Positions 1 through 64,000 of a DNA stretch of 64,000 bases are shown piece by piece. Each line of letters opens with the position of its first letter. Positions within the stretch are counted from its first letter, which is position 1. Origin of the DNA: Bacteroidota bacterium (GTDB lineage Bacteria > Bacteroidota > Ignavibacteria > UBA10030 > UBA8401); the NCBI GenBank assembly GCA_041658205.1, contig JBBAAO010000001.1, positions 710,800-774,799 on the forward strand, in the 5' to 3' direction. The notes below the pieces were generated by a model. It was not told where the DNA came from, did no database searches, and saw only the letters and a program-made list of their open reading frames with translations. A program made the position numbers and the translations under genes.

Positions 1-130
1 GTGAACTTTCCAAAATTATAACTCGTAACCGCACGCCGTACGAGGTGGCGGAAGAATTATTGAAAAAATAAATCCACTTGTAGGACGGGATGACATCCCA
101 TCCTACAAATGTCATTCAGGCGGAATTCCT

Positions 131-1984
131 ATGGATAAAAAATCTCTTCTCCGAATTTGCATTTTCTTTACAGTGCAATTCTCTCTTGCCCAGACTCCTG
201 AAATCATTAAGTGTGAACCGCCGAATTGGTGGATCGGGATGAAGATGAACAAGGTTCAACTGATGGTATACGGTGAACATCTGAATAATATTACTGTGAC
301 GTCATCATCTTCCCATCTCAAAGTCCTTCGCACTCATTCCATAGCCAATCCTTCGTACACATTCATCGATATTGATATATCACCCTTAGCAAAACCCGGA
401 AATTATGAGCTTACGGTAACATCTCGCAACGGAAAAACTTCATTCCGTTATCCTCTGTTGAAGAGAGAGAAGTTGACTAACCAACACCAGGGTTTTGATC
501 AGTCTGATGTGATGTATCTTATCACTCCGGATCGTTTTGCAAATGGCGATACGACAAACGACAATGTCGCCGGAATGTTTGATTCCTTAAAACGAAGTGA
601 ACCATTCGGAAGACACGGCGGCGATCTTCAGGGTATTATAAACAAACTGGAATATTTGAACGATCTCGGTGTTACTGCATTGTGGATCAATCCACTTGTC
701 GAAAATAATATGAACCGCGCAAGTTACCACGGTTACAGCGCAACGGATTTGTATGCAATCGATTCACGTTTCGGCACAAATATGTTGTATACATCATTTG
801 TGGAAAAAGCACACGCTGTGGGATTGAAAGTGATCATGGATCATGTGAACAATCATATCGGAACAAATCATCCGTGGTTGAAAAATCTTCCGACAGCAGA
901 TTGGTTAAATGGAACGATAGAAAACCATCAACGCCCATTCCATTCAAAACCGGAGTTAGATGATATTCACAGCGATTCGCTGACCAGACAACAGGCGACG
1001 AACGGCTGGTTTGATCGTTCCCTGGCTGATGTGAATCAGCAGAATCCGTTCGTAGCAAACTATTTGAAACAGAATACCATTTGGTGGATTGAGTTCAGCG
1101 GAATGGACGGTATTCGCGAGGATACCTATCCATATATTGATCCGAAGTTTCGAGAAGAATGGTGCAAAAGTATCATGGATGAATATCCTCGGTTCAATAT
1201 TGTCGGCGAAGTGTGGGTACAGGATCCGGCATTCCTGGCGCCGTATCAGAGAGGAAGTTTTATCCCGCGAAGCGTCAAACCCGAACTTCCGTCTCTTACG
1301 GATTTCGGACTTTATGATGCATTCATGAAAACATTTGCCGATTCTAACGGAACGATAGGAAATGTCTTCAACACTCTTGCAAAAGATTTTCTCTATCCTG
1401 ATCCGGATAACCTGGTTACCTTTTTAGATAATCACGATATTACGCGCATCATGTATAATGTGAATGGAGATGTAAAGCGTTTCAAACTTGCAATGCTTGC
1501 TCTCTTAACGACGCGGGGAATTCCACAGCTGCTGTACGGAACAGAAATTGGAATGAAAGGGGGAAAGGATCACGGATTACTTCGGGCAGATTTTCCCGGT
1601 GGATTCCCGAACGATACGCGTGATGCTTTCACTGAACCGGGAAGGACGCAGTTAGAAAATGAACTTTTCAAGTTTTCCCAAGGACTATTACAGATCCGTA
1701 AATCGCACAAGTCGCTACAGTTTGGGACATTGATTCATTTCAAGCCATCGCATGAAACGTATGTGTATTTTAGAATTTTGAAAAACGAACGTATGATGGT
1801 TGTTATCAACCATCATAAAGAAGAACAGAAAATTTCTCTCTCACCATATACACATCAACTTAAGGGTGTGACACGGCTGCGGGATCTTGTTTCGGGAAAA
1901 GAATTTTCTCTCATCGATCAACAAGAAATTACGCTCGAAGGGATGACGGGTGGGATATTTGAAATAGTTGATGTAAAAAATTGA
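131..1984 (+). CDS. GH13 alpha-amylase family glycoside hydrolase (cyclomaltodextrinase/neopullulanase-like), secreted
   Basis: 617 aa ORF with an N-terminal signal peptide. GH13 catalytic-region motifs are present (DLGVTALWINP, GFRED-like GIREDT, MDHVNNH, FLDNHD). Confidence 0.85.
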   Translation: MDKKSLLRICIFFTVQFSLAQTPEIIKCEPPNWWIGMKMNKVQLMVYGEHLNNITVTSSSSHLKVLRTHSIANPSYTFIDIDISPLAKPGNYELTVTSRNGKTSFRYPLLKREKLTNQHQGFDQSDVMYLITPDRFANGDTTNDNVAGMFDSLKRSEPFGRHGGDLQGIINKLEYLNDLGVTALWINPLVENNMNRASYHGYSATDLYAIDSRFGTNMLYTSFVEKAHAVGLKVIMDHVNNHIGTNHPWLKNLPTADWLNGTIENHQRPFHSKPELDDIHSDSLTRQQATNGWFDRSLADVNQQNPFVANYLKQNTIWWIEFSGMDGIREDTYPYIDPKFREEWCKSIMDEYPRFNIVGEVWVQDPAFLAPYQRGSFIPRSVKPELPSLTDFGLYDAFMKTFADSNGTIGNVFNTLAKDFLYPDPDNLVTFLDNHDITRIMYNVNGDVKRFKLAMLALLTTRGIPQLLYGTEIGMKGGKDHGLLRADFPGGFPNDTRDAFTEPGRTQLENELFKFSQGLLQIRKSHKSLQFGTLIHFKPSHETYVYFRILKNERMMVVINHHKEEQKISLSPYTHQLKGVTRLRDLVSGKEFSLIDQQEITLEGMTGGIFEIVDVKN

Positions 1985-2032
1985 TTTGATAGAACACGAA
2001 TTAGACTGATTGACACGGATAAAAAGAATCAA

Positions 2033-2063
2033 ATGTAAGTCGGGATTGCATCCCGATTTACAT
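2033..2063. terminator. Palindromic hairpin between convergent genes (14-bp stem with 1 mismatch, loop TGC). Likely terminator for the minus-strand GH92 gene, whose sense strand carries a U-run after the hairpin.
   Basis: atgtaagtcgggat-tgc-atcccgatttacat read directly from the sequence. Nested inside a 10-bp outer inverted repeat, 1989-1998 (atagaacacg) and 2071-2080 (cgtgttctat). Confidence 0.5.
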
Positions 2064-2076
2064 AAAAATCCGTGTT

Positions 2077-4386
2077 CTATTTCTTATTAGGTTTAGCCCC
2101 CATCTCGAATACAATCGCCGCACCGTTCATTAGATCAGAATGAATGAAATAATTTTTCTTCCATTCCGTTCCGTTTAGCATAATCTTTTGCACATATACA
2201 TTCTTTGGCGATTGATTCTTTGTGTTGATGGACAGTGTTTTTCCGTTCTCCAGTTTGATCTTTGCTGACTTCACTAATGGACTACCGATCGAATATTGAT
2301 CCGAACCAGGAGCGACAGGGTAAAATCCTAATGCACTGAAAATATACCACGCAGACATTTGTCCGCAGTCGTCGTTTCCGCTCAGCCCGTCCGGCGTATT
2401 CGAATATTTAATGTTCAAGATCTTGCGGACTTTTTCTTGTGTCTTCCATGACTCACCGATCCAGTTATAGAGATACGGGACATGATGAGAAGGTTCATTT
2501 CCATGAACATAGTTTCCGATGATCCCTTCGCGAGTAATATCTTCGTTATGTGCAAAGAATTCGTCCGGCAGATGCATGGTAAAGAGCGAATCTAAGTAAT
2601 TAGAAAATTTTTTATTCCCACCAAGTAATTGAATCAATTTTGGCACGTTGTGGGGGACATGAAGGGAATAATTCCACGAATTGCCCTCAATAAATCCTTG
2701 TCCGTCGGTTTCTAACACACTAAAGTTTTTCCGGAACGATCCATCGCTCATTTTTGGACGCATAAAACCGATTGATGCATCGAAGACATTGCTGAAATTC
2801 TCTGATCGTTTGATGAACTCATTATACACTTTTTCATTTCCCAGCTTTTTTGCCATCTGTGCAATCGCCCAATCGTCGTAGGCATATTCCAGCGTTTTAG
2901 AGACGGATGAGGAGTTCTTATCGTCCGGTATATATCCCATTGCTATGTAATATTCCAAGCCGTCGTAGTATTTTTGCTGTGCTGTCTTTACACTTGCATC
3001 AAGTGCTTTTACTACATCAAAAGAAACATTTCCTTTTATGAATGCATCAGCAATGACCGACACGCTATGATAACCGATCATGCACCAATTTTCATTGGCA
3101 TAATGAGACCAAATCGGAAGCATGTTGTGAACGCTCTGTTCGTAATGAGCAAGCATTGAACGAATCATATCGCCGTTTCGTTTCGGCTGAAGGATGTTGA
3201 AGAGAGGATGAAGAGCACGGTACGTATCCCACAGTGAGAATGTTGTATAATTGGTAAATCCATCAGCAGTATGAATATTCTGATCGATTCCTTTGTATTG
3301 CCCATCCACATCCATATAGACTGTTGGACTGAGAAACGTATGGTAAAGAGAAGTGTAAAACGTCTCAGTATCTTTTTGGGAAAGGAGTTCGGCATTTACT
3401 TTTCCCAATTCTTCGTTCCACAAATCTTGACTCTCTTTCTTTACCCGCTCAAAATTCCAGTCCGGAATTTCAGCAGTGAGATTTTTTACTGCTCCTTCTG
3501 TGCTCACAGGGGATAACGAAAATTTTACTTTGATCTTTTCATTTACTTCTGTTGAAAAATTGAAATAAGCTCTGATATTCTTTCCCGCCATTTCGGGGAA
3601 ATTGGTTCTCACGTCGAATTTTTTCCAGAAACCGCGATAGATGGAAGTATCAAATTTCGCATGACCGTATGATGTAAACGGTTTGTTGAATGCCATGGCA
3701 AAATAGACAGTGCGTGTCCGTCCCCAGCCATTGGTCTGTCTAAATCCCGTCACAAGCGTGTCACTTTCAACACGGATGAATGTCCAGACATTCTTTTCAT
3801 CATAATTATAGATACCGTGCATCAAATCGAGAATGATATGTGATTCTTCCGATCGCGGGAATGTGTATTGATGAAAACCGACGCGTGTAGTTGCAGTCAA
3901 TTCCGCCGTGATTCCGCCGGAGGCGGATCCGCCTTTGGCGGAGTTATGGTCATCCAGTTTCACTTTGTAATACGCCGGCTCGGCAGTTTCGTTTGTGTGT
4001 GAATAGCGAGACCGATAACCGTTTTCAGGATGATTTGCTGTGCCGGGATTGAGTTGTAATTCACCGGTTGTCGGCATGATTAAAAAATCGCCAAGGTCGG
4101 AATGTCCTGTCCCGCTGAAATGTGTGTGACTGAATCCGACAATCGTCTTATCTTCATATTGATATCCTGCACAGTACTGATAGACTTCTGCCTGATATTT
4201 TCCATTCTTCTCGTAACTGAGTGTATCGGTATCCGGACTGAGCTGCACAGAGCCGAAAGGAACTGTTGCTCCGGGAAATGTATGTCCCATTCTCTGTGTG
4301 CCGGTGAGTGGTTTTACGTATTGGATGAAATTTGTTTGTGCGAAAATGATGATGGGAAAAACAAACAGAAGAGATACTTTTCTCAT
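2077..4386 (-). CDS. GH92 family alpha-mannosidase (alpha-1,2-mannosidase-like), secreted
   Basis: Start trimmed to the internal Met (MRKVSLLFVFPIIIFAQ signal peptide). The motif GFSHTHFSGTGHSDLGDFLIMP and the overall length (about 770 aa) are typical of GH92. Confidence 0.85.
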   Translation of the reverse strand: MRKVSLLFVFPIIIFAQTNFIQYVKPLTGTQRMGHTFPGATVPFGSVQLSPDTDTLSYEKNGKYQAEVYQYCAGYQYEDKTIVGFSHTHFSGTGHSDLGDFLIMPTTGELQLNPGTANHPENGYRSRYSHTNETAEPAYYKVKLDDHNSAKGGSASGGITAELTATTRVGFHQYTFPRSEESHIILDLMHGIYNYDEKNVWTFIRVESDTLVTGFRQTNGWGRTRTVYFAMAFNKPFTSYGHAKFDTSIYRGFWKKFDVRTNFPEMAGKNIRAYFNFSTEVNEKIKVKFSLSPVSTEGAVKNLTAEIPDWNFERVKKESQDLWNEELGKVNAELLSQKDTETFYTSLYHTFLSPTVYMDVDGQYKGIDQNIHTADGFTNYTTFSLWDTYRALHPLFNILQPKRNGDMIRSMLAHYEQSVHNMLPIWSHYANENWCMIGYHSVSVIADAFIKGNVSFDVVKALDASVKTAQQKYYDGLEYYIAMGYIPDDKNSSSVSKTLEYAYDDWAIAQMAKKLGNEKVYNEFIKRSENFSNVFDASIGFMRPKMSDGSFRKNFSVLETDGQGFIEGNSWNYSLHVPHNVPKLIQLLGGNKKFSNYLDSLFTMHLPDEFFAHNEDITREGIIGNYVHGNEPSHHVPYLYNWIGESWKTQEKVRKILNIKYSNTPDGLSGNDDCGQMSAWYIFSALGFYPVAPGSDQYSIGSPLVKSAKIKLENGKTLSINTKNQSPKNVYVQKIMLNGTEWKKNYFIHSDLMNGAAIVFEMGAKPNKK

Positions 4387-4619
4387 AACAGCGCCTTTAG
4401 AGAAGGAAGAAAACTTTTGAGAACATAGAGATAAAAAAGGAGAGAAGAAATAGCGCAAATAGAATACAGATATCACGGATTTATATAGATTGCTTTATCC
4501 GTGAAGATCCGCATGATCAGTGTCATCCGTGTTCTATTCAGTTCTATGCAGTTTGTCTTGCATAAAATCTTTCAATTCTCCATATTCCACGACAACAATT
4601 ATTCACATTTAGGAAATTC

Positions 4620-5519
4620 ATGAGATTAACGATTCTCCTTTCTACCATTTTGCTTTCCGCGATATTTGTTTCTGCTCAAAATGCCAAACCGAATGACGCT
4701 CTCAACGCGGAGGAACAATACAATATCTATTTTAAGAAAGCGGATGAGCAGCTGGGAAAATTTCAATTTGAAGAATCGATCAAAAGCGCACAAGAGGCGT
4801 TAAAATATAAACCAAATGACCACCTCGTCCGTGCGATGATTTGTCTGGATTATTATGAGATTGCCGAAAAATTAGATGTGAAGAAGTCTGATGAGAAAGA
4901 GTGGAAACTCGACATCTATAAAAAGATGGTGACTATTGCTGAAGAGGGTATGAAAGCAGCTCCTGAAAAAGGGGAGTGTTATTTTATGCGGGGACTTGCT
5001 AACGCTCGTATGTCCACAACAAAAGGGATTCTTTCGTCTCTCTTTTCTGCGAAACAGATTGAACAGGATTGGATCATTGCTGTCGGCAGGAAATCCGAAT
5101 ATGTTACTCCGATTGGCGAGAATCTTGAAGCATCGGCGAATATTGCTCTTGGTGTCTATTACCGTCTCTGTCCGTCATTCTTTTTATTACAATGGACATT
5201 TGGCATCAGCGGCGATCTAGAGAAAGCGGTGCAGTACTGCAAAAAAGCATACGAACTGGATCCAACCCGCATTGAGATTGTAAAAGAGTACGGCGTTGCT
5301 CTGATTACCCGCGGATTAGACAGCAACAACAAGAAGGATATTGAAGCGGGAAAAGAATTACTCGTAAAAGTTTCAACACTGCCGCTTCGTTTACGAACAG
5401 ATAAGATCGATATTGAACATAGTAAGATGTTATTAAGTGATATTTCTCTTTGTCCCGGTTACTCAAGGGATGAACAGCAGGAGATTTCAGAGGAAGCGTT
5501 TAGAAAGAACCATCACTAG
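4620..5519 (+). CDS. Hypothetical secreted/lipoprotein, helical (TPR-like) protein
   Basis: 299 aa ORF with a signal peptide (MRLTILLSTILLSAIFVSAQ). Alpha-helical, Lys/Glu-rich composition. No catalytic motif recognised. Confidence 0.55.
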   Translation: MRLTILLSTILLSAIFVSAQNAKPNDALNAEEQYNIYFKKADEQLGKFQFEESIKSAQEALKYKPNDHLVRAMICLDYYEIAEKLDVKKSDEKEWKLDIYKKMVTIAEEGMKAAPEKGECYFMRGLANARMSTTKGILSSLFSAKQIEQDWIIAVGRKSEYVTPIGENLEASANIALGVYYRLCPSFFLLQWTFGISGDLEKAVQYCKKAYELDPTRIEIVKEYGVALITRGLDSNNKKDIEAGKELLVKVSTLPLRLRTDKIDIEHSKMLLSDISLCPGYSRDEQQEISEEAFRKNHH

Positions 5520-5752
5520 TTTCCAAAAGCTCACCACAGAGTCACAGAGAAGTACGGTAAAGACATCTCGCCACCCTTTGTCTGAAACTATAAAAAACCC
5601 TCAAGTATATTAAATCTTCAATTCATAATAACTCATTGCGCTTTACCTAAGGCTTCTATCAATTACCTGTTCTTAAAATAGTGTGACTTAAAGTCCGTAG
5701 ACTTTAATATATTTTATATCAATTATGAAACAAAATTGAAAATTAAATATTA

Positions 5753-5965
5753 ATGTCTTATACAATTCATATATTATTTGGTAAAGAAGAAATATTGAGA
5801 CACAATTTAGGAATTAAACTAACTAAAAGTGAAAAGGTAACTAACCTCAAAACATTTTCCTTCCTTAATAAAAAAGAAGCTAATATTTTTTTAAGAGGAA
5901 TGGCTGAAGTTATCGGGTGGACTGAATATCTTGAATTAGAAAAATTCAACAAAGAGGATTTATGA
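5753..5965 (+). CDS. Small hypothetical protein (70 aa), translationally coupled to the downstream HNH gene
   Basis: Its stop codon TGA (5963-5965) overlaps the ATG of the next gene (5962-5964) as ATGA. Very low GC. No recognisable domain. Confidence 0.3.
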   Translation: MSYTIHILFGKEEILRHNLGIKLTKSEKVTNLKTFSFLNKKEANIFLRGMAEVIGWTEYLELEKFNKEDL

Positions 5966-6729
5966 AACAAAATATTTGGACTAGAGAGCAAACTATTGTT
6001 GCTTTTAATCTATATTGTAAAATCCCATTTAACAAAGTGTCATCAAATCATCCCGAGATACTTAAAATCTCAAAGATAATTGGAAGAAGCCCAAATTCTG
6101 TAAAAATGAAAATTGGGAATTTTGGAAGTTTTGATCCAGAACTTAAAAAAAGAGGAATTGTTGGTTTATCAAATAGTAGTAAACTTGATAAAGAAGTTTG
6201 GGATGAATTTAATATGAACTGGGAAAATCTAGTTTTTGAAAGTGAATCTATAATTGCAAAATATGCCAAGAAGACCTTGGGAGAATTAATTGGGTTAGAC
6301 TTGGAAAACCTGCCCAAGGGTAAAGAAAGGGAAGCAATTGTAAAAACGAGAATAAATCAATCCTTTTTTCGTAGTACAATTCTTTCTTCTTATAATCAAA
6401 AATGCTGTATCACAGGAATCTCTGTCCCTCAGTTATTGGTTGCAAGTCATATTGTTCCATGGTCTAAAAATGAAAACATCCGATTAGATCCAAGAAATGG
6501 TTTGTGCCTAAACTCTCTTCACGATAGAGCTTTTGATCACGGCTTCATAACTATCACAACAGATTATAAAATTATCGTCTCAAAAGAATTGACTGCAAAT
6601 TACAAAAAAGACAAATTGACTCAGGAGTATTTTTTAAGTTTTAATAATAAATCTATAAATATGCCTGATAGATTTTTGCCTAAAAAAGAATATTTAGATT
6701 ATCACTACGAAAATATTTTCAGGCAATAA
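5962..6729 (+). CDS. HNH endonuclease (HNH_2/PF13391-like C-terminal domain) with an uncharacterised N-terminal domain; candidate restriction/defence nuclease
   Basis: C-terminal motif CCITGISVPQLLVASHIVPWSKNENIRLDPRNGLCLNSLHDRAFDHGFITI matches the HNH_2 pattern (SHI.PW ... NGL.L...H.AFD.G). Sits in a low-GC islet. Confidence 0.7.
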   Translation: MKQNIWTREQTIVAFNLYCKIPFNKVSSNHPEILKISKIIGRSPNSVKMKIGNFGSFDPELKKRGIVGLSNSSKLDKEVWDEFNMNWENLVFESESIIAKYAKKTLGELIGLDLENLPKGKEREAIVKTRINQSFFRSTILSSYNQKCCITGISVPQLLVASHIVPWSKNENIRLDPRNGLCLNSLHDRAFDHGFITITTDYKIIVSKELTANYKKDKLTQEYFLSFNNKSINMPDRFLPKKEYLDYHYENIFRQ

Positions 6730-6732
6730 AAT

Positions 6733-7404
6733 ATGTATTTGATTAAACATTATATGTTTGATGCCAAAGGGATGAATACATTTCCAGAAAGATTATCGCG
6801 AAAAAAGTATAGAGAACTTAATCATAAATATAAAAACAATGATGTCTATGGGTTCATATTTAAGTTTAATGGAGATGGTCAGACGATTTTTTTTTACAAA
6901 ATCATTCCCCAAAAGCTAGAATTAAATTTAAAACTATTAGATACTCAATTACCTGAAATACTCGCGTATCTCGTTTCCTATACCAATAGAACTGGTAATT
7001 CAGCATTAAAGGATTTATTAGTTGAAATTACTAGATCAAACCCCTTGGGATTTGATCTAAGCAAGAATCAACCATTTTATAAACATAAGATTAAAAAATT
7101 ATTGACGGAAATTGTTTTTGGAATGAAATCTGATGTTGTGTGGAATGGTAATTACAATCCAACAAGAGGAGCAATAATTGTAAAAGAAAATGGAGAACTA
7201 GCTAACTATCACAATTACTATGGGAATGAATTTCAAAATTATTTAGTCAATATTGTAAAACTTCAGTTAGTCTCAAAAAGTGAAGATGAAAATAAATATG
7301 GCTTTGGAAAAAGAGAAAAACCAAAACCGTATAAATATGGTTGGATATATGAAGAAGATGGCGAGTTGTTTATAAAGTTAAATTTACAAATACGTTTTAC
7401 GTAA
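6733..7404 (+). CDS. Hypothetical protein (223 aa), partner of the HNH nuclease; possibly a restriction-enzyme-like or specificity component
   Basis: Begins 3 nt after the HNH gene stop. Very low GC and Lys/Asn/Tyr-rich. No motif I can assign. Confidence 0.45.
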   Translation: MYLIKHYMFDAKGMNTFPERLSRKKYRELNHKYKNNDVYGFIFKFNGDGQTIFFYKIIPQKLELNLKLLDTQLPEILAYLVSYTNRTGNSALKDLLVEITRSNPLGFDLSKNQPFYKHKIKKLLTEIVFGMKSDVVWNGNYNPTRGAIIVKENGELANYHNYYGNEFQNYLVNIVKLQLVSKSEDENKYGFGKREKPKPYKYGWIYEEDGELFIKLNLQIRFT

Positions 7405-7589
7405 TTTATATTTCTCTGTGTCTTTGTGCCTCTGTGGTTGCTTTTTCCTTCCGCACCCGCCAAAGAACATGTCCGGCAAGCAAGCAGTTTCCCTGCCTGA
7501 CAGCAGGCAGGTTCGTCCCGATATAAATCATCGGGACTCAGACTGACGGTGATAAAAGGTTTTTATTTATTTCTCTTTGTGTCTTTGTG
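7405..7589. repeat. Two direct copies of a TTCTCT(G/T)TGTGTCTTTGTG motif (7405-7428 and 7562-7589) flanking two stem-loops (7492-7511 and 7515-7537)
   Basis: Read directly from the sequence. Hairpin 1 is cctgcctg-acag-caggcagg; hairpin 2 is gtcccgat-ataaatc-atcgggac. A third, inverted partial copy of the motif lies at 5525-5552. Confidence 0.6.
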
Positions 7590-7787
7590 GTAAATGCTTT
7601 TCTTCCTTGCACTTCAACCTCACCTTTTCTATTTTCATACAACATTGTCGATTGAAACGTTAAAAACATTAATGTTCTTTCGAAAACATCCCGCAGGTTA
7701 TGCAGAAAAACATTATTTCTGCGAACATCAGTGATATTTGCGGGAACATCTTTTTTAAAACCTCATAAAACATATGAAGGAATCAGC

Positions 7788-8939
7788 ATGTCCGATACAG
7801 CAGTAAGTTTTGCCCCCACACAACAAATGACCATGGTCCAACAGATGGCGCGCGATTTTGCGGAAAAAGAAATTAAACCGCATGTTATGAAATATGACGA
7901 ATCGCAGGAATTCCCTAAAGAGATCTTTACGAAAATGGCCTCTCTCGGTTTTCTTGGCGCTTATTATCCCGAAGAACTCGAAGGGGCCGGACTCAATACG
8001 CTCGATTTTACCGTGATTATCGAAGAGATAGCAAAGATCGATCCCTCTGTAGCGCTGGGACTCTGTGCACACAACGGGCTTTGTGTTAGTCACATCTTTA
8101 ATCACGCAAGCGATACACTAAAGAAAAAATATCTTCCCGATCTTTTAAGCGGAAGGAAACTTGGCGGCTGGGGATTGACCGAAGCATTTTCCGGAAGCGA
8201 TGCGGGAGGGATGAGAACATTCGCTGTAAAAGAAGGGAACGAGTGGGTGATCAACGGCAGCAAGAATTTTATTACACATGGCATCTCCGGCCACACGTTT
8301 GTTATACTGGCGGTGACAGATAAAACAAAGAACAAATCGATCTCCGCATTTATTGTGGAGAAAGGAACGCCCGGCTTTTCATCTGGGAAGAAGGAAAATA
8401 AACTCGGTATGCGCTGCAGTGAAACTGCTTCGTTGATCTTCGACAACGTGCATATTCCAGAGGAGAACTTGATTGGAAATGTGGGAGAGGGATTCAAACA
8501 AGCATTGTCTGTCTTAGATGGCGGAAGAATTGGGATCGCTGCACTGTCAGTCGGTCTTGCACAAGGTGCATTGGAAGCGAGCATTAAATATTCAAAGGAG
8601 CGGGTGCAGTTCGGCAAACCGATTTCTGATAATCAAGGAATTCAATTTAAACTTGCCGATATGGCAATGGAAATTGAAGCGGCGCGATTATTAACGCGAA
8701 AAGCGGCATCCATGAAAATGGCCGGTTTAGATGTAAATCTTGAAGCAGCACAGGCGAAATATTTTGCAAGCGAAGTGGCTACGCGCGCATCGGGTGATGC
8801 AGTGCAGATACACGGCGGATATGGATTTACCAAAGATTTCCCGGTAGAAAAATTCTATCGCGACGTTAAACTGCTTACCATCGGCGAAGGAACAAGCGAG
8901 GTTCAGAAGATGGTGATTGCGAGAAACTTGCTTAAATAA
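7788..8939 (+). CDS. Acyl-CoA dehydrogenase (isovaleryl-CoA dehydrogenase-like)
   Basis: Start moved to the ATG at 7788 (MSDTAVSF...). Classic ACAD motifs present (GSKNFITHG, catalytic-Glu region EGTSEVQKMVIAR). Length 383 aa. Confidence 0.85.
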   Translation: MSDTAVSFAPTQQMTMVQQMARDFAEKEIKPHVMKYDESQEFPKEIFTKMASLGFLGAYYPEELEGAGLNTLDFTVIIEEIAKIDPSVALGLCAHNGLCVSHIFNHASDTLKKKYLPDLLSGRKLGGWGLTEAFSGSDAGGMRTFAVKEGNEWVINGSKNFITHGISGHTFVILAVTDKTKNKSISAFIVEKGTPGFSSGKKENKLGMRCSETASLIFDNVHIPEENLIGNVGEGFKQALSVLDGGRIGIAALSVGLAQGALEASIKYSKERVQFGKPISDNQGIQFKLADMAMEIEAARLLTRKAASMKMAGLDVNLEAAQAKYFASEVATRASGDAVQIHGGYGFTKDFPVEKFYRDVKLLTIGEGTSEVQKMVIARNLLK

Positions 8940-9024
8940 TTTTACTCAATGAACAATGAACAGCTAACAATTACCATATTTTGCAAAACATTGTTAATTG
9001 TTTATTGATAAATGATTACTGAAT

Positions 9025-10674
9025 ATGATCGGTTCTGAAATAAAGAAAGACGAAAATTTTAAGCGCAACGAAGAATTCCACAAGCGTTCGTTGAAGGAAC
9101 TGGAATCCTATGCTAGACAGGTTATGCTTGGCGGTGGTGTTGATGCAATGCTGAAGCATAAGAAAAAAGGGAAAATGACAGCCAGGGAACGGATCAATTT
9201 ACTGATCGATCCGAAATCGCATTTTTTGGAGGTTGGACTTTTTACTGCTTATGGAATGTATGAAGAATATGGCGGAGCGCCTTCCTCGGGAACAGTATTT
9301 GGAATCGGCAAAATCCACAATCATGATGTTGTTATCGTAGCAAACGATGCGACTGTGAAAGCAGGAGCGTGGTTTCCCATTACCGCAAAAAAGAATCTCC
9401 GCGCACAGGAAATTGCAATCGAAAATCGTCTGCCGATCGTTTATCTCGTCGACTCAGCAGGTGTTTTTCTACCGTTGCAGTCAGAAATTTTTCCTGATAA
9501 AGAACATTTTGGACGGATCTTCCGCAATAATGCCGTGATGTCCGCCATGGGTATAACACAAATCGCTGCGATTATGGGTCCATGCGTTGCCGGTGGAGCA
9601 TATCTTCCCATCATGAGCGACGAAGCGATGATTGTGGATAAAACTGGATCTGTCTTTCTTGCTGGCTCACATTTAGTGAAAGCGGCGATCGGTGAGGATA
9701 TCGACAATGAATCGCTCGGCGGTGCATCGGTCCATTGCGAGATTAGCGGTGTGACGGATCATAAGATGGCTAATGATGAAGCGGCGTTAAAAAAGATTAG
9801 AAGCATCATCAGTAAGCTGGGACATTTTCCGGTTGCAGGATTCAATTACGAAAAGCCTTCGAAGCCAAAATTCGATCCGAAAGAAATTTACGGCATATTA
9901 CCGACGGAACGAAACAAACCGTATGACACATATCAAATTCTTTCCCGCATTATCGACGATAGCGAACTGGATGAATACAAATCCGGATTTGGGAAGACTA
10001 TCATCTGCGGATACGCGAGAATAGACGGCTGGGCAGTCGGTATTGTTGCCAATCAGCGCGCCATCACCAAAACAGCAAAAGGGGAGATGCAAGTGGGAGG
10101 AGTAATTTATTCGGATAGTGCGGACAAAGCGACTCGGTTTATTTTGAATTGCAATCAAAAGAAAATTCCTCTAGTGTTCTTTCAGGATGTAACCGGATTT
10201 ATGGTTGGCAGTAGGAGCGAACATGGCGGCATCATTAAAGACGGCGCGAAGATGGTTAATGCCGTTGCAAATTCTGTCGTTCCAAAGTTCACGATTATTA
10301 CCGGGAACAGCTACGGCGCGGGAAATTATGCCATGTGCGGAAAAGCGTACGATCCGCGATTGATTTATGGATGGCATTCGGCGCAGATTGCTGTAATGGG
10401 AGGAAAGCAAGCGAGTGAGACCCTGCTTGCCATAAAAGTGCAGGCGATGGAAAAAGGGGGAACGCATATTTCCTCCGAACAGCAGAAACAATTGCTGGAT
10501 GAGATTCAGGCGAAGTATGAGAGTGAACTCGATCCAAAATTTGCGGCTGCCCGGCTTTGGGTGGACGGTATCATCGATCCGTTATTGACTCGCGATATCA
10601 TCTCGCGTGGAATTGCGATGGCGAATTGTAATCCGAATATGCCGGAGTTTAAGACGGGAGTTCTGCAGGTGTAA
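9025..10674 (+). CDS. Acyl-CoA carboxylase carboxyltransferase (beta) subunit, methylcrotonyl-/propionyl-CoA carboxylase family
   Basis: 549 aa. Carboxyltransferase N and C domains recognised (GGGVDAMLKHKKKGKMTARERI, MGPCVAGGAYLP). Adjacent to the isovaleryl-CoA dehydrogenase-like gene, which suggests leucine catabolism. Confidence 0.8.
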   Translation: MIGSEIKKDENFKRNEEFHKRSLKELESYARQVMLGGGVDAMLKHKKKGKMTARERINLLIDPKSHFLEVGLFTAYGMYEEYGGAPSSGTVFGIGKIHNHDVVIVANDATVKAGAWFPITAKKNLRAQEIAIENRLPIVYLVDSAGVFLPLQSEIFPDKEHFGRIFRNNAVMSAMGITQIAAIMGPCVAGGAYLPIMSDEAMIVDKTGSVFLAGSHLVKAAIGEDIDNESLGGASVHCEISGVTDHKMANDEAALKKIRSIISKLGHFPVAGFNYEKPSKPKFDPKEIYGILPTERNKPYDTYQILSRIIDDSELDEYKSGFGKTIICGYARIDGWAVGIVANQRAITKTAKGEMQVGGVIYSDSADKATRFILNCNQKKIPLVFFQDVTGFMVGSRSEHGGIIKDGAKMVNAVANSVVPKFTIITGNSYGAGNYAMCGKAYDPRLIYGWHSAQIAVMGGKQASETLLAIKVQAMEKGGTHISSEQQKQLLDEIQAKYESELDPKFAAARLWVDGIIDPLLTRDIISRGIAMANCNPNMPEFKTGVLQV

Positions 10675-10704
10675 GAGCGGTCGTTAGCTATTAGTTATTG
10701 AAAA

Positions 10705-11451
10705 TTGAATTCAAAAAAAGATGATGAAGTGAAGAGAACCAAAAAATTACCCATTACCCATTATCCATTATCGATTCTTTTTTTCATATTATTTTCGTTC
10801 ACTCTTCACGCTCAGTCGATCACTGAAGATACTGTTTGGTTAAATGACGATTGGTACTATTCTGCCGAAGATTCTTCGTTTATCGACCTTACCGATTTTC
10901 TTCCCACTTTTTTTAACGACGAGGCCCATCTTAAACGATATCTTCGTAATAAACGCTTCATTGAACTTCGCAAACTTTATGATGACACTCTTGCGGTTGA
11001 TGCGATCTATGATCGGGCAATGCTTATTGCCGATGGAGATGTCCGTCACGCACTCCTCATTGCTACTCTAGCTGTTATGGATCATCGAACATTGGGAATT
11101 AATGTTCCTCTCTTCGGTTCAATCTATTTCCCGCTGACATTTGAAAACGATTCACTCTTTCGGCTTCGTCGGACGAATCTTCCCAAAAAACTTCTCAATG
11201 ATAAACAGCGAAGCAGCGATAAGGATAAGCTGCAGCATTTTTTCGGTTCAGCATTTTTGGCATATTCAACAAATTCTCATGTTATCTCAGAATGGATTGG
11301 GGATCTTCTGGAAATCGGTGAAAATCGTTTTGTGCTGGGAGGAAAAAATGATCCGCGGGATAAACTGGCAAATGCAAAAGGGAGAGAATTTGGTTTACGA
11401 TTACTGAGGGATGAACAACTGCTGCCTAGTGATATATTGTGGGGAGAATGA
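10705..11451 (+). CDS. Hypothetical secreted protein
   Basis: 248 aa with an N-terminal hydrophobic signal region (LSILFFILFSFTLHAQS). No recognised domain. Confidence 0.45.
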   Translation: MNSKKDDEVKRTKKLPITHYPLSILFFILFSFTLHAQSITEDTVWLNDDWYYSAEDSSFIDLTDFLPTFFNDEAHLKRYLRNKRFIELRKLYDDTLAVDAIYDRAMLIADGDVRHALLIATLAVMDHRTLGINVPLFGSIYFPLTFENDSLFRLRRTNLPKKLLNDKQRSSDKDKLQHFFGSAFLAYSTNSHVISEWIGDLLEIGENRFVLGGKNDPRDKLANAKGREFGLRLLRDEQLLPSDILWGE

Positions 11452-11467
11452 AACCTTGTCAAGAATA

Positions 11468-11498
11468 AACTTCCGAAGTCGTAGAGACTTCGGAAGTT
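11468..11498. terminator. Bidirectional intrinsic terminator: perfect 13-bp stem (aacttccgaagtc / gacttcggaagtt) with a 5-nt loop, between convergent genes
   Basis: Read directly from the sequence. Flanked by A/T-rich runs on both sides. Confidence 0.7.
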
Positions 11499-11508
11499 TG
11501 AATAATAG

Positions 11509-11931
11509 TTACGCTGCAGGTGCTGACTCACCTTTGGTATAAAATTTCCCAACCGTTATTCCCAAGACTATTCCCCAAATAATGCCATAAATGATCGAAG
11601 CCCAAACGAAGCCGTACATCATTCCCTGAAACATTAAATAAGGGAAGAACATCGTGGGGAAGTTCATGGTAACGCCGTAATACATTCCAAATTTCATTCC
11701 GCCCTGCAATCCTCCGCCAAAACTTCCATACACTTTATCATAAAACCACACAAAGATTGCCACCATCAAAAAATCCAGTGCCACATATATTGCCGGATTT
11801 ACGTCTGTTCTCATTCCCGACATTTTGGAGTAGAACATGTTCTGAAATAACATTCCCTGCACAATAAAATCAAGGATATTTACTACAATACCGGCGATGA
11901 CAACAGCCATCCAGTAATTCTTGCTCATCAT
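11509..11931 (-). CDS. Small integral membrane protein (DUF1761-like)
   Basis: 140 aa with four predicted TM helices. N-terminus MMSKNYWMAVVIAGIVVNILDFIVQG resembles the DUF1761 family. Confidence 0.45.
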   Translation of the reverse strand: MMSKNYWMAVVIAGIVVNILDFIVQGMLFQNMFYSKMSGMRTDVNPAIYVALDFLMVAIFVWFYDKVYGSFGGGLQGGMKFGMYYGVTMNFPTMFFPYLMFQGMMYGFVWASIIYGIIWGIVLGITVGKFYTKGESAPAA

Positions 11932-12083
11932 AACAACCTCCTGTGAGATATGAAGGAACGGCGGATTGATCCGCCATGAATTCGGAGCGCAAGGTATGAA
12001 TTCACAAAGTGAGTGTCAAGAATGATTTTTTTGAGCAGTGACAATTCTTATCAGCGAGTGTATCTGAGGAGGGACAGAAATGA

Positions 12084-12983
12084 TTACAGCCAATGTTTTT
12101 TCTTAAACCAGCTATAGATTCCTATAGTGATAAGAGCCATCGCTATAAGCACAACCGGGTATCCGTAGGGAGTCCGAAGTTCCGGCATGAACTCGAAGTT
12201 CATACCATAAATACCAACAATAAATGTGAGCGGCATAAAGAAGACAGAAAATAACGTCAGCACGCGAACCACTTCGTTTGTTCGTTGGGATGAGATGGAT
12301 ATGTAAAGATTCAATAAGTTGTTTGCATTTTCAATTGTTTGATCGTACGACGTTTCCAGACTGAGAAAAAATTCACGAAGATCCTGATGGACGGGTGCAG
12401 TAGTATTCTTATCCAAATTGTCAATGATCGTCTTAGAAAGCCGAAGGATCCGCAAACAGACTGCTGCTTTCCTTTTAAGTTGATACAGCTTTCGCAGCAC
12501 AGCGTGAGTTTGATTTTTCAGGACAATCAGCGTTTCCAGCTGGTCGAGCTCCGTCTCAAGGGTGAGCGATGGAGTAACATACGATTGAAGAATATAATAC
12601 AATATTTTGATCAGCAGATCGTTCGGTGTTGCTACTTGCGCCGAATCAAAATATTTCGATCTGATGGCTTCAAGAAACGGTTGTTCGCCTCGGTGGATGG
12701 TGATAATGAAGTTCTTCCCGACAAAGATCGCCACCTTATTACTGATATCCTGAATAGAATCGGCATCACGAAGAGAAAGGTGATCGTATATCCTTGCAAT
12801 GATAAAAATTGTGCTTTCGATCCATTCAAACTTCGGAAGATGTTCCGGCTGTAAACTGTCCTGAACAGAATTGCTGTGAAGAGAATACTCATCCGCGATT
12901 TTGCGTAATTCCTCGGCGGTCGGATTAATAACATCGAGCCACTCAAATTTCTTTTTCCCCTTATTTTGATAACGCGTTATCAT
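12084..12983 (-). CDS. corA: Magnesium/cobalt transporter CorA
   Basis: 299 aa. C-terminal TM pair with the GMN signature (YGMNFEFMPEL). Confidence 0.85.
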   Translation of the reverse strand: MITRYQNKGKKKFEWLDVINPTAEELRKIADEYSLHSNSVQDSLQPEHLPKFEWIESTIFIIARIYDHLSLRDADSIQDISNKVAIFVGKNFIITIHRGEQPFLEAIRSKYFDSAQVATPNDLLIKILYYILQSYVTPSLTLETELDQLETLIVLKNQTHAVLRKLYQLKRKAAVCLRILRLSKTIIDNLDKNTTAPVHQDLREFFLSLETSYDQTIENANNLLNLYISISSQRTNEVVRVLTLFSVFFMPLTFIVGIYGMNFEFMPELRTPYGYPVVLIAMALITIGIYSWFKKKHWL

Positions 12984-13080
12984 TACTGCTGCAAAGATAA
13001 CGAAACTTTTTTCTAAAAGTTATTAGAAACATCTCAAGATTGGTGGCCAAATTTATCGATCTGAAGAGATTTGTATAATG

Positions 13081-14478
13081 TTACAGCGAAACGGAGAGGA
13101 TTATTGCAGCCTTTCGTCCACCGTCAGTTTTTGGTGTTGAGGAAACGGATGATGGTACGCCAGGCGCAGGAGTAATACTCGGTATTGATTTCCTGTATGT
13201 AATTGAAAGAGGAATATATTGATCAAGAAGTGCTGATATAGTAAAACGGTCGAACGAGACTTGATACTGAACACCGAGACCCACTAAATGGATATCGCTG
13301 ATTGAGAAGGGAGTTCGGGTGAAATTTTTCATTCCAAAGACAAGAAATTCCGGCTCCCAATGTTCGATTACAGCATCAGGCAGAATTCTATGATAAGATA
13401 ATTTCGTCGTCAATGTCGATGTTTCGAATACAAAATCAGCAGAAGTAGCCAAAGCATGATGTTTCAATGTACCGCTGAGTTGATAGTTTAATTTATTGGT
13501 GATGATGGAAGCGGCGAGGGTGGTGAATGGCCATGATTCAACTTGTCCTAATCCCGCTACGGAAAGCTGTCCAAACGAATATTCTGCCGAAATCGGAGTA
13601 CCGAACACTTTAGTGAGAATGCCTGCCATATAACGGGAATGTTTTCCTGATCCGTCAACAAAATCACCGAATGAAATATTATTCTTTTTAAATGTTAATT
13701 CTGTCCGGTATTCTTCAGTTTCAATTTCCGCAGTCAGGGAAGATGACTCCAGAAATGTGTAATGCACTGCAATTTTCTTTCCGAAGGAATGAAAATCAAA
13801 ATTCATTCCATACAAATTTGATATAGTGAAATCAGTTCCGTCAGATTCGATATAGTCGATCTCAGTTCGAAAGTCCGAAAAAGGTTTACTTCGAATTGTA
13901 TATGATACAGTTGTTATGGGAGGAAGATCGCGAAACGGTACGATAAAATCCTGAAATGTTAACGCCGTTGTATATTGAAAGGGATTGCGCTGTAATGAAA
14001 TTCCGGCATCTAGTAAACCGTTAAAAGGATCCACTCCAATAGAAACCCTGTATTTCATTTCCATAGACGAAGTGTTTAATGGAGCCGTCAATTCCAGAAG
14101 GTAATTGAAGAAGGAGAGAGAGTTTGCGTAAAGCAATCCTATTGTTTGCAATTCATTGCTGAAGGAAGAAGTAAATTTGGACCGATATTGATTTACAGCA
14201 GCATAGTGTTCGAATGTCCGAATTGCAACGGAAAGAGATTCTTTGCCCGACATCGCCGCAAGATAAGCGAACGATTCCTTGGAAAAGGCGATTGTTCTGG
14301 AGTTTATTGAGCGCTGCCGAAAAATATCGAAATAAGAAGATCCTGAAGAAATATGAAATGTATAACCAGAATCAGATTGAGCTGTCAACGGATCAATCAA
14401 TAAAATGAAGAGAAAAAAAAAGCGTGCACAATTTCGATGATGAAATGGCGCACGCTTTTTTGACTTATGTGTTAACAT
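13081..14478 (-). CDS. Hypothetical secreted/outer-membrane protein
   Basis: 465 aa with a signal peptide. Beta-rich, Ser/Thr/Tyr-rich composition. Overlaps the upstream gene by 1 nt, so likely an operon. Confidence 0.45.
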   Translation of the reverse strand: MLTHKSKKRAPFHHRNCARFFFLFILLIDPLTAQSDSGYTFHISSGSSYFDIFRQRSINSRTIAFSKESFAYLAAMSGKESLSVAIRTFEHYAAVNQYRSKFTSSFSNELQTIGLLYANSLSFFNYLLELTAPLNTSSMEMKYRVSIGVDPFNGLLDAGISLQRNPFQYTTALTFQDFIVPFRDLPPITTVSYTIRSKPFSDFRTEIDYIESDGTDFTISNLYGMNFDFHSFGKKIAVHYTFLESSSLTAEIETEEYRTELTFKKNNISFGDFVDGSGKHSRYMAGILTKVFGTPISAEYSFGQLSVAGLGQVESWPFTTLAASIITNKLNYQLSGTLKHHALATSADFVFETSTLTTKLSYHRILPDAVIEHWEPEFLVFGMKNFTRTPFSISDIHLVGLGVQYQVSFDRFTISALLDQYIPLSITYRKSIPSITPAPGVPSSVSSTPKTDGGRKAAIILSVSL

Positions 14479-16268
14479 TATGGAATGGTGATCGAAACGG
14501 TATTCGTATAATTGTTTGCCCGTTGTGCAAAAAAGTCATGACTATACAGATTATATCCTCGAGAGGCACGATACTGATACGTTGCTCCGGAATTGACGTT
14601 CAGATCGGTATACATTGAAGTATACGCTGAATCGATCTTAACAAATGATCCGTTATTGACAGCTCGTTCTATAAAATAATTTGCATACTGTTGAAGATTG
14701 ACAGTGACACTATTTGGTGATGTATTTCGTGTTGCCGTAATATTTTGAGGTGAACGTGTGAGATCGACAGCAATGAAACTATACGATTTTAGTTTTACCG
14801 TTGGTATTTTCCCGAAAAACTCTACCGGCACATTTTGACCGTCTCTGACAATATTTATACTTTGAACAGGTTGAGTATTATTATTGGCAATATAAAACGT
14901 CGAATATCCCCAATTGTTCATGGATTTTGGAGAATATGTTGTCCCGTTGATTGTCATTGTTATCGTGGTATTGGCGGGACTGTTATAATTATCCAACAAG
15001 GATATTTCAACTCTCCATGCGAACGCTTCATCGATATACATAATCCGTTTTAATGTTTCATTCGTCATTCCGGGAAACAATCCGCTGAATGTGGGATCGG
15101 GAAAGGTGAATGATGCGTAATCCTGCGCCTGCCATCGAAACAGCAGATCACCATGGGATGTTGAGTCGATGGTGTACACTGGGAGCCATGCCGATTTCGG
15201 ATTTTGCGGAAGGTTATTATAGAAATTATTCAAGCTTACGGTAATGGTATAATCGTTGTTGTCTGAATCTGCATCTTTCACCTCTATACTGTATGTCCCC
15301 GTCAACGCCGTTTCAATCTTTCCGAGATAGACCAACATCGTATCCAGATCTTTAACTGCTACGCCGTCATTTCCTCGTTTAATGATATCATCATCCTGAT
15401 TGTCCGATTCGCTCTTCAGGAAATTGACTCCGCTCCGCAGTTTCCCAACCGCACCAACCAGTGAAGATTTTACACTCTGTGCCCTCGCCGCGCCGTCGGA
15501 TGCCAAAACGAAAAAGGTTGTACTGTTTTGTTGCAATGCTGCAACAGCAGCTTTGGTCGTATACGAAGCAAGTTCAAATTTAAATACAAGAAACTGTTCA
15601 ACAACGGATTTCATGCTGTGAAGTGCGGCGTCCATGATGTATACTTCGGTGAGGTCAAGATAGACATCTTTTTTCAGTGCACCTCCCTGCATTTTTCCAC
15701 TGATCCGAAGTTCAAATGCAGGATTGGTTTCGACCACTGCAAGACGTGCAATAGCATAATTGATACGCGGAAGGAGTTTGTCGCGCATTAAGTTCTGCAT
15801 TTCGGTGATTGTCGGCGGATTGGAAGTAGCTGTTTGAATAATTTTTACAAGATTAGATCCGAGTAATTGTGTCGGTACGGTCATATCTTTTGTTCCGGAA
15901 GGGAGCCCAAAATGAAACATGGGGGGATATTTAATTGTCGATCCACCCTGCCAACGATTAATCGTATTTTTCACCGCCGTGTCTGAAAGTGTAGCCAATA
16001 TATGACTGAATGCTGCTCCAAAATTTGCAGTTGCATTCGATGGATCTGCTGCAACGGCATCCATATAAAGTTTTTCAGCATTGGTAAAATTCTTGTTTTC
16101 AATATCCCCCGGTACAGCAAAGAGATTTTCCAGTTCCGTGTACGCCTGTGTAGATTTTTCGTTGGAAGTCTTCGAGTCAACGGAATCGGTGGTTGGCGTC
16201 TGATCGCATGAAGAAAAAAATAATAAAAGCGAAATAGAAAGAATAATGAACAACAGTCTGTTTTTCAT
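14478..16268 (-). CDS. Hypothetical lipoprotein
   Basis: Start trimmed to MKNRLLFIILSISLLLFFSSC (a lipobox). 596 aa. No recognised catalytic motif. Confidence 0.5.
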   Translation of the reverse strand: MKNRLLFIILSISLLLFFSSCDQTPTTDSVDSKTSNEKSTQAYTELENLFAVPGDIENKNFTNAEKLYMDAVAADPSNATANFGAAFSHILATLSDTAVKNTINRWQGGSTIKYPPMFHFGLPSGTKDMTVPTQLLGSNLVKIIQTATSNPPTITEMQNLMRDKLLPRINYAIARLAVVETNPAFELRISGKMQGGALKKDVYLDLTEVYIMDAALHSMKSVVEQFLVFKFELASYTTKAAVAALQQNSTTFFVLASDGAARAQSVKSSLVGAVGKLRSGVNFLKSESDNQDDDIIKRGNDGVAVKDLDTMLVYLGKIETALTGTYSIEVKDADSDNNDYTITVSLNNFYNNLPQNPKSAWLPVYTIDSTSHGDLLFRWQAQDYASFTFPDPTFSGLFPGMTNETLKRIMYIDEAFAWRVEISLLDNYNSPANTTITMTINGTTYSPKSMNNWGYSTFYIANNNTQPVQSINIVRDGQNVPVEFFGKIPTVKLKSYSFIAVDLTRSPQNITATRNTSPNSVTVNLQQYANYFIERAVNNGSFVKIDSAYTSMYTDLNVNSGATYQYRASRGYNLYSHDFFAQRANNYTNTVSITIP

Positions 16269-16404
16269 AAAGTCTCCGGTAAAAAAAATCAAGGTTAAAA
16301 AGTGAATCTGTGAAAAGATTGTTAAACAAAAGAATTCGTTCTAACAATAATATTGAAGAGTTACCTTATCGGATGTGAGTGAAAACTACCTACAGTGGAA
16401 ATAT

Positions 16405-17139
16405 TCAAAATATTTTTCTTTTACGCAAGACTTCATACATGACAATTGCTCCGGCTACGGATGCATTGAGCGATTCAAAATCCCCTTTCATTGGGATTTT
16501 CACAAGAAAATCGCATTTATCTTTCACCAATCGACGCATTCCTTTTCCTTCGTTTCCGATCACTAATGCGACAGGAACGGAGTAGTCTACTTCCGTGAAA
16601 TTCTTTTGTGCGGTCATCTCGGTCCCAACAATCCAAACACCGTTCTCTTTTAATTCGTCAATTGTCTGAGCAATGTTCGTTACGCGCGCCATAGGGAACT
16701 GCATGCTGGCGCCGGCAGAAGTTTTTACGACAGTTTCATTCACCGGTGCATTATGATGTTTCGGTATGATACCACCGTGTGCGCCGGTGCAGACCGCTGT
16801 GCGGATCAGTGCGCCGAGGTTGTGTACATCTTCTATCTCATCGAAGATAAGAAAAAAGGGTTGTTCGTTTTTTGCTTTTGCAACGTCGAACAACTGGCTG
16901 ATATCAGAAAATTCTTTTGTCCCTACGAACGCAAGAACTCCCTGCGTATTTTGAGTTTGTGCTGTTTTCGAAATCTGATCGGCAGGAGTAAGTTTGTAAG
17001 GAATATTTTTTTGCCGGGCAATTTTGATGATTTCATCGACCACTTCTCCGTGGGAATTCTGCGCGATCATCAGTTTATCGATCGGTGTATTCGATTTGAG
17101 CGCGTCCAGAACTGGTTTTCGACCGGTAATAAGATTCAT
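16405..17139 (-). CDS. rlmB: TrmH/SpoU family rRNA 2'-O-methyltransferase (RlmB-like)
   Basis: 244 aa. N-terminal substrate-binding domain (GRKPVLDALKSN) plus SPOUT motifs (LIFDEIEDVHNLGALIRTA, VIGNEGKGM). Confidence 0.8.
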   Translation of the reverse strand: MNLITGRKPVLDALKSNTPIDKLMIAQNSHGEVVDEIIKIARQKNIPYKLTPADQISKTAQTQNTQGVLAFVGTKEFSDISQLFDVAKAKNEQPFFLIFDEIEDVHNLGALIRTAVCTGAHGGIIPKHHNAPVNETVVKTSAGASMQFPMARVTNIAQTIDELKENGVWIVGTEMTAQKNFTEVDYSVPVALVIGNEGKGMRRLVKDKCDFLVKIPMKGDFESLNASVAGAIVMYEVLRKRKIF

Positions 17140-17140
17140 G

Positions 17141-17962
17141 TTACAATGCCGATGTTTTTTTAATCCGTTGAATAGAATTCAGTCCGATTGCACCGATGGC
17201 AATAAGAACGAGAGAGATGATCTGAGCTTCGCTTAATCCAAATAACAGCCGGGGATTTAATCGGAAAAATTCTACAGAAAACCGTTCAATACCTGCCAAT
17301 ACGAGATATGCTGAGAACATTTGTCCTTCTGCATTCCATTTCTCGCGATTCTTCCAGAGGATCATGAAAAAGAGAGAACAGATGATCGTTTCGTATATGG
17401 GAGTGGGATGGCAGAGTGTATTATCGGGAACAATGCCGTTCGGGAATAGTGAAGTCACTTCCGGAAAATTTCTAAATGCCGCTGAAGGAGGATAAGTGCC
17501 GTTCGAATAATCAGTTCCCCAGGGAAGATTCGTAGGAAAACCGTAATCACCGTCGCCGGCAAGATGGCATCCGATTCGCGCCAACCCATAGGCAAGGATG
17601 ATTGCCGGTGCGATGGAATCTCCGATAGTAATGAATTTAATTTTCTTTTTCTTGGAGTAAATATAGACGGAAACGGTCGAAAGAATAAATCCGCCGTAAA
17701 ATGTCAATCCCCCCGGGGAGAAGGTCATTCCGATGGGATCTTGAATGAAGAGATTCCAATTTTCTAAAAGGTACAACAGTTTGGAACCTGAAACTCCCGC
17801 AATGAGTGCAATAAGTGTAATATTAGAAGCGAGATCAGGATGAAGTTTTCTTCGTTTGAATTCTTTGGCAAGAAGATAGTTGCCGATCAAAAAGGAGAGT
17901 CCCATCATCAGTCCAAAACTGTAGATGGTGATACCGCCAAAGGAGAATATAACTGGATGCAT
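17141..17962 (-). CDS. lgt: Prolipoprotein diacylglyceryl transferase
   Basis: 273 aa polytopic membrane protein. MHPVIFSFGGITIYSFGLMMGLSFLIG and the downstream region GCHLAGDGDYG match the Lgt signature. Confidence 0.85.
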   Translation of the reverse strand: MHPVIFSFGGITIYSFGLMMGLSFLIGNYLLAKEFKRRKLHPDLASNITLIALIAGVSGSKLLYLLENWNLFIQDPIGMTFSPGGLTFYGGFILSTVSVYIYSKKKKIKFITIGDSIAPAIILAYGLARIGCHLAGDGDYGFPTNLPWGTDYSNGTYPPSAAFRNFPEVTSLFPNGIVPDNTLCHPTPIYETIICSLFFMILWKNREKWNAEGQMFSAYLVLAGIERFSVEFFRLNPRLLFGLSEAQIISLVLIAIGAIGLNSIQRIKKTSAL

Positions 17963-18453
17963 TAAGGTTTCGTCTTTTTAATTTTTTGTTTTTTAACTGC
18001 CGGGTCACGATGGATGTCCGGTTTTGGTTCTGCCATCACTACGTCGTTGATCCTGTTCGTCTGGAATTCATGTTGGTCTGTGTAAATTCTTAAGAATGAA
18101 CTTGTTTCTTTTGTTGATTTGAATGCCGCTGCGGAAAATGTAAATTCCGTATCTGCCTTTATCTTATCTTTTTTTACAAGAGTGAAATGAACTTTTTTCG
18201 GCAAGTCAAAATAGACCGTGTGAAACTGCGCCGTTCCGGTCGCCGGCATGTTCATTGAAGGAGCGCGCAATCCGCGCAGTGTCCAAATTACTCTGTCTCC
18301 CTTAACTTCCTCTTTCACATCAATCACATAACTGAAATTCGTGAACTGTTTAGATGTCTCAAGCAGGAAAAGGATCCCCGCTTTTTTTAATGTCTCATCA
18401 AACGTCGGTTGAACCAATAAGCGGTATTCAATTGATTGTTTCTTTTGCGTCAT
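17962..18453 (-). CDS. Hypothetical protein
   Basis: 163 aa, basic. Overlaps the lgt start by 1 nt. No recognised domain. Confidence 0.4.
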   Translation of the reverse strand: MTQKKQSIEYRLLVQPTFDETLKKAGILFLLETSKQFTNFSYVIDVKEEVKGDRVIWTLRGLRAPSMNMPATGTAQFHTVYFDLPKKVHFTLVKKDKIKADTEFTFSAAAFKSTKETSSFLRIYTDQHEFQTNRINDVVMAEPKPDIHRDPAVKKQKIKKTKP

Positions 18454-18489
18454 AAAAACCTATATTCGGTTGACGCAGAAGCGGCACCG

Positions 18490-19740
18490 TTATTTTTTGA
18501 AAAATCCGACGATCTCACTTAACAAAATATCCTGTTGGGTATGGTCAGTAAGATTTTTCAACAATGCTTTACCACTTTTAAGTTCCATTGTTCCCACAAC
18601 TAATGAAAATTCCGCCTGCTGTCTGTCCGCTTCTTTCATCTGCGATTTCAAACTCCGTGCAAGCAGATCGTATTCCGAAGCAATTCCGTTTGACCGCAGA
18701 TTCATCGTGGTTTTGAGAACCCATTCGCGTGCAGATTCATCTGCTGCCGCGATGAAGATTTTTGGATTAAGTTTCGGCGGTTGAAATCCTTTTTTTTCCA
18801 GGATCATCATCAACCGTTCCAACCCGGCTGCAAAACCGACGCTGGGTGTTTGTTTCCCGCCAAGCTCCTTCACTAACAGATCGTACCGTCCGCCGCCCGC
18901 AAGAGCATCCTGCGAACCAAGTTCGGTACTGGTGATCTCAAAAGCTGTCTTTGTATAATAATCTAATCCTCGTACCAATCGTCCATTTACGGTGAATGGA
19001 ATTCCATATGCTGTGAGAAGCGATTTTACTTTTTCAAAATGCTTGGAACACTCTTCATTCAAATGATCGGTGATGAGAGGCATCGATGCCGTGAGTTTCT
19101 GATCGTTTTCATCTTTAGAATCGAGAACGCGCATTGGATTCTGATTAATCCGTTTTTGACTTTCAAAAGAAAGTTTGTCGGCGATCTTTTTCAGTTCTTC
19201 GCGAAGGATCTCTTTATATTTCGGGCGGCATTCTTCGTCACCGACGGAGTTGATCTGTAAAGAATAATTCGTGATTCCCAGTCTCTTATAGATCTCGATC
19301 GTCATCGCGATGATCTCTACATCGGTTTCCGGTGTCGGCGATCCGATTGCTTCTGCACCGAACTGATGGAATTGTCGAAGTCTGCCTGCCTGCGGACGTT
19401 CCTGACGAAACATCGGACCGATATAATAGACTTTGGAAAGCGGCAGCGATTCGCCAAGATTATTTTGAATGTAAGCGCGGATAGCAGATGCTGTTCCTTC
19501 AGGGCGAAGCGTGATGCTGTCACCGCTTCTATCTTGAAATGTGTACATTTCTTTTCCGACAATATCCGTCAATTCACCGATGCTTCTGGCAAAGAGGGAT
19601 GTCGATTCAAAAATTGGTGTCCGGATCTCTTTGTAGTTGAATTGTTGAAATACTTCACGGATCGTCGATTCGACGAACTGCCACAATGACGATTCGGAAG
19701 GAAGAATATCTTTTGTGCCTTTGATTGAACGGTAATTCAC
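18490..19740 (-). CDS. hisS: Histidine--tRNA ligase
   Basis: 416 aa. Class II aaRS motifs (GPMFRQERPQAGRLRQFHQ, GGGRYD) and a C-terminal anticodon-binding domain. Confidence 0.9.
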   Translation of the reverse strand: MNYRSIKGTKDILPSESSLWQFVESTIREVFQQFNYKEIRTPIFESTSLFARSIGELTDIVGKEMYTFQDRSGDSITLRPEGTASAIRAYIQNNLGESLPLSKVYYIGPMFRQERPQAGRLRQFHQFGAEAIGSPTPETDVEIIAMTIEIYKRLGITNYSLQINSVGDEECRPKYKEILREELKKIADKLSFESQKRINQNPMRVLDSKDENDQKLTASMPLITDHLNEECSKHFEKVKSLLTAYGIPFTVNGRLVRGLDYYTKTAFEITSTELGSQDALAGGGRYDLLVKELGGKQTPSVGFAAGLERLMMILEKKGFQPPKLNPKIFIAAADESAREWVLKTTMNLRSNGIASEYDLLARSLKSQMKEADRQQAEFSLVVGTMELKSGKALLKNLTDHTQQDILLSEIVGFFKK

Positions 19741-19812
19741 AGGATACAGTATAGTAATGAGAAGAGGGTCTTCGGGCGTTGTGATGCAATAAGAAGGATC
19801 AAAACCATGTTC

Positions 19813-20283
19813 CTAATTGTCAAAATATTGCGCTTCTTCGGTTTTGAAAATTTCGATCACTTCTTTTGGTGTTTTTGCATCCAATAATTTTTTTCGGAAA
19901 TCTTCCTTGTTCATTAAACGGGAGATTCGGCTGAGCAGTTTAATGTGCGGTCCAACCATACTGTCTTTGCCGATCAAGAGGAAAATTAAATGGACTGGCT
20001 GTTCATCCAGCGATTCGTAATCGATAGCTTCTTCGGTGATGGCGAACGCTGCGACGATATCCAGCACAGCGTCACATTTTCCATGGGGAATTGCGAATCC
20101 GTTTCCGACGCCGGTGGACATGATTTTTTCGCGTTCAAAAATAGCTTCGCGTACTTTTTCAATGTCCGTGATCCTGTTCGAATGATTGACAATCGCAATC
20201 ATTTCATTAATGATCTCGTCTTTGGATTTGCCTTTTAGTTTAACTCGTACGACTGATTCATCTAAAATATCACTGATCTTCAT
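19813..20283 (-). CDS. ptsN: PTS EIIA-Ntr type regulatory protein (PtsN-like)
   Basis: 156 aa. The PTS_EIIA_2 fold is recognised, with the active-site His region GNGFAIPHGKC. Confidence 0.7.
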   Translation of the reverse strand: MKISDILDESVVRVKLKGKSKDEIINEMIAIVNHSNRITDIEKVREAIFEREKIMSTGVGNGFAIPHGKCDAVLDIVAAFAITEEAIDYESLDEQPVHLIFLLIGKDSMVGPHIKLLSRISRLMNKEDFRKKLLDAKTPKEVIEIFKTEEAQYFDN

Positions 20284-20372
20284 TTTCTGATAATCTCCAA
20301 ACTGTCAAATCGGGTAACGTTGTCAAAGTTCATTCAATATACGGTTTTTGCCGTGCAAATGGAAACAATTAT

Positions 20373-22886
20373 TCAATCCCGGGTATCGCGCCATTCCACA
20401 ATCTTCTCTTCGTATTGCGAAACGAGGATTTCGGCAATTTCTTTATCCGCAGATTCAGCGTGAACATGGAACGACGGTAATGCTCTGTCCGGCCACATCA
20501 ACACAGAAGTGGAAGCTTTTTGATCGAGCACCAACTTTACACCATCAAGCAGAATGCGATGCTGTTGATTGTCGGTATCTTTCATCAGATAGCGCATTAC
20601 TCTTCCTTTTTTATCCCATGGAACGTGAATTACTTTCTTATTCATATGAAGTTTCGGCACTTGTTTGTCCAACTGACCAAAACGAGTGTTTGCAAGTGCG
20701 AGCATCTCCATAATCTTTGCAACGGAATACATTCCATCACTGGCAAAAAGGAAATCGGTGAAAATGAATCCTCCCTTTGTGCCGCCGACGAATTTAATAT
20801 CTTCTTTGGTCGCTGCTTCCATCAATGACAAATGACTATCGCGTGTCTTCACAACTTGCACGCCCATATGTTCAGCGATCAGATCAATCTCAGCTGATGC
20901 GGTGATCGGAACAGCAATTTTTTTCACATCAGGATAAACGGTGAGGAAGAGATGTGTCACAAGTGTAAGCAGCCGATCAGTCTCAACAAATTTCCCATTC
21001 TCATCAACAACCAAACAACGCTCAGCGCCGGCATCCAAAATGAAACCGACATCATATCCAAGAGAGGTGACAATGTGGGAAAGCTGACTGACACTATGCT
21101 CAAATTCTTCAGCGCTCCGGGTGATTTTTTTTGCATCCAAATAGGCATTTTGTGAAAGCACCTGTGCATTGAACGAACCAAGGATGTTTGGGAAAATGGA
21201 GGAGGCGATGCCGCTGGAATAATCGATCACTAATTTGAATTTCGACTGTGTGATTGCATCCACATTAATGGTAGAAAGGAAGTTTTGAATATAACTTTCC
21301 TGTGCACGTTCCGGGAATGAGACTGCACCGACTTCATCTTGTTTTGCTCTTGGAAAATCTTCACCGAAGAATAACCGTTCAAGGGATTTTGTCTTACTCG
21401 TCGGAAGATCTTTTCCTTTCCCGTCAAAAAAAATAATATCGGTCAGGTTTTTATCGACCGGTGATTTCCGGACATGAATACCACCGGCGTGTTTTCCGCT
21501 TCGTAACTCTTGTCTCAATATTGGAATTGAAACGGCGCGAAGGTCTCCCGCATCTACACCGGCGGACATCAATCCGCACATGATTGCACGGTTCATCATT
21601 CGTGAAACGTTGTCGGAATCCCGACTCATCAAAATGGTTTTTCCTTTTCCCGCCAATGCACCGAATGATGCACCAATCTTGGCGCCGAATTCAGGATTCA
21701 TCTCTATATTAGACAGTCCGGTAATCCGCGCATCAGTGAAAAGATCTTTCAGCCATTTATCTTCCCACACTAATGAACGGGTGAGAATTGCACCGTCTTC
21801 CACCTCTTTTTCTGGCCACAATTTAATATTTGGTGCCAGCTTGCTTTCCTTGCCGATCACGCATTTATCGGAGATATAAACATTATCGCTGATAATTGCA
21901 TAGTCGCCGATCTTACACCATTTTGCGACAACGCAGGATGTTAATTCCGCACCTTTGCCAACCTTCGTGTCGGACCAAATGACGGAGTTGCGAATTATTG
22001 TGCCATCTTCAATAACGCAATCATTGCCGATAACTGATTTAATGATCTTTACGTTTTTCCCGATCTTGCAATTCTTGCCGATCAATACTTTTCCTTGAAG
22101 ATTGTCGACTGAAGTTTCGATCGTCGAATTCGATCCGACAAAAGCGCTGCCGACAATATTTCCTTCGTGATGCAGTCTCACGCCGTCGTCCAATGCATCA
22201 AGATGTGCTTCCTGATATTCATTCAGGTTGCCAACATCGCGCCAATATCCTTCCGCAATGAAGCCATACAATCCCATATCCTGTTCAAGCATTGCCGGGA
22301 AAAGATTCTTGCTGAAATCGAATTCTTTTTGATAGGGAATAAGTTTGAGTACCTCAGGTTCGATGATGTAGATACCAGTGTTAATGGTATCGCTGAACAC
22401 TTCGCCCCATGACGGCTTTTCAAGAAAACGGGTAATCTTTCCGCTGCTGTCCGTAATGACAACACCGAAGGCGAGTGGATTTGTTGCGCGGGTAAGAACG
22501 AGTGTTGCCTTAGCCTTTTTCTTTTCATGAAATTCAATTGCTTTTGTGAGATCGAAATCAGTAAGAACATCTCCGCTGATGATGATGAACCGTTCATCCA
22601 AAAAATCTGCCGCGTTGCGCACGCTCCCGGCAGTTCCGTAATCGGCTTCCGCTTTTCGGTACTGCATTTTAATTCCAAATTTCGAACCATCGCCAAAGTG
22701 TCCGGTGATGATATCCGGCTGGTAAAACAATGTCGAAACAATTTCTGTGATTCCGTGCTGTTTCAACAGATCGACGATATGTTGCATCATCGGTTTGTTC
22801 ATCATCGGAACCATCGGTTTTGGAATATTACATGTAAGAGGACGGAGACGTGTGCCGAAACCGCCAGACATTATTACAGCTTTCAT
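20373..22886 (-). CDS. Bifunctional sugar-1-phosphate nucleotidyltransferase (mannose-1-P guanylyltransferase-like) fused to a phosphomannomutase/phosphoglucomutase domain
   Basis: Start trimmed to MKAVIMSGGFGTRLRPLT. N-terminal NTP-transferase domain, then left-handed beta-helix hexapeptide repeats, then a C-terminal alpha-D-phosphohexomutase domain (TASHNP-like region, GGTKGG). Confidence 0.8.
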   Translation of the reverse strand: MKAVIMSGGFGTRLRPLTCNIPKPMVPMMNKPMMQHIVDLLKQHGITEIVSTLFYQPDIITGHFGDGSKFGIKMQYRKAEADYGTAGSVRNAADFLDERFIIISGDVLTDFDLTKAIEFHEKKKAKATLVLTRATNPLAFGVVITDSSGKITRFLEKPSWGEVFSDTINTGIYIIEPEVLKLIPYQKEFDFSKNLFPAMLEQDMGLYGFIAEGYWRDVGNLNEYQEAHLDALDDGVRLHHEGNIVGSAFVGSNSTIETSVDNLQGKVLIGKNCKIGKNVKIIKSVIGNDCVIEDGTIIRNSVIWSDTKVGKGAELTSCVVAKWCKIGDYAIISDNVYISDKCVIGKESKLAPNIKLWPEKEVEDGAILTRSLVWEDKWLKDLFTDARITGLSNIEMNPEFGAKIGASFGALAGKGKTILMSRDSDNVSRMMNRAIMCGLMSAGVDAGDLRAVSIPILRQELRSGKHAGGIHVRKSPVDKNLTDIIFFDGKGKDLPTSKTKSLERLFFGEDFPRAKQDEVGAVSFPERAQESYIQNFLSTINVDAITQSKFKLVIDYSSGIASSIFPNILGSFNAQVLSQNAYLDAKKITRSAEEFEHSVSQLSHIVTSLGYDVGFILDAGAERCLVVDENGKFVETDRLLTLVTHLFLTVYPDVKKIAVPITASAEIDLIAEHMGVQVVKTRDSHLSLMEAATKEDIKFVGGTKGGFIFTDFLFASDGMYSVAKIMEMLALANTRFGQLDKQVPKLHMNKKVIHVPWDKKGRVMRYLMKDTDNQQHRILLDGVKLVLDQKASTSVLMWPDRALPSFHVHAESADKEIAEILVSQYEEKIVEWRDTRD

Positions 22887-23091
22887 AGGAATACTCGGTT
22901 GGTCAATAAAGAGGTTTTCTGATTTAGTGTAGCTAAAAATTGAAATTGGCGCAACACCTTTTTTGTAAAATAACATCAACGAAACATTTCATTGATTAAC
23001 AATATGTAATGAATTCTTCATTGACTTTAGAGTGAATTATGGGTAAATTCAGCAAGTTTTTTGCGGTTTCTCAACGTTCAAGGACTCATTA

Positions 23092-25011
23092 ATGCCGGAA
23101 AATCAGCGGGAACTTGTCCATTCTAATAAGATTCAACAACTATTAGAAGAGATAATTCTTGTCGGTGTTGGAGTCCTTCTCGTATTTTTGGGAGTGTTCA
23201 GCTCGGTGCTGGCGACCAATATTGTTTCCGTTGGGATCGGCGTTTTCCTTTTCTACACTTCGTATAATTCATACCGTATCAAATTCGGGAAAACAAAACC
23301 AGAGGAGTTTGAGGAAGAAGATTTTGAGGATGAAAATAGCGAAGTATTTGAAAATGAACGCGAGCCGATATTAGATTTACGTTCACTTCCATCAAAAAAG
23401 ATAGAACGTCCGGGTTTACAAGAGAGTAAGAGTGAACAGGGAATTAGGATGCGCCAGCCGGAGCGGACCGCTGTTAATTTTACTGCGACAGATTTTTTCG
23501 AGGAGAAACAAACATCATCAATGAGTCAGGCAGAACCGCAGAGCGAATTTAATAATTTACTTTTAAAAGCTTTACAGATCGTTAAAGAAGTCAGCTTTGC
23601 CCACACCGTTACTTTTTTTTGGGTAAAGGCTGAAACTCGGCAGCTTGTTGTAGAAGGGAAGATCACAGATTCTTCAGCATTCACACATGAACGGAAACTT
23701 CCGCTTGGTGTGGATGTGGTGAGCATGATCGGCGTGAATGGAGAACCGCAGTTAGTGAACAACATTCTTCCGGAAACCGAACGTGACATCCTCTGCTATT
23801 ATAAGAATCTGCAGGATATAAAATCATTTATCGGCGTTCCGGTTTTTTATGCGGGAGAGGCATCATCGCAACCGATTGGCGTGCTGACAGTTGATAGTAA
23901 AGCACCCGACGCGTATGGCGAAGAAACATTTGCGATGCTGTCGCATGTTTCCAAACTGATCTCGTCGATGCTTATTAGCTATACAGAAAAGTACGATCTT
24001 TTTGCCGATGTGAAGTTAATTGAAGCTGATACAAAATTGAAACGCCGGATTTCCGATCATCCTTCAATCAATGTCGTGATGAATTCGCTGACGGAAGAAT
24101 TAGAGAATATTGTGTCGTGGGAATCGATCAGCGTGGTTTTATATGATGAAGGGCAGAGGACGTGGGGAATCGCTTCAACGCGAGTGCGTGGGAATGATCG
24201 ATTCGTTTCACCAAAACAGCCGATTGATTTTGAAAACAGCATTGTCGGACATTCCATTAGATCCAACAGTCTGCAGACGGTAAATCTGGCGCAGAATTCC
24301 AAGATGATCTTCAATGAACACGAACGATCATCAGATGTATTGAAACATGGTATGTTAGTGGTTGCTCCGTTCTCGTCCGGCGGGAAATGCTTTGGTGCCG
24401 TTGTTGTTTCTGATAGAGATGCGAATGCTTATTCCAAAAAAGATATTGCGGCAATCCAGTTCCTCTCTTCAACCGTTGCACCGGAATTTGAGATTACGGA
24501 ATTAAACACCATTCTCAGTGAGCACATTGCCATTGATGAGTTGACGGGAACAATGTCAAAGAAGTATTTCTCCTTACGGTTAAGTGAGGAATTGTTCCGT
24601 TCAACAGAACGGGAAGAAGATTTAAGTTTAGTTTTTGTTACGTTGTATAATATCGCCGATATTCAACAACGGTATGACAGTGATGGAACCGATGCTGCGT
24701 TAATACATGTTGCTCGGCACTTGCGTGCAAGCGTTCGTCCATATGATGTTGTTGCGCGTTATGATACCTCAACCTTTGCTGTGATTCTTGTGGATACCAT
24801 TGCCAACGACGCGTTTTTGTGGGCTGAAAAACTGCGTATGGCTATCGCGGGAAGCATCGTGACAATCGGCAGAAAGAGTTTTTCCATTTCTGTTACCATT
24901 GGTGTCAGCGGAGCATCGTCCAAAATGACCGGTGATGAATTGGTGAAGAATGTTTCTCATGTGCTCGATCTGGCAAAAAAAGCGGGTGGAAATATCGTAA
25001 GAGTATTCTGA
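23092..25011 (+). CDS. Membrane-anchored GAF-GAF-GGDEF protein with a degenerate GGDEF site
   Basis: 639 aa. N-terminal TM helices, GAF-like domains, and a C-terminal GGDEF fold in which the GG(D/E)EF position reads RYDTSTFAVIL. Confidence 0.65.
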   Translation: MPENQRELVHSNKIQQLLEEIILVGVGVLLVFLGVFSSVLATNIVSVGIGVFLFYTSYNSYRIKFGKTKPEEFEEEDFEDENSEVFENEREPILDLRSLPSKKIERPGLQESKSEQGIRMRQPERTAVNFTATDFFEEKQTSSMSQAEPQSEFNNLLLKALQIVKEVSFAHTVTFFWVKAETRQLVVEGKITDSSAFTHERKLPLGVDVVSMIGVNGEPQLVNNILPETERDILCYYKNLQDIKSFIGVPVFYAGEASSQPIGVLTVDSKAPDAYGEETFAMLSHVSKLISSMLISYTEKYDLFADVKLIEADTKLKRRISDHPSINVVMNSLTEELENIVSWESISVVLYDEGQRTWGIASTRVRGNDRFVSPKQPIDFENSIVGHSIRSNSLQTVNLAQNSKMIFNEHERSSDVLKHGMLVVAPFSSGGKCFGAVVVSDRDANAYSKKDIAAIQFLSSTVAPEFEITELNTILSEHIAIDELTGTMSKKYFSLRLSEELFRSTEREEDLSLVFVTLYNIADIQQRYDSDGTDAALIHVARHLRASVRPYDVVARYDTSTFAVILVDTIANDAFLWAEKLRMAIAGSIVTIGRKSFSISVTIGVSGASSKMTGDELVKNVSHVLDLAKKAGGNIVRVF

Positions 25012-26195
25012 TGAAGAAAAACGGTAAAGTAATTTGTATTGTTCTTGACGGCGTCGGTATTGGTGCTGCTCCCGATGCACATCTATATCACGACGAAGCG
25101 GCGAACACATTGTGCAACACTGCGTCCGTTACAGGCGGTTTACATCTGCCGAATCTTGCAGCACTTGGACTCGGAAATATCGCGGAGATCACCGGCGTTC
25201 CGAAAAATTCCAATGCGACGGGAAACTTTGGGAAGATGCGTGAGGTTTCTAAAGGGAAGGATAGTACCACCGGACATTGGGAATTTTCCGGTATCATTTT
25301 AGAAAAAGATTTTCCGTATTATCCGAACGGCTTCCCCAAGGATGTGGTTGATAAATTTTGTGCGTTGACCGGCTGCAAAGGAGTGCTTGGCAACAAAGCT
25401 GCTTCCGGCACGGTGATCCTTGACGAACTCGGGATCGAACATGAGAAGACCGGATTTCCGATTATCTATACGTCGGCAGATTCTGTATTTCAGATAGCTG
25501 CTAACGAGCAGGTGATTCCATTAGAACGATTGTACGAACTCTGCACTATTGCACGAAATGAAGTGTTGGTCGGTCCGCATGCAGTTGGAAGAGTGATCGC
25601 GCGGCCGTTTACGGGATCAAACGGAAATTATAAACGGACAACGAATCGTCGCGATTTTTCTTTGTTTCCGCCGAGTACAACCATGCTCGACATTTTATTT
25701 GAACAGAAAATTCCAACGGTTGCTATTGGAAAAATTGATGATCTGTTTGCCGGAAAAAGTTTAAGTGAAAAGATTCACACAAAATCCAACAGCGAAGGTA
25801 TTGAAGAGACGATCAGCTGGGCGAAAAAGACTCCGATTGGTTTTGTCTTTACGAACCTTGTCGATTTTGATGCATTGTTCGGACATAGACAAGATCCGAA
25901 AGGAATGAAAGAAGCGCTGGAATATTTTGATGTTCAACTTCCACGTATTCTTGAAATATTAAATAGTGATGATCTGTTGATCATCACCGCGGATCACGGA
26001 AATGATCCGACTGATAACAGCACCGATCATTCGCGTGAATATGTTCCATTGATTGTCTATTCTCCAAACGGAAAGAACAATATCAATCTCGGCATTCGTC
26101 AGACTTTTGCCGATCTTGGTAAATCTGTTGTTGAATATTTTGGTTTTGAAAAGAATGTTTTGAAGGGAACAAGTTTCCTGGATAAGGTCATGTAA
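25011..26195 (+). CDS. deoB: Phosphopentomutase
   Basis: 394 aa. Metalloenzyme superfamily motifs (VLDGVGIGAAPDA, TADHGNDPT). Start overlaps the upstream stop as ATGA. Confidence 0.85.
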   Translation: MKKNGKVICIVLDGVGIGAAPDAHLYHDEAANTLCNTASVTGGLHLPNLAALGLGNIAEITGVPKNSNATGNFGKMREVSKGKDSTTGHWEFSGIILEKDFPYYPNGFPKDVVDKFCALTGCKGVLGNKAASGTVILDELGIEHEKTGFPIIYTSADSVFQIAANEQVIPLERLYELCTIARNEVLVGPHAVGRVIARPFTGSNGNYKRTTNRRDFSLFPPSTTMLDILFEQKIPTVAIGKIDDLFAGKSLSEKIHTKSNSEGIEETISWAKKTPIGFVFTNLVDFDALFGHRQDPKGMKEALEYFDVQLPRILEILNSDDLLIITADHGNDPTDNSTDHSREYVPLIVYSPNGKNNINLGIRQTFADLGKSVVEYFGFEKNVLKGTSFLDKVM

Positions 26196-26196
26196 G

Positions 26197-26544
26197 ATGT
26201 GCGATTTTCCAAATCTAAAAGATTTGGAAAATTGTAGTATGAATATGGAAAAACCAAAACACAGTGTTCAGTTTCAGACAGAAGTAGATGGGAACGGGAA
26301 CGTATCGTTTTCAAAGCAGGTGTTCGAACTTCAATTGAAGCCGGGATCGAAAGTGACAGTGAATATTTTCGGAGGTGTTATCTCCGATCAATTGACGAAG
26401 CTGAAGGTCACGGAAGAAGAGATTGAAACAATCGGTAAAATGCAATACGAAGATCGTGAACATGTAATGTCCTTCTTATCATCACAAGGAATTCTGAGCA
26501 AAAATAAGCGTTTTTCGGGGCGAATACGGCGGATGTTAACGTGA
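26197..26544 (+). CDS. AbrB/MazE/SpoVT-fold small protein (candidate antitoxin)
   Basis: 115 aa. The core region VDGNGNVSFSKQVFELQLKPGSKVTVNIFGG resembles the swapped-hairpin AbrB/SpoVT family. Overlaps the next ORF by 4 nt. Confidence 0.4.
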   Translation: MCDFPNLKDLENCSMNMEKPKHSVQFQTEVDGNGNVSFSKQVFELQLKPGSKVTVNIFGGVISDQLTKLKVTEEEIETIGKMQYEDREHVMSFLSSQGILSKNKRFSGRIRRMLT

Positions 26545-26930
26545 TCGTGAAGAAAATTGTTGTAGATTCAAGTATTATTGCGGATCATCTGACAACTACG
26601 AAGGTTGAATCGTATCTGCGGAAATTGTCGAAACAGTACTTTTGCTATACGACGGTGTTCAACGCTATAGAACTTTTTGCCAGTGCAAAGAGTCTAAAAG
26701 AGACAGAAGCGATACAAGATGCGATGGATGCTTTGAAAGTGCTCGGAATAAATCCAAAAAGTGCAAAGAATATCGCATCAGTTGTTTCGTCCAATAAGAA
26801 GAACAGTTTTGCTGCGTTGATTGCTGGCATTTGTGTTGAAAGTAAGTTACCAATCGTGACGATGAACGCCAAAAGGTTTTCCGGAATAAAGAAGTTGGAA
26901 ATTATTCGTGTGCGTGAACTTTTTAGGTGA
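26541..26930 (+). CDS. PIN-like domain protein (candidate VapC-like toxin, possibly degenerate)
   Basis: 129 aa. N-terminal IVVDSSIIADHL fits the first PIN strand and Asp. The expected C-terminal Asp position reads TMNAKRF (Asn). Confidence 0.4.
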   Translation: MIVKKIVVDSSIIADHLTTTKVESYLRKLSKQYFCYTTVFNAIELFASAKSLKETEAIQDAMDALKVLGINPKSAKNIASVVSSNKKNSFAALIAGICVESKLPIVTMNAKRFSGIKKLEIIRVRELFR

Positions 26931-27142
26931 TCATGAGTATGATGGTTCTTCAATCGATCATTACTTGTCCGGAATGCGGATTTCAAAAAGAAGAAACAAT
27001 GCCGATCAGTGCATGTCAATTTTTTTATGAATGTACACAGTGTAAATCAGTTCTGAAACCGAAAGCAGGGGATTGCTGTATATTTTGCAGCTACGGGACA
27101 GAAATCTGTCCGCCGAAACAAGAAGCAAAAGAATGTTGTTAA
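26927..27142 (+). CDS. GDCCVxC-domain small cysteine-rich protein (putative metal-binding)
   Basis: 71 aa. Contains CPECG ... CTQC ... GDCCIFCSYGTEICPP. Overlaps the PIN-like ORF by 4 nt. Confidence 0.5.
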   Translation: MIMSMMVLQSIITCPECGFQKEETMPISACQFFYECTQCKSVLKPKAGDCCIFCSYGTEICPPKQEAKECC

Positions 27143-27187
27143 GATGTTAGTCGTATCCATGAATTCTATCAGTAAGGTGAAGCGTTA

Positions 27188-28054
27188 ATGGTAAAAATTA
27201 CAAAACAATACACGAATAGAGAGAGCCAATCGCTCGACAAGTATCTTCAAGAGATCGGTAAAGTCGATTTGCTAACTCCCGATCAAGAAATCCAATATGC
27301 AAAGGATATTAAAAAGGGAGGAGCCAACGGACAAAAGTCGTTGGAGAAATTGACGAAAGCGAATCTTCGCTTTGTGGTGAGCGTTGCGAAACAATATCAG
27401 AATCAAGGATTGTCACTCGGCGATTTAATCAACGAAGGAAATCTTGGACTGATTAAAGCAGCAAAACGTTTCGATGAGACCCGTGGATTTAAATTCATTT
27501 CCTATGCGGTGTGGTGGATTCGTCAATCGATTCTTCAAGCGCTTGCAGAACAATCCCGTATCGTTCGTTTGCCATTGAACAGAGTCGGTGCATTGAACAA
27601 GATCGGTAAAGCGTTCAGTCAATTAGAACAGGAATTCGAACGCGAACCAAGTGCCAGCGAACTTGCAGAAGAACTCGATATGTCCGTGTTTGAAGTTGCC
27701 GATACATTAAAAATTTCAGGACGTCATCTCTCCGTTGACGCTCCATTTGCACAGGGAGAAGATAACCGACTGCTTGATGTTATTCAAGACGAGCGTCAGC
27801 CTGCGCCTGACTCTATCTTAATGGATGAATCACTAAAGGAAGAAGTGAAACGTGCACTGGCGACATTAAGCGAGCGTGAATCCGAAGTGATCCGTCTTTA
27901 TTTCGGTCTGCACAAAGAACACTCGTTAACACTCGAAGAAATCGGCGAAAAATTCAATCTCACTCGCGAACGGGTCCGTCAGATTAAAGAAAAAGCAATT
28001 CGTCGACTGCGACATGCATCGCGAAGTAAAAATCTGCGCTCGTATCTTGGATAA
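27188..28054 (+). CDS. rpoD: RNA polymerase sigma-70 family factor (short primary-like sigma, RpoD family)
   Basis: 288 aa. Regions 2, 3 and 4 are recognisable ([18 protein letters not shown], region 2.4 [12 protein letters not shown], region 4 [24 protein letters not shown]). Confidence 0.85.
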
Positions 28055-28084
28055 TCCACATTTAATCAAATATATTTTTAGAAA

Positions 28085-28113
28085 CCCCTTCAAAGACTTT
28101 GAAGGGGTTTTTT
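28085..28113 (+). terminator. Rho-independent terminator downstream of the sigma factor gene
   Basis: Perfect 11-bp GC-rich stem (ccccttcaaag-a-ctttgaagggg) followed by TTTTTT. Confidence 0.85.
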
Positions 28114-28396
28114 ATTCGTGCCTAAAATAAAAATTAACCATTGAAATTCCGTCTATTTCGATGGTTTTATTTTAAAAACCACGTATTTACGTGATTGCGG
28201 AATAAAGTAATAATCCTTATCTATAAACCTTTTTACCTATCAATACAGCTACCTACCAGTAGAACAATAATAATTTGACAATTTTGGTCATCAAAAGTAG
28301 ATTAGAGGAGTCTAAAATCAGATAAATTTCTCCTTTTTCTCACCCTCGAAAATTGCATAAAATGAATACTGTATTTTTAATGAAACAAGGAAATGT

Positions 28397-28720
28397 ATGT
28401 GTTTTGTTACTGTTCATTCTGTAACAAAAAGTTATCAAGAAATATCTCAAGCATATCAGGGTTCAAAAGTATTCACTCAACATATTAGAATAAGACTAGT
28501 AAAATCCAAAGATACACTAACATTTGAAACGAAGGGGAGAAGTGAGATAAAGGACTTATCTAAAGACTATGAAAAGTCTATGTATGTAAATCATAATAGT
28601 CTAACATATAACAATGTCATTGAAGAATTGCAAAAAGAGGGATTAAAATTAACAGTGGAACAATACGGTGAAAATTATTTCGTTCAATTAATATATCCTG
28701 AAAAGGAAAACAAACAATAA
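28397..28720 (+). CDS. Hypothetical small protein (107 aa), low-GC orphan
   Basis: ORF in an AT-rich region with a long upstream non-coding stretch. No recognised domain. Confidence 0.3.
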   Translation: MCFVTVHSVTKSYQEISQAYQGSKVFTQHIRIRLVKSKDTLTFETKGRSEIKDLSKDYEKSMYVNHNSLTYNNVIEELQKEGLKLTVEQYGENYFVQLIYPEKENKQ

Positions 28721-28730
28721 GGGTAACATT

Positions 28731-31169
28731 ATGATCCACAACTTCAAAACAAACTTGACGGTAGTAAATATTATTCTCGTTGTGTCTTATGTATTTCTTG
28801 GTTTATTTGCTGATGACTGCTGTCCGCCAGAGACAGGAGAAATTAATGGGACAGTAACAAGTAATGGTCAAGCTGTCTCTGGTGCTACTGTTTCTTCTAA
28901 TCCACCTATTGGAAATGGCGCTGCTGTTACAGATCCCAACGGGATGTTTAATTTTAAGGATGTTCCAGAAAATAAAAGCTATACGCTCACTGCCTCGAAG
29001 GATGGATATGAGAATGGAACGGCTTCAGTTTTTGTCGCGAAGAAACAGTTAGTAACGCCCACAATCACTATGGTACAAAAATTACCGGTCTTGCAGATTG
29101 TCAATTCAAGTGAAGATTTTGGTTCAAGTAATACAGTATTAAACTTCACTCTTAAAAATCAATCCGGATTTGGAACATTGACGGTAACCTCTATTGGAAT
29201 AAGTTACCCCGCCAACACTCCAGCTTGGTTGATATTCGATCGGTCAGCAAATATTACAGTTGCCAATGGAACAACAGGAACAACAGTTGCTGCAACCGCA
29301 GATAGAAACGCACTGACAACGTCCGGGAATTATCAGGCAACAGTAACATTCAATTCTAATGGGGGCAATATTAGCTTAGTTGTGTCTATTGCAAAGCCTG
29401 GATTAACTTCTCAGATTCTCGTAACTCCAGCCGACACATTAAAATTTGGATCAGGAGCAACATCCCTACCGCTTACAGTAAAAAATGTTGGGCCATTAGG
29501 AACGACATTGCAATGGGACATTGTTTCCGATCATCCAACGACATGGTTACCAGTTAGTTCGATCGTACGAGATAATATTGAAGGCCAAGGGCAGCGAGTT
29601 ATAAATATCATAGTTGATAGATCTAACATAGCAGAAGGATTGCATCCCGGAACTTTGATATTTAAAAATTTAACAAGTTCGACAAATACACAAACAATTC
29701 CTGTGTCAATGCTGGTTGTGAAAACAAACGGGGAAATCAAAGGAACAATTAAAGATCAATCATCCAATGGCATTATTGGCGCGACAGTCACCGCCGTCCC
29801 CGGAAATTATTCTGCAACAAGTACGACTGGAGGATTGTACACTCTAAATGTTCAAACAGGTTCTACATATACAATTACAGCTTCCAAATCTCCTGAATTT
29901 GTTGATAGCTCAATTACTTCTGTTGTAGTCGGTTCTACTTCGGCAAATATTGTGTTGAGAAGAAACTTTGGATCGATCTCAGGTACAGTTGTCGATTCCG
30001 CAAATGAATTGGCAAAACTACAAGGGGTTGCAGTAATTGCCAAAGGAAAGATTGATAATGTACAGTATTCAGCGAATCCTGCAACGACAGATGCAAATGG
30101 AGTATATTTCATTTCCAATCTTCCAGCGACTCAGAATTATGATGTCACAGCGAGCGTTGCAGCATATTATCCTAAAACGGTATCGAATATTACAATTGGG
30201 CAGACTTCTCTGATGATTTCTTTAGGAAAAATAACTGGGTCCATATCTGGAACTGTAACAGATTCTACAAGTGGATTGAAAGTGGGAGGTGTAAATATAA
30301 GTGTTGATGGGACGTCATTGTCTACGGTTACATCCAACGATGGTTCTTATACACTTTCAAATATTCCTCTTGGTACCTACAAAATTGTTGCATCGAAGAA
30401 TAATTATTTTATTGGAACAACTACAAAAGATACGTCAGGTGTCACAATTACTAGTAGTGCTAAAACTGTTAATTTTACATTAGTTGGTAAACTACCTACT
30501 GACGGAATGATTTTGTTCTATCCATTCAATGGAAATTTAAAAGATAGATCTGGATATGGTCTTGATGCAACTGGTAGCGGTATAACAGTAAATGGAAGTG
30601 ATCGTTTTGGAGGATTAGGTAATGGAGCATATTTTGATGGCTCATCAAATTTCATGTTTAGAAATGATACTTCGACACTGCATACACCTACAGCTCTTTC
30701 GATTGCACTCTGGATCAAATTTGATAAGGAACCAGTTGCCGGTACAAATTTTTCAATATTGGACAAAAGAACCGGTACAGTGTACCAATATGATTTGTCC
30801 TACCAAATAGATAATTCATCAAATAAATCACTTGTTTTTGATACGTATGCCGATAATGCAGGTTCGGTATTCCATCAAAACAAGATGCAAAAAACACTCT
30901 CAGAAGGAATCTGGAACTTTATTTGTGTCACCTTTAATGGGACACAATCAATTATTTATGTAAATGGTATACAATCTAAAAATATAGTCCCTATTATTTC
31001 ATTAGCTTCGACAATTAATAATCCATCTCAAGGAGCGCCAATATATTTCGGACGAGACTATAATAATAAAGGATATCTAAAAAGCTACATTGATGATGTT
31101 CGGATATTTAATAAAGCTTTAATTGAAGCTGAAATTCAAGCACTTTATAGTGAAGGAAATTGGAAATGA
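28731..31169 (+). CDS. Large secreted protein with carboxypeptidase-regulatory-like (CarboxypepD_reg) beta-sandwich repeats and a C-terminal concanavalin A/LamG-like domain
   Basis: 812 aa. N-terminal hydrophobic anchor/signal. Repeated GTVTDSxxxxxGATV modules. C-terminal jelly-roll-like motif (LSIALWIKFDK...YVNGIQ). Confidence 0.55.
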   Translation: MIHNFKTNLTVVNIILVVSYVFLGLFADDCCPPETGEINGTVTSNGQAVSGATVSSNPPIGNGAAVTDPNGMFNFKDVPENKSYTLTASKDGYENGTASVFVAKKQLVTPTITMVQKLPVLQIVNSSEDFGSSNTVLNFTLKNQSGFGTLTVTSIGISYPANTPAWLIFDRSANITVANGTTGTTVAATADRNALTTSGNYQATVTFNSNGGNISLVVSIAKPGLTSQILVTPADTLKFGSGATSLPLTVKNVGPLGTTLQWDIVSDHPTTWLPVSSIVRDNIEGQGQRVINIIVDRSNIAEGLHPGTLIFKNLTSSTNTQTIPVSMLVVKTNGEIKGTIKDQSSNGIIGATVTAVPGNYSATSTTGGLYTLNVQTGSTYTITASKSPEFVDSSITSVVVGSTSANIVLRRNFGSISGTVVDSANELAKLQGVAVIAKGKIDNVQYSANPATTDANGVYFISNLPATQNYDVTASVAAYYPKTVSNITIGQTSLMISLGKITGSISGTVTDSTSGLKVGGVNISVDGTSLSTVTSNDGSYTLSNIPLGTYKIVASKNNYFIGTTTKDTSGVTITSSAKTVNFTLVGKLPTDGMILFYPFNGNLKDRSGYGLDATGSGITVNGSDRFGGLGNGAYFDGSSNFMFRNDTSTLHTPTALSIALWIKFDKEPVAGTNFSILDKRTGTVYQYDLSYQIDNSSNKSLVFDTYADNAGSVFHQNKMQKTLSEGIWNFICVTFNGTQSIIYVNGIQSKNIVPIISLASTINNPSQGAPIYFGRDYNNKGYLKSYIDDVRIFNKALIEAEIQALYSEGNWK

Positions 31170-31990
31170 AAATATTGCTAATTTTTTCTGTTTTTTTTCA
31201 AATTCTTATATCAAATGATCGTCCAAAATGGATCGATGAAATTCCTGCCGGTTACAAAAACAACTATTTTGTGGGACAGGCTTCAAGCCGTCAATCTGAA
31301 TTAATGGCACGAGAAAAAGCTTTGTTTAGTGCAATTGCAGCCGTTATTCGTGATGCAAAAATGAATGCGCAGGTTAATCAATCTAGTCAGATCCGTCAAA
31401 AAGAAGAGATGAAGAATGGTGAATCAGTGAACTTTGAAGAGGTGACAAAAATTACCTCCGAAGTTGTTATTAAAGGAGAATCTCAAACAATTATGGGGTT
31501 AAAGGAAGAAGAGCACTTCACAGAATATTCGAATGGTGAGTATACTGTATTTACACTTGTGAAAATTCCGAAACCATTTTCAATGCAAACAGAACCACCG
31601 TCAAAATCTGAATATGTGACACGAAGTTTTATTCCGGGATGGTCTCAATATTATAAAGGACAATCCACTAAAGGATTTTTATTTATTTCAGGTGAAGCTG
31701 CTTTGATAACATCAGGAATTGTCTTTGCATTTTTAAAGACAGATGCGGAAAATCAAATATCTCCATTTTATGCACAGGCAGTGAATGATGATTATCAAAC
31801 TCAAGCGAACACATTTAACACAATAAGCACAATTTCATTTATCGGTGCAGGTGTATTGTATGTCTATAACATTATCGATGGGATTTCGAGCGAAGAAAAA
31901 GTGTATGTCAATAACGTAACGATTAAACCGGCAATATTCACTTTAAATAGACAAAATGGATTGGGAATAAATATAGGAATTTCGTTTTGA
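31160..31990 (+). CDS. Hypothetical membrane-associated protein (DUF5683-like C-terminal region)
   Basis: 276 aa with a signal peptide. C-terminal GWSQYYKGQSTKGFLFISGEAALITSG resembles DUF5683. Confidence 0.4.
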   Translation: MEMKILLIFSVFFQILISNDRPKWIDEIPAGYKNNYFVGQASSRQSELMAREKALFSAIAAVIRDAKMNAQVNQSSQIRQKEEMKNGESVNFEEVTKITSEVVIKGESQTIMGLKEEEHFTEYSNGEYTVFTLVKIPKPFSMQTEPPSKSEYVTRSFIPGWSQYYKGQSTKGFLFISGEAALITSGIVFAFLKTDAENQISPFYAQAVNDDYQTQANTFNTISTISFIGAGVLYVYNIIDGISSEEKVYVNNVTIKPAIFTLNRQNGLGINIGISF

Positions 31991-32117
31991 AGGGGTTTTG
32001 ACACTCCAATTCTTTGAAATTTTCAAAAAGACAATCTAATAATGATTTTGTTGACGGCTCATAAAATGAGCCGTTTTTTATTTCTGAAATTCTTCAATTT
32101 TTTGTAGATTATATCAC

Positions 32118-32783
32118 ATGAAATGGCAAATTCCGTTAATTATTCTCATTCTTTTGGCAATTGGCTGCGGTCCTTCATCACCCCGTTTTGCTGGAAAGGA
32201 TAGCTCAAAAAAAGAAACGAAGAAGACTAATAAAGGGAACATCCGTTTCACCTCCAAAGTAATGGAAGAGGAAAAGAGAGAAGACGATAAAAAAGTCGAC
32301 CTAAAAAAAGTGGAACAGCGTTTTAGTAGTGCTAAGTCTTCAACAAGTCCGGTTTCACCCAAAAAAGAGAGTGTGGATTCTAAAAAACCGAGTGGCTCTG
32401 TCGCCGGAAGCTTTGAACAACAGAAAATGATGGATGCAATTCTTGGATGGATGGGGACTCCGTATGAATATGGCGGAGAGGGAAAAGGAGGGATCGACTG
32501 TTCTGCTTTTTCAAGAGAAATTTTCAGATCAAGCGCAGGCCAAGAACTTCCGCGAACAACGGAAGATCAAGCGAAATTGGGTTCATCCGTACAACAGGAA
32601 AATTTGAAGTTTGGGGATCTGATCTTTTTTAATACAACCGGACAGAATCCATCACATGTTGGTATTTATATCGGCGACGATATGTTCGCCCACGCAAGCG
32701 TTAGTTTTGGAGTGACACTTTCTTCATTATATTCATCTTATTATAAAAAACGATATACAGAAGCAAGAAGAGTCTTACAATAA
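32118..32783 (+). CDS. NlpC/P60 (C40) family peptidoglycan hydrolase lipoprotein
   Basis: 221 aa. Lipobox LLAIGCG. Catalytic Cys region GIDCSAFSREIF and His region PSHVGIYIGDDMFAHAS. Confidence 0.8.
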   Translation: MKWQIPLIILILLAIGCGPSSPRFAGKDSSKKETKKTNKGNIRFTSKVMEEEKREDDKKVDLKKVEQRFSSAKSSTSPVSPKKESVDSKKPSGSVAGSFEQQKMMDAILGWMGTPYEYGGEGKGGIDCSAFSREIFRSSAGQELPRTTEDQAKLGSSVQQENLKFGDLIFFNTTGQNPSHVGIYIGDDMFAHASVSFGVTLSSLYSSYYKKRYTEARRVLQ

Positions 32784-32857
32784 TTTTTTCATTGAATCAT
32801 CGTGCAATTGATTCAATGTATTAATGAACAAATGGATCAATTTATTTTGGAGTAACA

Positions 32858-33442
32858 GTGGCAATATTACCAATCTACCTATACGGCAACGAAGTTCTTA
32901 AGAAAAAAGCAAAACAAGTAGCCGAAGTGACTGATACGGACATTAAGCTTATTCAAGATATGTTTGAAACAATGCATGAGTCGAATGGAATCGGTTTAGC
33001 AGCAAACCAGGTGGGAGATTTGAAACAGATTCTCGTCGTGGATATTTCCGATATGGAAGCAGGGAAAGGGACGAAGCCGCTTGCCATTATCAATCCCAAA
33101 ATTGTGGATGAAGAAGGGGAATGGGAAATGGAAGAAGGCTGTTTGAGCATACCGGAGGTTAGGGAAAAAGTATGGCGCGCCGAAAAGATCACCGTGCAGT
33201 ACAACGATGTGAACATGGAAAAGGTTGAGTTGACAGCAGATGGCATGCTTGCCCGTGTCATCCTTCATGAGATGGATCACTTGAACGGTGTCCTTTTTAT
33301 CGATCATTTGACCTCAACGAAGAAAACATTGCTTCGTCCGAAATTGAAGAAAATTATGAAGGGACATGTAGAGACGGAATATGAAGTTGTTATTGCAGGC
33401 GAGCATAAATCGAAAACAAAAAGTAAAAAAATTGTTTTATAG
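32858..33442 (+). CDS. def: Peptide deformylase
   Basis: 194 aa with a GTG start. Motifs GIGLAANQVG, EGCLS, HEMDHLNG. Confidence 0.9.
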   Translation: MAILPIYLYGNEVLKKKAKQVAEVTDTDIKLIQDMFETMHESNGIGLAANQVGDLKQILVVDISDMEAGKGTKPLAIINPKIVDEEGEWEMEEGCLSIPEVREKVWRAEKITVQYNDVNMEKVELTADGMLARVILHEMDHLNGVLFIDHLTSTKKTLLRPKLKKIMKGHVETEYEVVIAGEHKSKTKSKKIVL

Positions 33443-33584
33443 AAATTATACTTATCCCCGCGCGCAAGCAGATTATCCCGTTTTATGGGATTCCGCAAGA
33501 CGGGATTACAAAAAGCGGAACCACGTCGTCATCCCAAAGTATCGGGACTCCTCCTCGCAATGACGCAAAATTATTGGTGTTTGA

Positions 33585-34526
33585 ATGAAAATAGTATTTA
33601 TGGGCACTCCGGATTTTGCTGTTCCAAGTCTGGAGATATTACTGAAGAACAATTACACGATCTCTGCAGTGGTGACCGCTCCTGATAAACCGCGCGGGAG
33701 AGGACAGCAGGTCAGTTTTACTCCCGTAAAAGAATGTGCTCAAAAATATTCTCTTCCGATTTTTCAACCCCAATCGCTGAAAGATCCACAATTCATCGCT
33801 CAACTTGCTGAACTCAAACCAGATCTTTTTGTGATTGTTGCATTCAGAATTTTACCAAAAGAAGTGTACTCCATCCCAGATAAAGGAGCGTTTAATCTAC
33901 ACGCATCTTTGCTCCCAAAATACCGCGGTGCAGCACCAATCAATTGGGCGATTATCAATGGAGAAAAAGAATCGGGAGTAACAACATTCTTCCTACAGGA
34001 TAAAGTTGACACTGGAAATATCATTTTGCAAGAGAAGGTGACGATTACAGATGAGATGAATGCCGGGGAATTGCACGATGCACTTTCTGATATCGGTTCG
34101 AGAGCTGTATTGGAAACTGTGCAAAGGATTGAACAAGGGATAGCAAATCCTCAAAAACAAAATGATCTACTTGCTTCACCAGCACCGAAAATATTTAAAG
34201 AGACATGCCGAATTGATTGGAGTCGATCTGCAGAGAAAATCCATAATTTCATCCGTGGACTTTCACCATACCCGGCGGCGTGGACGAGTCATAATGGAAA
34301 AGTGGTGAAGATATTCAAGAGCAGAAGAACAGAAAATGAGATTCAGAATTCAGGATTCAAGATTCATGGTGCAGGTGAAATACTGGTAAGTGAAAAGCAA
34401 TTGTTCGTAGCCGCCGAGAATTCAGTTCTTGAAATTCTTGAACTTCAACAGGAAGGGAAGAAGAGAATGAGCGCCGAAGAATTTTTACGGGGATATAGAT
34501 TTGCGGAGAATAGTAGATTTGATTAG
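33585..34526 (+). CDS. fmt: Methionyl-tRNA formyltransferase
   Basis: 313 aa. Formyltransferase N and C domains (MKIVFMGTPDFAV, NLHASLLPKYRGAAPINWAIINGE). Confidence 0.9.
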   Translation: MKIVFMGTPDFAVPSLEILLKNNYTISAVVTAPDKPRGRGQQVSFTPVKECAQKYSLPIFQPQSLKDPQFIAQLAELKPDLFVIVAFRILPKEVYSIPDKGAFNLHASLLPKYRGAAPINWAIINGEKESGVTTFFLQDKVDTGNIILQEKVTITDEMNAGELHDALSDIGSRAVLETVQRIEQGIANPQKQNDLLASPAPKIFKETCRIDWSRSAEKIHNFIRGLSPYPAAWTSHNGKVVKIFKSRRTENEIQNSGFKIHGAGEILVSEKQLFVAAENSVLEILELQQEGKKRMSAEEFLRGYRFAENSRFD

Positions 34527-34547
34527 ATTACTTATGGAGGAACCTGT

Positions 34548-34784
34548 ATGAAAACCTTAAAACATATGATTACTGCTGTCATCAGTCGTGGGGAAAAATA
34601 CTTTGTGGCAGAATGTGTTGAAATAAATGTCGTCACACAGGGTATTACGATGGATGAAGTTGTTTCAAACTTACAAGAAGCAGTGGCGCTGCATTTCGAA
34701 GGAGAAAATCACGAAGAAATGGGTTTTGTAAAAAATCCAGTGCTGATTGTGACAATGGAAGTTGAACCTGCATATGCCGCCTAA
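34548..34784 (+). CDS. hicB: HicB-like antitoxin (UPF0150 family)
   Basis: 78 aa. N-terminal YFVAECVEINVVTQGITMDEVVSNLQEAVALHFEG matches the HicB/UPF0150 fold. Overlaps the downstream HicA-like gene. Confidence 0.6.
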   Translation: MKTLKHMITAVISRGEKYFVAECVEINVVTQGITMDEVVSNLQEAVALHFEGENHEEMGFVKNPVLIVTMEVEPAYAA

Positions 34785-35022
34785 ATTAAAACGGCTATCA
34801 GGAAATGAAGTTATTTCGATCTTGTTGAAATTTGGATTTGTTATTCATTCACAGCGTGGCAGTCACATAAAGTTACGAAGAATTATTTCAGAGGGTGAAA
34901 AACAAACGTTGATTGTCCCAAACCATAAAGAAATTGATCCGGGCACACTTCGAGCAATTATAAAACAATCTAGTAAATATATTAACGAAAACTTTTTGCA
35001 TTCAGAATTTTTTTCTGAATAA
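34762..35022 (+). CDS. hicA: HicA-like mRNA interferase toxin
   Basis: 86 aa. LKRLSGNEVISILLKFGFVIHSQRGSHIKLRR matches the HicA (YcfA-like) family, including the conserved His. Confidence 0.65.
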   Translation: MNLHMPPKLKRLSGNEVISILLKFGFVIHSQRGSHIKLRRIISEGEKQTLIVPNHKEIDPGTLRAIIKQSSKYINENFLHSEFFSE

Positions 35023-35027
35023 ATATT

Positions 35028-35402
35028 TTAAAAATTCTCTCCGATATAAAACCCGATCCACGTAGCTATAAGACATCCAAACAGACTCAACCCGCTATTC
35101 AATCCTGCACCTAAAAAATTTCCCGATTTCATTAGTGCGAGCGTATCATAACTGAAGGAAGAGAAAGTTGTGAATCCTCCCAAGATACCGATGATTAAAA
35201 ACAAACGAATATTTTGGCTGACAACAATTCTTTCTTGAAAAAGTGTCATCAACAAACCGATCATAAAGCATCCTACAATATTTACCACCATCGTACCATA
35301 AGGAAACAGGCTCTCCGTCCTATTTTGTATGAGGGAAGCTAAACCAAACCTGGCAATACTTCCTAAAAATCCACCTAAACCGATAAATAAATACTGTTCC
35401 AT
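35028..35402 (-). CDS. crcB: Fluoride ion channel CrcB/Fluc
   Basis: 124 aa with four TM helices. GGFLGSIARF and GFTTFSSF motifs. Confidence 0.85.
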   Translation of the reverse strand: MEQYLFIGLGGFLGSIARFGLASLIQNRTESLFPYGTMVVNIVGCFMIGLLMTLFQERIVVSQNIRLFLIIGILGGFTTFSSFSYDTLALMKSGNFLGAGLNSGLSLFGCLIATWIGFYIGENF

Positions 35403-35510
35403 AAGAGATTGATAATCAATGCAAATTCGTTGCTTCCATTTTTGAAATGAAGTATATTAATAGACGTTTTGAAATAAAATAAGAATTTTTCAGTAAACAA
35501 AAAGCGTTCC

Positions 35511-36329
35511 ATGGGAAAAGTAATAGCCATAGCGAATCAAAAAGGGGGTGTGGGGAAAACCACCACGGCCGTAAACCTTGCCGCATCGCTAGCTGCTGCC
35601 GAACATGAAACGCTGTTGATTGACATTGATCCGCAAGCAAACGCTACCAGCGGTGTCGGCATTGAAAGCAAAATGCTGGAAAAAAGTGCGTACGAAGTGA
35701 TCTATGGCAGTATTCCTGCCGAAGAAGCGATCATAAAAACAACAATGCCGTACCTCTCTATTCTTCCATCACATATCAACATGGTCGGTTTGGAAGTTGA
35801 ATTGGTGAACGAAGAGAATCGTGAGCAGAAACTCCGAAATGCTCTCACGTCGATTAGAAAGAAATACGAATACATTATAATCGATTGCCCTCCTTCGTTA
35901 AGTTTGATCACGTTAAATGCATTGACATCGGCGGATTCTGTCCTGATCCCAGTGCAATGTGAATATTACGCGCTCGAAGGTCTTGGACAGTTATTAAACA
36001 CAATCAATGGAGTAAAAAAATCATTCAATCCTTCGTTGGATATTGAAGGTGTGCTGATGACGATGTTCGATTCACGATTACGTTTGTCAAATCAAATTGT
36101 TGATGAAGTGAAGAAATATTTCGGCGAAAAAGTATTTTCTGTGATTGTAACGCGAAATGTGCGATTAAGCGAAGCGCCAAGTTTTGGCAAGCCGATTTTA
36201 TTGTATGATGCAGTTTCGTCCGGTAGTAAAAACTATATCGATCTTGCAAAAGAAGTGATGAAGAATTATGATCAACAGCGGGCCTCCCACCGGAATGCAT
36301 CGTTGAAATCCGTTTCCCATTCAGTATAG
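35511..36329 (+). CDS. parA: Chromosome partitioning ATPase ParA/Soj
   Basis: 272 aa. Deviant Walker A motif KGGVGKTT. Clear ParA family. Confidence 0.9.
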
Positions 36330-36333
36330 AATA

Positions 36334-37245
36334 ATGTCCGATCCAAAATCAAAATCAGTGTTAGGAAAAGGTTTAAGCGCTCTCATTCCCCGGATACCGG
36401 AACGAAGCATTCAATCTGCAATGCCAATCTCCAAAGAAGTAGTGCAGACAACTTCCACATTAGAAATTGAAGTAGCGCAAATCTCTCCGAATCCTTTTCA
36501 ACCACGTTTGGATTTTGATCAAAAGTCACTTGAGGAATTAAAACAATCAATCAAGCAGAACGGCATTATCCAGCCGATCACCGTACGACGAACTATCGGC
36601 GGAACATTTGAATTGATTTCCGGTGAACGTCGCGTTCGGGCTTCGCAGGAATTGGGGAAGAAAACCATTCCGGCATATATCATCAGCGTCCATTCCGATG
36701 CCGAGATGTTGGAATTGGGTTTAATCGAAAATCTGCAGCGCGAAAATCTCAATCCTATTGAAGTAGCAATGTCCTTTAAGCGATTGATTGATGAATGTAG
36801 TCTCACACAGGATCAAGTCGCAGAAAAAGTCGGGAAAGAACGATCGACCATTACCAATTTTTTACGTCTTTTGAAACTTCCGGATAAGATTCGGCAAGGT
36901 GTTCGAGAGAACAAAATCTCCATGGGCCATGCGCGCGCGCTTCTGGGTGCATTGGATGACAAGAAACAATTAAAGCTCTATAATAAGATTATTGAAGATG
37001 GCTGGTCTGTTCGAAAAATTGAAGATGAGATCAAAGGACGGGATGCAAAAAAATCGTCTAAGTCTTCAGGGAAGCCGTCCAATCTGCGCGGTGATGTTGG
37101 ATTTCAACAGATTGAAACGCGATTGCGTCACAAGTTGGGAACAAAAGTCAGTATCAGAAAAAATGTGAGCGGTGGAGGAGAGATCGGCATTGAATATTAC
37201 AATGCAGACGATCTTGAACGATTGATTGATCTGTTAGATAGTTGA
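36334..37245 (+). CDS. parB: Chromosome partitioning protein ParB/Spo0J
   Basis: 303 aa. ParB box GERRVRAS and an HTH region. Lies immediately downstream of parA. Confidence 0.9.
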   Translation: MSDPKSKSVLGKGLSALIPRIPERSIQSAMPISKEVVQTTSTLEIEVAQISPNPFQPRLDFDQKSLEELKQSIKQNGIIQPITVRRTIGGTFELISGERRVRASQELGKKTIPAYIISVHSDAEMLELGLIENLQRENLNPIEVAMSFKRLIDECSLTQDQVAEKVGKERSTITNFLRLLKLPDKIRQGVRENKISMGHARALLGALDDKKQLKLYNKIIEDGWSVRKIEDEIKGRDAKKSSKSSGKPSNLRGDVGFQQIETRLRHKLGTKVSIRKNVSGGGEIGIEYYNADDLERLIDLLDS

Positions 37246-37268
37246 ATACCATGAGACGATAAATACCG

Positions 37269-37721
37269 ATGAAACACATCATTCTCTTTTTCATTTTCTG
37301 CACATTGATTTCCGCACAAACAACCACAAAAAAACCTATGAAAACAATCATTAAAACCGAACAAGCGCCGCTTCCGATAGGACCATACAATCAAGCAGTG
37401 GCAACGCAAGGAGAGTTATTATTTACCGCGGGACAAATCGCCCTGGATCCGAAAACGGGTCAAATGATCGGGACAACGATTCAAGAACAGACAAAACAGG
37501 TGTGCGAAAATCTCAAAGCAATTCTGTTGGCATCTCACACTGATTTCAAGCATGCAGTAAAGACAACAGTGTTTTTGAAAAACTTTAATGACTTTGCAGC
37601 AATGAACGAAGTCTACGGAAAATATTTCGGTGAAGCATCCCCGGCTCGGTCGACTGTTGAAGTGGTTCGTCTACCGAAAGACGCGTTAGTCGAAATCGAA
37701 GTGGTAGCTCTTATTCCCTAA
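37269..37721 (+). CDS. ridA: RidA/YjgF family (reactive intermediate deaminase) protein, apparently with an N-terminal signal peptide
   Basis: 150 aa. RidA core LPIGPYNQAV...AVKTTVFLKN...ARSTVEV. The first 22 aa look like a signal peptide. An alternative start at 37338 would give a cytoplasmic form. Confidence 0.75.
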   Translation: MKHIILFFIFCTLISAQTTTKKPMKTIIKTEQAPLPIGPYNQAVATQGELLFTAGQIALDPKTGQMIGTTIQEQTKQVCENLKAILLASHTDFKHAVKTTVFLKNFNDFAAMNEVYGKYFGEASPARSTVEVVRLPKDALVEIEVVALIP

Positions 37722-38348
37722 ATGAAACATCTCTCATTATATTCGCTGATCTGTTTGCTGTTAATCTTCTCGGTCGGGTCAGCGCAATATATTTCCAGAT
37801 ACGAACGTCCGATAAGCACTCCAATTTTTTTTATTCCCATTCCGGATACGGTCATTCATTTGAATGAAGATTCTTTGATTGCCGCACAAATCGGCATTGT
37901 CGATACGACTATTCTTCCCCCAAAATCTCCGACGCTTGCCATGCTGAGTTCAATGGTGATTCCGGGTGCCGGACAAATCTATAACGAATCATATATAAAA
38001 ATTCCGGTGATATGGGGATTGGGGTACTATTTTTATTCTGTCTACAAAAATCAGGACGATCTGTACAAACAGACAAGAACGCAGTATGAGCGTACTCTCT
38101 ATTCCCGGGACACATCAAGTAATGCCGGCATAAAAAGCGATCTTGCCTATCTTGCTGAACAATACCGCGGCCTTCGGGATAATTATAAACGGCAGAGAAA
38201 CGAGTTCGGCTGGTATTTAGCCATAACATACATTCTGAATATTATTGATGCATATGTCGATGCAGCGTTATACAATTTTGAAGTGAGTCCAAATTTGCAA
38301 GGGACAAGTCAGTGGCAGGTGCGGGCTAGGATTCCTCTTCGGAAGTGA
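37722..38348 (+). CDS. Hypothetical membrane-associated protein (DUF5683-like)
   Basis: 208 aa with a signal peptide. SMVIPGAGQIYNESYIKIPVIWGLGYYFY resembles DUF5683. Paralogous to the region in the ORF at 31160. Confidence 0.4.
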   Translation: MKHLSLYSLICLLLIFSVGSAQYISRYERPISTPIFFIPIPDTVIHLNEDSLIAAQIGIVDTTILPPKSPTLAMLSSMVIPGAGQIYNESYIKIPVIWGLGYYFYSVYKNQDDLYKQTRTQYERTLYSRDTSSNAGIKSDLAYLAEQYRGLRDNYKRQRNEFGWYLAITYILNIIDAYVDAALYNFEVSPNLQGTSQWQVRARIPLRK

Positions 38349-38352
38349 GCCT

Positions 38353-39072
38353 ATGAGGAAATTGAATATTGTGTTTTTTAGTACAGCAACATTTTTTTTC
38401 CTCAGCAGTTGCCAGGAATATTCCACGGGAAGTTCAATTAACGGGAAGGTCGGTTTTGTCAGCGAACGTTCTCCCTATGTGTTGGATGGCAAAGTTGTCG
38501 ATGTAAATAATATACCGGTGGTCGGGGCCGAGATACACTATATGTTCATGCTGCATCAATCCAGTCCTGAGAAAACAGAAGCGCCAAATAGATCGATGTT
38601 GAGCATAACAATCAGTTTTAGTATTTCGAAGGATGGATGGACATCGCTGAGAATTTACAGACTTGGCTCAAGAGAATTGATAGCTACATTAACCGATACA
38701 GTATTACAAGCAGGAATGTATAGCCGTACGTTTGACGCCGGAAGGGTGACAAATGGCCTGTATGTCTATCAATTGATCTCTGATAAAATATTCGAAGAGA
38801 AACTCTTCTATCTTCTGCACGGCGATATGGAGAGTTTGTTAAAAACACGTCCGCTGGCAAAAACAGATGTTGAAGGAAAATTTCGATTACCGCAAAGTTT
38901 TTTTGGACTTGATGAAGAGTTTACCGTTACCAATGAAAAAGGGTCGGTGATTGGCAAGTCAATGATCGATTCAATAGGAATAGTAGTCTATCAGAACGCA
39001 AAACATCCATTGGTTCAATGGATGAACATTACTAAAAACAGAAATATGGAAGCCACATTCACTTTACAATGA
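38353..39072 (+). CDS. Hypothetical lipoprotein
   Basis: 239 aa. Lipobox FLSSC. No recognised domain. Confidence 0.4.
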   Translation: MRKLNIVFFSTATFFFLSSCQEYSTGSSINGKVGFVSERSPYVLDGKVVDVNNIPVVGAEIHYMFMLHQSSPEKTEAPNRSMLSITISFSISKDGWTSLRIYRLGSRELIATLTDTVLQAGMYSRTFDAGRVTNGLYVYQLISDKIFEEKLFYLLHGDMESLLKTRPLAKTDVEGKFRLPQSFFGLDEEFTVTNEKGSVIGKSMIDSIGIVVYQNAKHPLVQWMNITKNRNMEATFTLQ

Positions 39073-39084
39073 TGAGAGGTATTT

Positions 39085-41343
39085 ATGAAAATACGAGAGC
39101 AAGATGCGCTTGACTATCACAGTCAAGGGCGCAAAGGTAAACTAGAAGTAACACCCACAAAACCATTTTCCACTCAGCGCGATCTTTCCCTAGCATACAC
39201 CCCCGGAGTAGCCGTTCCTTGTTTAGCAATCGAAAAAAATCCTGAAGATGTCTATAAATACACCGCCAAAGGAAATCTTGTTGCTGTTGTTTCCAATGGA
39301 ACGGCCGTTCTTGGGCTTGGCAACATCGGTCCGGAAGCTGGGAAGCCCGTCATGGAAGGGAAAGCAGTGTTGTTCAAAAAATTTGCTGATATCGATGTGT
39401 TTGATATTGAGATTAATGCCAAAACACCGGATGAGATCATCAAAGTGGTGCAGGCACTCGAACCAACGTTTGGCGGTATTAATCTTGAAGATATCAAAGC
39501 GCCGGATTGTTTTATTGTTGAAGAAGAACTTCGCAAAACAATGAAGATTCCCGTGTTTCATGACGATCAGCATGGCACAGCAATTATTACTGCAGCTGCT
39601 CTCATCAATGCGTTAGAAATTGCAAAGAAGAAAATCGATGAAGTGAAGGTGGTGTATAATGGTGCGGGTGCTGCTGCTATCGCTTGCGCCAATCTGCAGA
39701 TTGCTCTTGGTGTGAAAAAAGAGAATCTGATTATGTGCGATACCAAAGGAGTCATCTATAAAGGTCGTAAGAATGATATGAACCCGTACAAAGAGAAGTT
39801 CATGAACGATACAGCGGCAAGAACTGTCGGGGAAGCACTCGTTGGTGCCGATGTCTTTGTTGGTCTTTCCGCGAAAGACAGTATTACGAAAGAAATGGTG
39901 AAAACGATGGCGCCCAACGCAATTGTTTTTGCCATGGCAAATCCAGACCCTGAAGTTTCTCCTGAAGATGTAGCAAGCGTTCGCAATGATGTGATTATGG
40001 CAACTGGCCGTTCAGATTATGCAAACCAGGTGAACAATGTGTTAGGATTCCCATTTATTTTCCGCGGCGCACTGGACGTTCGAGCAACTACCATCAACGA
40101 GGAGATGAAGAAAGCTGCTGTGAAGGCACTCTCTGCGCTAGCCAAAGAGGATGTTCCAGATTCGGTTATCAAAGCGTACGGCGGAAAACCGATCATCTTT
40201 GGAAAAGATTATATCATTCCAAAACCACTCGATCCGCGCGCACTTCGTCATGTGGCAACTGCTGTGGCAAAAGCGGCGGTCGATAGCGGTGTTGCCCGTG
40301 TACTTATTCCTGATTGGGAAAAATACGGCGATAAATTGGAAGAACGACTCGGCCGCTCAAAACGCTTTACGAACTTGTTGTTCATGAAAGCGCGACAAAA
40401 TCCAAAACGAATTATTTTCCCGGAAGGGGATGAAGAAAAAATTCTCAGAGCGGCACAGATTCTCGTCGATCAGAATATTGCTCAGCCGATCCTTGTCGGG
40501 AACGAAGAAAAAATCCAAAAGGTTATTAAGGATCTTCATTTGGAATTTGATGCACACGTAGAGATCGTTGATCCGAAAACGTTTCCGCAGAAAGATCAAT
40601 TTGTGGAAGAGTATTATAAACTTCGCCAGCGCAAAGGTGCAACACATTATTATGCGGAACGAACCATGCAGCAGCGTTTTTATTTTTCCATGATGATGGT
40701 TCGTCTTGGCTATGCCGATGGTGTTATTGCTGGATTGACAACGAACTATCCCGACACGATTCGTCCCGCACTTCACGTGATCGGCATGAGGCAAAATATT
40801 AAGAACGTTTCCGGAATGTATGCCGTGATTGCAAAGAAAGGAACGTATTTCTTCTCCGATACAACGGTGAACATCGATCCTGATGCTGAAACACTCGCCG
40901 AGATTGCCTTGTTGACATCGGAAACCGTGCAGCGATTTGATGTCGATCCGAGAGTTGCTATGTTGTCCTTCAGTAATTTTGGTAGCACCAAACATCCACG
41001 ATCCGAAAAAATAAAGCGTGCTGTGGAAATCATCAAAACAAGAAATCCTAAATTGATGGTTGATGGCGAAATGCAGGCAGATACAGCGGTAACGCCTGAA
41101 TTGCTTGAAAAGGAATTTCCGTTTAGTTCACTAAAAGGTGCGGCGAATGTTCTTATTTTCCCGAGCCTGAATTCAGCAAATATCGCCTATAAATTGATGG
41201 GCCGAATCGGTGAAGCAGAACTTATTGGACCGATCCTGATGGGAATGGCAAAACCGGTTCATGTATTACAACGAGGTGCTGAAGTAACGGATATTGTGAA
41301 CATGGCAGCGATCTGCGCTGTTGATGCTATCGAAATCCAATAG
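39085..41343 (+). CDS. maeB: NADP-dependent malic enzyme (MaeB type, with a C-terminal phosphotransacetylase-like domain)
   Basis: 752 aa. Malic enzyme N-terminal and NAD-binding domains (GNLVAVVSNGTAVLGLGNIG) plus a C-terminal PTA-like domain. Confidence 0.9.
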   Translation: MKIREQDALDYHSQGRKGKLEVTPTKPFSTQRDLSLAYTPGVAVPCLAIEKNPEDVYKYTAKGNLVAVVSNGTAVLGLGNIGPEAGKPVMEGKAVLFKKFADIDVFDIEINAKTPDEIIKVVQALEPTFGGINLEDIKAPDCFIVEEELRKTMKIPVFHDDQHGTAIITAAALINALEIAKKKIDEVKVVYNGAGAAAIACANLQIALGVKKENLIMCDTKGVIYKGRKNDMNPYKEKFMNDTAARTVGEALVGADVFVGLSAKDSITKEMVKTMAPNAIVFAMANPDPEVSPEDVASVRNDVIMATGRSDYANQVNNVLGFPFIFRGALDVRATTINEEMKKAAVKALSALAKEDVPDSVIKAYGGKPIIFGKDYIIPKPLDPRALRHVATAVAKAAVDSGVARVLIPDWEKYGDKLEERLGRSKRFTNLLFMKARQNPKRIIFPEGDEEKILRAAQILVDQNIAQPILVGNEEKIQKVIKDLHLEFDAHVEIVDPKTFPQKDQFVEEYYKLRQRKGATHYYAERTMQQRFYFSMMMVRLGYADGVIAGLTTNYPDTIRPALHVIGMRQNIKNVSGMYAVIAKKGTYFFSDTTVNIDPDAETLAEIALLTSETVQRFDVDPRVAMLSFSNFGSTKHPRSEKIKRAVEIIKTRNPKLMVDGEMQADTAVTPELLEKEFPFSSLKGAANVLIFPSLNSANIAYKLMGRIGEAELIGPILMGMAKPVHVLQRGAEVTDIVNMAAICAVDAIEIQ

Positions 41344-41379
41344 ATTAACTCTTCCACGATATTCTGTGGAACAGTTGGT

Positions 41380-41438
41380 CGGTAAATTTGTCTTAGGTGT
41401 CAACTAAACTTAGAGTTGGTATAGCGTGTCTAAGTTGA
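41380..41438. promoter_or_regulatory. Perfect 16-bp inverted repeat (gtcttaggtgtcaact ... agttgacacctaagac) with an inner small palindrome, upstream of the efflux operon; candidate operator or structured RNA
   Basis: Read directly from the sequence. Lies between maeB and the adaptor gene. Not followed by a T-run. Confidence 0.45.
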
Positions 41439-41460
41439 CACCTAAGACTATTACAATATC

Positions 41461-42759
41461 ATGAAAAAAATAACTCTTCTTATTGTTGCACTATCATTAC
41501 TCGGCGGAACTACTGGATATTATTTCTATTCTAAGAATGGAGTCGAAGAAGTTCAATTCCGAACCGAAAAAGTTTCGAAAGGAGATATTCAAGTTGTTGT
41601 CACTGCTACCGGAACGCTCAGCGCAGTGCGGACAGTGCAAGTCGGTTCGCAGGTTTCGGGAACTCTTCAAAAAGTGAATGTCGATTTCAACGATAAAGTG
41701 AAACAGGGACAGATCGTTGCACAGATCGATCCGACATTTTTGGAAGCCAGCGTGCGAGATGCGGAAGCGAGTTTGCAACGGACTACCGCACAATACAATG
41801 AAGCGAAACGAAGCTATGAACGGGTCAAAACACTCGTTGATAAAAATCTGGCGTCGCAGGCAGACTACGATGCAGCACTGGCACAGTTCGAAGCAAACGA
41901 CGCTGCAAGGAAACAATCTGTTGCTCAAGTTGAGCGGGCCAAAATTAATCTTCGCTACGCTACCATCAAATCGCCAATCGATGGAGTCATTATCTCGCGG
42001 GCAGTCGATGTCGGCCAGACCGTGGCGGCAAGCCTTTCTGCCCCGACGTTATTCACCATAGCCAATGATTTGACAAAGATGCAGGTTCAGGCAAATGTTG
42101 ATGAAGCAGATATTGGAAAAGTTGAAGAAGAACAAGAAGTATCCTTTACCGTTGATGCATATCCGGAACAAACATTTCGAGGAAAAGTAAGACAGGTTCG
42201 ACTTTCGCCAAAAGTAGAACAGAATGTTGTCAATTATACCGTCATCATCGATGTGCCTAATCCGGATTTGAAATTGATGCCAGGAATGACCGCTACTGTC
42301 ACAATCCAAATAACGAAGAAAGAGTCGGTCCTCAAAATTCCGACTGTTGCCCTACGATTTAATCCACCGGAGGCGTATATCGAACAACGAAAAGACTCCT
42401 CCCAATCCCAAAACGGAGGAGATGATTCAGCGCGAGCAGAACGGAGAAAACAGTGGATGGAAAGGATGCAGCGAGAAGGGGGCGTACCTGGTGGATCCGA
42501 TCCTCAGGCTATGCAGCGCAGAATGCAATCCCGAGGCATCAATCGTGTATGGATAATGAATGAGCGGAAGAAACTTGAACCTGTTATGGTTCGTACCGGC
42601 ATTTCGGACGGAACGTTTACCGAAGTGGTGCGAGGGAAGATTGAAGAAGGACAAGAGATTATAGTCGGTACAATTGCACAGCGCTCTCAATCACAACAAA
42701 CGAACTCATCTCCATTCAATCAACAACGCCAAGGCGGCGGCATGCCGCGAAGATTCTAA
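41461..42759 (+). CDS. Efflux transporter periplasmic adaptor subunit (HlyD/MacA family)
   Basis: 432 aa. N-terminal TM anchor, coiled-coil, and a biotinyl/lipoyl-like and beta-barrel domain pattern. Gly/Gln-rich C-terminal tail. Confidence 0.8.
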   Translation: MKKITLLIVALSLLGGTTGYYFYSKNGVEEVQFRTEKVSKGDIQVVVTATGTLSAVRTVQVGSQVSGTLQKVNVDFNDKVKQGQIVAQIDPTFLEASVRDAEASLQRTTAQYNEAKRSYERVKTLVDKNLASQADYDAALAQFEANDAARKQSVAQVERAKINLRYATIKSPIDGVIISRAVDVGQTVAASLSAPTLFTIANDLTKMQVQANVDEADIGKVEEEQEVSFTVDAYPEQTFRGKVRQVRLSPKVEQNVVNYTVIIDVPNPDLKLMPGMTATVTIQITKKESVLKIPTVALRFNPPEAYIEQRKDSSQSQNGGDDSARAERRKQWMERMQREGGVPGGSDPQAMQRRMQSRGINRVWIMNERKKLEPVMVRTGISDGTFTEVVRGKIEEGQEIIVGTIAQRSQSQQTNSSPFNQQRQGGGMPRRF

Positions 42760-42761
42760 CA

Positions 42762-43979
42762 ATGGGAATTTTCGATACGTTTGAAATTGCGTTGATTTCT
42801 CTTACGCGCAACAAGATCCGCTCGTTTCTGACGATGCTTGGAATCATCATTGGTGTCGGCGCAGTGATTGCGATGATGGCCGTGGGGACTGGTGCACAGG
42901 AAAGCATAAAACAGCAAATCGCGTCGCTCGGTACAAATGTGATTCTTATTTTTCCCGGATCATTCAATCAAGGAGGCGTGCGTGCAGGAACCGGTACCTC
43001 TGCTTCTATAACACCCGATGACCTTATTGCTATTCAAACACAATGTCCTTCCGTAGCGCTGGCAACTCCATCCGTTCGCGATGGCGCACAGATTGTTTAT
43101 CAGGAACAGAATTGGCGCGCAGGTGTTATTGGTGTAACACCGGAATATTTTACCATTCGAAGCTGGCCGGTCGGCAGTGGACAATACTTTACGGATGCTG
43201 ATGTTCGCGGCGCAACGAAAGTTTGCGTGATTGGTCAAACCATTGCTGATAATTTATTTAAAGGAGGCGATCCAATTGGTGCAATCATTCGCATAAAAAA
43301 AATGCCGTTTAAGATTGTTGGTGTGCTCTCACCCAAAGGGCAATCGGCACAAGGTTCAGATCAGGATGATATTATTATTGCACCATATACTACTGTGCAA
43401 AAAAAGATGACAGGACAGACATATCTTGGAAGTATCTTAGCATCTGCTACCACTGAAGAAGCAATGCAAGATGCACAAGCGCAAATCACAGAATTGCTTC
43501 GTGTGAGACACAAACTGCAGCCATGGGATGAGAATGATTTTACTGTCCGAAGTCAAACAGAGATCGCCACGGCGGCACAATCCACATCGCAAGTGTTGAC
43601 GATTTTACTTGCATCCATTGCGTCAATTTCACTTATTGTCGGCGGAATCGGGATCATGAATATCATGCTTGTTTCCGTTACAGAGCGGACAAAAGAGATT
43701 GGAATCAGAATGGCAATCGGTGCAACCGGAAAAAATATTCTCATGCAGTTTTTAATTGAAGCAATCGTCTTGAGTCTTCTCGGCGGTTTCATCGGTGTTT
43801 TACTTGGTCTTCTTTCTTCCAACCTTATTTCTGTGTTGGCAGGATGGACAACACGTGTCTCTCTCATGTCTATCATTTTAGCGTTTGCATTCTCTGCTGC
43901 TGTTGGAATTTTTTTTGGATTATACCCAGCACGAAAAGCGGCACAACTCAATCCTATTGATGCCCTTCGGTACGAATGA
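42762..43979 (+). CDS. ABC transporter permease (MacB/FtsX-like)
   Basis: 405 aa. MacB_PCD periplasmic domain followed by an FtsX four-TM C-terminus. No ATP-binding domain in this ORF. Confidence 0.8.
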   Translation: MGIFDTFEIALISLTRNKIRSFLTMLGIIIGVGAVIAMMAVGTGAQESIKQQIASLGTNVILIFPGSFNQGGVRAGTGTSASITPDDLIAIQTQCPSVALATPSVRDGAQIVYQEQNWRAGVIGVTPEYFTIRSWPVGSGQYFTDADVRGATKVCVIGQTIADNLFKGGDPIGAIIRIKKMPFKIVGVLSPKGQSAQGSDQDDIIIAPYTTVQKKMTGQTYLGSILASATTEEAMQDAQAQITELLRVRHKLQPWDENDFTVRSQTEIATAAQSTSQVLTILLASIASISLIVGGIGIMNIMLVSVTERTKEIGIRMAIGATGKNILMQFLIEAIVLSLLGGFIGVLLGLLSSNLISVLAGWTTRVSLMSIILAFAFSAAVGIFFGLYPARKAAQLNPIDALRYE

Positions 43980-44893
43980 CATCAAAGCCGCATATTACTT
44001 TTATTTTAAATCCAGTCGCTGGCCGCGGTAAGGCGAAGCATATTCAAGCTGCGCTGGAAGAGATGCTTCAACATTCGTCATTGAATTATGAGTTTCATCT
44101 TACCTCCGGACCGGGTGACGGGACAACGCTTGCAAGAGCTTCAAGCACTTCATCATCGATTGTTGTTGCTATCGGCGGTGATGGAACGGTGAACGAGGTT
44201 GCGTCAGGATTAGTCGGAACGAATGCTGCTCTGGCTGTCATGAGCGAAGGATCAGGGAATGATTTTGCACGGATCGTCAATGCCCCGAATAATCCAAAAG
44301 ATCTATTATGGTTACTCGAACATCCTCAGTTCAAACAATTCGACTCGGGAAAAATCAGGTTAACGCACGAAGACGGATCGATGAGTGAGCGGAGCTTTTT
44401 CAATTCAGTCGGACTTGGGTTTGACGCTGCTGTGGCAAAAAAAGTGAGCTCAATCCGTTGGCTCAAGGGAATTCCTCTGTATCTTACAGCATTGCTCCAA
44501 ACAGTTGCAGGATATAAGCCGCATTATTTTTTTGTGAAGCATCGCAATGAAATATGGCAGAAGAACTATTTTCTGCTCTGTATTGGCAACGGAAGATGGG
44601 AAGGGGGTGGATTCATGCTCACACCGAACGCACTTCCCGATGACGGAATTTTTGAAGTGTGCGGAGTGACAGGTGATTCAATTCTTAAAGTACTTCCTGT
44701 TTTGCCACTTGTGATGGCGGGAAAGCATCTAGGGAAAAAGTACATTGAAACTTTTGATGCGACCTCACTTGTTGTTGAAAGTAATGAAGGATTTCCGGTT
44801 CACGGTGATGGTGAAATTTTCGGCTTAAAAGTAAAAAAGACGGAAATTTCGCTAAATCCGAGATCATTGAATGTTGTCGTATCGCACAGTTGA
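43976..44893 (+). CDS. Diacylglycerol kinase catalytic-domain lipid kinase (YegS/BmrU family)
   Basis: 305 aa. DAGK_cat motifs (AIGGDGTVNEV, SEGSGNDFAR). Confidence 0.8.
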   Translation: MTSKPHITFILNPVAGRGKAKHIQAALEEMLQHSSLNYEFHLTSGPGDGTTLARASSTSSSIVVAIGGDGTVNEVASGLVGTNAALAVMSEGSGNDFARIVNAPNNPKDLLWLLEHPQFKQFDSGKIRLTHEDGSMSERSFFNSVGLGFDAAVAKKVSSIRWLKGIPLYLTALLQTVAGYKPHYFFVKHRNEIWQKNYFLLCIGNGRWEGGGFMLTPNALPDDGIFEVCGVTGDSILKVLPVLPLVMAGKHLGKKYIETFDATSLVVESNEGFPVHGDGEIFGLKVKKTEISLNPRSLNVVVSHS

Positions 44894-44966
44894 TATTTAT
44901 TGTGTTTATTAGCTCTTGCGTTCGCAGTGAAATAATATATATTGCACAAATTAATTGTATTGACCT

Positions 44967-45296
44967 ATGGCACCTCCAAATAAAAATACTCCGAAACGCA
45001 ATGAAGAGATGCGCAAGTATGTCTTACGACGGGATAAGATGTGCTGCCAATGGCCAGGATGCGGAAGCACACTGAACATTGATGTTCTTTTCTTGATTGA
45101 AACGGATAATGAAACTCCGCCTGATAATTCCCTCTTTTATAAAAACGGTGTAACGTTATGTCCGAAACACATGGAAATTGTAAATTTGCATGACAAAGCG
45201 TTTGGTCCTTTGATCTTTGATCTGATTCAGTTAGTAGAGTTTGAAAGGGATCTGCAGGAAACTGAAAAGGAGTATAAGGAACTCTTGAGCAAATAA
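44967..45296 (+). CDS. Small Cys-rich protein with a degenerate HNH-like zinc-finger arrangement
   Basis: 109 aa. RRDKMCCQWPGCGS ... NGVTLCPKHMEI resembles an HNH/zinc-ribbon layout, but the expected catalytic His is replaced (NIDVLFLIE). Confidence 0.3.
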   Translation: MAPPNKNTPKRNEEMRKYVLRRDKMCCQWPGCGSTLNIDVLFLIETDNETPPDNSLFYKNGVTLCPKHMEIVNLHDKAFGPLIFDLIQLVEFERDLQETEKEYKELLSK

Positions 45297-45304
45297 CAGT
45301 TCAA

Positions 45305-45370
45305 TTGAACAACAGCAACATTTTTGTTATACTGTATCCGTCCTGATAAGGATGGATTTTTTTATTTTTA
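45305..45370 (+). promoter_or_regulatory. Sigma-70-like promoter (TTGAAC, 17-nt spacer, TGtTATACT) immediately followed by a hairpin plus T-run, upstream of metF
   Basis: Putative -35 at 45305-45310. Extended -10 at 45325-45333. Hairpin atccgtcct/aggatggat at 45336-45357, followed by TTTTTTTATTTTT. Confidence 0.45.
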
Positions 45371-45383
45371 GGGAGAGTAGTGA

Positions 45384-46292
45384 ATGCATATTGCAGAAAT
45401 TCTTAAACAACAAGCGCCGCATTTTAGTTTTGAATTTTTTCCGCCAAAAACAGAAGAGGCTTCAAAAATATTATTTGAGTCTATTAAAGAACTGACACCG
45501 TTAAAACCTTCCTACGTCAGTGTAACATACGGTGCGGGAGGATCAACCAGACAGTTAACACACGATCTGATTGTGCGATTACAAAAAGAGACACAGTTGA
45601 CCATTGTTTCACATCTTACCTGTGTAGGATCCACAAAGGATGAAATCAGAGAGATTCTTACCAAGTATGATGCTAATGGTATACAAAATATTATGGCACT
45701 TCGCGGAGATCCGCCGAAAGGGCAGTCACAATTTGTGCAGACAGAAAATGGTTTTGCCTATGCTGCAGAGATGGTGACATTCATTAAAAAACATTTTCCC
45801 AGGATGGGAGTTGGTGTTGCCGGTTTTCCCGAGGGACATCCCAATACCCCGAATCGTTTGAAAGAGATCGACAATCTAAAAGCAAAAGTGGATGCAGGCG
45901 CGGACTATATCTGCACTCAATTGTTTTTTGAAAATCGTGACTACTATGATTTTTGTGAGCGATGTGACATTGCGGGAATAAAAGTTCCGATCATCGCCGG
46001 AATTATGCCAGTAACATCCCGAAAAGGGTTTGCACGCATGGCAGATCTTGCGCTTGGTGCTCGATTTCCTGCGAAACTCCTTCGTGCTGTTTCCCGCGCT
46101 GAAGATGACGAATCTGTAGAGAAGGTCGGAATCCATTGGGCAACAGAGCAAGTGCGGGACTTGATCGATCGCAACGTTGCGGGGATTCATTTCTACACAC
46201 TCAATCGATCAAAACCAACCTTGAAAATTTACGACTCTCTAGGAATCAAATCATCTGATAGTTTGCGAAAAGCACCTGTTCCGTTATCATAA
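45384..46292 (+). CDS. metF: 5,10-methylenetetrahydrofolate reductase
   Basis: 302 aa. MTHFR TIM-barrel motifs (FEFFPPKT, VTYGAGGST, ALRGDPP). Confidence 0.85.
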   Translation: MHIAEILKQQAPHFSFEFFPPKTEEASKILFESIKELTPLKPSYVSVTYGAGGSTRQLTHDLIVRLQKETQLTIVSHLTCVGSTKDEIREILTKYDANGIQNIMALRGDPPKGQSQFVQTENGFAYAAEMVTFIKKHFPRMGVGVAGFPEGHPNTPNRLKEIDNLKAKVDAGADYICTQLFFENRDYYDFCERCDIAGIKVPIIAGIMPVTSRKGFARMADLALGARFPAKLLRAVSRAEDDESVEKVGIHWATEQVRDLIDRNVAGIHFYTLNRSKPTLKIYDSLGIKSSDSLRKAPVPLS

Positions 46293-46313
46293 TTTTAGTG
46301 GAGTGTTATTCCC

Positions 46314-46949
46314 GTGGTGGATATTGTTGAAGAATTAGTCACCATTGCACATCGCATCGAAGCAAAAGGATTTGTTGTTGCAACGGATGGAAATATCAGC
46401 ACTCGTTTGCCCAATGGGAATATTCTTGCAACACCGACTTCGCTGAACAAAGGATTTGTTCAGAAAGATGATCTTGTCGAATTGACGATGGATGGAAAAC
46501 AAATTCGTGGGACAAGAAAATCATCCACGGAAATGAAAATGCATCTGTTCATCTATCAGCATCGAAGCGATGTAAACGCTGTTGTTCATTGTCATCCTGT
46601 TTATGCAACAGGTTTTGCTGCTGCCGGAATTCCGTTCAAGGAAAATGTCTTTCCCGAAGTGATCGTTAATTTAGGAACGATTCCGCTTGCACCGTATGCA
46701 ACACCTTCAACAGATGAACTTGGTGAATCCCTTTTACCCTTTGTAAAAAACCATAATGCTATTCTTCTTACAAATCATGGTGTTGTAACGTATGGGAAAG
46801 ATCTTTGGGACGCATATTTCAAAATGGAAAAAGTGGAACAGATTGCGCAGATGTTGTTTGTGGCCGAATCATTAGGCGGGGCGAAACAGTTGAATAGTGA
46901 ACAGATTGCAAGATTGCGGTTGCTTTCGGAAACCGTTTATAAAAAATAA
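46314..46949 (+). CDS. Class II aldolase/adducin family protein (fuculose-phosphate aldolase / methylthioribulose-1-P dehydratase-like)
   Basis: 211 aa with a GTG start. Conserved regions HCHPVYATGFAAAG and LLTNHGVVTYG. Confidence 0.75.
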   Translation: MVDIVEELVTIAHRIEAKGFVVATDGNISTRLPNGNILATPTSLNKGFVQKDDLVELTMDGKQIRGTRKSSTEMKMHLFIYQHRSDVNAVVHCHPVYATGFAAAGIPFKENVFPEVIVNLGTIPLAPYATPSTDELGESLLPFVKNHNAILLTNHGVVTYGKDLWDAYFKMEKVEQIAQMLFVAESLGGAKQLNSEQIARLRLLSETVYKK

Positions 46950-46956
46950 GGCATTC

Positions 46957-47880
46957 ATGAAAATTATTCTCACTATGGCAATCATTGTTTGCTTCAGTGC
47001 CGCACAAACACAAAACGAATTCCCTGCTTCAAATCCGGACAAAATTCTTTCAAAAAAACTTCAGGATTTGCTCACTGGTTTTCGAGGAGAGTATGGAGTG
47101 TATGTTCGTCATTTGAAAACCGGAAAAACAGTAGAGATCAATGCAGACTCATTGTTTCCAACGGCGAGTATGATAAAAGTTCCGATCATGACGGGGGTAT
47201 TTGATAAGATTGAAAAAGGTGATCTGAAATATGATTCCTTGCTGGTGTTCAGAGATTCATTGATTTATCCGGGAGAGGATATTACCGGATCGCTGAAAGA
47301 TTCCTCAAGAATATTGTTGAGCAAAATTGTGATGCTTATGATCACCACAAGTGATAATACCGCAAGTCTGTGGTGTCAATTTTTGGCAGGAACAGGTACA
47401 CGCATTAATGAGATTATGGAAGTGAATGGATTCAAGGTAACTCGTGTGAATTCCCGCACGCCAGGTAGAGAAGAAATGAGAACGCAGTATGGATGGGGTG
47501 TTACCACACCGAGAGAAATGGCCGAACTTGTTGTTAAGATACATCATGGAAAAATGATCACTCCATGGGTCAGCGAACGAATGTACCGGAATCTTGCCAG
47601 AATTTATTGGGATGGTGAGTCTCTTTCTGAATTACCGCCATACATTCATGCTGCATCAAAACAAGGTGCAGTAAATCAATCTCGATCAGAAGTAGTTCTT
47701 GTGAATGCGCCAAGCGGCGATTATGTTTTTTGTGTGATCACAAAAAATCAGGTGGATGAAAGCTGGGTGAATGAAAATGAAGGATATGTGCTGCTCAGAA
47801 ATGTTTCGCGCACGCTGTGGCAATATTTCGAACCGAACGACAAATGGAAATCGATGGAGCAATCGATGAGATACCATTGA
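46957..47880 (+). CDS. Class A beta-lactamase-related serine hydrolase, secreted
   Basis: Start trimmed to MKIILTMAIIVCFSAAQ. S-x-x-K (ASMIK) and SDN (TSDNTAS) motifs present. Confidence 0.7.
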   Translation: MKIILTMAIIVCFSAAQTQNEFPASNPDKILSKKLQDLLTGFRGEYGVYVRHLKTGKTVEINADSLFPTASMIKVPIMTGVFDKIEKGDLKYDSLLVFRDSLIYPGEDITGSLKDSSRILLSKIVMLMITTSDNTASLWCQFLAGTGTRINEIMEVNGFKVTRVNSRTPGREEMRTQYGWGVTTPREMAELVVKIHHGKMITPWVSERMYRNLARIYWDGESLSELPPYIHAASKQGAVNQSRSEVVLVNAPSGDYVFCVITKNQVDESWVNENEGYVLLRNVSRTLWQYFEPNDKWKSMEQSMRYH

Positions 47881-47883
47881 AAT

Positions 47884-47917
47884 TTAATCATTGTTTCATC
47901 GAATCATTGAATCATTT
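47884..47917. repeat. AT-rich heptamer-repeat arm (AATCATT-type). Inverted partner of the arm at 48298-48340, upstream of the four-helix-bundle gene.
   Basis: The reverse complement matches 26 of 34 positions of the downstream arm. Confidence 0.5.
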
Positions 47918-47930
47918 TTAGTTTTATTCA

Positions 47931-48302
47931 GTGGTGAACATGTATCAGTCAGAAGAGTTAAAACTTCGTTCAAAAAGGTTTGCGTTAAGCATTGTAGCAT
48001 TGTTTCAATCTTTGCCAAAATCTGACGATGCTCGTGTGTTAGGTAAACAAATGCTTAGATCCGGAACATCTGTTGCTGCTAATTACCGTGCAACATGTAG
48101 AGCAAGATCAAAAGCGGAATTTATTGCTAAGATTGGAATTGTTGTTGAAGAAGCAGACGAGACAGTTATGTGGTTGGAAATGCTTACGGATTCGAAAATT
48201 GTACCTTCTACAGTAACGGACTCTTTATTAAAAGAGGGGAATGAACTTCTTGCAATTTTTGCGGCTTCATATAATACTGCCAAGTATGGCAAAAACAAAT
48301 GA
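47931..48302 (+). CDS. Four-helix-bundle protein (23S rRNA intervening-sequence protein family, TIGR02436-like)
   Basis: 123 aa. The RFALSIV...GKQMLRSGTSVAANYRA...EFIAKIGIVVEEADET pattern is characteristic of this family. Confidence 0.8.
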   Translation: MVNMYQSEELKLRSKRFALSIVALFQSLPKSDDARVLGKQMLRSGTSVAANYRATCRARSKAEFIAKIGIVVEEADETVMWLEMLTDSKIVPSTVTDSLLKEGNELLAIFAASYNTAKYGKNK

Positions 48303-48340
48303 ATCAATGGATCAATGAATAAATGAATTAATGAATCAAT
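48298..48340. repeat. Tandem AATGAAT-like heptamer repeat (about 6 units). Downstream inverted arm flanking the four-helix-bundle gene.
   Basis: aaatgaatcaatggatcaatgaataaatgaattaatgaatcaat, read directly from the sequence. Confidence 0.6.
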
Positions 48341-48346
48341 TTCCTT

Positions 48347-49471
48347 ATGAATGCTAAACTCAAAATAGGCGTGTTATTTGGCGGCCGCTCTGCCGAACAC
48401 GAAGTTTCACTCGTATCCGCGGCATCGGTGATCAATGCATTGGACAAATCGAAATACGATGTTGTTCCGATCGGCATTACAAAAGAGGGAAGGTGGTTGA
48501 GTGCCGTAAATGCTATTCAATTGCTGAAAGACCATTCGCCGATTGAACAGCTCCCCGAGCACGTGCTTCTTCCCGATCCGCGAAAACAATCGCTCGTCAA
48601 CATCAGCGGTGCATTTCCACAAAATGCGCAAAAAGTGGATGTCATCTTTCCCGTAATCCACGGAACATTCGGCGAGGATGGAACGATTCAAGGATTGTTT
48701 GAATTAGCAGATCTACCGTATGTTGGTGCCGGCGTATTGGGCTCGGCTGTAGGAATGGATAAAGTTATTGCAAAACAATTATTACAAAATGTTCATATTC
48801 CGGTTGCGCCGGGTATCTCGTTCATGTATTCGCAGTTCAAAACGAAATCCAAACAATATATTGTCGATATTGAAAAGAAATTGAAATATCCCTGCTTTGT
48901 GAAACCGCCGAACCAAGGATCGAGCGTTGGGATCAGTAAAGCACATAATCGGAAAGAACTTATTGCCGCAATTCATGCTGCGGGAGAATATGACAGAAAG
49001 ATTCTTGTAGAAAAAGCGGTGAACAGACCGAGAGAGATTGAATTAAGTGTGTTGGGTAATGATGAACCAATCGTTTCCCTGCCGGGTGAGATCGTCCCCT
49101 CGAACGAATTTTATGACTACGATGCGAAGTATGTGGATGGAAAATCGTCTGCTCATATTCCTGCAAAACTCACCAAACCAGTCATAAAAAAATTGCAGGA
49201 TTGTGCATTGAAAGCATATATTGCGTTGGATTGTTCGGGAATGGCTCGAGTCGATTTCCTGCTGCAACGAAACGGGAAATTCTATCTGAATGAGATTAAC
49301 ACAATTCCCGGTTTTACTTCCATCAGCATGTATCCAAAATTATGGGAAGCGTCAGGAATTTCGTATTCTGAATTGCTCGATCGGTTGATCGGATATGCCA
49401 TTGAACGATATGAATCAAAGAAGAAGTTAAAAACATTTTATACACCAAAATCAGATTGGTACAAAGAATAA
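48347..49471 (+). CDS. ddl: D-alanine--D-alanine ligase
   Basis: 374 aa. ATP-grasp fold. N-terminal [20 protein letters not shown] and C-terminal ARVDFLL...[12 protein letters not shown] motifs. Confidence 0.9.
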
Positions 49472-49568
49472 TGAATACGAAACAATTTCGTTTCTTGCAA
49501 TCGCCATCAATATATTGTATTGTGAGGTAGAAATAATTAACAAGGTATCATAAAACAGGGGTGCTGTT

Positions 49569-51005
49569 GTGATAAACAAAACAAAACAAAACAAAACAAT
49601 ATTCTTTAATCTTCTTATTTATTTCCCATTTCTTGCCCTATTTTCCCAGTTGCTTTCTTCGCAGATTGTGATTAAAGATTCGATCGTTATCATTCCCAAA
49701 ACGCAGATTATCCCGAGCATTATTATTCCAGATCCTCTTCCCGATCCCGATCCATTGCCAAGGACGAAATATTTTATGACAAGCGATTATGCCGGATTTC
49801 CTGCGGCTGATTTTGTCTTTCTTCCCGGTACACTCGAAAATGTCCGTTTGAAATTGACGTATAATCTTACGTTGCTAAATCTCGATGCGTACTATCCGCA
49901 AGGTTTTAGTTTTACAATGGTGCCAATTTATTTAGGTCCGTATATTTTTTCCGTCGATGTGCCGCCAAGCAATCAAGTAACCCAATCAGGAACTGTAGAT
50001 GTGTTCGATCTCTATGGCAGCGGTTTACCGTCAGAGGGTTTGTTTAATTTCAGTATGCACCACGGTGGTCCAACAGGACTTACTATTAATGATGCCGGAG
50101 ATTCTGCTGTATTTAGTTATCATTTTGATGTGCCATTACATTACATTTTAGATGGCACTGCAACGCTTTATGTTGACACGACAAAAAGTGCAAAAATTTC
50201 TATAACGGTATCCGATGAAACTTTATTACCACTTTCAGATAGCGATAACAAGGGACCTAAAAAAGCGCGAGTTATTGATTTTTCGAATGTGAAACGAACA
50301 AAAGTTACAGTTATAGTAAAAGATGGTTCAGATACTCCAATGCCCAATTACCCGTTTACAATAAACGCATTGATAAGAGGTTATTCCGGCGGACATGATC
50401 ACAATACTACACGTCCGGTTGGAAGATTTATTTTGAAAAAAGATACTGTAAGCGTAATGAAATGCACAACTGATGTAAAAGGTGAAATTAAACTTGATTA
50501 TTTATGCAGTGGCTTTGGTGGTGTCGATTCCATTTTTGTTCAAGGCGAAACCAACAAAGATACGGCGTCTGCAACAATTGTGGTAAAAGTACCTGGTTTG
50601 ACGGAATTAACTTCTGGCAGCCATTATGATTTGATTGGTGCAAATGCAGGGGGTTCACATCATAATAAGAATCATTACGGGAAGGCAAACTTGATTAATA
50701 CTTTAAAAACTATTGCAGATACGGCTTATTCTAAAAAATCATATAGACTTCGTTTCAATGATATGAGTTTAATATATGGTGGACCTTTTGATATCAATAA
50801 TAATTGGGATACACCTCATCAGAATCATAGAGAAGGTGTCAGTGTTGATGTTAGTAGTACTGCAGTTACTGATAATGGGAGTAGCAGAAGTGTCACTGAG
50901 GATCGGCTGAGTAACTGGCTTGGGACTTCATCAAGAGGATTTAGATACTATTCAATTCAAAATGAAGTGTTAACGGCTCGACATTATCATGTAACAGTTC
51001 CATAA
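49569..51005 (+). CDS. Hypothetical secreted protein (possible metal-dependent hydrolase)
   Basis: 478 aa with a GTG start and signal-like N-terminus. Contains a DPLPDPDPLPR linker and His-rich motifs (GGSHHNKNHYG, HQNHREGVSVD). The start is uncertain because of the (AAAAC)n tract at 49572-49595. Confidence 0.4.
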   Translation: MINKTKQNKTIFFNLLIYFPFLALFSQLLSSQIVIKDSIVIIPKTQIIPSIIIPDPLPDPDPLPRTKYFMTSDYAGFPAADFVFLPGTLENVRLKLTYNLTLLNLDAYYPQGFSFTMVPIYLGPYIFSVDVPPSNQVTQSGTVDVFDLYGSGLPSEGLFNFSMHHGGPTGLTINDAGDSAVFSYHFDVPLHYILDGTATLYVDTTKSAKISITVSDETLLPLSDSDNKGPKKARVIDFSNVKRTKVTVIVKDGSDTPMPNYPFTINALIRGYSGGHDHNTTRPVGRFILKKDTVSVMKCTTDVKGEIKLDYLCSGFGGVDSIFVQGETNKDTASATIVVKVPGLTELTSGSHYDLIGANAGGSHHNKNHYGKANLINTLKTIADTAYSKKSYRLRFNDMSLIYGGPFDINNNWDTPHQNHREGVSVDVSSTAVTDNGSSRSVTEDRLSNWLGTSSRGFRYYSIQNEVLTARHYHVTVP

Positions 51006-51020
51006 GATAAGGAGAAAATT

Positions 51021-51941
51021 ATGAAAATACTTTATGCTATTATTACAATAAGCTTGTTTGTAAAAATACTCAGCGGTCAAACTTTTGAAACACGCAATAA
51101 AATTGATCTAAAGATTGGTTTTAATTTGACAGTTAATAACCAGATATATAATTACAATTATTCTCTTACAAACAGTGCAACTGCAAAGGAGAGCGTGTAC
51201 ATATTTGACCTTCGTCTCCCCACTAATGTTCCGATAAACAATCTAAATGGACCCTTAAATTGGGGTAAAGTATTATTTTCTGATTCACCACAATTGATTC
51301 GTTGGATTGCCGATGTTGATGACGAAACGGACCATTATGGAAAAAACGTAATTGGTCACAGCGTTTCCCTAAGCGATTTCTCCTTCAATAGCAGTAATTC
51401 TCTTCCCGGAATTCTCATTTATTATTCTGAAGGATGGGCCCCAGCTCCAGTCTTCGAAGAAGGTGATGAAACCGATACCATTCCTGGCTATACTGACCTC
51501 ACCCCTTATGGACCTGGTGTTGTCGGCAAAACCGTCGGTCCCGTTCAACCTCCAATCCCATTCGTCCATTTATCATATCTTGACACGCTCATTGCCTACA
51601 CTCACCAGTCCGCAGCACTTGGTTGGCTCAAATCCAAACAAGACGAGGATAGTGATGATGGCGAGGAGAAACCTGAAGACGGAATTGTAAACAATTTGGC
51701 TAAACGTCTGCAAAAAGCGAAAACCGAATTGGTCAGAGGCGATTCTGTTAAAGCTCGGAAAGAGTTGGGAAAATTCCTGAAAAAAGTTGAAACTATCCAT
51801 GATCGAAGTGTAAAAGCTGAACAGAAAAAAAAGGAAGATGATGTTATTATGACGAGCGAATCGTTTGCACTTTTAAAATATAATGGCGAATATTTATTAG
51901 AACGACTACCAGCGAAGACAAAGGGAAGGAATGACAAATGA
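51021..51941 (+). CDS. Hypothetical secreted protein with an acidic C-terminal region
   Basis: 306 aa with a signal peptide. No recognised domain. Overlaps the next gene by 4 nt. Confidence 0.4.
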   Translation: MKILYAIITISLFVKILSGQTFETRNKIDLKIGFNLTVNNQIYNYNYSLTNSATAKESVYIFDLRLPTNVPINNLNGPLNWGKVLFSDSPQLIRWIADVDDETDHYGKNVIGHSVSLSDFSFNSSNSLPGILIYYSEGWAPAPVFEEGDETDTIPGYTDLTPYGPGVVGKTVGPVQPPIPFVHLSYLDTLIAYTHQSAALGWLKSKQDEDSDDGEEKPEDGIVNNLAKRLQKAKTELVRGDSVKARKELGKFLKKVETIHDRSVKAEQKKKEDDVIMTSESFALLKYNGEYLLERLPAKTKGRNDK

Positions 51942-52588
51942 AAAAGTTTTTCTTTTTTGCATTATTATTCAATATGCTGTTTTCGCAGCACAAACTTCCC
52001 TTTGCCTCACAAAACAACACTATTGAACTTGCCATTACCAACTCTGCAACCATTGATGCTGGAAATGTAACGGTTACCGTCTCAAACGCACCAACATGGA
52101 TTCGCTTCAATAATCCCCGCCAAGCAGAAGGCGGGCACGTAGCATCTGAAATTCAAAATCTTAAATCGGGAGAATCTGGAACTTCACGCTTTACATTCTC
52201 GGTGGATAAATCGGCGCCTGTTGGAAAAGAGCACGCACTGCAATTTGTAATTTCATCACTGAGCGGTGAAGAATGGAAGAAAGAAATTTCCATTCAAGTT
52301 GCCGCTCCGGAACAGTTTGAATTGTATCAGAATTATCCCAATCCGTTTAACCCAAGCACAACAATCAGTTTTTTACTTCCAACAGCAGGTGATGTTTCTC
52401 TGAAAGTGTTTGATGTTGTGGGAAGAGAAGTAGTTACGTTATTTGATGAGGTGAAAGTCGCAGGATTTCATCAACAAGTTTGGGACGCTACCAATGTTGC
52501 AACCGGAGTATATATTTACCAACTCTCTTATTATAATCAAAAAGGGGAACAAGAATATCATCGAAAAAAATTACTGTTCCTAAAATAA
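51938..52588 (+). CDS. Secreted protein with a T9SS C-terminal sorting domain
   Basis: 216 aa. Signal peptide plus C-terminal YQNYPNPFNPSTTISF...LKVFDVVGREV (Por_Secre_tail type). Confidence 0.55.
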   Translation: MKKFFFFALLFNMLFSQHKLPFASQNNTIELAITNSATIDAGNVTVTVSNAPTWIRFNNPRQAEGGHVASEIQNLKSGESGTSRFTFSVDKSAPVGKEHALQFVISSLSGEEWKKEISIQVAAPEQFELYQNYPNPFNPSTTISFLLPTAGDVSLKVFDVVGREVVTLFDEVKVAGFHQQVWDATNVATGVYIYQLSYYNQKGEQEYHRKKLLFLK

Positions 52589-52666
52589 TCCTGTTGTTAG
52601 GAGTTTTTATTGCTGCCCGCTGATTTGTAACACGATATGCGTAATGGTTGTTGACGAAGTAATATT

Positions 52667-52730
52667 TTGAACGATACAAAACTTTTGGTATACTATATCC
52701 GTTCTGATCGGCAGAACGGATGTTTTATTT
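52667..52730 (+). promoter_or_regulatory. Second copy of the promoter+hairpin module (TTGAAC, 16-nt spacer, TGgTATACT, then hairpin atccgttctg/cagaacggat and a T-run), upstream of the cNMP-binding gene
   Basis: -35 at 52667-52672. -10 at 52689-52694. Perfect 10-bp stem at 52697-52721, followed by GTTTTATTT. Confidence 0.45.
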
Positions 52731-52743
52731 ATAGAGCTAAAGT

Positions 52744-53613
52744 ATGATCACCAAAGAATTTCTCTCCAAGATACCCATCTTTAAATTTCTTCCGGAAGAA
52801 GACCACATTTCGCTTGTCAGTTTATGGAGAGTGAAAACATTGAAAGCGGGTGAAGTGCTTTTTCGGAAAGGAGAGCCAGGATCATCCATGTATGTTATTG
52901 AAGATGGAGAGATCGAAATCCTTCTTCCTGTTGATCCTCCGGTGAACGAAGTTCAACTTTCCATCTTGAAGGAAGGGGAATTCTTTGGCGAACTTTCCCT
53001 CTTTGCTGATACACCTCGGACTGCAACGGCACGCGCGTTAACGAATACGAATCTTGTCGAGATGCAGCGGGGCGATTTTATCACGTTTGTGATGGAGCGT
53101 CCGTCGATTGGTATTTCCATGTTAAGCGAGATGGCGAAACGTTTGCAAATGACGAACGAACTCATTACATCGCTTGCATCCAAGAATCCAAATGATGAAA
53201 TCGAAGAGACATTAAGCATTGGTGACCGTATAGCAGATAAGATTGCAGAATTTGGCGGAAGTTGGAGATTCATCCTTTCGTTTGGTGCATTTATGTTTAT
53301 GTGGATTACCATTAATGTGTTGCAGTTTATTGTTAAGCCGTTTGATGAATATCCATTCACATTCTTGAACCTGATGCTTTCTACAGTTGCGGCACTACAA
53401 GCGCCGGTTATTATGATGAGCCAAAATCGTGCTCAGAAAAAAGATCGTTTAAAAGCCGATCTCGATTATCAAGTCAATATAAAATCGGAATTGATGCTGC
53501 AGCAATTACATCAAAAAATGGATCGGTTGTTGGACGAAGAAATGGAGCACATACGAAGAGAATTTAATTTGATGAAGAGTCCTGTCAAAGCTAAAAAGAA
53601 GACAAAAAAATGA
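52744..53613 (+). CDS. Cyclic nucleotide-binding domain protein fused to a DUF1003-like membrane domain
   Basis: 289 aa. cNMP-binding motifs (GEFFGELSLF, RTATARA). C-terminal two-TM region typical of DUF1003. Confidence 0.65.
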   Translation: MITKEFLSKIPIFKFLPEEDHISLVSLWRVKTLKAGEVLFRKGEPGSSMYVIEDGEIEILLPVDPPVNEVQLSILKEGEFFGELSLFADTPRTATARALTNTNLVEMQRGDFITFVMERPSIGISMLSEMAKRLQMTNELITSLASKNPNDEIEETLSIGDRIADKIAEFGGSWRFILSFGAFMFMWITINVLQFIVKPFDEYPFTFLNLMLSTVAALQAPVIMMSQNRAQKKDRLKADLDYQVNIKSELMLQQLHQKMDRLLDEEMEHIRREFNLMKSPVKAKKKTKK

Positions 53614-54671
53614 AATTCAATCGACCGGTCATTATCGGCGGTTTGTGGTTTTTTTTAGGATTGATCTATTCCAGTCAATCCTTTTTTTATTCCCTTAGTG
53701 TGGGGCGGGAATATGTCTGGCAGCGATCGCTTTTCCATTCGTTCGTCTTTTGCATTGAATGGGGTTTCCTCACACCGTTAGTTCTCAAAATTGTAGAGCG
53801 GTTCCGATTAGATGCGAAGAGTTTTCGCAGGAATCTCTTTTATCATTTTTCTTTCGGACTTGTGATAGCATTTGTGCAACAGTTGGTGTATGTGTATATA
53901 GTGAATTTTGTTGACAGCGGATTTCAATTAACAAAATCATTTTTAGGATATTTCCCTTCGATCATTGGTTTTTTTGAATTTGGCGTGCTGATTTATTGGG
54001 CAATTGTTTTTATGTATCACGCCATCGGATATTATCACCGCTACCAGCAGGAAGAAAAGAATGCTTCAGAACTTCGGTCGCAGCTTGTTGAATCTCAATT
54101 ACAAGCGTTAAAAATGCAGTTGCAGCCGCATTTTCTATTCAACACTCTAAACGCAATATTTGTCCTTGTTAAAAAAGAGCCTTCACTCGCCCAAAAAATG
54201 ATCGTCCGATTAAGCGATCTTCTTCGATTGACGCTGGAGCGGGGAAATGCAAATACCGTGAGCCTCGAACAAGAACTGGAATTCCTCAATACGTATCTTG
54301 CCATCGAGAAAGTCCGGTTTGGAGATCGGTTGTCCATTAAAATGAATATTGAAGAATCGGCTCTGAGTTCATCTGTTCCGACATTCCTTTTGCAACCTCT
54401 TGTGGAAAATTCCATCCGTCATGGATTAGCGCAGCGTGCCGGAGATGGATGGATTGAAATATCATCTGAGGTGAAAAAGGGAAAACTCTTTCTTTCAGTG
54501 GAGGATGGCGGAACAAAATCCAGACGCAAAAAAGAAAATTCAGATGGGATTGGTGTTGGATTGGAGAATACCAAAAAGCGTTTGAAACAATTGTATGGCG
54601 ATCAATTCAATTTTGAAATGCGCCCTAATGAGCAGAATGGATTTACGGTAAGAATAGAAATACCGGTTTAA
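53610..54671 (+). CDS. Sensor histidine kinase, LytS/YehU (His_kinase PF06580) type
   Basis: 353 aa. N-terminal TM helices, the HFLFNTLNAI signature, and a C-terminal HATPase (GIGVGLENTKKRL). Confidence 0.75.
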   Translation: MKFNRPVIIGGLWFFLGLIYSSQSFFYSLSVGREYVWQRSLFHSFVFCIEWGFLTPLVLKIVERFRLDAKSFRRNLFYHFSFGLVIAFVQQLVYVYIVNFVDSGFQLTKSFLGYFPSIIGFFEFGVLIYWAIVFMYHAIGYYHRYQQEEKNASELRSQLVESQLQALKMQLQPHFLFNTLNAIFVLVKKEPSLAQKMIVRLSDLLRLTLERGNANTVSLEQELEFLNTYLAIEKVRFGDRLSIKMNIEESALSSSVPTFLLQPLVENSIRHGLAQRAGDGWIEISSEVKKGKLFLSVEDGGTKSRRKKENSDGIGVGLENTKKRLKQLYGDQFNFEMRPNEQNGFTVRIEIPV

Positions 54672-54699
54672 GTATAATTCCTTTCAAGCATTTCCATCT

Positions 54700-55470
54700 A
54701 TGATTTCCTCAAAAAAAATAGCAGTAATGATTGTTGATGACGAGCCGCTTGCCCGTCATGGATTACGGGAAATATTCGAAGAGGAAAAAGATATTGTTAT
54801 TATAGCAGAATCGAGTGATGGAGAAGAAGCGGTAGAACACATTAAGAAATACAAGCCGGATGTTTTGTTTTTGGATATTCAAATGCCGGAAATGAATGGT
54901 TTTGATGTTGTGAAGAGTCTTAAAACGAAAGACCTGCCACTTGTTGTTTTCGTAACGGCATACGATGAATATGCAATTAAAGCATTTTCAGCAAACGCAC
55001 TGGATTATATTTTAAAGCCATATGATGCTGAACGGATATACTCGTCATTGCATCGTGTAAGGGAAATGATACGACTGAAACAGACTGCGTCGTACTCTGA
55101 ACGGATGATGGAAGCGTTAAAATCATTTCAGTCAACTTCTACATATATCGAACGCATTTCCATCCGCAATGCGGGGAAAATTTATTTTGTAAATATTGAA
55201 GAAATCCTCTGGATAGAAGCAGCGGCTGATTATATTCACATCCATACAAAAAGTGGGAAACACACCACGCGCGAAACAATTGGCACCATTGAACAGCAGC
55301 TTGATCCTTCAAAATTTATTCGCATTCATCGCTCATCCATCGTCAATCTTAATGCTGTTCGTGAATTGCAACCTGAGCATCATGGTGATTATACTGCCAT
55401 TCTAGATCAAGGTGTCAAACTCACAGTGAGCAGGAAATACAAAGAAAAACTCTCTTTTTTGTTGGAATAG
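54700..55470 (+). CDS. LytR/AlgR family response regulator (REC + LytTR DNA-binding domain)
   Basis: 256 aa. REC domain (VDDEPLAR...LDIQMP) and a C-terminal LytTR domain. Confidence 0.85.
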   Translation: MISSKKIAVMIVDDEPLARHGLREIFEEEKDIVIIAESSDGEEAVEHIKKYKPDVLFLDIQMPEMNGFDVVKSLKTKDLPLVVFVTAYDEYAIKAFSANALDYILKPYDAERIYSSLHRVREMIRLKQTASYSERMMEALKSFQSTSTYIERISIRNAGKIYFVNIEEILWIEAAADYIHIHTKSGKHTTRETIGTIEQQLDPSKFIRIHRSSIVNLNAVRELQPEHHGDYTAILDQGVKLTVSRKYKEKLSFLLE

Positions 55471-55579
55471 TTCCTCTTTTGATTCAGCAATTCATCCCTC
55501 GCCACCTCCATTTCGTCGCAAAAAAGTTCATTCTTTCTCTTGTTTCGTATAATTTTGAGTTATAATAATAGGAGGATTA

Positions 55580-57967
55580 ATGAAACAGCTGTTTACTCTA
55601 CTTCTCTTCATAACGCTTAATGTATCCGCGCAATATTTTACGAAAGTCACCACCGGTCCTCAATCAAATGATGGAGGGGATTCCCGCAGTGTTAACTGGA
55701 TTGATTATGATAATGACAACGATTTGGACCTGTTTATTTCCAACGGACCAAGCGCTAAGGCAAATAATTTTCTTTATAAAAATAACGGTGATGGCACCTT
55801 CACAAAAATTACCGACGCATCTATCGTGAACGATCCGGGAAGTTATGACGGAAGCACGTGGGCAGATTATGACAATGATGGATACATAGACGCATTTACT
55901 GCGACGTGGTATGGCCAACAAAACAGTCTGCACCGTCAACGGAATGGGAAGTTTGAAGAAGTGTTTCCGAGAGATATTTCAAAAGACTTTACACATTCCG
56001 AAACTGCAAGCTGGGGAGATTATGATAACGACGGATATGTCGATCTGTATCTGGCAAACAGTGCCGTACATCTCGCCAATATTTTATATCACAACAACGG
56101 AGATGGAACATTTACAGAAGTGAAAACTGGCGCTATTGTTACGGATGAAGCGCCGACAAGAAGTGTAGACTGGTGCGATTTTGATAATGATGGCGATCTC
56201 GATTTGTTTGTCGCCAATGAGGGTGGGGCAAATGAAGCACTGTATTGGAATAATGGAAATGGCACATTTACCGCTGAGACTTCCGGATCGATTGTATCCG
56301 ATGGAGGAAAATCGTTCGGAAGCAGTGTTGCCGATATCGATAACGATGGAGACTTTGATATTCTCGTCGTCAATAACTCGAATGAAAGTGAATTTCTTTA
56401 TCGAAACAACGGGAATAAAACATTTTCCAAAGACACATCGGATATTGTTGTAAAAAGCAGTGGCTATTCTGTTGGTAGTGCGTTCGGCGATCTGGATAAT
56501 GACGGCGACCTTGATTTGATGGTTACAAATGCTTTTTCCGGAGCTTCTGCAACAAAGAATTTTTTATTTCTCAATAACGGTAACGGAACATTTATCAAAG
56601 TCGATACCGGAATTGTGTCGACCGATCTTGGGTGGTCCTATGGTGTTGCGTTTGGAGATTATGATAGGGACGGAGATTTAGATATTGCTACCGGCAATTG
56701 TTTCGGAGCAAACCAAAATAATGCATTGTACCGGAATGAAGGAAATGGTAACAAATGGTTAACGATTAAAGCGGTGGGCAAGGTTTCCAATTTTTCTGCC
56801 ATCGGTACAAAAGTGAAAGTAAAAACAACGATCAATGGAAAAACATTTTGGCAGGTGAGACAAGTTGCCGGCCAATCGGGATATTGCGGCCAAAATCTGG
56901 AATCGCATTTTGGATTAGGAAATGCAACCGTTATTGATTCGCTTGTTGTCGAGTTTCCGTCTGGACAAAAGATTGTTCAGACGAATATTGCTCCGAATCA
57001 ATTCATGGTTATCAAAGAGAATTTGCCTGCTGGCTATTTTAGGGGAGCAATGCAGATTGGGAATTTCGAAGATACCGATCCCGTTACTATTCAATTCAAG
57101 GATATTTCTAACACGGATCCGACTCAACCCGCTACGTCCTGGAAATGGGATCTGAACGGTGACAATGTCATCGATGCAACAACCGCTACAACCAGTTTTA
57201 CTTATACTATTCCAGACTCATACTCCATCTTGCTTATCGTAAGCAATGGCGTGAAAACCGATACTCTTCGCAGTAACGATGCCATCATTATTTCACCGGC
57301 AACAGCGATCATTCAATTTAATACCACAACCCATAATTTTGGTATCGTTGATGTGAATACTCCTATAAAAGATACAACGATGTATATTTATAATAAGGGG
57401 AAATTAAATGATTCAATTTCCATTTCACTTGTGTACGGTGCGACTTCGGCTCAAACGATCAAGCCGGATTCAGCTGTGAAAATATCACCAACATCGTTTG
57501 TATTAGCTGCGAATGACTCTCAGGCAATTATCTATGCAGTCTATCCACCGAAAGTAAATAGGACAAACTTGAACATTACGTATACTCCAAAGATTGTTAT
57601 TACATCAAAAAATAATCCTAGCGTAAAGATTTTCGAAAAGTCGATGTGGATAAAATTACAGGGAACATTGCTTTCGATCCAAAAAGGGATGGAGATGCCG
57701 ATGGAATATTTTTTGGAGCAAAATTATCCAAATCCTTTCAATCCAACGACCAAGATCGGATTTACGCTCCAGGTTTCAGGGTTCACGTCGTTGAAAATCT
57801 ATGATGCAATAGGAAGGGAAGTTGCAGTTCTGGCAAATGAATTTCTGGAAGCAAATATCCATCATCAACGAACATTTCAAGCTGATGCATTGTCCAGCGG
57901 AGTTTATTTTGCAAAGCTTCAAAATGGTGATCGCTCTCTTTTAAGAAAATTGACACTCATAAAGTGA
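55580..57967 (+). CDS. FG-GAP/VCBS repeat protein with an ASPIC/UnbV domain (CRTAC1-like) and a T9SS C-terminal domain
   Basis: 795 aa with a signal peptide. Repeated DYDNDGDLDL motifs. UnbV_ASPIC-like region (GYCGQNLESHFGLGNA). PKD-like region. C-terminal NYPNPFNPTTKI sorting domain. Confidence 0.7.
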   Translation: MKQLFTLLLFITLNVSAQYFTKVTTGPQSNDGGDSRSVNWIDYDNDNDLDLFISNGPSAKANNFLYKNNGDGTFTKITDASIVNDPGSYDGSTWADYDNDGYIDAFTATWYGQQNSLHRQRNGKFEEVFPRDISKDFTHSETASWGDYDNDGYVDLYLANSAVHLANILYHNNGDGTFTEVKTGAIVTDEAPTRSVDWCDFDNDGDLDLFVANEGGANEALYWNNGNGTFTAETSGSIVSDGGKSFGSSVADIDNDGDFDILVVNNSNESEFLYRNNGNKTFSKDTSDIVVKSSGYSVGSAFGDLDNDGDLDLMVTNAFSGASATKNFLFLNNGNGTFIKVDTGIVSTDLGWSYGVAFGDYDRDGDLDIATGNCFGANQNNALYRNEGNGNKWLTIKAVGKVSNFSAIGTKVKVKTTINGKTFWQVRQVAGQSGYCGQNLESHFGLGNATVIDSLVVEFPSGQKIVQTNIAPNQFMVIKENLPAGYFRGAMQIGNFEDTDPVTIQFKDISNTDPTQPATSWKWDLNGDNVIDATTATTSFTYTIPDSYSILLIVSNGVKTDTLRSNDAIIISPATAIIQFNTTTHNFGIVDVNTPIKDTTMYIYNKGKLNDSISISLVYGATSAQTIKPDSAVKISPTSFVLAANDSQAIIYAVYPPKVNRTNLNITYTPKIVITSKNNPSVKIFEKSMWIKLQGTLLSIQKGMEMPMEYFLEQNYPNPFNPTTKIGFTLQVSGFTSLKIYDAIGREVAVLANEFLEANIHHQRTFQADALSSGVYFAKLQNGDRSLLRKLTLIK

Positions 57968-58114
57968 TACAAGCTATCGTTTTTCAAACTTTATTTAGAA
58001 ATGCTGCAAGATGATTTGAAGACAACGGATTTAGGCATTTCGTCCCAAAAATTCTGTATTTAATCACTTTTTCATACCTGAGCAGCAGGAAATTGACGTA
58101 TTTGCATCGAATAT

Positions 58115-59041
58115 ATGAACCCTCAGCATGACATTTATTTGATCAATCAATTTCCCGATTTCAATGCACCGGGATTTGATCTGCAACGATATTATTCACT
58201 CTTTTTAGAGAACAATGTCATCATCAATGCACAATCGTCCGATGTAGAATATGGAGAACATTGGGGACCGTTGTCGATCAAATGCGCGTTTCATGGAAAA
58301 GAATTTTATCATGCTGGAAGCAAGACCGTTGCAGTGGACGATTCCTCATTTTTGATCTTTAATGAAGGGAAGGTCTATTCCAGTTATATCAAATCGGATT
58401 CGAAGGTTGATTCCTTCACGATCAACTTCAATCCTGCGTTCGTTCAGGAAGTGGTTCAAAGCATGGTGCAACGCGATCTTGAAGTAAATGAAGATGGTGA
58501 GAAAGAAGTTCGATTCGTTGAGCGATTATATCCGCACAATCATTCCCTGACTCCGTTGCTGTTAAGATTGCAGAAAATGTCGTTGTCGCTTTATTCAAAT
58601 AAACGCCGTATTACAGAATTGTTCTGTGAAGTGCTTGAACGTTTGATCCTTTCACAAAAAGAGATCGAACAGGAGGTTTCCGCTATGACTCCCATCCGTC
58701 ATTCAACCAAGCAAGAGTTGTATCAGCGATTACATAGTGCAAAAGATTATATCGATTCCTGTTTTGCAGAGGATATTTCTTTGGATATGATCGCGAAAAC
58801 GGCACATCTTGCTCCCGTTTATTTTCTTCGTGAATTCAAAAAGAATTTTTATCTCACTCCTCATCAATATCTCACTCAGCGCAGGTTGGAAGAGGCGAAA
58901 TATTTGTTGCTGGCAAAGAAACGATCTGTCTCAGATGTCTGTATGAGTGTGGGATTCAGCGATCTCAGTTCATTCAGCAAACTCTTTAAAACCCGGACAG
59001 GATTTTCACCAGAACGATATCGCTCTATAGCGTTATCGTAA
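58115..59041 (+). CDS. AraC family transcriptional regulator
   Basis: 308 aa. C-terminal dual HTH_AraC (LTPHQYLTQRRLEEAKYLL..., SVGFSDLSSFSKLFK). Confidence 0.75.
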   Translation: MNPQHDIYLINQFPDFNAPGFDLQRYYSLFLENNVIINAQSSDVEYGEHWGPLSIKCAFHGKEFYHAGSKTVAVDDSSFLIFNEGKVYSSYIKSDSKVDSFTINFNPAFVQEVVQSMVQRDLEVNEDGEKEVRFVERLYPHNHSLTPLLLRLQKMSLSLYSNKRRITELFCEVLERLILSQKEIEQEVSAMTPIRHSTKQELYQRLHSAKDYIDSCFAEDISLDMIAKTAHLAPVYFLREFKKNFYLTPHQYLTQRRLEEAKYLLLAKKRSVSDVCMSVGFSDLSSFSKLFKTRTGFSPERYRSIALS

Positions 59042-59196
59042 TTTTTGACGCTCTTAAGTAGATCAAACTGAGGCGACAAGTTTTCGTTTTTTATTCGATA
59101 CATTTGAAATAGTCAATTTTCACCAAGCCTTCAGTTTTCCGTTTATGTAGGTTATCTCATCATTCATTTTTCATTTCATCATGTTGGAGATAATCT

Positions 59197-61626
59197 ATGC
59201 TCATCAGAGCCGCATTTGTTGTCACTCTCTTGTCACTTCAGTTCTCATGTGCCATTGCTCAAAACTTCACGAAAATTACAGATTCAACAAATCCAATTGT
59301 TTCAGCTTCAGGTTCCGGTGCCGCTGGATATTCGGGAGCAAGCTGGATGGATTATGACAATGATGGCGATATTGATCTTTTTGCCTGCCCGGATCATCTC
59401 TATAAAAATAATGGAAATGGATCATTCACTGAAGTGTTGAATCACGGAATTGGCGCAGGGTTACCCCACGCACCTGCCACCGGTGTAACCTGGGCGGATA
59501 TGGACAATGACGGTGACCTGGATTGTATGTATTCAGGGGCCGCTTCCGTGTTATATCGAAATAACGGTAAGGATTCCAATTTTTCTTTCACTTCGATCAA
59601 GCGTGGAGCTATTGCTTCTGTCAATAATCGTGGATGGGCAGGTGCCTGGGGAGATTTTGATAATGACGGCTTTGTGGACATGATCATTACTCATCCTCGC
59701 GGATTTGTCGGTACGCCGATCAGGAATCCTTTCTTCCGAAATCTTGGTGCTGGTGAATTTTCGAAAGTTGTCACCGGAGATGTTGTGAAGGATCTTGCTC
59801 CATACACCGTAGCAACATGGTATGATTATGATTTCGATGGAGACGAGGATCTCTTCATAGGAAGTGGTCCCGCAGGAACTCCGGCAAGGGATTATATTTT
59901 TAAGAATCTATTAAAAGAGAGCGGAAGCGCGATACTACAGCGCATCAATGATGGGATCCTGGGTACCGATCTTGTCGATGGCCAGGTGTGGAATTGGATC
60001 GATTATGATAATGACGGTGATCTTGATGCATATCTCACAAATTACACAGGAGTGTCGAACAACAATCTATACCGAAATGATAACGGAACTTTTGTCAAAA
60101 CTATTGCCGCCGATGTAGGTCCGATTGTCTCTTCAAATAGAGGTTCGCTCTCAAATATTTGGATCGACTGCGACAATGACGGGGATCTTGATTGTTATGT
60201 CACGCGCGACAGTGCAAGAACATCACAGTATTTTTCCAACAATGGAAATGGAACGTTTATCAAAATTGATTCTCTGCCGATGGTAAAAAACGCAGTTCCT
60301 CACATTGCAGCTGTTGCGGGGGATTATGATGATGACGGTGACATGGATCTTTTTGTTGTGAGCGGAGGATCGAACAATGAACTATACCGAAATGATCAAT
60401 CTGCATCGAATAATTGGTTGAAACTGAATGTTAAGGGCTTCCCTTTGAACAGATCTGCCATCGGTGCAAAAGTGAAGATGAAAGCAACCATCAATGGAAA
60501 ATCGTACTGGCAGTTCCGGGAGATCACAGCGCAGAATAGTTTTAACGGTCACAACAGCATGATAGCTCATTTTGGACTAGGCAATGCAACGGTAGCTGAT
60601 TCCGTAATTATTGAATGGCTCTCCGGATCAAAGAGCACCCTGGTCAATGTTCCGGCAAAACAGCTTCTGAACATCACTGAAAATGGAAAACAAAAATATT
60701 TGCGATCGGTTTTTTACGGCGATATCGAGGTCGATCAAGTTCCTTTTACGGTGAATTTTACGAATGTATCTTTCGGAGATTCATTATCAACGCCAACGTC
60801 GTGGAAATGGGATTTCAACAATGACGGGATCATCGATGCGACAACGAAAAATGCGTCATTTACTTACATTAAACCTGATACATATTCTGTAAAACTGATC
60901 ATCTCGGACGGAATAACGAGCGATACGCTTGTCCGCCAAAAATACATTATTGCTAAGCCGCTGGTATCCGTCGTCAGCATCAACACGGTACAGCATCATT
61001 TTGGAACGATCGATGTGAATACCGAAAAGAGAGATACGACGATCACAATTTATAATTTGGGGAAGGGAACGGATTCCATTTTTGTTTCCCTGAAGTACGG
61101 CAGTTCCGGTCCGGGAACAGTGAAACCCGATTCGGCTCTGTCAATATCAACGAAAGGTTTCTTCCTTGCCGCCTATGATTCTCAAAAAATCACTTTTACA
61201 ATCTTTCCGCGAAAAGTAACACGAACGAATTTGACCATTACATATACTCCTGTATTGATCATCACATCAAAGAACAACGATGGAAAGAAGGTATTTGAAA
61301 AGGATATGTATTTCAAATTATCGGGAACACTCATGGGAGTTGACGACTCAGAGTTGAAACCGCGTGCTTTTTCATTATCGCAAAATTATCCCAATCCGTT
61401 CAATCCCTCGACGATCATACAATTTCAAATCCCCGAAAAAAACATGGTGACAATGATCCTCTATGATGCGATTGGACGGGAAGCAAAGAGATTGATCAGT
61501 GAAGAACGGGACCAAGGAGAATACTCCTTTTCCTTGAATGGCGAGGGACTCTCAAGCGGGTTGTATTATTATACTCTTCGAACCGGTAGTTATTCCGAGA
61601 CAAAAAAGTTGATGCTACTGAAATAG
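59197..61626 (+). CDS. FG-GAP/VCBS repeat protein with an ASPIC/UnbV domain and a T9SS C-terminal domain (paralog of the gene at 55580)
   Basis: 809 aa. Same architecture as the gene at 55580 (DYDNDGD repeats, FNGHNSMIAHFGLGNA, C-terminal NYPNPFNPSTII). Confidence 0.7.
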   Translation: MLIRAAFVVTLLSLQFSCAIAQNFTKITDSTNPIVSASGSGAAGYSGASWMDYDNDGDIDLFACPDHLYKNNGNGSFTEVLNHGIGAGLPHAPATGVTWADMDNDGDLDCMYSGAASVLYRNNGKDSNFSFTSIKRGAIASVNNRGWAGAWGDFDNDGFVDMIITHPRGFVGTPIRNPFFRNLGAGEFSKVVTGDVVKDLAPYTVATWYDYDFDGDEDLFIGSGPAGTPARDYIFKNLLKESGSAILQRINDGILGTDLVDGQVWNWIDYDNDGDLDAYLTNYTGVSNNNLYRNDNGTFVKTIAADVGPIVSSNRGSLSNIWIDCDNDGDLDCYVTRDSARTSQYFSNNGNGTFIKIDSLPMVKNAVPHIAAVAGDYDDDGDMDLFVVSGGSNNELYRNDQSASNNWLKLNVKGFPLNRSAIGAKVKMKATINGKSYWQFREITAQNSFNGHNSMIAHFGLGNATVADSVIIEWLSGSKSTLVNVPAKQLLNITENGKQKYLRSVFYGDIEVDQVPFTVNFTNVSFGDSLSTPTSWKWDFNNDGIIDATTKNASFTYIKPDTYSVKLIISDGITSDTLVRQKYIIAKPLVSVVSINTVQHHFGTIDVNTEKRDTTITIYNLGKGTDSIFVSLKYGSSGPGTVKPDSALSISTKGFFLAAYDSQKITFTIFPRKVTRTNLTITYTPVLIITSKNNDGKKVFEKDMYFKLSGTLMGVDDSELKPRAFSLSQNYPNPFNPSTIIQFQIPEKNMVTMILYDAIGREAKRLISEERDQGEYSFSLNGEGLSSGLYYYTLRTGSYSETKKLMLLK

Positions 61627-61651
61627 ATGAAATGAGTAAAGATTACTATAT

Positions 61652-62752
61652 TTGGCAATGAAGAAACTCATCCGTTTCATTGTATCCTGTTCTTTTATTT
61701 TCTTTCCCTCCTGCGAAGAGAATGCCATTGATCCTGTCATACCGATTGTCAATACACCGCAGTATCAATGGGAGAGTGCATCGTTGGTTTCTCAGAATAT
61801 CGATTCGGTGAAGATCGATTCTGCTGTGTTACAATTTGGTGCAAATGAGAATATCTATTCCTTTATTCTCGCTCGTAATGGTTACTTGGTGAAGGAATAT
61901 TATCGGTCTCAATTCTATTTTTACAATGAGTTTGAACTCCGCTCCGTGACAAAAAGTATTATCTCGGCACTCGTCGGTATCGCGTTACAGAAAGGAGTGA
62001 TCGATAGTCTCGATCAACCGATGCTATCGTTCTTTCCTGAATATGATTCTCCGGAACTCGATCCGAGGAAGAAATTGATCACTGTCCGGCATTTGCTGAC
62101 TATGCGAGCTGGTTTTGATTTCAGCGACAATAATCCTCCACCATATTTAGATTCTCCGACAGCTGACAGAGTAAAACTGATCATAGAACTTCCGTTGAAA
62201 TACAATCCGGGTGAGCGATTCTATTATGGATCGGTACAGACACATTTGCTTTCGGCGATCATCACGAAACGGTCAGGAATGTCTACGCTGGAGTTTGCCA
62301 AGAAATATTTGTTCACTCCTGCAAAGATCAATGCCGGATATTGGAGTAAAGATCCGCAGGGAATATACTCAGGCGGTTCCGGTCTATTAATGTCACCAAG
62401 AAATATGGCGAGATTTGGGTTTCTCTATCTGCACAACGGAATGTTGGACAGCGTCCGAATATTACCCCAGAGCTGGATTGAACAAAGCACTCTTCCAAAC
62501 AATGCTGCCAATGGTATATGGGGAGATTTATCAAATGTCAATTATGGTTTTTCATGGTGGACAAATTATGACAGTCACGATAGTCTCTATTTTGCTGCCG
62601 GATCAGGAGGTCAGTATATTATGATCGTTCCCTCAAAGAATGCTGTTATTGTTGCTACGGCAAATCCAAATGTACCGGCAGAAATTGCCGGGCAGCAGGA
62701 GGATGAGATTATGAATATTCTTGTTCGGTATGTTATTCCCTCCTTGCGATAA
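61652..62752 (+). CDS. Beta-lactamase family serine hydrolase (class C / penicillin-binding-protein-like)
   Basis: 366 aa with a signal peptide. S-x-x-K motif RSVTKSI. A YxN-like motif and other beta-lactamase-fold hallmarks. Confidence 0.7.
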   Translation: MAMKKLIRFIVSCSFIFFPSCEENAIDPVIPIVNTPQYQWESASLVSQNIDSVKIDSAVLQFGANENIYSFILARNGYLVKEYYRSQFYFYNEFELRSVTKSIISALVGIALQKGVIDSLDQPMLSFFPEYDSPELDPRKKLITVRHLLTMRAGFDFSDNNPPPYLDSPTADRVKLIIELPLKYNPGERFYYGSVQTHLLSAIITKRSGMSTLEFAKKYLFTPAKINAGYWSKDPQGIYSGGSGLLMSPRNMARFGFLYLHNGMLDSVRILPQSWIEQSTLPNNAANGIWGDLSNVNYGFSWWTNYDSHDSLYFAAGSGGQYIMIVPSKNAVIVATANPNVPAEIAGQQEDEIMNILVRYVIPSLR

Positions 62753-62880
62753 ACGAAATGAATCGTCATTGCATGTATTTCGTAATCATTCTATCCCTCT
62801 CCAATGTATTTCATCACATTCAATTTTCAGATCGGTGATTATTTACCGTTATTGAGAACAATTCATCATAAAGGGGAAGT

Positions 62881-64000
62881 ATGAAAACCGTCGTTGTCGT
62901 AAGTATTCTCTTTGTAACATCTCTTCATTCTCAATGGCTTCTGCAAACCAGTAATTCAGCTGAAGTGTTATTGGGTGTTTCATTCCCTGCAAACGATACC
63001 GGTTACATCGTCGGAACGAGCGGTCTAATTTTGGCAACAACAAATGGTGGTAGTTCATGGAATTCAAAACCAAGCGGCACCACAAAATTTTTGCGGGATG
63101 TCTATTTTTCGTCTGTTGAATCCGGTGTGGCAGTGGGTGAAAGCGGATTAATCATTCGAACCACAAACAAAGGAACATCATGGACTCCGGTTTCAAGTGG
63201 AACAACTGAACATTTGGTCCACGTCCATTTTGCTAACCGTTCAATCGGAATGGCATCGGGTCATATCGGCACAGTTTTAAAAACGACTGATGCAGGGAAT
63301 TCGTGGAAGAACACCACTACGGGAGTAAATGTTGAGCTCACTGGAATCTATGTTATCAACGATACAACAGCATGTGCAATTGGGTTTTCCGGGACAATCA
63401 TTCGAACGACAAATGGAGGTGCTACGTGGGTTCCGCAAACAAGTACTGTCATCAACGATCTTCGAAGCGTTTGGTTTACCAGCGCGAATACAGGTTATGT
63501 CGTCGGCATGGGAGGAAAAATTCTGAAGACAACCAATGGTGGATCAAATTGGAATGCACTCGTCAGCGGAAGTTCCAACAATCTTTATGCGATCACTTTT
63601 TCTAATGAACTCAATGGTGCAGCAGTGGGGAACGGTATCATTCTCCGCACAACCAATGCAGGTACAAGTTGGATACCACAGTCGGTCAGTTTTACGGGTG
63701 ACTTGTACGGAGTAGATTTTACCGACAATGTGAATGGATGGTCAGTTGGACAACAGGGAAAAATATTTAATACAAATTCACCGGTGACAGGGTTTAACGA
63801 TCTTTCAAACGACAATTCTATTACCTCATTTGCTCTTCATCAAAATTATCCTAATCCATTCAATCCAAGTACAACAATTTCCTATTACATTCCTTTTGCA
63901 AGTCGGGTAAAACTATTGTTGTTTGACGCTCTTGGGAGAGAGCTAGCTGTTTTGATAGATCAATTTCAAGATAAAGGGGCTTATCACACAACATTGTCAT
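62881..64000 (+). CDS. BNR/Ycf48-like repeat (sialidase-fold beta-propeller) protein with a T9SS C-terminal domain; 3' partial at the window edge
   Basis: Open frame from the ATG at 62881 to the window end. Repeated (T)TNGG.SW propeller blades. Ends with HQNYPNPFNPSTTISYYIPF...LLLFDALGRE. Confidence 0.6.
   Translation, partial: MKTVVVVSILFVTSLHSQWLLQTSNSAEVLLGVSFPANDTGYIVGTSGLILATTNGGSSWNSKPSGTTKFLRDVYFSSVESGVAVGESGLIIRTTNKGTSWTPVSSGTTEHLVHVHFANRSIGMASGHIGTVLKTTDAGNSWKNTTTGVNVELTGIYVINDTTACAIGFSGTIIRTTNGGATWVPQTSTVINDLRSVWFTSANTGYVVGMGGKILKTTNGGSNWNALVSGSSNNLYAITFSNELNGAAVGNGIILRTTNAGTSWIPQSVSFTGDLYGVDFTDNVNGWSVGQQGKIFNTNSPVTGFNDLSNDNSITSFALHQNYPNPFNPSTTISYYIPFASRVKLLLFDALGRELAVLIDQFQDKGAYHTTLS

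Follow-up and report, generated by a model that had tools for sequence, protein, structure and literature searches.

The window, a 64-kb stretch of DNA from an Ignavibacteriota lineage, contains a low-GC islet lodged in the slot between a TPR gene and an acyl-CoA dehydrogenase gene, and copies of one short motif lie at its edges: an inverted copy on the left and two direct copies on the right. An initial annotation, made from the letters, took this layout for the signature of a transposon-like or integrative element, or of an att-site duplication. Are the repeats the ends of the cassette that they enclose, or do they belong to the chromosome that received it? We re-examined the islet-edge features (5525-7589), and compared them with the same slot in relatives and with similar repeats elsewhere.

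The repeats and the islet that they bracket

The sequences and coordinates first given for the three motif copies and the two stem-loops are all correct on re-reading (Table 1). The motif consists of tandem 8-mers CTYTGTG-N that terminate in GGT, and Tandem Repeats Finder reports the 8-nt period, with 2.9 copies at 7414-7436 and 2.0 copies at 7574-7589. The left arm, L, starts 6 nt past the TAG stop of the TPR gene (5517-5519); within the first right arm, R1, positions 7411-7446 read tttctctgtgtctttgtgcctctgtggttgcttttt; the third copy of the motif, at 7562-7589, is R2.

Table 1. Features of the islet and of its two edges, in window positions
Feature	Coordinates	Strand	Description
Left arm L	5525..5552	(-)	plus-strand letters aaaagctcaccacagagtcacagagaag; reverse complement cttctctgtgactctgtggtgagctttt; purine strand on +: AAAAGC-TCA-CCACAGAG-T-CACAGAG-AAG
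Normal-GC stretch inside L	5553..5584		~32 nt; GC 0.40-0.47 to ~5585, then falls to 0.25
Foreign low-GC cargo	5585..7408	(+)	orf70, HNH_2 endonuclease, truncated HpaII endonuclease
orf70	5753-5965	(+)	matches the N-terminal part of a 138-aa protein found in this slot in L014
HNH_2 endonuclease	5962-6729	(+)	Pfam HNH_2 1.9e-13; PADLOC HNH 7e-96
Truncated HpaII restriction endonuclease	6733-7404	(+)	RE_HpaII profile positions 172-359 of 359
Right arm R1 and tail	7409..7460	(+)	three units CTCTGTG-T-CTTTGTG-C-CTCTGTGGT, then TGCTTTTTCCTTCCGCAC
Spacer with twin hairpins	7461..7564	(.)	normal GC, between R1 and R2
Stem-loops	7492-7511 and 7515-7537		perfect 8-bp stems
Right arm R2	7565..7618	(+)	CTTTGTG-T-CTTTGTGGT-AAATGCTTTT and start of the acyl-CoA dehydrogenase promoter-like block
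Conserved block	7607..7643	(+)	TTGCACTTCAACC..CTTTTCTATTTTCATACAAC; first core sequence right of the slot

In Smith-Waterman alignments judged against 1000 dinucleotide shuffles, the reverse complement of L scores 30 with the right-hand region, a score matched by no shuffle, and again 30 with R1 alone, over a 26-column local alignment, matched by one; R1 and R2 score 43, matched by none. The arms thus beat 999 to 1000 of the 1000 controls in the comparison that the initial annotation had called for, and the imperfect inverted repeat is real, significant, and brackets exactly the compositionally foreign cassette. The direct repeat on the right is also real, but its extent had been understated: it covers about 55 nt (7405-7460 versus 7565-7618) and takes in GCTTTT..CCTT..GCAC.

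The motif is also rare. With up to three mismatches, TTCTCTGTGTCTTTGTG occurs three times in 64 kb, at L, R1 and R2; shuffling predicts 0.25 matches per 64 kb, and none of 100 shuffles reaches three. An HMM of the arm matches the same three places (L at 5528-5551, E 1e-3; R1 at 7412-7439, E 4e-3; R2 at 7572-7598, E 1e-2), and neither the mismatch scan nor the HMM finds a further arm in the window. A degenerate (-) arm at 7449-7465, read from the sequence as a pairing partner for R2, is too weak to claim. The fear that the motif is a common genome-wide word is not borne out in the lineage sequence available, with three copies in 64 kb, although the motif does belong to a widespread class of repeats. 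In 307 kb of the window and its relatives, the strict motif is confined to the slot; the broad arm class has 14 matches in 448 kb versus 1.4 expected, most of them at the slot or after the TPR gene.

The atypical composition of the cassette is confirmed: GC is 0.10-0.33 from about position 5585 to 7410, versus 0.40-0.55 in the flanks on either side. The short stretch of normal GC next to L is possibly a remnant of an original hairpin loop. The HpaII endonuclease lacks roughly 170 N-terminal residues, no methyltransferase is present in the cargo (5585..7408), and the closest outside homologues of the HNH_2 protein are 63-69% identical. Against the model for phosphorothioate-dependent restriction, this protein has a weak score that stays under the cut-off and, in contrast to L161 and L036, no methylase accompanies it in the islet. 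A Pfam search of the islet ORFs and the four flanking genes yields only HNH_2 and the truncated RE_HpaII, with no transposase or integrase; PADLOC, run on the islet, likewise reports these two proteins only. The cassette is best read as horizontally acquired, partly decayed, and of restriction type.

On the right, the two stems between R1 and R2 recur in minimum free energy and centroid folds of either strand, and the region 7400-7640 folds better than shuffles (z -2.5 and -2.8 on the two strands). The initial annotation had suggested a discrete small RNA or a terminator. Nothing supports either: the hairpins have no Rfam match, the spacer cannot be aligned to L004 or L016 and is not conserved in these related loci, and a consensus scan places no terminator-like site on the twin hairpins. 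Rfam at its gathering score has no match in the window or in 12 phage loci rich in related elements and, over 5400-7850 with E up to 5, its sole match is a chance miRNA. More generally, arms and twin hairpins were rejected as terminators or promoters: consensus scans do not rise above shuffles, and no site falls on them. Hairpin 2 was also considered as a CGTC-tagged REP, but misfits the description in section 6 of PMC3733652, because its stem uses GTC and does not begin with AT.

Another relative, L292, holds an analogous array of arm-plus-hairpin units (122 nt, 3.9 copies). The best reading of R1 and R2 is a local duplication of about 55 nt within such an array, as in relatives and phages, with R2 as the ancestral right-hand arm. 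A piece of the adjoining promoter region is contained in the R1 copy, and the repeat is therefore a segmental duplication of chromosomal sequence rather than the end of an element. The promoter in question is the conserved block of Table 1, kept in all nine alleles compared, four of them free of both cargo and arms (L037, L038, L040, L294). It is probably a promoter of the predicted -33/-7 type, serving the acyl-CoA dehydrogenase operon; we take it to resemble Bacteroidota promoters.

L has no local partner: the fold energy of the region 5510-5610 is -13 kcal/mol (z -1.4). For L joined to R1 it is -34.7 kcal/mol, a value that none of 500 controls attains, and L, the 32-nt stretch and R1 together fold at -42.7 kcal/mol. 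The fold of L with R1 includes a closure of AAAAGC, on the left, with GCTTTT, on the right, that is also present in members of the family to which the arms belong. These flanks are complementary and extend the stem; outside the arms, no target-site duplication is present.

A family of octamer-armed hairpins

The pattern CTYTGTGNCTYTGTGGT matched at least 120 stretches of uncultivated phages in IMG/VR; other carriers are Nostocales plasmids, an Endozoicomonas-like prophage and a Bacteroides record, the cultured Bacteroides finegoldii NZ_OY725952.1, at about 5400-5590. Among the matches listed, 173 distinct arms have in common a third unit, a T-rich 5' side, and an end GGT[G/T]AA followed by T-rich sequence, and the arm HMM recognizes 249 arms in 119 loci. 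An arm is made of two to three tandem units CTYNGYG-N of 8-9 nt, with GGT at the end. The canonical element is a hairpin: an arm on the purine strand (ACC-CACAGAG...), a short loop, then the complement (...CTCTGTG-GGT).

This polarity is marked. Adjacent arms in the order (-)(+) are separated by at most 250 nt in 60 of 62 pairs, with a median of 47.5, versus only 3 of 33 pairs in the order (+)(-). Arms are 81% complementary within an element versus 64% between elements, and their variants covary, CACAAAG with CTTTGTG and CGCCAAG with CTTGGCG. Element folds span -27 to -94 kcal/mol. For about a third of the arms (85 of about 240), no partner is detected; in three phage elements, loops of 159-307 nt hold small ORFs. 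In the window, L(-)...R1(+) has the canonical polarity, but the arms are 1.86 kb apart, which far exceeds the loop range of 7-307 nt in the family and counts against reading them as a split hairpin.

Uncultivated phages hold many members of the class, and bacteria of at least four phyla also carry it, with nearly identical arm sequence. It was not found in Rfam; a search of 8 million full-text papers by arm sequence returned only unrelated eukaryotic primers, and blastn of the consensus arm against 50,697 deposited phage genomes returned nothing, an outcome for which the low-complexity filter was shown not to be responsible. The class is apparently undescribed so far.

Several known repeats come close. 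REPINs, or REP doublets (Bertels & Rainey 2011, PMC3116915), and BIME-type clusters are likewise short extragenic repeats: inverted doublets with short spacers, which fold into long hairpins, are by far the commonest arrangement, beside singlets, clusters and tandem arrays, whole doublets are dispersed within a genome, and placement is intergenic irrespective of gene orientation. The over-represented short-spacer inverted doublets of our family, which form hairpins, agree with this. However, REPs are individually imperfect palindromes that carry an unpaired GTAG or CGTC tag (PMC3733652), whereas an octamer-family arm is built from 8-9-nt units in direct tandem order, is not palindromic by itself, carries neither tag and ends in GGT[G/T]AA. 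A cognate RAYT (Y1 transposase) is part of the definition of REPs and REPINs, and the likeness here is drawn from the repeats alone. REPIN families are typically lineage-specific, while the octamer arm is found in several phyla and many phages; many dispersed copies per genome are seen in the phage contigs, and the genome of the window has three within 64 kb.

REP dimers also turn up in the middle of longer palindromes, into which they have inserted (Di Nocera et al. 2013, PMC3733652, section 7). Those GTAG- or CGTC-tagged REPs in "target" palindromes resemble the window in that a long palindrome has its centre occupied by other DNA; they differ in that a 1.8-kb gene cassette takes the place of the REP dimer here, and in that the host palindrome is made of tandem units. 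In loci L139 and L036, REP hairpins of CGTC type do lie inside or beside octamer-armed hairpins, with the CGTC-1-like form CGTC-ATTCCCGC-GAAA-GCGGGAAT-CCA.

The PeSL cassettes of T4-type phages (PMC2839356, PMC4122927), proposed to mediate modular shuffling, likewise pair a repeated intergenic stem-loop with the variable, often orphan genes that it flanks, as is found in our family. PeSLs are distinguished by a promoter component and circular recombination products, and the octamer hairpins are known here from their sequence; the octamer hairpin is unrelated in sequence, and is present in bacterial chromosomes and many unrelated phages. Finally, the TAACTGA heptamers of Beggiatoaceae, Cyanobacteria and Bacteroidetes (PMC4679880) and the heptamer repeats of Nostoc (bioRxiv 10.1101/2022.06.06.494920) are also tandem units of 7-9 nt in intergenic DNA, with a similarly patchy spread across phyla (Cyanobacteria, Bacteroidota, Chromatiaceae) and no known transfer mechanism, but they form direct arrays near start codons rather than paired inverted arms with stems of 25-30 bp.

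The same slot in related genomes

If the arms were the ends of the cassette, they should travel with it. The slot of the window carries HNH_2 and the truncated HpaII; in relatives, it is occupied by a SLFN-type helicase (L004, L019), HNH (L016), HNH with the 138-aa protein (L014), an M1 peptidase with a SLFN helicase (L015, L292), or MazE, Dcm, HATPase_c_3 and HNH_2 (L036). The orf70 module is common to the window and L014, but in opposite orientation.

Arms are found at orthologous positions beside these unrelated cargoes. An orthologue of L by position lies in L015 at 497-511, and L036 has an arm-like copy. Orthologues of R2 are present in L004 (12945-12969, CTCCGTG-TC-CTCTGTG-CC-CTCCGTGGTGA), L016 and L292 (5722-5743); R2 is degenerate in L035 and L036, and the right arm is also kept in L014. 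The four cargo-free alleles, which have other upstream genes, lack arms. Because arms are orthologous in alleles with different cargo, the comparison of these sequences indicates that they predate the cargo. L015, L004 and L016 retain single arms, one surviving the loss of the other. Conversely, no arms surround the HNH_2 cassettes of nine homologous loci elsewhere (L161-L169), and a motif that travels with the HNH_2 cassette was rejected.

Two more distant relatives, L007 (-49 kcal/mol, z -6.3) and L017, have intact hairpins of the same class 35-40 nt past the TPR stop. They use a different heptamer and stand next to AcrB downstream; from their position only, we infer that they are orthologous to the hairpin of the window. 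In L004 and L016, the left arm is absent and the cargo follows directly on the stop codon of the TPR gene, so insertion was not always inside the loop. No empty-site allele, consisting of the TPR gene, an intact hairpin and acyl-CoA dehydrogenase, was found, and the split itself is thus not directly observed; a TPR-based metagenome scan gave 16 loci, with no more TPR/acyl-CoA dehydrogenase alleles and no motif.

Chromosomal defence hot spots are slots between core genes in which related genomes hold different defence or restriction genes. The TPR/acyl-CoA dehydrogenase slot resembles them, also in its atypical composition and in the absence of an integrase; it differs in that, in this clade, it is delimited by specific hairpin-repeat arms.

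How the arms came to flank the cargo

The arms of the window belong to the octamer family, have its canonical polarity, are orthologous across differing cargo and are absent around the same cargo elsewhere. The explanation that we favour, and regard as fairly probable, is that the slot, variable in its defence genes, is marked by a resident REP/REPIN-like hairpin that was split or invaded by the cargo, which is not a transposon. In the ancestral state, one such hairpin would have stood just 3' of the TPR gene in this Ignavibacteriota lineage, and the space between and beside its arms would have become the slot. L and R1 would be two halves of one hairpin, now held 1.86 kb apart by the restriction-type cassette, and resident chromosomal repeats rather than cassette ends. 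The cargo was presumably inserted in the loop or close to it. It may have got there when a long palindrome broke and captured DNA, by insertion targeted to a palindrome centre, as with REPs and some IS elements, or by replacement through recombination in the flanking core genes, which would suffice for L004 and L016. Since about a third of the arms in the family stand without a partner, L and R1/R2 may also be independent single arms.

Would the arms have had an active part? Because the same arms of about 30 nt lie between genes in many phages and in this slot, they might act as portable homology, by analogy with PeSLs: recombination between arms on different molecules would move or swap the enclosed genes, the cassette included. 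This possibility, which overlaps the favoured explanation and differs from it only in the active role of the arms, strikes us as doubtful. The phages speak for it: elements are squeezed between genes in real tailed phages, whatever the gene orientation, and whole elements are dispersed within phage genomes (four in L083, two in L053, four to five in L046). The elements of L048 and L053 are about 90% alike over 91-94 nt, with dissimilar flanks; each of the five arms in the related phages L085, L088 and L063 coincides with a break or indel that separates homologous blocks; and single genes are flanked by direct arms in L071 and by inverted arms in L089, L064 and L072. The inverted orf70 module of L014 and the documented precedent of PeSL motifs point the same way. 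However, phage intergenic regions are mosaic boundaries anyway, and five arms are too few for a test of enrichment; no clean presence/absence polymorphism was seen in near-identical phage contigs among the loci examined. Had complete hairpins undergone a double crossover, a whole hairpin should stand on each side of the cargo, and the window has only half-elements. No donor with this cargo between arms was found, and the HNH_2 cassettes elsewhere are free of them.

It is unlikely that the flanking is a coincidence, each arm being an independent signal at the RNA or DNA level and the inverted layout having no mechanistic meaning. L would then be what remains of a 3' stabiliser or terminator for the TPR gene, with R1 as its counterpart for the operon of the cassette, and R2 would serve the acyl-CoA dehydrogenase promoter as an upstream element. 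Indeed, single arms are frequent in the family, L and R1 are each at most 10 nt from a stop codon, and R2 lies directly 5' of the promoter-like block found in all alleles; the four copies of L083 have the same orientation, with a sense-strand fold more stable by 2-12 kcal/mol, and REPs are known to act as RNA elements downstream of genes (PMC3733652). Yet the 64 kb hold only three arms, all of them edging the single low-GC islet, in canonical polarity, and L pairs with R1 down to the AAAAGC/GCTTTT closure. R2 is not needed for the promoter, because the cargo-free alleles keep the block without any arm. Over 29 elements, the asymmetry between sense and antisense folds is not significant (p = 0.13); the elements have stems of about 25 bp and no consistent U-tract (mean 4.1 T in the 12 nt downstream), and no terminator-like site is found at the arms. 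As a Shine-Dalgarno site, the arm end GGTGA was rejected, for it keeps no preferred distance to the next start codon.

Very unlikely, in our judgement, is the reading of the initial annotation, with the arms as terminal inverted repeats of a non-autonomous transposon that carries cargo (a MITE-like element grown around genes) or as duplications from att-type integration: L and R1 do form inverted repeats at both ends that frame the low-GC cargo precisely, family elements are dispersed within genomes and found across phyla, which suggests mobility, and a few of them enclose ORFs, but neither the islet nor its neighbours encode a transposase or integrase, the 64-kb window lacks tRNA and tmRNA genes, a target-site duplication is absent, the arms stay behind with other cargo while related cargo does without them, R1 includes a piece of promoter region, and R1 and R2, the direct repeats, are both found on the right of the cargo, so that nothing supports an att site. 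Integron attC sites were also considered and rejected: the islet ORFs and four flanking genes hold no integrase domain, the core motifs RYYYAAC...GTTRRRY are absent, and the arm ends GTGGTTGCT, GTGGTGAGC and GTGGTAAAT do not fit the attC core GTTRRRY.

A much broader proposal, to which we give little credence, is that octamer-armed hairpins are an undescribed class common to uncultivated phages, Ignavibacteriota, Bacteroidota, Cyanobacteria and Gammaproteobacteria, whose centres or arms would be generic points of entry and exchange for cassettes, those with defence genes included: integrase-free analogues of attC sites and PeSLs, linking the gene pools of phages and hosts.

If the favoured explanation is correct, the window displays a small defence islet without integrase whose limits are the two halves of a palindromic repeat resident in the chromosome, and this boundary offers a structural cause of a hot spot that is both concrete and testable: the fragility of a long palindrome, or insertion targeted to its centre. 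It would also reveal a class of repeats that Rfam, full texts searched by sequence, and 50,697 deposited phage genomes did not show. That the arm is so well conserved among genomes with 31-70% GC speaks for a specific trans-acting partner or a mobility mechanism, and the Bacteroides finegoldii record, as a cultured carrier, makes the question experimentally approachable.

Arms and cargo of the islet

The initial annotation had noticed related motifs at both edges of an islet, and its sequences and coordinates are all correct on re-reading. Allowing at most three mismatches, the 17-mer TTCTCTGTGTCTTTGTG has three copies in the 64-kb window; 0.25 copies are expected from shuffles, and three were reached in 0/100. 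Local alignments of the arms, tested against 1000 dinucleotide-preserving shuffles, uphold the similarity: the reverse-complemented left arm scores 30 against the right region (reached by 0/1000 shuffles) and 30 against the first right arm, R1, alone (1/1000), and R1 scores 43 against the second right arm, R2 (0/1000). At about 55 nt, the repeat shared by R1 and R2 exceeds the extent first reported, and it continues into GCTTTT..CCTT..GCAC. The motif consists of 2-3 tandem units, CTYTGTG-N, with a period of 8 nt and a GGT end, and in 307 kb (window and relatives) its strict form is confined to the slot, the interval between a TPR-repeat gene and an acyl-CoA dehydrogenase gene.

Coordinates of the features, in the window unless a locus is named
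Feature	Position	Strand	Remark
TPR-repeat gene	4620-5519	+	left flank of islet
Left arm	5525-5552	-
TTCTCTGTGTCTTTGTG copy 1	5535-5551	-	at most 3 mismatches
orf70	5753-5965		no family match
HNH_2 endonuclease, 255 aa	5962-6729		Pfam 1.9e-13; PADLOC HNH 7e-96
HpaII restriction endonuclease, truncated	6733-7404		matches Pfam profile positions 172-359 of 359
R1	7409-7460	+
TTCTCTGTGTCTTTGTG copy 2	7412-7428	+	at most 3 mismatches
Twin hairpins	7492-7511, 7515-7537
R2	7565-7618	+
TTCTCTGTGTCTTTGTG copy 3	7573-7589	+	at most 3 mismatches
Acyl-CoA dehydrogenase	7788-8939	+	right flank of islet; carboxyltransferase gene next
CGTC-type hairpins	L139 ~130-160; L036 2507-2535, ~6920-6950; L292 5921-5947; L014 2040-2068; L022 1925-1965

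The islet, in a window that comes from an Ignavibacteriota MAG, is indeed atypical in composition: GC stands at 0.40-0.47 as far as about 5585, drops to 0.10-0.33 until about 7410, and is 0.38-0.55 beyond. Its cargo consists of three ORFs. Given the limited part of the profile that it matches, the HpaII endonuclease is an N-terminally truncated remnant, and the HNH_2 gene beside it is an orphan. The islet contains no methyltransferase, transposase or integrase, and the 64-kb window no tRNA. The HNH_2 protein may be a modification-dependent enzyme, because it scores weakly (67 bits, cut-off 180) against a model of phosphorothioate-dependent restriction. In L161 and L162 the HNH_2 module comprises a C5 methylase, HATPase_c_3, Vsr, HNH_2 and an ORF of about 87 aa, and L036 is similar; in L168, HNH_2 is alone, with a 63-aa ORF upstream. 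The palindrome AAAGTC-cgta-GACTTT, at 5690-5705, lies upstream of orf70, and has a counterpart, AAAGTCC-ac-GGACTTT (L014 1937-1952), upstream of a homologous 138-aa gene whose orientation relative to the TPR gene is opposite; the small gene may have its operator in this palindrome.

R1 copies R2 along with 20 nt of the promoter-proximal sequence that comes next, and is thus a segmental duplication of chromosomal DNA rather than an element end; the proposal that the arms are the ends of a transposon-like element is not supported. In the normal-GC spacer between R1 and R2 lie the twin stem-loops, perfect 8-bp hairpins present in the MFE folds of both strands. Nothing supports the suggestion that they form a discrete small RNA: they match nothing in Rfam, lack a U-tract, and are not conserved in the relatives L004 or L016. 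In L292 (5211-5691), a 122-nt unit is repeated 3.9 times with 92% matches just upstream of the R2 orthologue and dehydrogenase promoter, each unit carrying a 13-bp-stem hairpin GATGGACCACACC..GGTGTAGTCCATC and the arm-like CCGTGTTCTCTGTGTG; in phage L050, whole elements, that is, pairs of complementary arms forming a hairpin, stand in a tandem array. The R1-hairpins-R2 segment represents such an array with two units, and is reminiscent of BIME-type mosaics.

The slot in relatives

Alleles of the slot were gathered by searching with the flanking proteins. The interval between the TPR and dehydrogenase genes is a variable defence-gene slot, in which arms stay while cargo changes.

Cargo and arms in the collected alleles
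Loci	Cargo	Arms
L004, L019	SLFN-group-3 (DUF2075-type) helicase, start 8 nt past TPR stop	right arm in L004; L019 contig stops short of it
L016	246-aa HNH protein, other strand	degenerate right arm
L014	248-aa HNH protein; 138-aa protein, N-terminus matching orf70	right-type arm past cargo
L015, L292	M1 peptidase, SLFN helicase	left arm in L015; right arm in L292
L036	MazE, C5 methylase, HATPase_c_3, HNH_2, 86-aa ORF	left arm-like copy; degenerate right arm
L035	HNH_2, small ORFs, hydrolase	degenerate right arm
L037, L038, L040, L294	none; upstream genes unrelated	none

The left arm has a positional orthologue in L015, CACAAAGTCACAAAG, about 15 nt past the stop; the arm-like copy of L036 sits at the left edge of a cargo that adjoins GH92, the TPR gene being absent there. 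R2 has orthologues in L004 (CTCCGTG-TC-CTCTGTG-CC-CTCCGTGGTGA), L292 (CCTATGTGTCTATGTGGT), L016 (a shorter copy), and, as degenerate versions, in L035 and L036. R2 and all these orthologues adjoin a conserved promoter-like block, TTGCACTTC..CTTTTCTATTTTC, which is present without an arm in the cargo-free alleles. In L014, the right-type arm CTTCGCGTCTTCGTGTCTTTGCGGTAAAA follows the cargo though the downstream gene differs. No empty-site allele was found among those collected. Around the HNH_2 cassettes of nine other loci there are no arms; the arms are therefore part of the slot rather than of the cargo.

Two non-coding stretches near the slot deserve description. The dehydrogenase leader occupies 150-200 nt downstream of the promoter-like block (window, L004, L016, L035-L040) and has no Rfam match; it ends in CCTCATCAAACATATGAAGGAA, nearly invariant in nine alleles, immediately 5' of the start codon (window 7757-7790), and in the window contains a 16-nt direct repeat (7714-7729 and 7735-7750). 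In L015, a stretch of about 530 nt (480-1013) follows the left arm and precedes the gene of an M1 peptidase that has a T9SS sorting domain; it is dense with perfect hairpins of 8-14 bp, of which there are seven or more different ones.

A hairpin repeat class in phages

At least 120 stretches of IMG/VR match in a scan with CTYTGTGNCTYTGTGGT, and their sequences indicate that these matches are not chance. When aligned by their GGT ends, the 173 distinct arms among the matches listed have in common a third unit, a T-rich 5' side, and GGT[G/T]AA with T-rich sequence after it. The HMM derived from this set detects, again among matches listed, 249 arms at 119 loci in 1.5 Mb, and recognizes the window copies with E-values of 1e-3 (left arm), 4e-3 (R1) and 1e-2 (R2). 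Neighbouring arms in (-)(+) order are separated by at most 250 nt in 60 of 62 listed pairs (median 47.5 nt, bulk 7-124), those in (+)(-) order in only 3 of 33: the unit is therefore a hairpin of fixed polarity, ACC-(CACAGAG-N)x3 ... loop ... (CTCTGTG-N)x3-GGT. The fold energies of the elements range from -27 to -94 kcal/mol; arms match at 81% within an element versus 64% between elements, and variants covary, CACAAAG pairing with CTTTGTG (L072, L089, L093). About 85 of about 240 arms have no recognisable partner. With CGCCAAG or CGCGAAG as units, the architecture recurs in a second scan. In phage L219 (~6330-6430), hairpins made of different heptamer variants, CACAAAG/CTTAGTG and CTTCGCG/CTTGGCG, stand side by side in one intergenic region.

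The contigs encode terminase, portal, capsid and tape measure and are genuine tailed phages, their GC ranging over 31-70%; the elements sit a few nucleotides from flanking genes in any orientation (+|+ 23, -|- 11, -|+ 9, +|- 4). Whole elements, loop included, are dispersed within one phage (four in L083, two in L053, also L046), and L048 and L053 have matching elements in dissimilar flanks. The four L083 copies (2795-6919), of one subtype and uniform orientation between co-directional genes, have common internal mismatches, CGCAGAG opposite CTCTGGG or CTCTGTG, and the sense-strand RNA therefore folds 2-12 kcal/mol more stably than the antisense; this computed difference hints at an RNA-level function in that phage. 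Across elements, the sense/antisense bias is not significant, and there is neither a U-tract nor a fixed spacing to start codons.

Beyond IMG/VR, where one locus belongs to a prophage in a gammaproteobacterium resembling Endozoicomonas, 14 PLSDB records match, including Nostocales plasmids with single arms, a Thiodictyon plasmid, and a Bacteroides finegoldii record with a complete hairpin between aminotransferase and ferredoxin genes. Such a patchy distribution across Cyanobacteria, Bacteroidota and Chromatiaceae is like the one reported for TAACTGA heptamer repeats (PMC4679880). No Rfam family matches the repeat, the literature searched by arm sequence gave no match, and neither did blastn of the consensus arm against 50,697 deposited phage genomes, a local control ruling out low-complexity masking as the cause; the class is undescribed in the sense of being absent from these three.

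A probable split hairpin and possible routes for the cargo

The left arm followed by R1 has the canonical polarity, with a loop of 1.86 kb versus the usual 7-307 nt. The left arm lacks a pairing partner nearby (fold of 5510-5610: -13 kcal/mol, z -1.4); joined to R1, it forms a family-like hairpin, AAAAGC/GCTTTT closure included, of -34.7 kcal/mol, reached by 0/500 controls, and of -42.7 kcal/mol with 32 nt of adjoining normal-GC sequence between them. Two more distant relatives, L007 (-49 kcal/mol, z -6.3) and L017, have intact hairpins of the same class 35-40 nt past the TPR stop, between convergent TPR and AcrB genes, putative orthologues by position only. In our reading, therefore, the left arm and R1 (or R2) are the two halves of one resident hairpin, on either side of the cargo.

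A resident, conserved inverted arm pair delimits a slot whose content turns over; how the cargo arrived is inferred, with three compatible routes. A long palindrome might break, as in the SbcCD-type processing of model bacteria, and its repair capture foreign DNA. Insertion might instead be targeted to palindrome centres, as with IS elements that target REP loops; we count in its favour CGTC-1-like REP hairpins, which in L139 and L036 take up the centre or a side of an element, and three phage elements whose loops, 159-307 nt long, contain small ORFs. Insertion of this kind is on record for REP dimers within longer palindromes (PMC3733652, section 7). Finally, the cargo might come by allelic replacement through the flanking core genes, the arms being bystanders; this route, or deletion, must also operate, since L004 and L016 have no left arm and their cargo lies directly at the TPR stop.

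Hairpins of the form CGTC-ATTCCCGC-GAAA-GCGGGAAT-CCA occur inside or beside octamer-armed hairpins and in dehydrogenase leaders. They fit the account of CGTC-1 REPs in PMC3733652 (an 8-bp stem beginning AT, a 4-nt loop, a CCA tail). Reports of this family come mainly from alpha-Proteobacteria.

It is also possible that the arms play an active role as portable homology between phages and hosts, by analogy with PeSL (PMC2839356, PMC4122927): in L085, L088 and L063, 5/5 arms lie at breaks between homologous blocks, too small a sample for a test. Read by eye rather than tallied, the purine-strand unit CRCNRAG is constant at C1, C3, A6 and G7 in all variants seen, and the genomes concerned differ widely in GC. 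This constancy and the fixed ACC...GGT polarity suggest that the element either has a partner that recognises its sequence or propagates in a specific way.

Follow-up and report, generated by a model that had tools for sequence, protein, structure and literature searches.

Two questions are raised by the short region that precedes metF in the DNA studied here: why should a promoter be followed, almost immediately past its -10 box, by a hairpin and a run of T residues, and why is the same arrangement found a second time, 7.3 kb away, in front of a gene for a cNMP-binding membrane protein? The DNA is a stretch of 64 kb (64,000 nt, hereafter the window) with a G+C content of 41% and genes for proteins with T9SS sorting domains. 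The earlier note which drew attention to the two sites offered three options for this module, i.e. a leader attenuator or riboregulatory element, a combined terminator and promoter unit propagated as a repeat, or a REP-like element carrying its own promoter. To judge from the sequence comparisons detailed below, the metF cluster of an uncultured Ignavibacteria-like clade of Bacteroidota has this module as its conserved 5' region, and the module has the make-up of a transcription unit boundary, in which a sigma-70-type promoter is fused to a terminator-like hairpin starting 2-3 nt past the -10 box.

The first copy lies between a conserved ORF and metF, and consists of the following elements.

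44967..45296, + strand: conserved 109-aa ORF, co-directional with metF, its stop codon 8 nt 5' of the copy 1 -35 box
45305..45333, + strand: copy 1 promoter, with TTGAAC (45305-45310), a 17-nt spacer, TGt (45325-45327) and TATACT (45328-45333)
45336..45357, + strand: copy 1 hairpin, ATCCGTCCT/AGGATGGAT, 9 bp including one G.U, loop GATA
45340, + strand: predicted copy 1 transcription start, a G placed by sigma-70 geometry 7 nt past the -10 box, with a C before it
45358..45369, + strand: copy 1 T-tract TTTTTTATTTTT, immediately 3' of the stem
45370-45377, + strand: copy 1 Shine-Dalgarno-like sequence AGGGAGAG, after the T-tract
45384..46292, + strand: metF (methylenetetrahydrofolate reductase; Pfam PF02219, E = 1.5e-95), ATG at 45384

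The sequence directly 3' of TATACT is gTATCCGTcCTGAT, and G45340 is the fifth nucleotide of the 5' arm of the hairpin. The 109-aa ORF has no Pfam match and displays 62-78% amino-acid identity across 10 relatives. On the other side, metF is the first gene of a cluster ordered metF / class II aldolase / beta-lactamase-like / (23S_rRNA_IVP) / ddl. The intergenic segments on both sides of the 23S_rRNA_IVP-family gene (47931-48302), at 47881-47930 and 48303-48346, are filled with short repeats rich in A and T (GAATCA / TGAATCAATGA type), and so are the intergenic segments 32784-32857 and 8940-9024.

The second copy is built in the same way.

52667..52694, + strand: copy 2 promoter, with TTGAAC (52667-52672), a 16-nt spacer, TGg and TATACT (52689-52694)
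52697..52721, + strand: copy 2 hairpin, ATCCGTTCTG/CAGAACGGAT, 10 perfect bp, loop ATCGG
52701, + strand: predicted copy 2 transcription start, a G which is the fifth nucleotide of the 5' arm, placed by sigma-70 geometry
52722..52733, + strand: copy 2 U-rich tract GTTTTATTTATA, 3' of the stem
52744..53613, + strand: gene for a cNMP-binding/DUF1003 membrane protein (Pfam PF00027 and PF06210), ATG at 52744

Here aTATCCGTtCTGAT comes directly 3' of TATACT, and the stem reaches 12 bp if an A-U and U.G extension is counted. Another hairpin is found downstream of this gene, 47 nt inside a His_kinase ORF (53610-54671): it has 9-10 bp (AGGATTGATCTATTCCAGTCAATCCT, 53657-53682), is followed by T8 and is conserved in relatives (at 10914 in lineage L090 and at 10944 in lineage L006, where C has become T and a G.U pair results). 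Possible explanations are a coincidence of membrane-segment coding, an internal terminator behind the cNMP gene and a mis-called start codon.

At both sites the layout that had been described (TTGAAC, a 16-17 nt spacer, TGnTATACT and the string nTATCCGTyCTGAT) is indeed present, as is the hairpin of 9-10 bp with its T-run. The claimed identity of 21 out of 24 bases is about right when TTTTG is included, and from the -10 box to CTGAT 18 of 20 bases are identical. Between 40 and 60 kb, no terminator-like site ranks above the two hairpins. When the 20-mer TATACTNTATCCGTYCTGAT was searched for with up to three mismatches, exactly two matches were obtained in the 64-kb window, namely copies 1 and 2, for an average of 0.01 match in shuffles of the window; neither this search nor covariance models revealed a third copy there. 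Two kinds of look-alikes were discarded. Five further matches to TATACTNTATCCGT (two mismatches to the 14-mer) in the window are unrelated, being mostly in or beside coding sequence and devoid of hairpin or T-run. The ATCCGT motifs near 2000-4600 (ATCCGTGTTCTA) belong to a separate local repeat: at least five instances of ATCCGTG(TTCTA) or of its complement lie at 1985-2076 and 4477-4619, on both flanks of a GH92 glycoside hydrolase gene (2077-4476, - strand), and this sequence could be a local regulator-binding motif.

To see how widely the module is distributed, orthologous loci were collected via homologues of the cNMP/DUF1003 protein; the relatives are MAGs labelled 'Bacteroidota bacterium' and, for one of them, 'Ignavibacteriales bacterium'. 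The module was found upstream of metF in 13 further lineages, 12 of which have the hairpin; hairpin and U-tract are thus kept in 13 of 14 lineages. The full module stands directly 5' of metF in L085, L087, L090, L092, L095, L096, L098, L099, L101, L102, L103 and L005, and the metF genes of module-bearing relatives are, where measured, 78-91% identical to that of the window. The common layout is TTGAAC/A/T, N16-17, TATACT, 2 nt, ATCC(G/A)TC, an inner stem and loop that vary, GA(C/T)GGAT, a T-run and, before the ATG, a Shine-Dalgarno sequence. Among 12 aligned lineages TTGAA and TATACT are invariant while the spacer drifts, and L103, outside this alignment, has TTGAAT and TATACT; in the outer stem of the aligned lineages the CC/GG pairs are equally invariant, the rest of ATCC/GGAT is nearly so, and the inner stem and loop drift. 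With their near-consensus hexamers 16-17 nt apart and TGn 5' of the -10 box, these sequences closely match a sigma-70-type promoter.

The origin of copy 2 was addressed with a covariance model, R2, made from the 12 metF modules alone, copy 2 being excluded. R2 matched copy 2 at 62.9 bits (E ~1e-9) over model positions 1-81, from the -35 box to the ATG; since the match is full length, copy 2 is a paralogue of the metF 5' region. The next-best match in the window scored 25.9 bits (E ~0.01). It corresponds to a terminator (AAACCCCTTCAAAG...GGGGTTT and a T-run, 28061-28129) after the gene at 27188-28054, with TTGGAT-N18-TATATT before it, and was set aside as a weak look-alike, probably an ordinary terminator in AT-rich DNA.

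The arrangement of the genes in the relatives indicates what happened at the end of the metF cluster, where two further features have to be considered.

48347..49474, + strand: ddl, with stop codon TAA at 49469-49471, then a vestigial ATGA at 49471-49474
49475..52747, + strand: insertion of 3273 bp relative to the common arrangement, with three genes and with copy 2 as its right end

In ten relatives the same metF-led cluster ends with the cNMP/DUF1003 gene. Nine of them have this gene overlapping the stop codon of ddl (..TAATGA.. or ..xxATGA..), and in L098, the tenth, its start is 3 nt beyond the point where ddl is called to end. In evolutionary terms it is wrong that the two genes downstream of the module have no obvious link, as had been remarked. 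The ATGA left after the ddl gene of the window is the equivalent of the overlapping cNMP/DUF1003 start codon of the relatives. The ddl gene ends with TAATGA (49469-49474) and the cNMP gene restarts with ATGA (52744-52747). This leaves a 4-bp direct repeat on either side of the insertion, which suggests a microhomology-mediated insertion or a target-site duplication (flanks 49471-49491 and 52744-52747). A small hairpin, ACGAAAcaaTTTCGT, and TTCTT are present at the left end of the insertion (49471-49491). The inserted genes code for an M74-like peptidase, a 306-aa ORF product and a Por_Secre_tail protein; there is no transposase gene in this three-gene block, and an IS200/IS605-like insertion, considered for its subterminal hairpins and the ATGA at both ends, was rejected on that ground. 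L005 carries homologues of the last two of these genes directly 5' of the module and metF, and an L005-like block together with the metF leader is a plausible donor, in which case the junction would be at the start codon. The insertion separated the cNMP/DUF1003 gene from ddl, to which it was ancestrally coupled, and copy 2 supplied the displaced gene with the predicted promoter that it has at present.

Two near-identical copies in one genome, one of them at the end of an inserted block with direct-repeat flanks, is also what a mobile, promoter-carrying repeat spreading to intergenic regions could leave behind. Like the module, REP/BIME elements are imperfect intergenic palindromes found after a gene and in more than one copy. 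Against this stands the number of copies: a covariance search of 433 kb, i.e. the window and 25 related loci, recovered only the known ones, without any extra copy in the ~370 kb from the 25 loci, and the module was detected by the covariance models at the metF locus only in the related genomes sampled. Unlike a REP/BIME element, the module exists in two copies, one of them being fixed as an orthologue at the same locus in many lineages, with no family elsewhere in the DNA searched. Among the 185,579 species genomes of a GTDB set that excludes the window's own genome, the exact 20-mer gave two matches, one in a Bacteroidota MAG and the other in a Clostridia MAG, both inside coding sequence and both due to chance. 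We hold a REP-like origin to be very improbable. The idea of a combined terminator and promoter unit is the one that fits best, save for its propagation as a repeat: the unit was copied once, by segmental duplication/insertion, and neither the window nor the related loci contain a repeat family.

The hairpin itself is kept as an RNA structure. In the alignment 94-95% of the stem cells pair, versus 25-47% when the partners are slid by 1-3 columns; changes on both sides are seen in six of the 10 stem pairs, and the observed covariation score was reached by none of 500 shuffles. Six G.U or U.G cells of the stem fit only a + strand RNA; as they would be A.C mismatches on the opposite strand, the hairpin is placed in the + strand RNA. 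A bidirectional terminator and a DNA cruciform were rejected on account of these mismatches and because the minus strand has no T-run after the hairpin. The full hairpin has a stem of 7-12 bp with 3-5 G-C pairs and a predicted folding energy of -9 to -18 kcal/mol, and it adjoins the U-tract. The combination of hairpin and U-tract is, on these comparative grounds, that of an intrinsic terminator, and the structure is under selection at the RNA level.

The same data bear on a quite different reading, in which ATCCGTC...GACGGAT would be a DNA operator for a dimeric repressor, for example a methionine- or SAM-responsive one, common to both genes. The half-sites are conserved in sequence and they overlap +1, which is the classic position for a repressor; but their distance varies from 4 to 12 nt among lineages, which rules out a dimer operator of fixed spacing, the compensatory changes include G.U pairs that are mismatches in the symmetry of duplex DNA, and the T-run is always 3' of the repeat. 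We regard such an operator as very improbable.

The position of the start site is what gives the module its particular character. The nucleotide at the predicted +1 is in the context cG or cA in all 12 folded sequences, and in L096 and L099 the change of this G to A goes with a change of its pairing partner from C to U. The start site is predicted by applying an E. coli-type geometry to an uncultured lineage and could be off by a nucleotide or two; it falls inside the stem, past its four outer pairs. These are kept in every hairpin-bearing lineage, and one of them has undergone a change of both bases in L085, from U-A to G.U. Such maintenance argues for selection acting on an RNA that contains the bases 5' of the predicted start. 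When folding begins at +1, a residual stem of 3-6 bp is left, set apart from the U-tract by GGA.

The reading we favour, to which we would give about one chance in two, is that the hairpin terminates read-through from upstream, and that transcripts initiated by the module, with their start 5 nt into the stem, escape. A polymerase arriving from the co-directional upstream gene would transcribe the whole hairpin and terminate in the U-tract. The module promoter would initiate at the conserved purine 7 nt past the -10 box, the fifth base of the 5' arm; the resulting RNA would be without the outer four pairs (AUCC/GGAU) and would keep an inner stem of 3-6 bp with GGA before the U-run. Lacking these pairs, the module-initiated transcripts would not be terminated and would proceed into metF or the cNMP gene. 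That the outer four pairs are maintained, although they would be absent from the module's own transcripts, favours a terminator for the upstream gene.

The main competitor of the read-through terminator is a leader element working on the module's own transcripts, either a promoter-proximal attenuator or pause site, or a 5' stem-loop that stabilizes the metF mRNA, possibly with control by a factor recognizing the conserved AUCCGUC. Its retention with metF in nearly all lineages is what a leader would display, and so is the fact that the module travels with metF whatever gene is upstream (the latter differs in L085, L090 and L005); this association is nonetheless expected from the position of the module and does not discriminate between the hypotheses. 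Stem-loops at the 5' end are known stabilizers of mRNA, as in ompA and in leaders of the ermC/aprE type, and their geometry is that of a stem starting at +1. A residual stem exactly from +1 is predicted in eight of the 11 hairpin-bearing sequences. It is down to 3 bp in L087, and none is predicted at +1 for the metF module of the window, L096 and L099, so that a 5' stabilizer would not be uniformly maintained; moreover, and unlike in the known stabilizers, the conserved outer stem would lie outside the mRNA. For attenuation, a very short leader before a terminator has a precedent in GraL, a terminator in the greA leader, where the hairpin is likewise a few tens of nt from the start, without an obvious anti-terminator: there are 19 nt (from P1) before the terminator structure and about two-thirds of the transcripts terminate (PMC6829880). 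GraL differs from the module in that its own transcripts form the complete terminator, whereas the predicted start of the module lies inside the stem.

The features of a classical attenuator are also missing from the module, the hairpin of which comes right after the -10 box without upstream leader RNA, leader ORF or alternative fold; there is no anti-terminator pairing and no conserved loop in a 5' UTR of ~44 nt, no Rfam family matches, and L006, which has no hairpin, still keeps the promoter and metF. Together with the conservation of outer pairs that cannot form from the predicted start, this disfavours the attenuator or riboregulator first suggested, and we consider a leader element possible but distinctly less than probable as the main function. 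It could nevertheless coexist with the terminator role, be it as attenuation or as 5'-end protection, and the residual stem from +1 may in addition shield the mRNA at its 5' end. A special case would be a small riboswitch, of the SAM type expected 5' of metF. metF is a frequent riboswitch-controlled gene, and the module does combine a structured leader and a terminator. Rfam, at the gathering threshold, gave no match in the window, and the best permissive matches (8-22 bits) are far from the family thresholds of 40-100 bits; since loop and inner stem are unconserved there is no ligand pocket, and, the leader being that short and the same element serving a non-methionine gene, a riboswitch is hardly credible.

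If the hairpin serves the upstream gene, what surrounds it should be informative. In most hairpin-bearing lineages no other terminator is present between the upstream stop codon and the -35 box, and these are usually separated by ~10 nt, in a few lineages by up to 25-30 nt. The exceptions to the short gap are metF of L090 (540 nt, without any other terminator) and copy 2 of the window (78 nt). In L099 the upstream ORF has its stop codon at the module itself, and there is a second promoter before metF. In L006, the 3' arm has decayed and no hairpin forms; promoter and ATCCGTTCC are kept, and a strong separate terminator is found after the 109-aa ORF. In L090, the unrelated promoter of the cNMP gene sits behind its own hairpin, after ddl, with no hairpin downstream. 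The complementary distribution of the hairpin and of another terminator, which speaks indirectly for termination of upstream transcripts, comprises just one homologous case (L006) and one non-homologous promoter (L090). Distant orthologues have the ordinary order, i.e. terminator, then promoter. In L095 alone, a G+C-rich hairpin (CAGCGGG-acct-CCCGCTG, ~5695-5717) without T-run lies in the gap that separates the end of the 109-aa ORF from the -35 box of the metF module. Upstream of the cNMP/DUF1003 orthologues of L007-L010, L020 and L021, Bacteroidetes-type promoter motifs resembling TTTG-n-TAnnTTTG come after an ordinary terminator; their use in distant relatives, versus TTGAAC/TATACT in the clade of the window, hints at a shift of promoter style within the phylum.

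Several points set limits to the read-through terminator. With a start 2 nt earlier, the transcripts of the module itself would retain a near-complete terminator. Some self-termination is plausible in L085, where only GG stands between the residual stem and U7. The conservation of ATCC could be explained by constraints on the promoter discriminator alone; in the module, the outer stem would be conserved in sequence because it doubles as promoter discriminator and start region.

With respect to known systems, the module shares with intrinsic terminators a stable stem-loop followed by a U-tract, on the sense strand and downstream of a co-directional gene, with covariation in addition; it differs from them in lying past a -10 box instead of before the next promoter. 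Coupled promoters and terminators, in which a terminator and the next promoter lie within a few tens of bp between co-directional genes, are another parallel, their coupling being widespread in bacteria according to the title of a recent preprint ('Widespread coupling of promoters and terminators of transcription in bacteria', bioRxiv 10.64898/2026.08.19.745784). A literature search for start sites within terminators yielded mostly eukaryotic papers, Conway et al. 2014 contained nothing on the geometry of the module, and we found neither a start-site study of Ignavibacteria nor a description of a terminator placed past the -10 box, with an in-stem start, conserved in a clade and used a second time together with an insertion. 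When ~250 kb of DNA from the clade was scanned by strict structural criteria, the metF modules and copy 2 were returned, and no non-homologous promoter abutting a terminator; nor did ~430 kb of clade DNA in all yield an independent example. The module is therefore locus-specific, and not a demonstrated design rule. Promoter and intrinsic terminator are each ordinary, and the module is a modest, locus-specific combination of the two.

A bolder extension would make of the module a portable, 'origin-filtering' boundary, which stops upstream polymerases, is invisible to those that start internally, and might add recycling and the re-equipping of genes cut from operons. Termination ~25 bp past the promoter may return the polymerase straight to it, as in recycling termination with facilitated reinitiation at the nearest promoter (PMC11347151), and would in that case couple expression of the upstream gene to that of the metF cluster. 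The self-contained unit of ~80 bp, from the -35 box to the start codon, could re-equip a gene severed from its operon, as was the case for cNMP/DUF1003. Taken as a whole we find this extension unlikely.

What the module means for this clade depends on where transcription starts. With a start outside the stem, it would merely be the conserved leader hairpin of one operon, with a local duplication. With a start inside the stem, it would be a natural terminator discriminating transcripts by their origin, conserved in a clade and reused once for a gene displaced by an insertion; it would then be useful for operon annotation in uncultured Bacteroidota/Ignavibacteria, would bear on the emerging view of promoter-terminator coupling, and would provide synthetic biology with a compact insulator part.

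Follow-up and report, generated by a model that had tools for sequence, protein, structure and literature searches.

A four-helix-bundle gene between inverted octamer arrays in the spacer upstream of ddl: a candidate cassette of the rRNA intervening sequence type

The window analyzed here, a 64-kb (64,000-nt) stretch of DNA with a G+C content of 41%, contains a co-directional operon in which the spacer between a hydrolase gene and ddl is filled by a short gene and two repeat arrays, together referred to as the cassette. The upstream neighbor (46957 to 47880, + strand), also called on same-species contigs, encodes a class-A beta-lactamase-like serine hydrolase (PF13354; E value of 3.8e-43), and its end is the left boundary of the cassette. 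The downstream neighbor, the D-alanine-D-alanine ligase gene ddl (48347 to 49471, + strand; PF07478 and PF01820), is the right boundary. The gene calls within ~6 kb on each side comprise MTHFR, aldolase, the hydrolase, ddl, an M74-like peptidase, and others, and include no transposase, integrase, or recombinase. The preliminary description of the locus had considered the genes on the two sides to be unrelated in function; the serine hydrolase, the D-Ala-D-Ala ligase, and the M74-like murein endopeptidase are all peptidoglycan related. No terminator-like site was found between the hydrolase gene and ddl, and an Rfam gathering search of the whole window yielded 0 matches to rRNA or any other known RNA family.

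The gene within the cassette (47940 to 48302, + strand) encodes a 120-aa four-helix-bundle (4HB) protein of the PF05635/TIGR02436 family. The ORF matches PF05635, its sole Pfam match, with 60.4 bits (cutoff, 33.8; residues 13 to 109 of the 123-aa ORF) and the NCBIfam profile TIGR02436 with 82.3 bits (cutoff, 24), and residues 7 to 113 of the protein match chain A of PDB entry 2RLD (E value of 2.7e-16), which was deposited with five chains. The family assignment made previously therefore stands, but the length of 123 aa, which corresponds to an alternative GTG start at 47931, does not: gene callers placed the start at the ATG at 47940 on 5 independent contigs, with an identical protein each time. 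Among orthologs, pN is 0.12 to 0.21 and pS is 0.61 to 0.88, synonymous sites are saturated, and dN/dS is ≤0.13; by this measure, the 4HB protein is under purifying selection. A tblastn search of the window for paralogs returned only the gene itself. The defense-system and phage protein libraries of PADLOC and PHROGs gave no match to the protein, and the viral contigs searched contained no close relative; only two weak phage matches exist. The family is very large, with at least 8,000 candidates from the homology search; to our knowledge, it has no known function outside diversity-generating retroelements (DGRs), and we know of no catalytic activity of the 4HB protein. By analogy to its relatives Avd and X. 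campestris S23p, the protein may form a homopentameric ring.

The arrays on the two sides of the gene mirror each other. The upstream array (47876 to 47917, + strand) consists of ~5 degenerate ATTG-type octamers (ATTGAAAT, ATTGTTTC, ATCGAATC, ATTGAATC, and ATTTTTAG) and is separated from the start codon by a 22-nt leader (47918 to 47939, + strand) that would fall within the loop if the arms pair. The downstream array (48297 to 48343, + strand) contains 5.4 CAAT-type octamers (AATGAATC, AATGGATC, AATGAATA, AATGAATT, and again AATGAATC). Tandem Repeats Finder reported a period of 8 on both sides, with 4.4 copies of the unit ATTGAATC at 47882 to 47916 and 5.4 copies of AATGAATC at 48298 to 48340 (85% matches; score, 65). 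A repeat search of the cassette region returned the arrays only, which pair as inverted arms either at 47879 to 47916 and 48306 to 48343 (38 nt, 76%) or at 47882 to 47917 and 48297 to 48332 (36 nt, 78%). Both analyses agree with the position of the tracts and with the inverted identity at 26 of 34 positions given in the preliminary description. The units had been read as heptamers; although AATGAAT is 7 nt long, its copies follow one another at intervals of 8 nt, which makes the units octamers. When up to 3 mismatches were allowed, a three-unit pattern matched 5 times in the window, including 4 matches within the downstream array, compared to 0.04 expected from shuffles, and chance is thus excluded for the arrays. 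Because the unit core TGAWTCA/TCAWTGA is nearly palindromic, idealized units match at 7 of 8 positions both as direct and as inverted repeats; for the arms of the real sequence, the inverted identity (76 to 78%) is slightly above the direct identity (63 to 72%). The first unit of the upstream array overlaps the hydrolase stop codon, and the last codon and stop of the hydrolase gene (CAT TGA, 47875 to 47880) form the unit core CATTGA. The downstream array overlaps the 4HB stop codon (TGA, 48300 to 48302) and stops 3 nt short of the ddl start codon.

A search of the window for further copies, suggested along with the original observation, found no 4HB paralog but did find an ORF-less relative of the cassette arrays at 32790 to 32846 (+ strand). 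This copy has a perfect 10-bp hairpin (CATTGAATCA, a 9-nt loop, and TGATTCAATG) and, after it, CAAT-type octamers, ending ...GGATCAATTT; it occupies the greater part of a 74-nt spacer flanked by two co-directional ORFs. It is identical to the right arm of the cassette at 31 of 39 positions, and its alignment score of 23.5 exceeds the highest value, 18, among ~3,000 random windows. Solo hairpins, 11 in total, were also identified in 9 of 77 related loci, every one in cassette polarity; the count of gene-less copies (one in the window and 11 in the related loci) covers the window and these loci. A heptamer hairpin at 8943 to 9019 was considered as a gene-deleted cassette and is doubtful as such because its CAAT arm comes first, whereas cassettes and solo hairpins have the reverse polarity.

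Comparison with relatives indicates both long residence and occasional turnover at this junction. The closest homologs looked up (73 to 100% identity) occupy the same position in the order MTHFR-aldolase-hydrolase-4HB-ddl, as does the 4HB gene in the two closest genome loci (74%). Two loci, L167 and L005, are short contigs in which this context is visible only in part, and in L166, the hydrolase slot holds an unannotated 321-aa gene. By the criteria of synteny and saturated synonymous divergence, the cassette is an old, long-term resident of the source lineage, found at the same junction in several species, and the earlier view that the 4HB gene is not a resident gene is not supported. Conversely, the position is conserved across most, not all, of the lineage. 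The junction is empty in L182, a close relative, where a hydrolase gene with a 78% identical product ends in ...TATCAT TAA and its stop codon is followed, after 29 nt, by the ddl start codon, with no arrays and no 4HB gene; therefore, the arrays belong to the insert. Just a 3-unit remnant (scar) lies ahead of ddl in L181, and the same junction in L183 harbors another 4HB subfamily (54 to 57% identity) with another octamer unit. As judged from sequence, loss of the cassette, its decay to a scar, and its exchange for another subfamily all appear to have taken place at the hydrolase-ddl junction, in accordance with the previous suggestion that the gene and the arrays form a discrete cassette. The empty site in L182 came from hydrolase homologs; in a metagenome scan with Ddl as the query, all relatives were ≤67% identical and had neither the hydrolase nor the cassette, and no empty site turned up. 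No target-site duplication is present at the cassette boundaries (outside the arms, ...CCATT/GAAATT...AATTTC/CTTATG), and the empty site in L182 contains no duplicated target. The arrays themselves vary in extent: those of L166 have grown to 305 nt both upstream and downstream, and in L167, the gene is preceded by three tandem hairpin modules. The octamer CATTGAAT/CAATGAAT is nevertheless kept in orthologs although synonymous sites are saturated.

The same layout surrounds relatives of the gene in more than 10 phyla, where ~87 homologous genes lie between inverted arrays of 7- to 9-nt units. Inverted-repeat scores of the flanks were higher for 79 homologous genes than for 268 control ORFs of the same loci (Mann-Whitney test, p = 1e-24), the 95th percentile of the controls was exceeded by 67% of the 4HB homologs, and the inverted score was greater than the direct score in 74 of the 87 genes. 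Arrays with a period of 6 to 10 occur at 2.65 per kb adjoining the 4HB gene and at 0.41 per kb elsewhere. The period is 7 in most loci, 8 in the source subfamily, and 9 in distant paralogs; the copy number has a median of ~4 and ranges from ~2 to >25, and the arm ends at a median distance of 20 nt from the conserved coding region. The unit sequence varies by protein subfamily, yet it agrees between both arms of a locus, with a median score of 19 for a locus's own arm pair and 10 for cross-locus pairs. Of the 87 upstream units, 43 have an ATTG core and 6 have CAAT. ATTG-containing octamers of a related type were also detected in the closest Nitrospirota and Acidobacteriota homologs, and in GC-rich loci of Acidobacteriota and Verrucomicrobiota, the pattern recurs with quite different units. 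Neighbors are co-directional on both sides in 67 of 81 loci, with median spacers of 42 nt upstream and 31 nt downstream. Most of the sampled plasmids carry the inverted-array layout, among them plasmids of Gloeocapsa, Nostoc, Planktothrix, Euhalothece, Treponema, and Chlorohelix; arrays are weak or absent in a few homologs, namely, those of a phage (L178) and Bernardetia (L179) and a Monoglobus pseudogene (L177). Across the loci compared, the inverted-array architecture is family-wide, and its occurrence around relatives in many phyla points to a widespread, rarely mobile cassette of the rRNA intervening sequence (IVS) type. A full-text search of the literature found no description of a family-wide association of 4HB genes with arrays. 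According to the preliminary description, conserved synteny combined with a lack of repeats around related copies would speak against a mobile cassette: synteny is largely conserved, and repeats are clearly present around homologs in many phyla. The observation itself is confirmed, and its interpretation is supported in part. Two proposed properties of the units were rejected: a stop codon in all three frames from every unit, given that the ATTGCAG and ATTTCAG units have no stop codon, and a pentamer stoichiometry of exactly five units, given the copy numbers of ~2 to >25.

Several known systems share parts of this architecture. The Coxiella burnetii 23S rRNA IVS, as described in PMC4990558, on which the rRNA IVS comparison rests, is considered a selfish or formerly mobile element; it carries 3 to 4 tandem heptamers (GACAGAT), variable in copy number among strains, just upstream of the S23p ORF and has a 28-bp terminal inverted-repeat stem that RNase III cut, in vitro, at the start of the first repeat. 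ORF-containing 23S rRNA IVSs have also been reported in Leptospira, Brucella, and Xanthomonas. Like the Coxiella element, the cassette consists of an ORF of the same protein family enclosed by stem-forming terminal inverted repeats, and its arms (36 to 38 nt, 76 to 78% complementary) form the closing helix in predicted folds. Unlike an rRNA IVS, it is flanked by the serine hydrolase gene and ddl, in a protein-gene spacer and not in helix 9, 25, or 45 of 23S rRNA. Furthermore, its units are octamers rather than heptamers, and purifying selection acts on its protein; for the Coxiella ORF, by contrast, decay and a probable lack of translation have been reported. Excision by RNase III was shown in vitro for the Coxiella IVS. 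Avd, which is essential for reverse transcription in DGRs, is a homologous four-helix-bundle protein that forms a positively charged pentamer; the RNA stem-loop to which it binds is encoded beside the avd gene. The fold is shared with the cassette protein, but neither a reverse transcriptase nor template or variable repeats lie near the cassette; we know of no description of flanking tandem arrays for Avd, and the sole phage homolog inspected is without arrays.

In REP/REPIN-RAYT systems, a single, vertically inherited gene has inverted short-repeat flanks, and the repeat also occurs as gene-less intergenic hairpins of the same genome. The cassette gene likewise has inverted short repeats on both sides, with one gene-less copy in the window, but it encodes a 120-aa helical bundle without an HUH/Y1 transposase domain, and its repeats are tandem arrays of 7- to 9-nt units as opposed to the single palindrome in REP. 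MITEs and integron cassettes are also small, intergenic inserts that are bounded by inverted repeats and polymorphic for presence or absence. However, MITEs are non-coding and occur in many near-identical copies, whereas the gene occurs once in the window, along with a single ORF-less array that has diverged; the cassette is coding, under selection, and without target-site duplication, and its ends vary while the cargo is constant. Integron gene cassettes differ in having a single imperfect attC palindrome in place of tandem-octamer flanks, and no IntI integrase was found among the neighbors. Finally, intergenic tandem heptamers are known as the cyanobacterial STRR, the Nostoc GGGGAYT repeats, and the Xanthomonas GGGAATC repeats, the last of which often form convergent inverted pairs, with 70 to 75 pairs per genome (PMC4692102). 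Heptamer arrays of this kind flank 4HB genes on the Nostoc, Planktothrix, and Euhalothece plasmids. Unlike the cassette, in which octamers are tied to one gene in a Bacteroidota/Ignavibacteria-like MAG, these heptamers are not linked to a flanked gene family in the literature searched.

The explanation we favor, held at about even confidence, is that the PF05635 gene and the two mirror arrays form a self-contained, discrete, rarely exchanged cassette of the IVS type that is embedded in operons and acts through an RNA stem. For the mechanism, we infer that the cassette would be co-transcribed with the hydrolase gene and ddl and that, in the transcript, the arrays would pair as a long imperfect helix; the 4HB gene would thereby be looped out and the insertion kept harmless. 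The hydrolase stop codon would lie within the first stem pairs and the ddl start codon 6 nt past the stem. Such a helix could be a substrate for double-strand-specific processing, as the Coxiella 23S rRNA IVS is for RNase III. The 4HB protein, as a relative of Avd, may recognize the repeat units, which would explain why the unit sequence, beyond complementarity, is conserved and tracks the subfamily. Rare gain, loss, and exchange might proceed via recombination or slippage within the arrays, with solo hairpins left behind. In agreement with a stem, the minimum-free-energy and centroid folds of 47875 to 48350 are closed by the arm-arm helix. Folded as a whole, the cassette is no more stable than shuffled sequences (z score of −0.92), and mismatches in the arms gave no strand-specific RNA signature (78 of the G:U-compatible and 84 of the A:C kind, an uninformative ratio). 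Structures other than pairing of the arms across the gene are possible, since either flank can form a local hairpin by itself in L166, L167, Planktothrix, and Treponema. Counting against the stem model, the arms are ~77% complementary in the source subfamily and the units serve equally well as direct repeats; counting against the IVS reading, the cassette lies outside any rRNA gene.

A competing explanation, possible but rather doubtful in our estimate, is that the arrays are mainly binding sites of the 4HB protein, whose ring pentamer would read about five units, in RNA or DNA, for autoregulation or another transaction, with mirror symmetry being secondary. This explanation has unit recognition in common with the IVS-type cassette and drops the RNA stem and RNase III. 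It gains from the conservation of unit sequence, beyond complementarity, in orthologs with saturated synonymous sites, from unit types that follow the protein subfamily, partly across phyla, and from the preponderance of ATTG (43 of 87 upstream units) over CAAT (6); the median of ~4 copies per array, the RNA-binding pentamer of Avd, the five chains of the 2RLD entry, and the lack of a G:U excess in the arms are also consistent with it. However, copy numbers of 2 to >25 imply no fixed stoichiometry, co-inheritance of gene and array would give the same subfamily tracking without binding, and both the arm complementarity in 74 of 87 genes and the match between the arms of each locus are left unexplained. 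The DNA-level alternative, close to the MITE-like or recombinase-targeted cassette initially envisaged, treats the arrays as terminal inverted repeats with several sub-terminal sites bound by a trans-encoded transposase or recombinase and the 4HB gene as cargo. Some transposons have multi-site inverted ends built of repeated short sites, which the arrays resemble, and one junction displays presence, absence, and replacement; ORF-less copies exist, and the symmetry of G:U and A:C mismatches is compatible with a constraint at the DNA level. We nonetheless consider it unlikely. The boundaries are without target-site duplication, no transposase, integrase, or recombinase is encoded within ~6 kb, the gene is under purifying selection and present in a single copy in 64 kb, and synonymous sites reached saturation without the cassette leaving its site; moreover, a constant cargo family with varying ends is the reverse of what characterizes a trans-mobilized MITE family.

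A further alternative, an ordinary resident gene with AT-rich flanks in which functionless slippage repeats arose unlinked to the gene, is effectively refuted. AT-rich spacers easily generate short tandem repeats, the window has 41% G+C, and nearly palindromic units obtain some inverted similarity for free. None of this accounts for the 5 pattern matches, 4 of them in the downstream array, where chance predicts 0.04, or for the control ORF flanks of the same loci without the pattern (p = 1e-24); the recurrence in GC-rich Acidobacteriota and Verrucomicrobiota with quite different units, the unit conservation beyond neutral expectation, and the absence of arrays at the empty site likewise argue against slippage. 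It is similarly very improbable that the 4HB gene encodes an Avd-type accessory protein of a DGR: PF05635 covers Avd-like proteins, which are found in most DGRs, but the gene calls ~6 kb to each side include no reverse transcriptase, a template/variable repeat pair is missing, and the viral contigs contained no close relative.

Beyond this locus, a broader reading of the IVS-type cassette can be put forward tentatively, as something that may well prove too general: PF05635 4HB proteins and inverted arrays of 7- to 9-nt units would constitute one very widespread two-part element in which the protein reads its own units and the gene-less hairpins are non-autonomous kin, and this element would account for the ORF-containing rRNA IVSs and for at least part of the unexplained tandem heptamers of bacteria. 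In this broader reading, the gene-bearing copies are the cassettes in operon spacers, in defense operons, and in 23S rRNA, and the heptamers meant are the cyanobacterial STRR and the Xanthomonas GGGAATC pairs. If arm-matched arrays are general in PF05635, the repeat units, as RNA or DNA, would be a concrete candidate ligand for the family, the ORF-containing rRNA IVSs and the operon-embedded copies would have a common explanation, and the puzzling tandem-heptamer hairpins of cyanobacteria and Xanthomonas would have a possible origin. The operons interrupted by cassettes include the hydrolase-ddl pair, the moaE-moaC pair of Flavobacteriaceae such as Mariniflexile and Algibacter, the junction of a conserved gene with gatB (in Chthoniobacterales, upstream of gatB), and restriction or DISARM operons. 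Because the arrays abut the stop and start codons of the neighbors, the cassettes may affect the expression of essential genes, and the interruption of operons by 4HB cassettes is of practical relevance to annotation.

By profile search, the four-helix-bundle (4HB) gene of the window (47931/47940-48302, + strand; 120-123 aa) is a clear member of the PF05635/TIGR02436 family, scoring 60.4 bits against PF05635 (cut-off 33.8) and 82.3 bits against TIGR02436, "four helix bundle protein" (cut-off 24); its product also matches the solved structure 2RLD (E = 2.7e-16). The ATG at 47940 is the start in the gene calls of five independent contigs. Upstream lies a class-A beta-lactamase-like serine hydrolase (46957-47880), and downstream a D-alanine-D-alanine ligase (ddl, 48347-49471); an M74-like endopeptidase is a further neighbour. 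All three are peptidoglycan-related, and the preliminary description was therefore wrong to call the flanking genes functionally unrelated. From MTHFR (45384) on, every gene is co-directional; a terminator-like hairpin and a promoter-like site are located directly upstream of MTHFR, and no terminator-like site was found in the hydrolase-to-ddl stretch.

Both spacers around the 4HB gene are filled by tandem arrays. Tandem Repeats Finder delineates an upstream array at 47882-47916 (period 8, unit ATTGAATC, 4.4 copies) and a downstream array at 48298-48340 (period 8, unit AATGAATC, 5.4 copies), which a repeat search identifies as inverted arms of 36-38 nt with 76-78% complementarity. The extent of the repeats (47884-48340) and the 26 of 34 matching positions reported in the preliminary description are borne out by these arrays and the inverted-arm search; the heptamer period is not, the units being octamers. 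A three-unit pattern has five matches in the window, four of them within the downstream array, against a shuffle expectation of 0.04. Because the unit core TGAWTCA/TCAWTGA is almost palindromic, idealized units match at 7 of 8 positions both as direct and as inverted repeats; in the actual arm sequence, the inverted relation is slightly ahead. The hydrolase stop codon (CAT TGA, 47875-47880) and the first upstream unit overlap, as do the 4HB stop codon and the downstream array, which reaches to 3 nt before the ddl ATG.

Locally, the case is modest, but the regularity across the family is striking and apparently undescribed; a full-text literature search of incomplete coverage returned no description of a general association between the PF05635 family and flanking tandem arrays. 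A homologue scan with one genome per species yielded 80 loci (46-74% identity) from Bacteroidota, Acidobacteriota, Nitrospirota, Verrucomicrobiota, Chlamydiota, candidate-phyla-radiation lineages, Desulfobacterota, Planctomycetota, Lentisphaerota, and Cloacimonadota. In nearly all, reading of the flanks revealed short tandem repeats directly 5' of the 4HB gene and their reverse complement directly 3'. The flank inverted-repeat scores of 79 4HB genes were higher than in a control set of 268 ORFs of these loci (Mann-Whitney p 1e-24), with 67% of the 79 above the control 95th percentile. In 74 of 87 genes, the inverted relation outscored the direct one, and within 150 nt of the 4HB gene the density of arrays of period 6-10 was 6.5 times that in the rest of the loci. 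Unit sequences vary by locus (for example, GATTGCA, GATTGAG, GATTGGC, GGTAATT, and CCTAAAGTG), as does the period, which is 7 in most loci, 8 in the subfamily of the window protein, and 9 in distant paralogues, at a median of about 4 copies. Arms pair better with their own partner than with arms of other loci (median score, 19 versus 10). Their polarity is conserved and identical when viewed from either strand: the first-read arm is G-rich (G-over-C pairs, 371 versus 104), and upstream units have an ATTG core in 43 of 87 cases and CAAT in 6. The genes on either side run in the direction of the 4HB gene in 67 of 81 loci, and the median spacers are 42 and 31 nt; such cassettes are thus typically operon-embedded. 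Through the regularity across the family, what a very large orphan protein family does becomes directly testable.

The same architecture is found on plasmids of Gloeocapsa, Nostoc punctiforme (GTCGGAG/CTCCGAC), Planktothrix, Euhalothece (TCACTGG, 14 copies), Treponema, and Chlorohelix, often within defence operons (loci L172 in Gloeocapsa, L175 in Planktothrix, L176 in Chlorohelix, and L177 in Monoglobus). Two different phyla share the order DUF1156-4HB-Swt1-family HEPN, their units being similar and of GATTTTA type; other plasmid arrangements are DISARM DrmD-4HB-MmeI and type I hsdS-4HB pseudogene-hsdR. The one phage homologue inspected had no evident arrays, a Bernardetia copy has weak direct repeats only, and repeats around the Monoglobus pseudogene are weak. 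Long-lived syntenic cassettes lie between a conserved gene and gatB in Verrucomicrobiota (L020-L032), where the 4HB stop and gatB start codons both fall within the downstream array (ATCTGAAATCTGCAATG), and between moaE-like and moaC-like genes in several genera of Flavobacteriaceae (L053-L085). At locus L028 (6974-7589), AACGYTC x4-5 arrays of a near-palindromic unit bracket an opposite-strand 191-aa hexapeptide-repeat gene; such arrays can thus bracket non-4HB genes. Locus L016 (6919-7647) carries two GCGTGAA x4 arrays at a distance of about 700 nt, together with duplicated 5' ends of a minus-strand gene; a small antitoxin-like/ParE-like gene pair lies between the arrays. Here, tandem-repeat arrays accompany another small inserted module.

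At the hydrolase-ddl junction, the exact 4HB protein is found on same-species contigs in identical gene context. The closest homologues examined (73-83% identity; L166, L167, and L169-L171) lie directly upstream of ddl in an MTHFR-aldolase-hydrolase-4HB-ddl context, seen only in part on the short contigs L167 and L171, and two genome loci (L006 and L007; 74% identity) have the same position. At this position, L169 has a different Ddl paralogue (3967-4983, 338 aa), only 37% identical to the Ddl of the window, against 80% for MTHFR. Synonymous sites among the 4HB orthologues are saturated (pS 0.61-0.88) and pN is low (0.12-0.21; dN/dS ≤0.13 where dS is estimable), which indicates an old, functional resident. 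Despite this saturation, the octamer CATTGAAT/CAATGAAT is kept in all these orthologues. Array length varies strongly, from about 40 nt per side in the window to 305 nt per side in L166, where each flank (3290-3490 and 3863-4160) consists of an ATTG-type run abutting a CAAT-type run, forming a local hairpin; in L167 (250-600), the 4HB gene is preceded by a tandem series of three hairpin modules, each about 100 nt long. Arrays at these two loci thus change very fast, and the gene that they surround is conserved.

Three loci reached via hydrolase homologues lack this cassette or carry another. L181, which a tree of MTHFR, aldolase, and Ddl places as sister to the window plus L166, has no 4HB gene yet retains CCATTGAAACACTGAACCAATGATG directly 5' of ddl, a match to the switch from ATTG-type to CAAT-type units in L166. 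In L182, an Ignavibacteriales MAG (hydrolase, 78% identical), the hydrolase stop TAA is followed by 29 repeat-free nt and the ddl ATG; this is either an ancestral empty site or a precise loss. Its closest relative, L183, has housekeeping genes of 75-80% identity but carries a 127-aa 4HB protein of another subfamily, only 54-57% identical to the others, with a different octamer (ATGATTTT/AAAATCAT); the window protein is 63-66% identical to Nitrospirota/Acidobacteriota proteins versus 55% to this same-junction protein. From these comparisons, it was concluded that the arrays are part of the insert, that the cassette can be lost with or without a scar, and that it has been replaced or independently acquired at the junction. 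In the more distant L086 and L089, aldolase adjoins ddl, and both hydrolase and cassette are missing. A gene of about 320 aa, unannotated and without a Pfam hit on record, occurs in the same hydrolase/ddl neighbourhood in L181 (3663-4625) and L166 (2230-3195; 321 aa, in the hydrolase slot; the two are 69% identical), which suggests that the junction is a general hotspot of gene turnover.

Of the documented systems, the ORF-containing 23S rRNA intervening sequence (IVS) comes closest, and the cassette shares its anatomy; in Coxiella, 3-4 tandem heptamers, their number varying among strains, stand ahead of the S23p ORF, a member of the same family (PMC4990558). The location that defines an rRNA IVS is lacking, with no rRNA in the window. 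The "mobile mini-cassette" originally proposed is partly supported: the cassette forms a discrete unit that was exchanged in the course of evolution. Yet it is a long-term resident of IVS type, embedded in an operon and under selection, and neither a MITE nor a recombinase cassette. A MITE is rejected because the cassette is coding, single-copy, and without target-site duplication, and an integron cassette because there is neither integrase nor attC site. A DGR module is rejected because no reverse transcriptase lies within about 6 kb of the 4HB gene, and a RAYT/REPIN system because the protein lacks an HUH domain. The logic does resemble REPIN-RAYT, with a single inherited gene, inverted repeat copies flanking it, and the repeat also found gene-less. 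In sequence style, the arrays resemble the tandem heptamers of cyanobacteria and Xanthomonas; the latter form 70-75 convergent inverted pairs per genome, none linked to a gene in that paper (PMC4692102).

In the favoured, inferred mechanism, the cassette and its neighbours would share one transcript, from which the arm-arm helix would loop out the cassette for processing, probably by a double-strand-specific RNase; looping out and probable processing would explain why it is tolerated. Minimum-free-energy and centroid folds of 47875-48350 are closed by such a helix, with the hydrolase stop codon in its first pairs and the ddl start 6 nt past it. Counting against an RNA stem, arm mismatches show no G:U excess (78 versus 84), folding of the entire cassette shows no excess stability over shuffles (z = -0.92), the window arms are only about 77% complementary, and at some loci a local hairpin is possible within each flank. 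The 4HB protein, a relative of the RNA-binding pentamer Avd, may recognize the units, which would explain their conservation beyond neutral expectation and their tracking of the protein subfamily. Turnover could proceed by recombination or slippage inside the arrays: the hairpin-gene-hairpin of L166 provides direct repeats, and their recombination would give rise to a solo hairpin resembling the scar in L181.

Gene-less pairs of inverted arrays were also identified. A strict search of 4HB-locus flanks found 11 (loops, 22-57 nt) in 9 of 77 loci, all 11 with cassette polarity. For example, a hairpin with the ATTGCAG unit of the L026 cassette fills the entire spacer one gene upstream of it. The window contains an ORF-less element at 32790-32846, in which a perfect 10-bp hairpin (CATTGAATCA, 9-nt loop, TGATTCAATG) is followed by CAAT-type octamers of the cassette type (AATGAACAAATGGATCAATTT); 31 of 39 positions are identical to the right cassette arm (alignment score 23.5; best of about 3000 random windows, 18). 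It occupies most of the 74-nt spacer between a co-directional ORF (32118-32783) and a peptide-deformylase-like ORF (32858-33442). A different inverted heptamer hairpin, (CAATGAA)x2 ... (ATTGTTA/ATTGTTT/ATTGATA), lies at 8943-9019 (RNA fold z-score, -2.2) in a spacer of 85 nt that separates ORFs 7731-8939 and 9025-10674; the CAAT arm of this hairpin comes first, opposite to the 4HB cassettes and solo hairpins. Finally, an in-frame repeat insertion may account for four tandem AGATTCA heptamers (34339-34366) that apparently lie within coding sequence, directly 5' of the putative C-terminal part of a methionyl-tRNA formyltransferase-like ORF.
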